NCBI GenBank assembly: GCA_003990765.1
Contig: RBNJ01000219.1
Location: forward strand, 1 to 36,439
DNA: 36,439 bases
DNA from: Jimgerdemannia flammicorona
Taxonomy: Eukaryota
Reading direction: 5' to 3'
The position numbers and the translations under genes are program-made. The notes below the pieces were generated by a model. The model saw nothing but the letters and a program-made list of their open reading frames with translations, ran no database searches and had not been told where the DNA came from. The stretch's first letter is position 1; each line of letters begins with the position of its first letter. Below, in pieces: positions 1 to 36,439 of this stretch.

Positions 1-954
1 AAAAAAAAAAAAAAAATCGTTATACGAGGCGGCCACTTTAGAAATGCCCTAAAAATCAGGCGGAAAGTAACTTTTTAAATGTGGCCGTCTGGGATCACCC
101 AAAGGCTGGTATTGGGGTGTCTTTGTAATACCTGCCTGCGAAACAGAAGGCATGTTTTTGATTGATGAACTAAGGTAGACATCTCATCTTATAATAGCAT
201 CTCGGAAATTGCGATGAAGAAAACATTGTTGCATTAAATGGGCCTTCATTCGTGTGTCGATCTGATGCCGATGGTACTCATATTCGCGGGAAATGTCGAG
301 GGCGGATCATATCACTTAGAGTTTTCGTTTGCCATGTTGACACTGCTGCGGCAACACATCCGTATCAGATATCTTGGCCAAGGCACCGGATATTAGTGCT
401 AACTTCACGTGCGTGCGTTAGAAAGATGGTAACCATTACGCGTACGTTGGTTTGACACAAACGACATCTCTTGGCCCGAAGTTACCCTGTTTTCGGATCG
501 GGCCTGTTCCGAGCCTTCAAGCACGTCAGTTCCTGCCATTCGAGCTTATGAAACATTAGTGGAGGATAGTCACCGACAGACTTGCACAAGTCCTATCCAC
601 ACAAGCAGAAGCTGGGCGCAGATTTCGCGGGCGCCTTTCGATTGCCATAAGCTCTATGTGAACAGCATAGGATGAACGTAGACACACCACATACCGTTAT
701 CGGTTCGGGGTTCGGGTCACTCGTTCCGGGTACTCCAATCGACCGGCGCTGATGCTTTTTTACGTATGGCGTCTGAAGGAGTGACACCCACGGCGAGGCG
801 CAGATGTGATTATGTATAAGGGAACCGCGCCACGCTGACCGCGGGGTTGTGTGACGGCGCGAGTGTTGACAAAAAAAGAAAACTAAAAAGACTTGACAAT
901 GGTTTACGACGCCGCACAGCCTAACCCACCCCAACACAACCCCGAACACACACA

Positions 955-3344
<2,390 letters not shown>

Positions 3345-4946
3345 GGCGTGGAAATGGATGGGGTGGAAACATGGTCTTGTCGCGTTGAACGCGGAAATTG
3401 GGGTCGGGTCGGCAATAAGCAAGTCGTTTATTTTCCTTTTTTTTTTTCTCTTTTTCCGACGGTGTGACGTTGTTGCACCCCCTCAACCGCCGCTGGTCGA
3501 TGATTTTGTGAGTTTGGTCAGTTATCTCCTTTCCAAAATCGTTTCCCGTTTAACCGAATCCGTCTGTGGCTGGTTGTTGGTCCACATTTTTCCTTCAAGT
3601 AGCAGTGTTTTATTTTGGTCTTCGTGTCCCTGTTGGGTGTTTTTATATTTTTTACTCATATCTTGATGACTTATTGGGGGTATCAACATCGTAAAAAGCG
3701 TGTTGATGGTTGTCTTGTGATGCTTTGGCGTGGGAGAGAAGGCATTTAGTAATAGTAGGCACATTGCGAACTGAATGACACTCGTGGTGAGATGACACAT
3801 TGACCTCTATGGTTGTGGTTTAAGACTATCAGATCCTTGTTGCACGATGCAGGATAAATCAAAATGTTTGAGCGTGACAGTCTCCGGCGTTCGGTGGGTA
3901 GGGCGCAAGTCCACCTTGGTTCGTGAGAAGGTGGGTTAGCCGGAGAATTCACGTGCTGATACATGTGCGTGATCGTTACGAACCAGTATGGCATCTATTT
4001 CCATCATGACGTTGATCTCATCTCATCTGTTATTTTTACTCTTTTTTTTTCTTTCTTTTTTTATCTATCTCGACGGTCTGTCCGGGAACAGCGAAACATC
4101 GTGGCGTCCGACACCCGCCTTGCGATGAATTATTAAATCCCCGCTTATTACTCCTTCTGGATCCAAGCCATTTGCGCCGCGCGCACGGTGTATCAGTTCG
4201 CGACATGGTATTCGGATCGTGGTTTATAAATATGTTTCTAGTGAGAGAAATTGGATTCTGCGGTCATGTGATCTGGGTTGGTAAGGGCGCATGGGGGTAG
4301 GGGTTTGTGGGATGGGAAGCGGGCGGTGCGAGAATTTTTTTTTTTTGACAGAACGAGCAAAACGCCGTTCGAAGGAATCTTGACCCGGGCCCGGTAGAAA
4401 GATCGGTATATTTAAATCCGGTTTCTGCGGTGGGTAAGGTTCAAGGAAGTTTAGCTAGATGTTGATTGGACGAACAGGTGGACATGTGTGAGAAAATAGA
4501 TGCGTGATTGCGGTTGTGAGGTTTGATACTAACAAGGTTTCGTCATGGCGGGATGGTTTTAGGCAACAAGGATGCAAAAATCCTATGATTCATTCGTTTC
4601 GGGCATATTGGATGCCATAAACTGACTAGCCAAAAAAACAAAACTCGCAGTCCGTATTTCCGCGGTGCGGCATGCATGGGGCTTTCCGGATGTCGAAAAC
4701 CTTTACACGGAAACATGAGGGCCGGGGCTGCTCATTTTGGGCGGACCCAAGAATAGACGGAATAGAAAAGGGAGCCAATCGGAGACCAACTTTTTCTGAA
4801 AAGGAGATCGTACAAATGCAGTCAATCTTCAAAAAGACCTTCATCTTGCTCCCTTCTCTTCAAACCTTTCTTTGTTTCATCATCTCTTTCTTTTGATATA
4901 TATATCTGATATCCCTTCCCCCCTACATTCATACCATATTCAAACC

Positions 4947-6726
4947 ATGAGGTCTCTCTCCCTGACTATCGCCGCCGCCACCACCATCCTTCTGGCCACC
5001 CTTTCTACCGTCCATGCCCAGGACGGTACTCCGACGGGAATCACCAACACCGCCCCGAGCACATATTCCTGCGACCCTAAGGTCTGCCTTCCCCCGGCAT
5101 GCATGTGCGCCTCGCTCAAGCCTCCCGGCGGTTTGGACCCCAAGACCGTCCCGCAGTTCGTTACGATTACCTGCGATGACTCCATCCAAGCTGATTTGTT
5201 CGTTACCGCCCAAAAGTTACTTGCTGCTGCAAAGTAAGTATTTGATTGCGTGTGTGTGTGTGGGAAGGATAGTGGTGTATGTCGTCCCAGTTATCAATGG
5301 AGTAAACCAACCGACCCCTTCCATTTCTAGGAATCCCAACGGCTGCCCCGCCAGGGGTACCTTTTTCGTCTCTATCCAGTATACCAACTTTGCGCTTGTG
5401 GACCAGTGGTATGCCGCTGGCAACGAGGTCGCTGATCACACCTGGACTCACGTTGGCACGCCACCGGCTGGTACGTTCTTTGATCTGCTCTTATCAAATG
5501 TGTTGAATTCTTTTCATACTCTCTAAATCATTAACCAAATCGAACCTTCCTAACCTCCAGCCGAAATCTCTGCCTGCAAGGAGGCCCTGAATGCCTACGG
5601 TGGTATTCCTCGCGGCAAGATCCAGGGTTTCCGTGCGCCCTTCCTCAACTATACACTGGGCACGCTTCAGGAGATCGCGCAGCAGGGCTTCATCTACGAT
5701 TCGTCGGCCACTGCCGTCATCGATGACGCCAACTGGCCCTACACCCTCGACAACGGTTTGGCCAATGACTGCTGGTCTCCCGGATTGTGTACTGCTGGCG
5801 CGCTCAAGCTTCCCGGCGTCTGGGAGATTCCCATGCACTCCGTCGTCGACGACACCCAGATCCCCCAGCTCATGGACGTCTATCTCGCCGGCACAAGCGC
5901 AAACGTTACCAGCTGGTATAACACCAACTGGCAGAGGCATTACAATGGCAATAGGGCACCGTTCGGGATTTACGTTCACCCTAGTAAGTGTTTGGATGTT
6001 CTACTACCTCGGGATGACCGGAAAAGGTGAAAGATCCCACCTACCCCTTCGCTAACCCCATCCACTCCCTCTCCAGCTCACATGACCAATTACGTCGGCC
6101 TCCCCGATGCCTCCGGCTACCTCAATACCATGACCTCGATCATCGCCACCCTGGCTAGCAACCCCGACGTCTGGTTCGTCACCAATCAGCAACTTCTCGC
6201 CTGGATGAAGAATCCAGTTCCGGCCTCGCAACTGGCCTCGCAGTCCTACATGCAGTGCAACCAGCCCGTGATCGCCAAGGAGATCTGCAATGGCCTCGAC
6301 GACACCAAGCAGGGAGTGATTGACAAGAACCTGACCAATCAGTGCACGTTCAATACCTCAGATTTCCAGACTTGCTTCAACTGCCCTGCCACAGAACCCA
6401 CCGCCGCCAACCCCGTCCCTGCCTCCAATGTCGCCGTCGGCTCTCCCAATTACCGCTATCCACTTCCGGACACATGCGACTCCATCTGGTGGGATCCCAT
6501 TGGTGACAACTGCCTGTGCAACTCCTCCACCTGCGCCTATAAGGACGTGAGCCAACCCATCACTAAGAATGGCACCACCAACGGTACCACCAACGGCACC
6601 ACCAACGGCAACGGCAATAGCACCAGCAACTCCAACGGAAAGGCCAGTGGCGCCTCGCAGATCGTGAATACCGTTGGTATGACCATCGCAGCGGTGTTGG
6701 GCGCGTTGGCTATCGTGTCGCTGTAA
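4947..6726 (+). CDS. Secreted, probably GPI-anchored CE4 polysaccharide/chitin deacetylase-like protein, 4 exons
   Basis: Exons 4947-5233, 5331-5470, 5561-5983 and 6077-6726. Signal peptide MRSLSLTIAAATTILLATLSTVHA. Motifs QFVTITCDD, NPNGCP..TFFVS, DHTWTH, GFRAPFL, GNRAPFGIYVH and DVWFVT. Cys-rich domain, (TNGT)n linker and hydrophobic C-terminus. Confidence 0.88.
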
Positions 6727-7619
6727 ATTCTTGGGGTCTTCAAAAGAACATTGTTTGTCTTGTTCATTTATCATAATAGTTCATTATGTTCGTAACCCAG
6801 ATAGATGGTACATATACCATAATCGTTCGAATTTCCTTTTATCTTTGCTACGGCTCTTTTGCATAAATACACTCGAAAACAAAGCGAAAATCGTGTTTAT
6901 CGAATGTCTGGTCTGGCAGCGTCTTCATTTGGTTGGGAGTTTTTGCGTCCAATGCTAAACATCACCATGCAAGAATTTCCTCCCGATGATTGGTTTGTAT
7001 CCTTTGTTTGTTACATGTTACACAATTGAAATAGCCATAAACAAAACGAAGCATCCAGGTAATTCCAAGTATTTCAAACACTAAGAAGTACTCAAGAACC
7101 AGCCCTTTACCAAAAAGGATTGGGTCGTGTAAGCAGTTGGGTCGTGAAAAACTCAATACATATGCTCAGAGGATTTTCCTCCAAACCCCGACAGAGCCAG
7201 TTGACAGTGGCTAGTAATAGCTAAAGATCGAAGAGGAGATTAGGAGATTGCATTTACGTCTGTCTACACATTCCCCACTTTTTCGACAGATTACCTCCCG
7301 CCACCGATCCCATCCTCCATACGTCCCATTCCTTCGCGGCTGCACGACTTTCTTAACCAGGAGCAAGCTTTGAAGTGGAACTTAGGGTGTGCACTATGGA
7401 GAGTGCCATCTGCAACTACGTATATGCGATCACTGGTGGTCTGTTGGCATATTGTGATGCACCACAGAAACCCACGCTTGCCACTGTAAATCATCGGCTC
7501 TATTCACACATGACTTCGGGTTCGCAACATAAGAGCATAAGAGATATATAAAAAAAACTGTATAAGCAATGACAAATATATTCTGTTTATATAAATATTG
7601 TAATGCATATGGTTGCCCA

Positions 7620-7956
7620 TAGAGCTCCGCAAAAATCCCACCGGAGCTGAACCCGAGAGCTCCGTTTTGCAACCCGCGTCCAGAAAAACTCGCCAAGCTT
7701 TATTAAATTTGGAGATTATTAAATATAGATTGTACAGGTTGGGCCAGGTCTTTATTCTGGAAAAAGTATTATAATTTTTTAGAGAGACCAAATCTCTCTG
7801 ACCTATATTTAATAATTTCCTATTTATCTATGAGAACATGTTCAAATTTAATGAAACAGCATACACATTAAATATATATCAGCAAAAAACTGCGGAGAAA
7901 TCGGGACGCAGGTCCTAAAATTAAATAGCTCGGGTCGGCTTTTTTGCAGAGCTCTA
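7620..7956. mobile_element. hAT-type MITE, family A (337 bp)
   Basis: TIRs TAGAGCTCCGCAAAAA (7620) and TTTTTGCAGAGCTCTA (ends 7956). Flanking 8-bp TSD GTTGCCCA (7612-7619) / GTTGCCTA (7957-7964). Confidence 0.85.
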
Positions 7957-8073
7957 GTTGCCTACACTGTACATTTATACAATTACGTATATAATTCTTC
8001 TTTCTGCTTTCATTATTAGTCTATTAAAAAACTTAAAGACAGAGTATATTTATAGTGATGTTCATCTCTATAA

Positions 8074-8426
8074 TAGTACTCTTAATGAATTAATTTGAAT
8101 TAATTTGAATTTAATTTAATTAAACAATTTGATTCAGATTATAATATTTCTAATTATATCTAAGCTTTCTCAGCTATCTTTATATTTATTAACCTTAAGA
8201 CTTTACTGACTTTTATATCTCTTTAAATACTATTTAAGATATTATTAACTATATTTATAGTAATATATTTATAATAACTATTATAATAACTATGCTTTTG
8301 ATCTTAAAAATAGTTACATATAATAGTAAAAATAACCATTATCTAGTTATAATTAAAGACTCTTTGTAGTCGTTTTAAAAAAAAATTCTAATTATCTTTA
8401 TTCTTGTAACATCTTATTAAGTATTA
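8074..8426. mobile_element. Heavily C->T/G->A-mutated AT-rich relic of the family B hAT left end
   Basis: 8074-8139 aligns with the hAT end at 35405-35473, almost only through C->T/G->A changes. AAGTATTA at 8419-8426 could be a converted GAGCACTA right TIR, but no TSD is seen, so the right boundary is tentative. Confidence 0.55.
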
Positions 8427-9523
8427 ATTAGGAATGTGATGGTTGGAGCAAGTCATGGTTGGAATAAGTAATAGTTGAGGCAAACAATAGATAAGATAGA
8501 GGCAAGCAATTGTTGATTCTGCAAACAATGTGTCCATGCATCCGCAGGAGTACCAGTTGGACTATGACGACTTTAAGGTAGCGGTGGCCAATACCGTCTC
8601 CGCACACACGTCCCTCGGCTGACATGCCACACAATTCACATAAATAACTCTATCTCCCAAATGCGTTTCATCCGCTTGTACTCCTTATCATTTAAAGCAA
8701 TTGGGAAACTTGGAATTGGTCATTGTTAGTCAGATGCTTGGAATGCTCGAATATCAGAGGTGGCGTATGCATTGAGGCGTCAGGGATTGAAATGATGACG
8801 AATTGTTGTACCATTCCATCGTGGTGGTTGTAGTTAGCATATTTGGAAGAGTAGTGGGTAGAGTAACTATCTTATGGTAGATCTACGAGCAAGAAAGGAA
8901 TCAAACGATTCCACTTTTCATTATATCGGGACAGCCGCCTGCGCGGGATGTAACCCATTTTGGCTCAACCCTTCAAAAATCCGCTTCGACCTCGTCAAGA
9001 ACACCCCCTGAACGCGCTCAGTTTCTTCGCAAGTGGGGACGACCGGTTACTGCGCACTAGATCACGCTGGAGACACGGTCGAGCGACCCGGCGACGCAGC
9101 GCGCCTAAGCTCGGGTCCGAAGCTGCGCGCGCGCGGAATATACGCGGTTGACCTAAGACAGAACAACGCCACTGCGAGGCTTGGGTTCCTAGCTTAAAGA
9201 ATGTATGTTAACTGCGGAGTCCGCTGTGGACCCGAACAACGTTCCACTCCATAATTCTCTCCCAGTCCGAAGCATCGCCAGCCCGCTACGGTAAATGTTT
9301 TCCGACGGTAATACTTGTTGTGGTATGGGCTAGCCTGGTACGGTGGAAATAAGCGACGGTAATACTTGGTTGCCCTTATTGGTGCCGACGATCTACAAAA
9401 AAAAACTGGGGCGCTAATTAGGAATTAGGGTCCGCAGGTCTTTCTCGCAGTCCATTGACGGTGCGCCACATGGCTATATCTCCCACCCGCCTTCCTCCCG
9501 CACACACAACACTAAACCCTACA

Positions 9524-11447
9524 ATGCCCGCAAACGCTGCTACAGTTCCCACAGAAATCATCGTTGCCATCACTTCATACCTATGGTTGACCGATAAAGT
9601 TCGCTTCGCAGCCGCCACAAAGTGGCTGGACCGCATAATCTATGACTCGAGCGAGTTGTGGCGCGATATCGACTTTGCGAGAGAGTTCAATGACAGGCCC
9701 AAGAAAAAGTCCGAGCTGGTCAACGAAAACATTAAGAGGTGAATGTCAACCGCAAATGAACTTTTTGTTCTTTTTGATTTTTGATTTTTTTTGTTTTTGT
9801 TCTTTTTTGTTTTTGTTCTTTTTTGTTTTGTTTATTTGCTTGTTCATTGACGGCCTTGGGACAAACGACCAAACCTCTCGACTTAACCACTCCCACGCCC
9901 ATTCCCATTCCCATACTCTACAGCCTCCTCGGGAGCCTCTCCTCGAACCCCAAAGTTCTTTCCAACGTTCGCCTCATCGATCTTTCCCGCTCAAACAACA
10001 TTGATGCGTCCATCGTCGACCTTATCCTCCCCGCCTGCCACAACCTCCAAATTCTGTCTCTCAAGGACTGCCCCTTGGTAGAGGTAGCCACCCTGGCGCA
10101 CCACCTCGAAACCCTCGCCCTCCGCCAGGACCTAGTTCTTCCGTGCCTAACCAAACTCCAACTCCAAAATGACGGTCGTACTTCCTCCTCGGTCGTTGCC
10201 GCCGACGCCACGAGCCTTGCAACTGTCCGCCGCTGCCTCGAACTTCTCAGGCTACCCAACCGCCCGTCTCTTTTCGAGGAGCCGGAGGCCACCGACGCCG
10301 AGGTCCATGACCCAGCCTCGTCGTTCTACACCGAGGACCCTTCGTCGCCGTGCGACCTATCCGTATGCCCAAAGTGTAGGAACTACTACTCTGCCTACAC
10401 GACCCGGTGCTCGTCGTGCAAGGAGTATGCCGAGCCCGACAAGAAACAGCTGTGCCTTGTGTGCCAGAGCTTCTGTGATGGATGTCAGACGCAATATTGT
10501 GGGAATTGCATACGCGATCATTGCCAGTCTGTCAAGTGCTGGTGTAGGCTAAAGGATTTTGCGATCATGTGCTATTGCGAATCTTGCAAACCGACGCACA
10601 GCTGCGTCAAGTGTGAGGATATGTGGTGCGAAGGTATATATATATATATATTAATGAAGGCGGGAGGAGAGTGAGGCCCTTGGTTTTTTATGGCTACGGT
10701 GTGAGCATGCTATTTTGGTTTTATCTGGTGATGGTTATTATTTATTTATTATTATTATTATTATTTTTAAAAAGGGGGGACTTTCCAGAGTGAAAGGGGC
10801 TTCACACTACAATAACGGATATATACGCCCCTACGATCTACCTCAAACAGACTCTCACACATACAACCTCTTTAATTACCCCAGAACACCTCCTCCGCTG
10901 TACGACCTGCAATCAGACGGCCATCTGTCACTCGCCTGCGGACGGACGCGACTTCGGCTTCGGATGCGATCCTAGCGGGGCGATGATCCTGTGCGTGACG
11001 AAGGGGTGTCGGGAGGCGCTGTGTTTGGCGACGTGCGCGCGTGACGCGGAGGGCCCGACGGAACACGGGGCTGGCCGCATGCACGGATGGCGGTTCTGCT
11101 CGACGTGCGGGATGGGCGTATGTGGCGTCGCTTGCGCCAGCGTTGCGTGGGATCACGAATGCCCGGTTGTCAAGCTCGGCAAGAGAATTGAGCTGGGGCT
11201 CGATTTCGGACTCGGGGAGCCCGGAGACGTGGTGTTCCAAGAGCCAGGATTTATTGGAAACGAGGGGCTGCAATTGGTGGAAGGGACAGCTGTGGAGGAG
11301 AGAGAGGAGGCGGAGGCTTCACGGGCCAGAACGCAGGCTTCTGAGGCGGAGGCAGGAACGGTGGCAGAGCCGGATGTAGAGGAGGGAGCTGGGATGGGAA
11401 TTGAAGGAGATAATGGAGGGGAAGAGAGCACTTCCGAGTTATCGTAG
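9524..11447 (+). CDS. F-box protein with LRR-like segment, long Cys-rich domain and acidic tail, 3 exons
   Basis: Exons 9524-9738 (alternative ATG at 9470), 9924-10633 and 10885-11447 are in frame. F-box VPTEIIVAITSYL..DKVRFAAATKWL...LWRDIDF. LRR-like CHNLQILSLKDCPLV. Many CxxC pairs. Confidence 0.8.
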
Positions 11448-11594
11448 ACACTGCTGCTGCGGTATCCATTTACAATCGTTTCATAATTATTGTAGATAAA
11501 CGTGACTTGATGCCACGACTCCCATCGACGCAGGACAGTCATAAGCACTTATTTGCTCGGACCACCATCTGATGGGGGGAATTGGCATGGGGCG

Positions 11595-13418
11595 TTATTG
11601 TACAATTAATGGTGTATTTGTATATGACTTGAATGAACGCAGTATGCTCGTGATCGATATGTTGTCCAGGATACTCATAGCTATGAACAGTTCCAACAAG
11701 TGAACCCCTACTTCCTCTGTGAAATGCAACCACACCCCGTCCTTCGGCCTCAACGTCAGGTCGACCCAAGTTTTAATACTGTAGCCCTCTTTCAATTTGA
11801 TTTCGAATCTGCTCGTCATCATGGCGAGCACACACCGCAGCTCGAGCACCGCGAGGTTGCGGTCTAGGCAAGCATGCGCGCCCAGCGAGAAGGCTAGATC
11901 CGGATGCATCCGCGAGGAGCCAACCGCCTGCGCGGCGTTGATGTCCATGAAACTGGACTCGTCGGGCGTTGCCGTACCAAATAGTCCCTGGAATGAATTC
12001 ATTTTGGGCATGATCGCTGAAAAAATCGCATACCTGAAAATCGCCACATCATACATATACAAACCAGCCGGGAACCTCACTCCGCATAACTCCATATCCA
12101 CCTTCGAGTCTGCCGAGACCATGACTCTAGATGGATATTTCCGGAGCGTCTCATGGATGCAATTCGACGCATAGCTGAGGTTCGCAAGCTTGACATCAGC
12201 CATGTCAGAGAACAGCTTCTCGCCAAAGACCTCGCGGACCTCCTTTACGATCTCGGCCTAGCATTCGGGTTGCTGAGCGAATTCAGCCATAGCAAAGGCA
12301 GCTGTGTGCAAGGTCGTGTCATGGCCCTGCACAGGTGAAGACAAGGCAAATACTCAAACGGAAATGGGTCCATTAATTATCAGTAATAAATAAAAAGAGA
12401 AAGAATAAGGTGCAACATTATTGATCAAGTTACTGCAACGCCTACATCCGACGTGTCAAGCTCATCACCATGCTGGCCAAAAATGTAATGACACATCACA
12501 TCAGTCATCAAATGATCGAGTTCAATGCAGTGCTCCCAAACGAATCGAATCAATTCGAATCGAATCGAATTGGGGTTGATTCAAATCGAATCGAGAGTCA
12601 AACTTTGAAATATAATAACTCAACCAAACTACGTCCATCTTTATTGTGCTGTATTCACCTAGACAAGGCGAATCTAACAAGCTAAAATCATGAGTTATTG
12701 AAATTTGAAAATTTAGGTTCGAATTGAAACTCGAATCAAATTGGGGTCGATTCGATTCGATCCGAGCACTAGTTCAATGACTTGACCGTTTGCAGCTGCG
12801 ATGGCGCCGCTTAGTTGGTTGATATGGCGCACAACAAATGGGAGAAGAGATGTGGCGTCGCCATTTCCAGGACTGAAGAGAGATGGATTAAATTCAACTA
12901 ATTAGTTAGGCTTCCAATAATTGGATTGACAAATAGGATGTAAAAAAAAATAGAGAAATGATTTCTTACATCTTCGACGGTATTCCCTATATGGTCACCA
13001 CCAAACACTGTCTGACTGACTTCATTTATTATTGAACCCCTCTCAAACTTATTCTGCCCATTGCATGAAGCCATCCCCTTTCTCATTACCTCCTTGATCG
13101 TGTCATAGTCGTTCACCAGCACGACCTGGGGCCCAATCACACAGATAGGCTTGTATTCAGGGTTTCGATACATCTTGATCAAAAAGTGTAGGAATCCTCC
13201 TGCTGCCATTCTTTTGGAAGAATGTGAGCATTAAAGAAGATGCGGAAGCTTTCGATAAGGGAATAAGGACGGCGGAAGAATTGTCTTGGAGCTGGATGTG
13301 CGGTAACTGCGCGAGAATAAAATGCTGAGAGAACGAAAGTTATGGAGGTAGTAACCAACGTTGGATGTTGAGTCGCTGACGTCGATATTTGATCGGTGAA
13401 AGTTGAGGGAGGAGACAT
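11595..13418 (-). pseudogene. Cytochrome P450 pseudogene
   Basis: I-helix GHDTT (~12327), K-helix ETLR and heme motif FSLGAHACLD. Lesions: frameshift at ~13215, in-frame TAG at 12258-12260, MITE inserted in an exon (12528-12771), and central exons apparently missing. Confidence 0.85.
12528..12771. mobile_element. hAT-type MITE, family B (244 bp), inside a P450 exon
   Basis: Termini CAGTGCTC...GAGCACTA with (CGAAT)n subterminal repeats. Perfect 8-bp TSD GTTCAATG at 12520-12527 and 12772-12779. Confidence 0.9.
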
Positions 13419-13593
13419 CGTAGATTGTGTTTGGCGAAGCTTTGTCGCACCAGCCGATATGGGTATATATGTACAACGAAATCGGATCGGATTTGTGGCA
13501 ACGTGGATGCTCTACAGCCTCATCAACGGATATTTGTATCCAATGGACGAGCGAAAAGTTGCGAAAGATAGACGGAGAAAGGAAAGATGGTGG

Positions 13594-13627
<34 letters not shown>

Positions 13628-13760
13628 ATTCTTATTCTGTGCATGAGCCTTTGTACGTTTCTGCCGTGTTTTGTTGGTCGAATCCATACATGATTCAAGA
13701 GGGCAAAATAAATAAAATAGAAATAATTTTAAATGTTTGAACATAAATCAAACTAGAGCT

Positions 13761-13832
13761 GGGGGGTTGGCGCAATGGTAGCGCGTTCGCCTCCAGAGCG
13801 AAAGGCTGGGCGTTCGAGCCGCTCACTCCCCA
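13761..13832 (+). tRNA. trnW-CCA: tRNA-Trp(CCA), intronless
   Basis: Acceptor stem GGGGGGT/ACTCCCC+A. D arm GCGC-AATGGTA-GCGC. Anticodon arm TTCGC-CTCCAGA-GCGAA. T arm GGGCG-TTCGAGC-CGCTC. T-runs downstream. Confidence 0.93.
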
Positions 13833-13991
13833 TTTCATATATTTTTATTTTTGAATTTAACGCGCGCATTCCAGACATGGTTGATCCCTTGTTTGTGAAT
13901 CCATTTATATTGTTTCCGGTGAATAGTTTGGCAAGCTAATTTATGGCGGATCGCCATCTGGAGATGTCAAACAGAATAAACAGTATATACC

Positions 13992-15378
13992 TTGTCTCAG
14001 CCCCCTCTGACGGATGATACCTTCCACGATGTGACCCTCGTCTGCTCCGACAATGTTGAAATCGGTGCTTCGCGCACGATTCTTGGCGCCCGTTCCAACG
14101 TCTTCAAGGCTATGTTTTACAGCGATACTCCGGTGCATGATCCCCACTCGGATAAGTTCCGCCTGAATGGTTTCGATTCCATCGTGGTTCAGATTGTGCT
14201 CCAATTCATCTACACTGGTGGCATCGAAGACGGCTTGCCGTTTATGCAGCTGATCAAGACGTATCACGCCGCCACCTACTTCCTTCTGCCCAAGCTCGGG
14301 CAGAAGACGGTGGAGCAAGTCCGACGTATCGAAAGTGTCGATTCCGTTGTATTCATGCTCAATGAGGCAATCGTCTCCGTCCCTGGCAATCAGGTCAATA
14401 CGGAACTTTACGATGTTCTCTTGACACCATTTTGCTCAAAACCCCTCAGCATCGGCGCTTTGAACAACCTCACCAGAGAGGCGCTCGAGTTCGTCCTGAA
14501 GATCACCAACTCGCGACATTTCCAAACGACTGAGTACGACCTTCTTCTCTGCCTCGTCGAAGGGCCTGGAACCCGCCGTTCTCGAGCGCCACCGTACCCT
14601 GAGGGAATTACGGACACCTCCCGCTTCGTTGCGAAGCCGGAAGTCAGCGTCAGGATTGTCGACGAGCAATCTCGGGCAGCTCTACGCGACCTCATGAAGC
14701 ACATCGATCTCACACTCATATGTCCTCATCGATTCGCGTATCTGGCGAGCTCCATTGACGCCTTGGCCGAAACTTCCCAGCATATGGTTCTCTGCCGATA
14801 CATCTGTGCGTACGGGTTTCCCTCCGGCCGATGCCCTCCGGGACACCCGTCGGGATACCGTGGGAAACCGCACGCAAAATGGGATCAGGTGAATATTGGT
14901 GAGGGCCTCGTCGTCTACGATGGTGGCGCCGTCGTCGAATGTCCCCGAGCTCCCCCCGGAGCGGCGATAATAATAAGGAATGCGATAATGTCGGAGCCGA
15001 TTGCCGATTGTTCTGACCGATGGGGCTGGGCACACTTTGGATGTATTGGTTGAGTCGATCGGCGTTGACGAAGCTGGTTGGCGTCGCGCGGATTTTGGGC
15101 TCGTTGCGGAAAGCATCATGGGCCCCCTAAAATGGGCTTATCAGAGGCACGGGTTAGCCGTGCATCTTCACAACAACGGTTTCCTTACAAATGGATACGG
15201 CGAACCGTTTGATGCGGGCGACATCATAACGTTCCACTTCGATTCCGTCGCTCGGACATGTTCGCTTTCGATAAACGGGAATACATACGGCCCTGCCTTT
15301 ACCAACCTTCCCAGCAAGGTGTATCTGGCTGCTACCCTTACTTCAAATGCTTGCTTTCGGCTGAGAAGACACAATTAA
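13992..15378 (+). pseudogene. BTB/POZ - SPRY-like protein, frameshifted by a 7-bp duplication; start uncertain
   Basis: BTB motifs FHDVTLVCSD, ILGARSNVFKAMFYS and LQFIYTG. SPRY-like C-terminus GDIITFHFD...SINGNTYGPAFTNLPSKVYLAATL lies in another frame. Removing one GCCGATT copy at 14996-15009 restores the frame. Confidence 0.75.
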
Positions 15379-15852
15379 TTGTTCTTTCCACTATGTTGTT
15401 TCTCGTCTCTGATACACATTCCTATTATGTTTTTTTATTTTTACTTTTATTTGGCTTGTATAATCTGTATACCATGTAAGAATTTCCCTATTAGTCTTTT
15501 TCTTTCTTTTTACTCTTCATCTGAGCTTTCTTCTTTTTTCTTTGTGTGATTTTTCTTTCTTTTTACTCTTCTTTCTCTTCACTCTTTTTATTTATTTTGT
15601 TTGTTAGGTATTGTACAATGCTATTAAATAGTGTATAAATACCTCTCAATAAAATTCAGTCAACTCTTCAGCCAAAAAAAAAAAACCAAATACTAAGCAT
15701 ACACTTACAAAAGGATTGGGCCCATGAATTTATCCGGCTTTGCTGTCCTTAGAGCCTTGGGCACCAGTTGGCATTGATTTGGCAGTGACCAATACTGCCT
15801 TAAAAGAAGCAGCCTTTTATCCCCTTTGGGTTTCAGTCAGAATGCGTCCAAT

Positions 15853-15958
15853 TTAGTCACTTTCCCACAATCACGTGACCGAACATCTCACCATCTTTTT
15901 GACTCAGACTGACCGCTTTTAAGGACCTGTCTTGACCGCGTCTTTTTAAGGACCTGTC
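15853..15958 (+). promoter_or_regulatory. Putative Gcn4/CpcA sites, E-box and duplicated motif upstream of the BCAT gene
   Basis: TTAGTCA 15853-15859, TCACGTGAC 15871-15879, TGACTCA 15900-15906, and a tandem TGACCGC..TTTTAAGGACCTGTC x2 at 15910-15958. Confidence 0.5.
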
Positions 15959-16021
15959 CATCCCATCCTTCTTCTCAACCCTCCCCCGCCCCCTGCCCGC
16001 TCTCGAGACACTTCCACAGCC

Positions 16022-17843
16022 ATGTTCAATGCTTCACTACTCAAGACCGCTTTTGCGAGGACCGCGAGGGCACAGCTCGCATGGCAGCCTAGAACTCTGT
16101 CCACTGTGGTCGAGGCAGGCCTAAAGGTGCGTTACAACCGTGTAGCGTTCGTCCTAGCACCGGCGCATTGAGGGATGCGTCCTTATAGCAGCTTGGCGAT
16201 GGGGTTGCTCAGAATTGGCAATTGGCGACCGGAAATAAGTAGAACACGCAATCATTTATCATTGTTAACACACCCTTTCCCCTGGTCCTCCCTCGTCTCC
16301 CTCCGCGTTCTTATTTCCCCACAGGCCTCTGCTCTCCGCGTTACCAAGGCCTCTTCTCTCAAACCCCTCGTCCCGAATCAGGACCTCATCTTCGGCCACA
16401 CCTTCACCGATCACATGCTAACTGTGGAGTGGAAAGTGGAGGAAGGTTGGGCTGCGCCGGAGATCAAACCCTACCAGAAGTTGCAATTGGATCCGAGCGC
16501 TGTGGTGTTCCATTACTCGTTCGAGGTGGGTGTTTGGTGGGCGGTTGGGTAATTCGGTTCCGCTGGGATAACGGGTAAAGGTAAAACGAAATCGGGCGGA
16601 TCGGGCTAGATGAGTGCTGCCCAAAGCATATGCCTGACAACGAGAGGTGACGGGAATTCGGCGTTGTGTGTATGAGTATCACTTGGCTTGAACCCCATTT
16701 ATTCACCCTCACATACATGCTTCTTTCCATTACGCAGTGCTTCGAAGGCATGAAGGCATATAAGGATAAGAACGGCAAAATCCGTCTCTTCCGCCCCGAA
16801 ATGAACATGGCAAGGTTCAATAACTCAGCCGATAGGATCGCGTTGCCGGTAATTGCCAAGTTTTCAAACCAGTCTTGTCTTTTGTTTATATTTGCCTATA
16901 CTATCATGTACTTACTCCTGTCCCCATCTACACCAGCAATTCGACGGCAACGAGCTTCTGAAGCTCATCAAGAACTACGTCAAGACCGAATCTCGCTGGA
17001 TCCCCAGTGAACGCGGCTATTCCCTCTACCTCCGCCCAACCATGATCGGCACGCAGGAATACCTGGGGGTGAACCCGTCCAACAGGGCGCTCCTCTTCGT
17101 CATAGCCTCTCCTGTGGGGCCTTACTACAAGACCGGTTTCAAGGCTGTCTCGCTCTACGCGACAACCGAATACGTGCGCGCCTGGCCCAACGGCACGGGC
17201 GCCAACAAGGTCGGCGGCAATTATGCCATCGGGATCAAACCGCAGCTAATGGCCACCAAACAGGGTTACCAACAGAACCTGTGGCTATTCGGCGAGGACC
17301 ACCAGCTCACCGAGGTCGGTACCATGAACTGCTTTGTCCTCTGGAAAGACGACAAGGGTGAACTCGAGCTCGTTACCCCGCCTCTCGACGGATCTATCCT
17401 GCCTGGCGTCACCAGGGACTCCATCCTCGGGCTCGCTAGGGAGTGGGGCAAGTTTAAGGTGTCAGAGAAGAGCGTCTCCATGCCGCAGATCAAGGAGGCG
17501 GTGAAACAGGGGAGGATGTTGGAGATGTTTGGCGCAGGGACCGCGTGTATCGTGAGCCCGATCAAGAAGATTGGATATTTGAATGAGGTAGGAGGGTTAA
17601 TTTTAATTAATTAATTTATTCGGTCTCGTTAAAAAGAACATCGGAGCTCTGTTGCAAAGTTCCAGCACGTTGCCTCCTCGTTTACCTAAACCCGCGATTT
17701 TATATATGCAGGACCTCGACATTCCCCTCGACCCCAACGACCCGAACGCGCAGGCCGGTCCCTGGGCCAAGAAGTTCAACGACACCATCATGGACATTCA
17801 GTACGGTGACCTGCCGCACGATTGGTCCGTTCTTGTCGATTAG
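16022..17843 (+). CDS. BAT1: Mitochondrial branched-chain amino acid aminotransferase, 5 exons
   Basis: Exons 16022-16126, 16325-16525, 16738-16848, 16937-17587 and 17712-17843. Arg-rich presequence. Motifs [25 protein letters not shown] lysine in [23 protein letters not shown] and FGAGTAC. Confidence 0.95.
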
Positions 17844-18177
17844 AAGATGATGGGCGGGGACAGAGGGTTGTGTGGGCTGTGCGCGATCGTGGTTGATAAA
17901 TATCATATCGGTTATTTGCGCGGGCGAGACTCGGTTCTTGGGAGTGCAGTGTTTGTACCGGTGCCAATCTATGTTACACTTTTGTGTATGCGATACGAGT
18001 TCAGACCTTAAATTAATGTGTGGTCGAGTGGTTTATACAGCTAATACAAATGTCCCCCAAAGAGACTTTTTAATTCCGGCAAACGCTGGCTGACGACGCA
18101 CATATATAATGCTAGTATAACCCTTCTCGCTAAGGAGATCATATGAAACACGCTTTATTCGTCTGGCCGATATGTCA

Positions 18178-18942
18178 TCACGGGATTAATAAGATCTTCC
18201 CAGTGCTTCTTCTACCGATGCGCATCAGCTCCGTTTGCCAACGTGAACGTCGTTGTGTCCGTAACCTTCCGCAATCCACCCGAACAGCTCACCAGCGCGA
18301 CGACCCCTGATATCGCGCGTTGTCGTCATGTTCCACAAATCCCCGCCCGTCAGCGTCTTGGACGTGTCCGTCAGCATGCGTGGGTCCACGAGAGCAGGAT
18401 CGCACCTGTCGTGGCGGAGATGATGCACAGTAATGAAACAAAAGCAATTGATAAACATAAGCCAAGCACGCAAAGACGAACACCCTCTCCCAGGAAAATA
18501 TATACATGAATACCACCACGTACCATAAAACACGACTGTGCCCCCATCAATGTGCTCCCAACAGAATCGCACCCCTTCCCGTCCTGCGAAAACGCGTGCG
18601 CCGACCCAGTCGTCGCTGTACAGTGCGACAGCGTCAGCTCCCACGGATGAGGCCACGTGGGCTTTATCGGCGCTCGATGTCAGGCCGAGGACGCGCGCGC
18701 CCTTGAGTTTGGCGGGCTGGATGAGCAATTGACCTACACTTAGCAAACCGTCATCGAACAGCGAAATCGGCATTGCATTGCGAGAGATTCCTTTACCCTG
18801 CAGCAGCGTGTACCACAACATTGTCTCCCTCGTTGACCGTGAAACTATCGTGCACCAAATAGTGCGCCGTCAGGCCTGTAAGCAGCACCGACGCCGCGGT
18901 CTCGAACGAGATGTTGCTTGGGAGAGGAATCGCGCGGCTCGA
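18178..18942 (-). pseudogene. Quinone oxidoreductase (MDR/zeta-crystallin-like) pseudogene, 3' half
   Basis: SRAIPLPSNISFETAASVLLTGLTAHYL...VVVHAAAG, DPRMLTDTSKTLTGGDLW and STGKILLIP* (stop 18178-18180). Several frameshifts and deletions. Confidence 0.8.
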
Positions 18943-18944
18943 CG

Positions 18945-19900
18945 AACCGCCCAAAGAAAGCCGCTTGCGTGCCATCCGTCCAGGACCGGTAGGACCTCTG
19001 CGTCAGATCCACCGTCGGACTGAAGGTTTTCTTGACGATGCGGGTGGCTGTGATGTGATGGGAGAAAGGATAAAATGAGGTGAATGATCTGAAACAGGGT
19101 AAGCGACGTAGGTTGGAGGGGAAGCAAGACCTACCCTCAGCGGTCGTGCGGTCCACTTGCGCGCCCAGGTCAATCTCGTACTCGTCCTCACTTGTAGGTG
19201 TATTGCGTGGATTAGGCGGGATGCAAAATGTGGTACGCTTGATGATGGATTCCTTCCTCCCCGTATTGGTGCGCGCGCCCCCAGAAAAACCAACCTATTT
19301 TTCTCCGGCTTTCGTTTTGGCGGGTCGCCGTCCATATCAATGAGCTCTGATATGGTCATGTCTGATCCACGAGCGTGAAAGCGATGATGAGACAACATCC
19401 CATCGCAAGCAGTTCACTCAAATCCAACTACACCCAACCAACACCCAACCAACACACACCTTCCACGTGCTTAGAGACTCCTCGACTCTCGTCGTCACAT
19501 ATAGATAATACCCGTCCAACGGATTCCACCTACTGCTGACCGCCTTCCCCCCCCCCCCGCGCCTGCTTCCTTCCTCCTCAAGCACACCATTTTGCATCTC
19601 GGCGGTTCGCCCTCCTCGCGGTCCAACCTTCTCTGCGAGCACCACTGCAGGCACACCTCATCCCAGTTATTGGGTGGGGCAGGACCCGTCGGGGAATCCG
19701 GGGGTGAAAGGCGCGACTTGACGAAGTTGCGGAGGTAGGGACGAAAACTGGTGTAGGGTGTTTTGGCAGGGGAGTCGGGAGGTTGAGTGGGTGGGGTTAG
19801 GGTTTGGAGGTGTCGATTCGCAGTGACGTAATCATTCTTCTTCGATTTTAGGAGATGAGTAGGACGTAACTCACTCGCCGAGCCATCATATGCCTCATAT
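18945..19900 (-). pseudogene. 3'-truncated, intron-containing fragment of a hypothetical fungal gene
   Basis: Exon-like blocks EVCLQWCSQ...PRCKMVCLRRK, NPLDGYYLYVT, EDEYEIDLGAQV and KTFSPTVDLTQRSYRSWTDGTQAAFFGRF, bounded by GT/AG. Frameshift in a G-run near 19550. Confidence 0.45.
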
Positions 19901-20619
19901 TGGTCGTTCAAGGTAGAAATACAACTCGAAGACAAATAAGAGTGCAAAGGGACAAAAAGTTTGTAAAATGAGGTGTATATCTCGTCAAGAACGAGGAATC
20001 TGGTGACGTAATTATATGGTCTTAGCCATAGGTCTTAGCCATGACAAATTTTCACACTGACAATCCCATGGACTCAAACCTCCTCGCCACAACCCTGCGA
20101 ATACTATATAAGCCCGGGCGAAAGCCGCCTATTGTGGTTCTCTATTCGTCCTCTGATCTTGTGGTTATGGGGGCTCTTAGCTGGATTCTTAAAGTTGGAT
20201 TTTTGGCTAGATTTCTTGGCTGGATTCTTGGCTAGATTTTTAGGCTCTTTTAATTAGATTTTTATTATTCTTTAGATAAATAGTGCAAGGTGGTTAGGGT
20301 AGGCGGGCACTTTAATTAAATAGCTGTATAGTGCCGGGTGGTAAGGGTCGGCGGGCACTTTAAATATATAGCTGCGAAGGGTTTTTTTAAATAAATTTTT
20401 TATTAAATAAAATAAAATATAATAATAATAATAATAATAATAATATAAAGAACTTTATGTGTAAGCGTTGAAAGTCCGAGAGGCTTAGAGGTACACCGTT
20501 GTGTTCCAACCTCGCCAACAATTCAAAAGCGCCAGCACCTACGAAAACCCAACCTTCGCCTGACTTTTCCTCTAAAGTGGTCGCGCACCCTCGACTACCC
20601 CATCAACTACATGTCCGTA

Positions 20620-21630
20620 GGCTGTCGAGGGGCTCGACAAGTCCGACGTCTTGGTCGGCACCGATGGCGGGCACGTCATGGTGCTGTACCGCGACGGAGT
20701 GGGTTTTTGAGGTGGACGACGCGAGATGTTCCTCTCTTTCTGACGCTTCTGTTTCAGAAGAAAAAAATGGGGAATTGATCACCTCTTTTCCCTCCCTCCA
20801 AAGGATGGCACGGTTCTAGAGACCAAGGGTAGTCGGTTCTGCTGCATGACGTGACAAGCTTTGGCGCCTTCGATCTTGTCGTCGGCGACTCGAACAGTAA
20901 CGTAACTATTTTTTCGAGGCAGCAGATGCTCAGTAAGAGAGCTGAGGAGCCGCCGTGGGCCAGCTGGAGGTGTTTCACAACGCTGGTAATGAGATGGGAT
21001 ATTTTTGTTTTTCTTCGGGATGAATAAGGGCAACTTGAGGGTTGGAATGCTTTGCACATTGTGGTTCATGGTTTGACTTTTTTTTTTTTAAAAAAAAAAA
21101 AAGTGGGCGAATTTGAGATCATGGCTGGCGATGCCACCCACAAGAGCCTAAGCGCCTCCGAGCATTCAGCCCGGCTTCTCACGAGCACGATGGTACGTGA
21201 CAGGTGGCCGCCCGTACTTCATCGCAATACCCTAAACCCCCTTATTCATCAACCAGACGCTCTCGATCCGGTGTCTTCTCTCGACTTTACTCCCGGACCG
21301 CCACGGCACCGAGACATCGTATCTGCTTGCGTGCGACGGCGCGCCCTCGTGCACGTTGTACAGGACGGGGAGAGGCTCGCGAGCGTGAGGGTGCCGAGCG
21401 TAATCAATTCGGTAGGTTTATGCGAGACTGAATTTGTTTCTTTTCTCTTTCTTTGTCAGTGCTCTTTCGAATAAGTAGATCCATGACCGAACTCCATCAG
21501 ATGTGCGAGGGTTATTTCCGTCGGAGACATCCGGAAGATGGTGGCGGAAACGGGGGCGCGCGGGACATTGTCGAAGGTTCGGAGACGACTGGTCCAACAG
21601 CCCCAGTACCAGTTCGTCCCATCTACGCAG
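20620..21630 (+). pseudogene. Degraded fragment of a beta-propeller/FG-GAP-like gene
   Basis: Exon-like blocks DKSDVLVGTDGGHVMVLYRDG, HDVTSFGAFDLVVGDSNSNVTIFSRQQML, GEFEIMAGD and VHVVQDGERLASVRVPSVINS, with broken frames. Confidence 0.4.
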
Positions 21631-21733
21631 GTAAGTCACACTCATCTCAGGTCACAAACACCATGTATATCTTATCGGAACCATAACAATACTCCACAAT
21701 AGGGTATTGTCAGTCACACACAAATAATTCATA

Positions 21734-22296
21734 CGGAACTACGACGAATTCGGCGTTGGCGTGGGCGACATCAGCAAAGCCTATGTGGTCGCCGGGGAGG
21801 GTCGGTGACTTTTTGGGATTGATAAAGATGCGAGGATGCGGAGGAGTTGGAGAAGGCATCAGTGAGAAGGCCGGGAGAGAGAGAGAATATTGTGCGCAAT
21901 TGCATAATCCTTCCGCATGCTTACCTTCGTACCTGTACGCACACCATTGTCAGCAACGTGAACGCATGCTCGCAGAATAGTCGAAAACGAATACATCGAA
22001 CTTACCCAAGGATCCATGGTAGCTGATTCGCATCAACATGATAGCTTCCTTTCCCCCGGTATATGTCTGCGAAATTGAACCCGATTGCCTTCATCCTGAC
22101 CCAATACATTCGTCGAGCTGACGGCGGGGACGTCGAAATCGCGATATTCCAGAACCTTTCCGCACGAGGGAAAAAGAGAATGCGGATTGGATCCGCTGAG
22201 GAAAATGGGTTTCCGAGCTTGGAATAAGTCCAGGGGGAAGAAAAAATGATATCGTACCTCGGATCCGCCAAACGTCGAAAAGCATAAGGCTTTCAT
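21734..22296 (-). pseudogene. Quinone oxidoreductase pseudogene, 5' half
   Basis: ATG at 22296. MKALCFSTFGGSE|VLEYRD...VRMKAIGFNFADIYRGKGSYH...WILG|YE|...PGDHIGFADVAHANAEFVVVP. +1 frameshift at ~22100. 8-nt microexon at 21925-21932. Confidence 0.82.
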
Positions 22297-22623
22297 TCTG
22301 CGTGGGAGATTTCTATCCCGAGAGACGGAGGAACGACGAGTCGTCACATGATTTTGTGTTCTGTGCCGGCGATTATTTCCTGCGAGAACATTCAGTGTAG
22401 TACTGGTATACGAGAATTAGCGGCAGTGTATTTTATATCACTTATCGAAGACAATTTATTTGCGAATAGGTTACATAGCAATCATTGCACGGGAAAAACT
22501 GACCCAGCACGACCGATAAATTAAGTGACATTAATTCGAGACGATGTCTAATTCTCGTCATAGCGTTTTGAAAGGTGACCCACGCCTCTATTGCGTCATA
22601 GACAGCCCATCCACCCTATTCTA

Positions 22624-24341
22624 TCATAATTTTATCTGCAAGCTCGGGTTTCCTCCCATACGCAACCTCCGCATTCCAATACGTCTTGTACGTCGTGCCT
22701 GGCAAAAGCTCGGCCGTTGCCTTGCTGGTCATGGCACTGTACTCATCTTCGCCGAGGCCGAGAGCGACGAGCATAACTGGTCTGAGCGATTTGTAACTCG
22801 TGATGGTGTTCTGAAGCGGTGGGCAAGCGGGAGAGTGTTGAGTGGGAGGTTATCGACAACTCGGGATCATGAGAGAAGGAGAAGATGGTACCTTTGCCGC
22901 CGCCGCACCGATATCGCCGCCCCACCCGACGGGGACGGAGATAGTTTTGTGAACCACGGACTCCAAGCCTGCATTCTCAAGGTTTCGAGAGCGGTGAGAG
23001 ATGCAGGCCATGTTGATGCCACGTAGGCCGAACATATAATGCACTTGAGAAGCCGGGAGAAAAAATTTAGATATAGATGCAAATATAATGTATCTATCGG
23101 CAAACTCTTGCTGAGCAACCTACGTTTCTCGTCGTATGCCGTCGCCGCAGGGCCGCTGTTGTACAAGCGCCCATCGGTATCAACTGCGATAAGAATATAT
23201 GTTGATCGACGTGCAATGTCAGAAGAACATCTCTCAATCAAAGGGCGATTTTGCGATCCCTCCCCTAATTCCGACTTGAAAGGAAAGAAAGAGGGAGCGA
23301 GAACTCCCAACCAACGCAACTTACTCAGTTCGACCCACCCACCCCTCTTCGTAACCCTCACGAGCTCCGCATATACTTCGGGCCACTCCAGTTCGCGGAA
23401 CGAACCCACCTGCATTCTCTGGAAGACGTAGTCGAACGTGTCATCGGGGAATGGCAGGCCCTTCAGCGTGTTGGCAATCACGAAGCTACAGTTTTTAGGG
23501 GCACTGGCAACGTAGGGTGCAAAAACGTCGATCATGTCGGAGCCCGTGAAGCTGCTATTGGCGTAGAGCTGTGCCATCTCCTAGAAGCGGGATAGTGCAG
23601 AGCACATAGTGTCAGAGGCAGCTGTTTTGAGACGAAGCATAAAGGAGCAAAAAATGTGACACGTTGCACGCACAATTGACCATACTCCTGTTCCGCAACT
23701 ATGGGAGTTAATAAACAATGTATGATTAACGTATCCTCTTGAAGGAGAATCTTCGTGTTGCATGATACTAACCCCACATCGAGCACTTTGATACCCTGCT
23801 GGAGTCCCTCACGCACCGGCGCCACGAAGTACCTTATGATTGTAAAGGAAAGCAAAGAGAGCCGTTAAAAGAATGGCAATTGACATGGATGAAACGAACA
23901 GAAGATACTTGGGTGTTTTAACCACCCTTACCCGTTAAATGCAGCGCTGCGCACAATTGAAACCCCGAAACGCAATATAATATGATGATTCAGTTTCAAG
24001 CTCGGCCGAGACAGAACTCCCCAGCATTCGATCTCAAATTCTTACCGGAATATATAGTGCTTTGTGGTCATTCGAACATTAGTAAAGCCTATGTCAAATG
24101 CACGGACATGATAAAAGCCCCACTTGGATAATTCATTGATCCTTACCTGAAGGTTCAATCGTGAGCTCTCGGCGTCGTCATTCGGCAAAGCATAAGCCGG
24201 ATTACCGTCGGATCTGTAGCCACGCCCTTCAAGCCATCGGAAGCCCTCGGGCAGGGAATCGTCGGTGCTCTTGGGAGATGTGTTGTAATCCGCCTTGCGG
24301 GACTTGGAACGTTTGAGAAGCTTGGAGACTTGGTGGCCCAT
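22624..24341 (-). CDS. Class I SAM-dependent methyltransferase with N-terminal MGxxxS motif, 9 exons
   Basis: Exons 24341-24147, 24059-24046, 23946-23932, 23832-23773, 23698-23674, 23580-23325, 23183-23124, 23043-22892 and 22810-22624 are in frame. Motifs YALPNDDAESSRLNLQHY, VLDVGCGTGVWS, LPFPDDTFDYVFQR, LVRVTKRGGWVEL and PVGWGG. Confidence 0.88.
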
Positions 24342-25048
24342 ATTTGATAATAGTGCAAAAAGAAGGAAAAACGAGCGCGGCTGGATATGTATGGGGAACT
24401 AGGCCCTGTACCACTTGACATTGTAGATGGATCGAAGCCACAACCTTGATGTTAATGAATCTAACTAGTTTGTGTTGGGCAGCTGACTTTATAAACTAGG
24501 AACCGTCCTACATGCGGTGCCTGATAACAGAGTCAAACGCGCAGAAGTTTGAGAATATAAACCCAAAGTTTGATGCCCGCACACCCAACTTAGCCATATA
24601 ACAGATGATTGTTTTATCCCATTAGAAGGATCTTTTATCCAATTTGTCGTGATATTATCATAAGGCAAAAAAAAAAAAAAAAAAAAATGCGGCATCATCT
24701 ATTGCAACATATCTCTCTCCCTTTACCTACAATTCCTATGGTGGTAATAATCACCGTTTTATTCGCTTGGTTAAAAAGAAAATGTGGTGGAATGCAAATG
24801 GGATTATTGTGGACAATGCACAAGAAAAAAAAAAAGAAGAAAGAGAAAGGAGAAAAAAAAAAATGCAGGAGTATGAGTCCTTCAAAAGAGATGGATTGAT
24901 GTGCAAAATGCGGAAGATTAAACAAAACGGGTAATTTTGAGAGAATATGGCCTGCATGGTCATCTCCCCACGTGGACCGACACAATTACGTCACGCAGTG
25001 GCTTGAGAAACCGACAGAACGCGCCAATCTTTAAACCAACCTTCGAAC

Positions 25049-27155
25049 ATGCCTCGCGGAGCACTGAGTCTCACCCCTGGTACGCTCCTGAGTCTCACCC
25101 CTCCCGCAAACCGCGAATTCACTAACCACTGACCATTGTCCGTTTGCTTAACCTCCCTTTCCCATGCAGTTGCTATAAGAGGTCTTCAGGGCATCGGCAC
25201 CATTGGTGAGCATTACTGTTTTAAGTGTGTCCCTTTCCTATGATTGTTGTTCTGATCAAAGTTCGTCGCGCCAATAGACATGACTGCCTTCGTTCTCGGT
25301 GCTTTCGTCGACCCTGCTCAGAAGCTACGAACTCAACGTGCAATTGTGGACCGCGGAGGCGAACCGCGATGGAACCAGACATTGTCCCTGTGCGTGTTAA
25401 ACTCTCGATATTAATGGATTGTCATAACTTCTCGGCCAAATTATCAAAAAGTCGGATTTTTTTTTTTTGTGGATTGCAACACACAGTGACATCCAAGACG
25501 TACATACGCAGCTCTTTGTTGAAATATTTGACGAGAACCAGAGTTCGATGGATGCAGTCGGTAATTTAAGCTGGCTTTTTGAAGTATCGAGCTAAGATTA
25601 CATCCTCTTGCGATTTTATTCAACACTCTTACCAAGAGGTCATGAAACTCTTCAACTTTAGCCGGCGTGCCTCTCCCTCTTGAAGAGGTCCTTTGCGCTG
25701 GCTTCCTTGACGCCTGGATCCCGATGCAGCGAGCCGATGGCGGTTCTGCGGGGGAGCTGCATCTTACATTCAAGTTTGTCGACCAGGTTTGTCAAGCCGT
25801 TTGTTGTTCACCACCTCCTTCCACAAACTTTCTGAGTTGGATTAATGGAGACTTACACATTGACTGTGTGTCTCAGTGGTGTGAGAGATTCGGCGCCCTT
25901 TCTCTCCATTTTGACGTTCATTTTTGTCCCACTGCTCGCAGGGTGTCCCCGCTAACATCGATGAGCAGCAATCGGAGATGGCCGTTGAGCCCGAAGGCCC
26001 GCGGGCCACGAAACTCCGCCAAACGTTTGAAAAGTCTCTTTCGAAAACCATCAAGAACATTAGGTATTAATAAGAATTGGACTGGGACAGAGAACAAGAC
26101 CCTTACTTTAGTGCAACTCATCTTTTGTACGATGAGTTTGCTGATCATTGAAAACACGCTTCTTCAGTTACGAGAAATTAGCGCAGAGTTTTCCACATAT
26201 CGCCAACGACTCACCCGAGTCCCTGCAGAGCGCTCATCAACAAGTCACAACTTTTCTGCAACAAAGCGTTCAGGTACCTATTCAATCCCATTTGACCCAT
26301 GACATGCCGCTACATCAACATCCAGTAATATCGAACTTCGTCTTTTTTATACGACTCCGCATGACAGGAAGAGTTTCAAAATTTGCTGGAGACCAAAAAT
26401 CTTATCCGAAAGCTGAACGAATTGGACATGCTTATCGATGCGGCAAGGAAAAATAAACAGGCGAGACTAGGAAAGCTGGTACGGAACAGGTATGCGTCAG
26501 CGGATTGCTTAACATCTTTTCAAGTATAAGCAAATGGCTTGATGGAGCATGAAACCTGTGTTTTATAGAATTTCTGCACACTTTTCTGCCACGCACAGTG
26601 CCGACATTACACCTGATATTGCCATTCGCGCGCGAACAGTACCGATCAAGCAACAAGAGTTCCAACGACTGCAAGATGAGCTCGCGAGGGTATGTCAACC
26701 TCATTCGCTGCTGATTGCCTTTGGTTGACTACTATTGCCAATCCCAAGCACAGATCAAGCTTCAATTATGAAGCCGATTACTAACATTTCTCTGCATCTC
26801 GCCACGCTATTTCCGACCAGGTCCGACAAGAGAACAAGACCCTTATGAGCGAGCTCGTGGCGAAGAAGACACGCCTCGACTTGGTCAAAACGACAGTACG
26901 AGAAATCTCGAACGAGCTGAGCCAGGTCGGTTTGTTGTCATTCCCTTTATACCGTACTCGAAAACAAGTTGGCCCACCGTATTCATTCTATTGAATCTAT
27001 TCTGTGCTTGGAATCCCTTTACCCGTGCCCACCTTTAGGCCGTTGAGATTTCGCGTCGCATGCCAATTGACGATATGCAGCACCTGATCGATGAGATGGT
27101 ACCATCTTTGCAGCGTGGGCAATGGGGTTTTGGTGAGGGCAGTGTCGTCCGTTGA
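25049..27155 (+). CDS. NNF1: C2 domain - Nnf1 (MIND/Mis12 kinetochore subunit) fusion protein, 11 exons
   Basis: C2 exons 25049-25079, 25170-25205, 25278-25389, 25487-25560 and 25662-25786 (MPRGALSLTP..KLRTQR..GGEPRWNQTL..LFVEIFDEN..DAWIPM..SAGELHLTFKF). Nnf1-like exons 25942-26063, 26168-26273, 26368-26489, 26599-26689, 26821-26925 and 27039-27155 (GPRATKLRQTFEKSL..SYEKLAQSFP..EEFQNLLETKNLIRKLNELDMLIDAAR, then coiled coil). Confidence 0.78.
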
Positions 27156-27261
27156 ATGGCAAGAGCTGTTCCATTGGTGTACAATAATGGGAAGGAAACC
27201 TGGTGTTTTGTAAGGTATGGGCATTGCCTATCAACTTTTATCATGTAATATTATCACATAT

Positions 27262-27266
<5 letters not shown>

Positions 27267-27335
<69 letters not shown>
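27267..27335. repeat. Long poly(T) tract
   Basis: Uninterrupted T run downstream of the C2-Nnf1 stop. Confidence 0.9.
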
Positions 27336-27336
<1 letters not shown>

Positions 27337-28753
27337 GATTATTTAATCTATCCATTTGCACGTTGTCATTCCTTTGTATACATCTCGATACTTGGATGTA
27401 AAATCAGGGGGTGGAATGTACATAGCATGGATTCGAGGATGTGAGGGATCCAAAAGGATGCACGTGCGAGTAAAACTTGAACATTGCATTTTCGTTGTCT
27501 CACGAATTCAACGAATGGAAGTCCTGTTGCGGATGCTGTAGTTAGAAGCAGAACGCAATGATTGAAGCGAGACACGTGTTTTTATGACCGACACTGGCAG
27601 GAAGTGTAACTTATCGTGCCAGAAAATATGGTAGTCGCTTTGCGCTTGTCAGGCATCCTACAAAAGCCGCTATTGATCCAGTCCCTAAGTCCTATATATG
27701 TTAAACTCGAGAGTAGAATACCAAATTGGTTTTAATCATCTTCGAGGGAGGGGCAGGGCTATTCGCATGGACTGTTGAATTGTGCGAAGAAACGGGATCA
27801 TTGTAAAGGTGATGCTGCAATAATGTAGTCTCGAGAAGCTGTGGCAGGCTGAACAGATGTATGGCGAGATTTCAAAATGCCTCACACGGTAGTGGAGGTA
27901 CTACTCACAGCCGTAGTGGTGGAAGTGTAGACAAAAAGTTGGCAGCATAAGGCTTCGCGTAGTAGGTGTGGTGGTGCTTGTCGTGGCCGTAGTGGACGAT
28001 TGACGCAGAGCTAGCCAATGGTAGGCATGCTTGTAAACAATCGCTATTACAAAAATACAATCTGAAATTTTCAGAATATGTTGTCAGTGTTCTAAAAAGA
28101 TATAAGTAAACATCCTTTATAATTAAAATGCTGGATTATTCTATACTATGATATAAGCTACATATATACTTTAAAAAAGAAGTAGAGAGATATAAATAAA
28201 TTTATTATTTATAAAAAAATTATTATATAATTGAGAACAGAGATTATCTAGTGAGCTCAGCAATCTTATTAAAGAAGTAATTTTGATAAATTGTAATTAT
28301 ATATTATTATATAATAAACTTAAGTATATCTATGATATTTATTGTTTTATTCTCAGTATAAAGTTTATAATTATCATAATAGCCAAGTTCTAAGACATTC
28401 TTAAGTCTGCTGTACAGTTAAAAGATAACAATTTAATTGATAGAGACGAAAAAAAAAAAAAAAAAAAAAAAAAACTACCAACCATCACACTTTAGTCAGT
28501 CTTTTACCACTCTTATTTTTGCCATAAGAGTTTTCTTTGCTGTATGATCTCCAGGGAATCTTCCTAGAGAATGAAGGTTGAAGACTGACAACGTCGTTTC
28601 ATTTTCATTTGGCTTCTTATTACCCTGTCTTTCTTATCACACATAATCTTCCTTTCAGTTGGTCTTTTGTTGCCACAAGAGTCTTTCCATAGAAACGGGG
28701 CGCGCAAGCAAGCCACTGCCCAAATTCTGTTTATCGCCATAGTCACAACAGAA

Positions 28754-29102
28754 ATGTGCCATCGTGTCGTTTGTCCAGATTGTAACAAGTATACATGGGA
28801 AGGTAAGCCTAACCATGCCTTTGAACACGGCCCTACGTCGCATCATCTCTGACACCCCCCTCCTCCGCTCTCTGCGTCCTCACCAAGGCTGCGGCCGTCA
28901 CATCGAACAAGCGCTTCACGGACTGCCGCCGGACGCCATATGCAAGTGCAGCGAGGAACCTCAACAGTGCGAGAAAGCTCAGGCGTCATCAGCATCCGTC
29001 AGCGAGATGCGGAAACAGATTGGAGCGGTGACGGAGGAACACCGGCAGACTTCGGCCTTGTCAACCTATCAAAAATTACTGAAGGGATTGGCCGAAGCGT
29101 GA
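28754..29102 (+). CDS. Small Cys/His protein (MCxxxxCxxCxKxTWxGCGxH...CxC family), 2 exons
   Basis: Exons 28754-28802 and 28888-29102 encode MCHRVVCPDCNKYTWEGCGRHIEQALHGLPPDAICKC... Confidence 0.75.
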
Positions 29103-29346
29103 GATAATTATGGTGCGGCGCGCTAGTGTTGAGCACAGAGCAAACAGTGGGGTGACGTGCACCCTTCCCCCCCTTTTCTGTTGTTATGCTGTAAGGGGTT
29201 TCCCCAATTCCGTTTGCATATATCAAGTTCTTGATAATAAGAGGACAACGATGCCAGCTATATTGAAAGTTTTTGGTATTTGATGACTACAATCCAATTG
29301 GGTGAATGGTCAATTCACATTACGTATCGTACGAAACTCCAGTAAA

Positions 29347-29609
29347 CTACGCCGATACGTTCAATAAAATAATGCTATCCCCATTCTTGCCCCCGGAACT
29401 CGACAGATACGTCACATTCTTCGCCTGTGCCAATGTCGACACGATATTCTTGGACGCCTCAATGACGGCTTTTTCTGGGGCCTATGAGATCAGTTCTGCC
29501 GCCTTCTGCATGGATGATGGAAGCCAATTTTTCTTGTTCGGCCTGTAATGGGTGCCATTATATAGGCGTGAGATTCAGGTAACTTATTTATTATTATTAT
29601 TATTATTAT

Positions 29610-29662
<53 letters not shown>

Positions 29663-30270
29663 GGGGGGGGGCACTCGAAATAAACGAAGATATCGGCGTG
29701 GCGTACATAGTGTTAGATACCTTCTCGACAATAAATTTGGCTCCGTCAGCTTCCTGTTTGCGCAATCTGTTTCTGTTCGACAGTGTTCGTGAAGTTTTTG
29801 CCAAAAGACATAGGAGTCTGAATAAAATAATAACCAGTATCAATAAGTTATTCCTGGTCCAGAGTCTGTCTTTTATCTAAACCCTGCGTTATAGAGACAA
29901 AGGCAAACGTGCAGAATAAAGCAAGGGGAAGACAACATACAATTGACATATTATCTAACTGAATGTTGAACTCCATCTCCCTCTTTACGAGATCTTCCCT
30001 GATCCTCGACACAACCGCCCTCTGGATGATCAGCTCACCCGCATCGAATTGGGCGACTATGCTCATGAGCATCTCATTGCCGACGGAGGGGAGAACACGC
30101 TCGTCGTAATCCATGCCCAGGTTCTGGTAGATAGAGGACAGGCGGGAGATCTCGGGCCTATGCAGAACGCGGAGACCATCTGCATGTCTTTCGAGCCGGT
30201 TGTTGTAGAGATGTTTCGCGCACGTCGAAGATCACAGCCAAGGGACCAGAAAGTGAGTGCTTCCAGCAAT
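29347..30270 (-). pseudogene. PHB1: Prohibitin-1 pseudogene, 5'-truncated, introns retained
   Basis: [83 protein letters not shown] and NVTYL...LLNVSA*. Many short deletions and frameshifts. Confidence 0.88.
29586..29671. repeat. (TAT)n microsatellite, poly(T) and poly(G) in a PHB1 pseudogene intron
   Basis: Seen directly. The T run spans 29612-29661 and is followed by a G run. Confidence 0.85.
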
Positions 30271-30491
30271 GAACTGCTGTTCATCCGTCTTTTCAATATC
30301 CTTTCCCCCGAGTCCAAAAACATCTCCAATCCAGACTCTGGCAGCTCGTCTTTTTCGTCACCTGCGGGATTCAACGCCACGTCGGAATTCCGTCATACCT
30401 CCTCTCGCGACTGGTTGGACACAACGCCAGCTCTTCCGCACCATCCTCCGACCCGTCTCGTTGCACCTCCGCCACCCTCCTCGTGGCCTCC

Positions 30492-33062
30492 TTAAAAAGA
30501 CGAACAAGCGCCAAATCCACCCTGGGCCGGGGCTGATCCAAGAGGCTTTGAATCGCCAGACGTGGGTCTTGATTCAGGGAGGTTTTGCGATCTGATGTTG
30601 GCAATTAGCGTTCGTAAGTGCCACCGCCGCCACCGCCAGGGGAGCGGGTCTCGGCAGACTCTCCTGTCTCATCCAGTCCAACTCGATAATGATCAGTTGC
30701 ATATCACATACGTACCTCTCCGTTTGTGCCGAGTCTGAGACTTGGTCGGATCGTTCGCGGTCGCCGCGCACTTCGAGCAGAAAGTCATCGACGGCGTCGA
30801 GGAGCTGTCGCAGGTCCGTCGTGCGGTTCCGTGTGAAAAAGCCTTGGAGCTCTGCGGTCGTCACATAGCCCTCGGGGATGGATTTGCAGAGTTTGTCGGC
30901 AGTGCTTTTCAGTTCTTCGGGGTTGTAAGAAGGGGGCGGAGCGATTTTGGGGTCTGGTGCGAAGAATTTGAGAAACATGCAGCCGATTTGATAGGTAGAG
31001 GCGTAGTCAAAGAGAACTTTGAGGTCAACGCTGGGGTGAGAGGAAGGAAGAAGATGGCAGGTATAGTGAGTACATGATTATACTCACACAAAAGCATGTG
31101 CGTAATCTTACCGCCCCGGTCGGATCAATGCCCGGTTCAGCTTATTTAGGTGGTTTGTGGTCATGAATACCACTATTATAGCGAGCCCGCGAGGGACGTA
31201 AGATAAACAGTATCAGCATCCTTCCACAACATCACGCCACACCATCATAAAAACGCCCGACTTTCTCATTACATCCCTCCTTCCATTCGCCACTTGCCAT
31301 GTGCTACATGGCATCAATCTTTGTCATCTTCCGCAAAACCCAATTCCCACCCCCACGCAACCCGCGCATCCTCCAATCTACCCACCCGACCCTTCCTGCG
31401 CCGTAATCCCATCTAACGCGTTTAAGAACCCGCTCATGGTAAGCCCCTGCGGTATTCCGAGCTGCCTCTGGTCGCCCCCCTCAGGGGGCAGCAGAGCGTC
31501 CACGTCCTCGATTAGCAGTACCGAATTTTTGGGTGCAGCGGCCAGCAGCGTGTTGAGCAGGCCGTCCGACAGCCCGCTGATAGACATGTTCACCACGCAC
31601 ACCGACAGCGCCAGCTGGCCCGCCAGCGCCTGAACGAACGACGACTTGCCTGTCCCCGGCGGGCCATAAAGCAGGTAGCCACGTCGATATGGGATCCCGC
31701 GCTGGTGGTACCAGTCTGCGGAGTCACGGAAGAGCGCGACGTCTGGGATGGGGTGGGGTGGGTAGGATGAGTGCGTAAGTGCGGGAGTGCGTAAGGTGAT
31801 TAAACGGTGCTGGGGTTCATGGCTAATCCGAGCGAAGCGCGATGTAATGCTTGTAGAGAGGTGAAAGGGGGCTTGCTACTGACCTTTAAGCAAAGTTTCC
31901 TTCACTCCTTCATCCAGAATGACGGAGTCGAGGTTACGCGGAACCTTTGTGCATGCGGGGGACCCTGACGAGGGCAACGGTTTGAGGTTGAAAGTGTGCA
32001 CGAGTCAGGCGACATACCAAGGACGGATCACGGAATGACTTACAGTTGAAATCGAACGGGCGGCATTGATAAACCGTCACCTGAGAAGGGTACGGGTATG
32101 ACGGTTTGTTGATTACAGGCTGGGGTGATCCGAGGTGTAATGCAAAGGGCATCCACAACCCCGACTCAAGGCCGCGAAAACACAGCATCCCATTGCCATC
32201 TCTGCTCATCCCCCGTACCAACCTTGCCATTGTGTCTCTGATAATACTGTTCGACAGCCTCTGCGATCATCCCCTTCAAAAAACTCGAGTCCCACGATAC
32301 CATCCACAACACAATCTGGTGGTTCGTCGTACGCCCGGGCTGCACCGCCCCTGGGCCAAACATGTGACCCGCCCCGATGGGGTTCACTGTTTCTTGCCGA
32401 ATTCGTTGCACGCGCAGCTTCCGGCCGCGGTGATAGTAGACATGGGGAGTATAGCCTAGAGTGGGCATGCCGCGTTAGGAAAACCAATTCGAGGCTGAAC
32501 CACAGACACAAACCACACGTAAAATGTACCAGGAGCATATAACAGCCGGGGCCTCTCCCGGCCCGCCGGCGATCCGCCGTACACGCCGGACCCCTTGGCA
32601 GGGTCGGGGTCGTGGTCGCGCTCCCATATGGACCTGACGACGAGGTTGCGGATACGGCCGGAATAGGGGTGGTCGGCGAGGAACTCCTCGAGGGCATGGT
32701 AGGCCTCGTCCTTCTCCTCGATGACAATGCTGACGGTGATGGTTTTCCAGAGGTAGAGGTAGAACTCGTGGAAGAAGGCTTGGGAGGGAGAGACGAGGGA
32801 TCCTGGACGGTTTTCGTGGGAAAATGACACGAAGGTTCAGCAAAGATTTTTTATTTGGAACACCCGTCTTTCTGAGCTTACCGCAAATGACCAGGAACAG
32901 GCCCGCGCTGAGGTAGTCGTTCCCAAAGAACCTGGCGACTAGACGCGTGGCCGACGGGCCGAGGAACCTCTCGAGGTAGTCCGACTCGATAAGCGTTTCA
33001 ATGGCCGTGGCGGTGCGGTTGAGGAAATGCTGCGTGTCGTGGATGACCCAGCCGAAGTCCAT
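30492..33062 (-). CDS. BCS1: BCS1-like mitochondrial AAA ATPase; 3' end uncertain
   Basis: Exons 33062-32882, 32802-32530, 32455-32223, 32080-32044, 31964-31884, 31742-31386, 31172-31112 and 31030-30716, then either 30663-30492 or read-through to a stop at 30574. Motifs RNLDSVILDEG, WYHQRGIPYRRGYLLYGPPGTGKSS, LLIEDVD, LTMSGFLNALDG, FMTTNH and LIRPGRVD. Confidence 0.88.
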
Positions 33063-33789
33063 GATGAGTTCTCGGAGGGTGGGATGGGGGGGGAGAGGGT
33101 GTGTGGGGTGTGTGGGAAGCGTATTTTCGTATTTTTATATTTTCGTTCACGCGAGGCCTTTTCTATGCGGGTGACCGCGTTGAGGATCCGCTTTTGGAGT
33201 CGTCCCCCGACCACTTTGTGTCCCCGTCGGCCCGCTCTCGTCGATCCCTTGCACTCGGCTCGACCGGATGCCACACACAAACCCTGCCGTTTGGTACAAT
33301 ATGAAATCAAAGTTGCGTGATCTGTCACCATCGGTGACAACGGAACAAAACAATCCAAACAAAAGAATATCCGATATTACATCAGACCTAGTATTCACAC
33401 TTTAGCCATCTCAGCTGTCATTCACACATGTTTCCGAGATTCCCGACCCAATCACCCAAGATTCACTGGTAGGTAGGTACCAAGGACTACCTTTTGGAGT
33501 TGGACAGGAGTAAGACCCGCAGAACGGACAATAGGCATGTGTATTATCAGGATGACATTGGGACAAATAAGATCATACAATTCTCTGGATTATTTCTTAC
33601 CAAACCCAAAACTTATGTACCCATGCCACCGAAAAAATCCAGATCAAATTACCCATTACAACATACAATCCTAATACCACCCTTTCCCTTGAAGCCTCCA
33701 TCCCGATCCAACAAGCCTTAGCCGCCTCTGCGCCCACAATACGATCGTCGTACAACCTCCCCTCCCCAGATCAATCCTTCCACCACCAT

Positions 33790-34371
33790 TTACCGCCTCT
33801 TCTTTTCATACCCCGTCACTTGCCGCTTATCCCTACCAATTGCAAACGCCCATCCATACAATCCCCACGCCGCGGCCGCGACGACGACGAACAACAACCA
33901 CTGAGTGACCTTCGCGTTCAATGCCCCGAACTTTTGCGACATACCCAGATAATTATCGTAGCCGTCCTCAGGAACCAAGGCGACGAGCTTGAGGGTGGAG
34001 AGCGTGGCAGCCCATGAGATGGACGCGGCGACGAAGGGGGCAAGCGCGAGCGGCTTGATGAGCGGGGTGGCGGTGGACCTTGCGGCGAAGGAGATGATGC
34101 CGGACTGGACAAGGGCGAGGGTGAGAGCGGAGATGAGCGAGATGGCCGAGTAGAGCATGTAGGATGTGCGCGACGCTATGAGGGCCTCGATGTCCAGGGC
34201 AGGCGAGATGACGGCGGCCGGGTCCAGGAGCCAGGTAAGCAGGACGTGGAAGAGAAGGTGCGCACCAGCGATGGGGTAGAAGTTGATGGGTTTGGCGAGC
34301 ACGTCCAGGCCCGTGTAGCTGGGGCTGGAGGTAGCGGCGGGGATAGAGCCTTGGGCGGATTTAGGGGTCAT
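33790..34371 (-). CDS. Hypothetical multi-pass membrane protein, single exon
   Basis: ORF from MTPKSAQ with coding-like GC bias, about 4 hydrophobic segments and a basic C-terminus KKRR. Confidence 0.65.
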   Translation of the reverse strand: MTPKSAQGSIPAATSSPSYTGLDVLAKPINFYPIAGAHLLFHVLLTWLLDPAAVISPALDIEALIASRTSYMLYSAISLISALTLALVQSGIISFAARSTATPLIKPLALAPFVAASISWAATLSTLKLVALVPEDGYDNYLGMSQKFGALNAKVTQWLLFVVVAAAAWGLYGWAFAIGRDKRQVTGYEKKRR

Positions 34372-34903
34372 GGTAGGGTGTGTGGGGATGGGATGGGTGT
34401 ATGAGGGGAAGGAAGGTGGGTAAGATGGTGGTGTGCTTTTGACGTGAATTTTTCTTACCCTGATTGGGCAACTCGCCAAAATCGCCCACTCCGGCCAACA
34501 CCTTTCCTCTGGTCATCTATACGTTCAAACATCTCCACGTTTTTGCATCATACCCCTAATGGTCTGCAAACGCCATGCTCGCAACGCTTGCAACTGCTTC
34601 CTCAATGAGTGGTATCCCAACCTCGACATGCAAAATTTGAGCGTGAGTTGATTATGCTGGGTTCGGATGGATAGAATTGGCTAACTGTAGCTAACACTAT
34701 ACATCAAAACTATAATTAGCTAATTGGCAAAACTAAAAAGCCAAGGCCCATCCGGAGGAAGATGCTCCTTCGCGCATCAGGTTGTTCGCAGATCACGTGC
34801 TCATTGGCAATAGGATCATGGCCATGTCTAGTGGCAAGTGATTTTCACTCTGAACACTTGGTCAAGTAAAGCCTTCATCGAGACCAACTTGAGCAGTCAA
34901 CCC

Positions 34904-35167
34904 TAGTGCTCGAATTGAAATATTCGATTTGAATTGAGGGCCAATTTAATTTTTGAAATTCAATAACTCGATGAAAACATATCCAAATTTGACAAAATTT
35001 AGCATGTTTGATTTACCTTATCCAGGAGAATCTAACACAACAAAGATCATTAAATTTGGTTAAGTTATTGCATTTCAAAATTTGACTCTTAATTTTAAAT
35101 TGAATTAGACCTCAATTCAATTCAATTTGATTTGATTTGAATTGATTCAATTTGTTTGAGAGTACTA
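34904..35167. mobile_element. hAT-type MITE, family B, inverted CpG-decayed copy of 12528-12771
   Basis: Termini TAGTGCTC...GAGTACTA. Degenerate TSD GTCAACCC / GTCAATCA. The reverse complement is colinear with the 12528 element. Confidence 0.85.
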
Positions 35168-35507
35168 GTCAATCATGCTCTTTTCTTTGCTATCTTACCA
35201 GTTATAAGATTTGGTAGACAACCTTCCAAGTCTCCTTTCTTCTATTATTACCTCTCTACCTCAGATTGGTTTGCTGTATCTGTAAGAATATAGTGAGAGG
35301 GAGATAATAGTATTGAGTTGCCTCTTTATTGATATTGAATTAGTGTCTTCTATACTTTTTGCAGTTTCTGGTATCTTTGACTATATCTAGAGTATACCTG
35401 TTTTTAGTGCTCCGAACGAGTCAATTCGAATCAAATCCGGATTCGATTCATCACATGACGGTTTGATTCAAATCTCAAATCCGAAGCCATCCGGATCAAC
35501 TCGGATT

Positions 35508-35825
35508 TAATCCGAATCGCCCCATCCGAATCGCCCCATCCGAATCACCCATCTGAACTACCCCAATCCGAATCACTCAATCCGAATCACTTAATCCGAA
35601 TCGCCCCATCTGAATCACCCCATCCGAATCACCCATCCGAACCACTCCAATCCGAACCACTCAATCTGAATCACTCAATCCGAATCACTCAATCCGAATC
35701 ACTCAATCCGAATCACTCAATTCGAATCCTCCAATTTGAATCCTCCAATTCGAATTCTCCAATTCGAATCCTTCAATCCGAATCCTTATCCGAATTCTTC
35801 AACCGAATCCTCCAATCCAAATCCT
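35508..35825. repeat. Subterminal tandem array of 13-14-nt units (CCGAATCACTCAAT / CCGAATCGCCCCAT / TCGAATCCTCCAAT)
   Basis: More than 20 imperfect units seen directly. Confidence 0.85.
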
Positions 35826-35829
35826 CCAT

Positions 35830-36439
35830 ATGACTCATATGCCGGACGCATCCACAACACAACACACACACACGCATACACATGCACACGCAAACACGCA
35901 AACACACATGTCGACAGATCAGTCTTCAACAGTTCACAGTACCGATAATGCTTCAAGTCAAACATCCCTGATAGTTCCACACCTTCCACACAATCCTCGC
36001 TCCGAAATCTGGCAACATTGTACTAAGATAGGAGATGATGTTGTTTGTAATTATTGCAGGTAAAAAATTAAGACGCACCTATTGACACTTTGTTTGACAC
36101 ACACATGATATTGTTTGACACACACATGATATTGTTTCATCCACCCCTATGAACTGCACCAGCCAGAAGTTCAAAATGCTTGGGGGTACGACTTCAAACA
36201 TGAATCAACACATAAAAGACAAGTACTCTGACAAAATCAAAAAGAACACGGAGACAAATAAAATTGACATCCAAGCTGTGGTGGGTACGTTTATCCGATT
36301 GCCTGACCATTTCTGTACCAACAATGCCATTTAATCAAAAATTTTAGCCATACTCTTCGGCAGAATTTCGAAATCGGCTCGTTCGCTGGATTGTGTGCAC
36401 AGACCAGCCATTCACAACCATCGAGAGTGATCAATTGCA
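35830..36439 (+). CDS. hAT transposase N-terminus (BED zinc finger), partial and possibly defective
   Basis: RSEIWQHCTKIGDDVVCNYC, intron 36060-36162, SQKFKMLGGTTSNMNQHIKDKY, second intron, then EFRNRLVRWIVCTDQPFTTIES. Confidence 0.75.

Follow-up and report, generated by a model that had tools for sequence, protein, structure and literature searches.

A transcribed gene of Jimgerdemannia flammicorona joins a C2 domain in frame to Nnf1, a putative Mis12/MIND subunit, with a probable origin in the Endogonales

Does the gene at positions 25049-27155 (+) of this Jimgerdemannia flammicorona sequence encode a kinetochore subunit that carries a folded domain of an unrelated kind, and if so, from where would such a domain have come and what would it do there? 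The Mis12/MIND complex is a conserved hub between the microtubule-binding outer kinetochore and the centromere, and its four subunits are normally small and purely helical. A first-pass annotation of the DNA had proposed that, in this root-associated fungus, a C2 domain encoded by exons 1-5 is fused in frame to Nnf1 encoded by exons 6-11. The fusion was borne out by a rebuilt splice model, by Pfam and phmmer searches and by the contigs of two runs, and provides a verified case of a folded non-kinetochore domain on a probable MIND subunit, transcribed and conserved in two genera. The anatomy (a C2 domain, a linker and a full Nnf1 on one mRNA) and the origin in the Endogonales, taken jointly and leaving the role of the C2 domain aside, are considered quite probable.

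The window, i.e. the whole stretch of 36,439 nucleotides that was analysed, contains at 25049-27155 (+) a single gene of 11 exons, the model of which was rebuilt from the window DNA. All ten introns have GT..AG ends. The features of the gene, with exons and introns as in the splice model unless stated otherwise, are as follows:

24939-25048, +, 5′ UTR, minimum extent (the X2 contig is aligned from 24939)
25049-25079, +, exon 1, C2 part
25170-25205, +, exon 2, C2 part
25278-25389, +, exon 3, C2 part
25487-25560, +, exon 4, C2 part
25662-25786, +, exon 5, C2 part
25787-25941, +, intron 5 at the C2/Nnf1 junction, 155 nt, phase 0, GT..AG, the longest intron of the gene
25942-26063, +, exon 6, linker first and then Nnf1
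26168-26273, +, exon 7, Nnf1 part
26368-26489, +, exon 8, Nnf1 part
26599-26689 in RNA (26569-26689 in the first-pass model and in that of the database protein P0001), +, exon 9, Nnf1 part
26821-26925, +, exon 10, Nnf1 part
27039-27155 including the stop, +, exon 11, Nnf1 part
27156-27254, +, 3′ UTR, minimum extent (end of the aligned part: 27254 for the X1 contig, 27198 for X2)
25049-25786 (exons 1-5, introns 1-4), +, predicted C2 domain, residues 1-126 (splice model, contigs, Pfam, phmmer, Foldseek)
25942-26001 (first part of exon 6), +, linker, residues 127-146 (low pLDDT, low conservation)
26002-27155, +, predicted Nnf1 part, residues ~147-346 (Pfam, phmmer, AlphaFold2)

Between an in-frame TGA (25004-25006) and the ATG at 25049 there is no other ATG in frame. 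Exon 5 ends in GAC CAG, followed directly by gtttgt and with no stop codon, and the 155-nt phase-0 intron was likewise seen in the rebuilt model as it had been described. Retention of intron 5 would shift the frame, which would stay open until a stop at ~26300, about 500 nt further, so that a C2-only protein would have no natural end. The exons and introns proposed earlier were confirmed with one exception: exon 9 begins at 26599 rather than 26569 in both contigs, where the acceptor lies 30 nt further downstream (a 109-nt skip). The reading frame of 1071 nt (356 codons and the stop) is thereby shortened by 10 residues to 346 aa, a form which agrees with the database protein P0002 and with the orthologue from Endogone sp.

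Transcript evidence was drawn from two runs of assembled contigs, X1 and X2, belonging to two studies, with the RNA type assigned by guess ('RNA?'). They were taken as spliced-transcript assemblies because their contigs skip ten GT..AG introns, and they attest the existence of the spliced junction, while transcript starts, ends, strand and level lie outside their reach. One contig per run (1162 nt in X1, 1312 nt in X2) skips all the ten introns including the 25786/25942 junction, for which a check in RNA had been proposed; the 155-nt skip at intron 5 has 123 letters on its shorter side. The X1 contig begins ~19 nt upstream of the ATG at 25049, and most of the points at which the X2 contig departs from the window (8 substitutions, 4 small deletions) lie in the 5′ UTR. 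The same junction is read across in the database models P0001, P0002 and P0003. One gene, by way of one spliced mRNA, encodes a complete C2 domain and an in-frame, complete Nnf1. A run of T of ~75 nt (27262-27336) lies beyond the minimum extent of the 3′ UTR.

The two Pfam searches proposed for the spliced protein were performed on P0002, which comes from a second J. flammicorona assembly, and both returned scores over the cut-off. For C2 (PF00168), residues 33-102 match with 29.1 bits (E 1.2e-6, cut-off 22), and the Endogone orthologue scores 17.8 bits, under the same cut-off; the individual C2 exons are too short to give a match, whereas the full-length protein matches. Whole solved C2 domains were matched by phmmer over residues 2-126 with E-values of 1e-4 to 2e-3 (e.g. 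1wfj at residues 2-124). Foldseek gave 35 PDB matches at E <= 0.001, the top rows of which are all C2 domains (TM by target 0.6-0.69, ~125-140 columns), and the ESM Atlas' own model gave TM by query of 0.80-0.87 over residues 1-130. The solved single domains that match the fused C2 along the whole domain, in sequence as well as in fold, include a small C2 protein of the rice/Arabidopsis type (1wfj), extended synaptotagmin-2 C2A (4npj/4npk), dysferlin C2A (4ihb) and a Trichomonas C2 (9zk0/9bkw). In the AlphaFold2 model the C2 part reaches a pLDDT of only 50-80 and the pTM is 0.41, the mutual arrangement of the domains not being fixed by the model. Taken together, these matches and models establish residues 1-126 as a complete predicted C2 beta-sandwich. 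The linker that follows is acidic, carries no K or R and has pLDDT values below 50 at residues 128-137.

The second half of P0002 matches Pfam Nnf1 (PF03980) with 77 bits (E 1.7e-21, model positions 1-109/110, cut-off 23.7); the translation of exon 8 alone reaches 31 bits (E 3.4e-7, cut-off 23.7), and P0003, the Endogone orthologue, 75.7 bits. Searches of PDB chains with phmmer retrieved solved Nnf1 proteins with E-values ranging from 9.6e-12 to 0.011. These include NNF1 of S. cerevisiae (9s4q, E 9.6e-12, query residues 142-305 aligned to chain residues 3-172), Nnf1 of S. pombe (5wwl, E 1.7e-10) and of K. lactis (5t58, E 1.7e-8), and human PMF1 (8ppr, 5lsj; E 0.0047). Residues ~142-346 of the fusion align over nearly the whole of the solved Nnf1/PMF1 chains of Mis12 (MIND); a C2 domain is absent from those chains, whereas a 126-residue C2 and a linker precede Nnf1 here. 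AlphaFold2 predicts this part to be all-helical over residues 146-334, mostly with pLDDT above 90 (block means of 91-98 over residues 141-330, with a dip to 76-78 at 231-250). The Foldseek rows shown for the fusion model are all C2 domains, with no Nnf1 chain among them. The best reading of the sequence matches is that the J. flammicorona fusion is the Nnf1 subunit of the Mis12/MIND complex in the Endogonales, and it would serve as Nnf1 of the MIND rod. No second Nnf1 of Jimgerdemannia or Endogone was found in the protein-database searches, nor among the 17 proteins, out of 20 looked up, that carry a name, so that the single NNF1 suggested for these fungi refers to the protein databases at their present completeness of annotation. 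According to passages of 10.1101/706580, CENP-A and CENP-C are retained in the Endogonales.

The record of P0002 is named 'Nnf1-domain-containing protein' and carries precomputed matches to both PF00168 and PF03980; the C2-Nnf1 architecture is thus already present, unremarked, in the public protein records. The first-pass annotation knew of no description of it, and our literature search, subscription journals and supplements aside, likewise found no paper on Nnf1 or Mis12 with a C2 domain or on Jimgerdemannia and the kinetochore. A survey of the orthologues for the same architecture, which had also been suggested, gave a divided answer. The protein from Endogone sp. (P0003) has the same C2-Nnf1 layout with the same junction, in a gene model in which, at the protein level, 13 residues are inserted and 6 are missing at exon borders. 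Beyond these two genera the domain pair did not recur: a profile search of 1.84 billion representatives gave 625 matches, and among the best 150 of these 133 were scanned with Pfam, with C2 at E <= 0.01 in none of the 130 other Nnf1 cluster representatives. The survey rests on this HMMER scan, word-index searches having given few relatives (2, 3 and 2 proteins), and 15 long multi-C2 proteins (812-3909 aa class), of which only the C2 part was matched, stood outside the Pfam scan on account of their size and might carry further domains. The 18 best Nnf1-type matches outside the fusion, within the best 150 of 625, were looked up and 15 were named, none of them from the Endogonales. Among the matches listed, the named relatives belong to Calcarisporiella, Geosiphon, Bifiguratus, Cetraspora, Saitoella, Basidiobolus, Dissophora, Paraphysoderma, Actinomortierella, Pneumocystis, Ambispora, Gamsiella and Diversispora; these are 190-268 aa long and start within ~70 residues of the Nnf1 match. 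Two SUMO-like Nnf1 fusions from Helotiales are also among the 15 named matches listed. The C2-Nnf1 architecture thus appears confined to the Endogonales among the sequences surveyed (best 150 of 625).

The closest relatives of the fused C2 belong to a family of Mucoromycota proteins that consist of a C2 domain, a proline-rich region and a C-terminal hydrophobic helix; its members are P0020 and P0152 of J. flammicorona, P0017 of Endogone sp. and P0166 of Glomus cerebriforme. As in the fusion, the C2 domain of these putative donors is N-terminal and begins at the initiator Met, but in the donors it is followed by a stretch of 170-240 residues with abundant P, G, Q, Y and S and by the hydrophobic helix, where the fusion has Nnf1. 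The C-terminal hydrophobic 19-residue window has a Kyte-Doolittle mean of 1.6-1.8 in two of three members, and the donor paralogues score 67.7 and 70.9 bits against Pfam C2. The fused C2 shares 50-52% identity with the C2 domains of P0020 and P0017, from the same two genera, and 34-37% with that of Glomus P0166, and the similarity extends a few residues beyond the exon 5/6 junction (profile positions 1-144/145). For P0166, the nearest ESM Atlas clusters consist of plant C2 proteins ~290-325 aa long, a lead only, as their scores stay below 0.9. In a C2 tree of 5 taxa and ~120 sites, the C2 domains of the two fusions group together with 100% ultrafast bootstrap, and the stem leading to them measures 0.54 substitutions per site; the position of that clade relative to the two Endogonales donors, at 87%, is not firm. 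We infer from the sequences that the fused C2 derives, by duplication, from the N-terminal C2 of such a C2/proline-rich/hydrophobic-tail protein of the same fungi. The fusion would have arisen once, in the Endogonales lineage, when the 5′ C2-encoding part of a donor-family gene was duplicated and joined to NNF1. With the donor gene identifiable and the date bounded to the Endogonales, the locus would offer a clean natural experiment on how kinetochores gain parts.

The fused C2 differs from its putative donors chiefly around the Ca2+-binding loops. Five acidic Ca2+ ligands define the Ca2+-dependent subclass of C2 domains and not the C2 fold; the ligand columns in loops 1 and 3 are taken here as in the classical C2 literature. 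The aspartate pattern typical of C2 domains that bind Ca2+ is intact in the donors but not in the fusion: in the alignment, both fusion orthologues carry D26A and D77N, where all three donor-family relatives have Asp, and the third loop-3 Asp falls within the 6-residue gap of the Endogone gene model. Several of the solved C2 domains named above bind Ca2+ according to their entry titles, whereas the fused C2, with ligand positions as in that literature, is without two of the five usual ligand aspartates. Of the 49 positions invariant among the donors it has changed 10, and five of these lie in loop 1, which is remodelled relative to the donors; loop 1 and strand 2 have become more hydrophobic, and residues 15-33 form the most hydrophobic 19-residue window of P0002 (Kyte-Doolittle mean 1.37). 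The domain is acidic in both genera (net -7 and -11, pI 4.6-4.7), with 9-10 K+R vs 12-14 in the donors. The best reading is that the fused C2 has lost two of the five canonical Ca2+-binding aspartates and is Ca2+-independent. A burst of change after the fusion may have remodelled the Ca2+-binding loops, with the C2 domain conserved from then on.

As residue 142 of the fusion aligns with residue 3 of yeast Nnf1, the C2 domain would be placed on a flexible tether at the start of the first helix of Nnf1. We take the N-terminus of Nnf1, on the basis of the solved structures, to be head-I, the centromere-facing end of MIND with its CENP-C binding site, and the C2 domain would therefore sit on its linker at that end. 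Our best guess, a tentative one put ahead of a mere passenger and of a membrane anchor, is that it acts there as a Ca2+-independent protein-contact or regulatory appendage. If a lipid or protein partner of the C2 domain exists, the assembly or positioning of kinetochores would have a new input in this early-diverging lineage of mycorrhizal fungi. A fungal lineage that adds a new part at the interface of the outer kinetochore and the centromere has a parallel in bridgin of Basidiomycota (PMC7794384), which is reported to be a separate protein, whereas in C2-Nnf1 the added domain is part of a putative core MIND subunit.

Somewhat doubtful, but the best surviving of the alternatives, is that NNF1 acquired a new promoter, a start codon and C2 exons in front of it through partial duplication, and that the C2 domain is merely tolerated, foldable but with no specific role at the kinetochore. 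The fused C2 evolves faster than the donors (stem 0.54 as given above, tips of 0.16 and 0.41 vs 0.13-0.16), has lost ligand residues of the ancestral activity, and hangs on a flexible, poorly conserved linker that would let it dangle harmlessly; database models also contain other N-terminal additions to Nnf1. The pattern of conservation, however, argues for more than tolerance. Between Jimgerdemannia and Endogone the C2 domain is 64% identical (77/120), near the value for Nnf1 (68%, 113/165) and well over that for the linker (45%, 9/20); 22 of 119 columns hold a residue common to both fusion proteins and absent from all three donors, and the open frame and four introns are intact in both lineages. 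If the C2 domain were only a passenger, it would show how large a steric load can be tolerated at the head-I end of MIND. As a separate observation, the N-terminal additions in database models comprise a Rad60-SLD domain before Nnf1 in three Helotiales proteins.

The first-pass annotation had suggested a membrane-binding module that possibly ties centromeres to the nuclear envelope or spindle pole body in closed mitosis; as weighed here, MIND would by this means hold centromeres directly to the inner nuclear membrane or the spindle-pole-body region. C2 domains typically bind lipids, the donor family looks membrane-associated by its C-terminal hydrophobic window, and the fused C2 has kept a conserved fold while gaining hydrophobicity in loop 1 and strand 2. 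However, the loss of ligand aspartates in both genera, the acidity and the reduced number of basic residues do not together give the profile of a Ca2+-dependent or polybasic lipid binder, the latter two being unfavourable for anionic membranes without Ca2+, and the N-terminus of Nnf1, by the geometry given above, would face the centromere rather than the envelope. The tether is thus weakened by these sequence features, remodelled loop 1 included, and is considered unlikely; its specific form, in which the remodelled hydrophobic loop 1 would without Ca2+ hold the centromere-proximal end of MIND to the inner nuclear membrane or to a membrane domain of the spindle pole body, is a shade less likely again. 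If true, the loop-1 contact would tether the kinetochore directly to the envelope in closed mitosis, protein to lipid, and we know of no kinetochore for which such a link has been described.

Two overlapping units, with a promoter in intron 5, an Nnf1-only main product from Met139 and the fused mRNA as minor read-through, are a very improbable arrangement. The Met139 codon, an ATG at 25978, does lie 36 nt from the start of exon 6 and shortly ahead of the Nnf1 fold, and the X1 and X2 contigs are compatible with further transcript forms. Against this, exon 5 lacks a stop and a retained intron 5 would leave the run-on frame described above, the fused form is the sole contig on the locus in each run, and the C2 domain is conserved as coding sequence. 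Moreover, Met139 is replaced by Val in Endogone, whose protein lacks any Met between residues 1 and 246 from which Nnf1 alone could be translated.

That the fusion is an artefact, either of assembly or of annotation that merged two adjacent genes (as several other long database Nnf1 fusions look to be), is close to refuted here: both assemblies share the junction, as do a second genus and the spliced contigs from X1 and X2, and the halves are only 155 nt apart and joined by canonical splice sites in matching phase. The database models that resemble merged neighbours combine Nnf1 with OST48, with MOSC and CLP1, or with a preceding 7TM domain.

The gene at 25049-27155 (forward strand) of a 36,439-nt contig of Jimgerdemannia flammicorona, a member of the Endogonales in the Mucoromycotina, produces one mRNA and one protein: a C2 fold, retained in two genera, followed by a canonical Nnf1. 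The 11-exon model of the first-pass annotation, which had joined a C2 domain (exons 1-5) in frame to the kinetochore protein Nnf1 (exons 6-11), could be rebuilt from the sequence with compatible phases throughout and an open frame of 356 codons. All ten introns are of the GT..AG type and range from 72 to 155 nt in length, and the start ATG at 25049 is preceded by an in-frame TGA at 25004-25006. Exon 5 ends ...GAC CAG without a stop codon, as had been described, and is followed by intron 5 (25787-25941, 155 nt, phase 0), the longest in the gene. Retention of this intron shifts the frame, which then reads open for ~500 nt further; thus, there is no self-contained C2 gene ending at exon 5. The gene and the features observed around it are as follows.

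22870-23580, perhaps with 24045-24398, reverse strand: methyltransferase-domain protein, the upstream neighbour (Methyltransf_25/11, E about 1e-6)
24668-24688 and 24830-24863: A-runs and A/G-rich runs upstream of the gene
24947 (ATG) to 25004-25006 (TGA), forward strand: upstream open reading frame of 19 codons, inside the 5' UTR spanned by the contig of run X2
25049-27155, forward strand: C2-Nnf1 gene
26090-26105 (intron 6) and 26830-26845 (exon 10): 16-nt exact repeat GAGAACAAGACCCTTA, one copy each, possibly left by an internal duplication, or due to chance
27262-27336: T-run of ~75 nt, immediately past the transcript's mapped 3' end

Since the methyltransferase neighbour lies on the opposite strand, a divergent promoter region of ~650 bp is probably common to the two genes.

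Transcript evidence was obtained from two small public sequencing runs of two studies (X1 and X2, whose 'RNA?' label is a guess), each containing ~0.3 of the words sampled from 24900-27300. One contig of each run aligns with the window (1162 and 1312 nt, respectively), with 27255-27300 treated as a repeat and omitted. The junction 25786/25942 between the C2 and the Nnf1 exons is spliced in both contigs, where the shorter side of the joint matches over 123 letters. All ten introns are absent from both contigs, with the joints at GT..AG sites, and as the introns are present in the DNA of the locus, the contigs necessarily derive from spliced RNA; they inform on splicing and are silent on transcript starts, levels and minor isoforms. 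The exon model agrees with the contigs at all other joints and required correction at the start of exon 9, which is 26599 in the RNA: the intron after exon 8 spans 109 nt rather than the 79 of the first-pass annotation, which removes ten residues and gives a protein of 346 aa. Exon 9 has two in-frame acceptors 30 nt apart (26568/26569 and 26598/26599), the downstream one being used in both RNA contigs and in the Endogone orthologue and the upstream one in the database protein P0001. Alternative splicing of exon 9 is possible, with only the downstream acceptor present in the RNA contigs. The X2 contig differs from the window by eight substitutions and four small deletions in the 110 nt 5' of the ATG and by a substitution at 27164, just beyond the stop codon; this is one of the four differing letters in its last piece, which extends into the 3' UTR, and the listed coding pieces contain a single other differing letter, within 25277-25389. 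As the differences are concentrated outside the coding pieces, X2 looks like a second strain whose coding region is conserved.

The junction of exons 5 and 6 is also read through in three public gene models. P0001 (307 aa), the model of the window's own contig, has its initiator Met within exon 4, so that most of the C2 domain is missing, and retains 17 residues of intron 7 and 13 of intron 10, both of which are spliced out in the RNA contigs; this model is partly wrong. P0002 (346 aa), from another J. flammicorona assembly, matches the RNA form save for a single I/V difference relative to the window, and P0003 (319 aa), from Endogone sp. FLAS-F59071, shows 55% identity over 100% of the query in BLASTP. 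The combination of C2 and Nnf1 is already in public records with both Pfam domains; no mention of this architecture was found in the published literature searched.

The C-terminal half matches the Nnf1 HMM in P0002 with 77 bits (residues 184-289, model positions 1-109 of 110) and the N-terminal half the C2 HMM with 29.1 bits (residues 33-102, cut-off 22), both as had been proposed; the values for P0003 are 75.7 bits for Nnf1 and 17.8 bits for C2, the latter under the cut-off. Among PDB sequences, residues 142-305 correspond to residues 3-172 of Saccharomyces cerevisiae Nnf1 (E 9.6e-12), with alignments over similar spans to Schizosaccharomyces pombe Nnf1, Kluyveromyces lactis Nnf1 and human PMF1, and residues 2-126 align with entire C2 domains, among them those of 1wfj and extended synaptotagmin-2. 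An AlphaFold2 model, built on a 48-sequence alignment with four C2 relatives only, is beta-rich in the N-terminal 126 residues (pLDDT 50-80), falls below 50 in the linker (residues 128-137) and is helical from residue 141 (means of 10-residue blocks 91-98, with a dip to 76-78 at 231-250); its pTM is 0.41, at which the domain arrangement is not readable. The top Foldseek matches in the PDB are all C2 domains (dysferlin C2A, a Trichomonas C2, 1wfj and E-Syt2; TM by target 0.6-0.69), and the ESM Atlas's own model matches C2 clusters over residues 1-130 with TM 0.80-0.87. The Nnf1 fold rests on sequence, as no Nnf1 chain is among the Foldseek matches listed. By every sequence test run, the C-terminal part thus belongs to the Nnf1 family; profile and fold identify the N-terminal part as a C2 domain, without the full ligand set of the Ca2+-dependent subclass.

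Relatives of the fused C2, taken as its donor family, include two C2-only proteins, P0017 (Endogone, 384 aa) and P0020 (J. flammicorona, 436 aa), the latter with a cluster mate, P0152, from the assembly whose locus-tag prefix (BC938DRAFT) is that of P0001. Their layout is the same as that of P0166 from Glomus cerebriforme (350 aa): a C2 domain from the initiator Met onward, followed by a stretch of 170-240 residues enriched in P, G, Q, Y and S, and near the C-terminus a hydrophobic 19-residue window (Kyte-Doolittle means 1.82, 1.16 and 1.64 in the three).

Pairwise identity of C2 domains in the fusion proteins and the donor family
Fusion C2 versus fusion C2 (two genera): 64%
P0002 C2 versus the two Endogonales donors: 50-52%
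Endogone fusion C2 versus the two Endogonales donors: 42-44%
Endogonales donor versus Endogonales donor: 68%
Fusion C2s versus the Glomus protein: 34-37%

A five-taxon maximum likelihood tree with Glomus as root unites the fusion C2s in one clade (ultrafast bootstrap 100%) on a long stem (0.54) and places them among the Endogonales donors by an internal node of 87%, which is not firm in so small a tree. These data are read as a single duplication-and-fusion event in the Endogonales, ahead of the split between Jimgerdemannia and Endogone. Donor similarity reaches profile position 144-145, ~five residues into exon 6, a weak hint that the donor may have contributed intron 5 and that the breakpoint may lie within exon 6.

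Between the two genera, identity is 77/120 in the C2, 113/165 in Nnf1 and 9/20 in the linker; the values of both domains exceed that of the linker, a pattern that fits two constrained domains on either side of a free linker. In Endogone, Val stands in place of Met139 of J. flammicorona and no Met occurs between residues 1 and 246, and an Nnf1-only product is therefore unlikely to be the conserved form. At 22 of 119 ungapped columns the fusion proteins share a residue absent from all three donors. Of the 49 columns invariant among the donors, ten have changed in both fusion proteins, five of these at positions 22-29. The changes include D26A and D77N, which, on the classical C2 pattern, amount to the loss of two of the five Ca2+-ligand aspartates of loops 1 and 3; all five are kept in the three donors. 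The fused C2 is acidic (net charge -7 and -11, pI 4.56 and 4.74), with 9-10 K+R versus 12-14 in the donors.

In the published structures of MIND/Mis12C, head I is built from the N-terminal helices of Nnf1 and Mis12; it is the end of the rod that binds CENP-C and faces the centromere. By alignment, the start of yeast Nnf1 corresponds to residue ~140 of the fusion protein, and with this geometry of head I the C2 domain would lie beside the CENP-C-binding site, on a tether of ~20 residues. CENP-A and CENP-C are retained in the Endogonales (10.1101/706580), so that the canonical receptor is present. With Ca2+ ligands lost and an acidic surface, a Ca2+-independent protein contact or regulation at head I is tentatively favoured as the putative role of the C2. 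Somewhat less probably, the domain is a tolerated passenger, acquired together with a new promoter and start codon. The membrane tether of the first-pass annotation, disfavoured by the same ligand losses and acidic surface, is improbable. The fusion is of interest for research on kinetochore evolution, in an organism that is hard to work with experimentally.

A profile of P0002 and P0003 was searched against 1.84 billion cluster representatives, giving 625 matches at E <= 0.001, the best 150 of which were considered. Two were the fusion itself (P0003 and P0001) and 15 were long multi-C2 proteins, matching in the C2 part only; the Pfam scan covered the remaining 133, which comprised 130 with Nnf1, the two C2-only proteins (P0017 and P0020) and one short protein without a match. 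None of these 130 Nnf1-bearing representatives carried C2 at E <= 0.01. Further fusions below rank 150 are unlikely, because two-domain proteins score additively and rank high. Names were looked up for 20 proteins (17 named), namely the 16 best Nnf1-type matches, the two C2-only proteins and two Helotiales fusions. Of these 16 Nnf1-type matches, 13 are named; they are 190-268 aa long and belong to Calcarisporiella, Geosiphon, Bifiguratus, Cetraspora, Saitoella, Basidiobolus, Dissophora, Paraphysoderma, Actinomortierella, Pneumocystis, Ambispora, Gamsiella and Diversispora, with no Endogonales among them, and no second Nnf1 of Jimgerdemannia or Endogone was seen in the protein database searches. 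Judged by these sequences, the fusion appears restricted to the Endogonales among public sequences.

Other combinations with Nnf1 were also observed. Three long proteins, with OST48 (P0030), with MOSC and CLP1 (P0036) and with a 7TM receptor (P0055), look like merged neighbour genes rather than real architectures. In P0107 and P0109 a Rad60-SLD/ubiquitin-like domain lies N-terminal to Nnf1 (Pfam), and P0154, a cluster mate of P0109 outside the Pfam scan, is named 'Ubiquitin-like domain-containing protein'. These three proteins of 319-323 aa, from the Helotiales Phlyctema vagabunda, Coleophoma crateriformis and C. cylindrospora, may represent a second independent gain of an N-terminal domain on Nnf1, or merged gene models.
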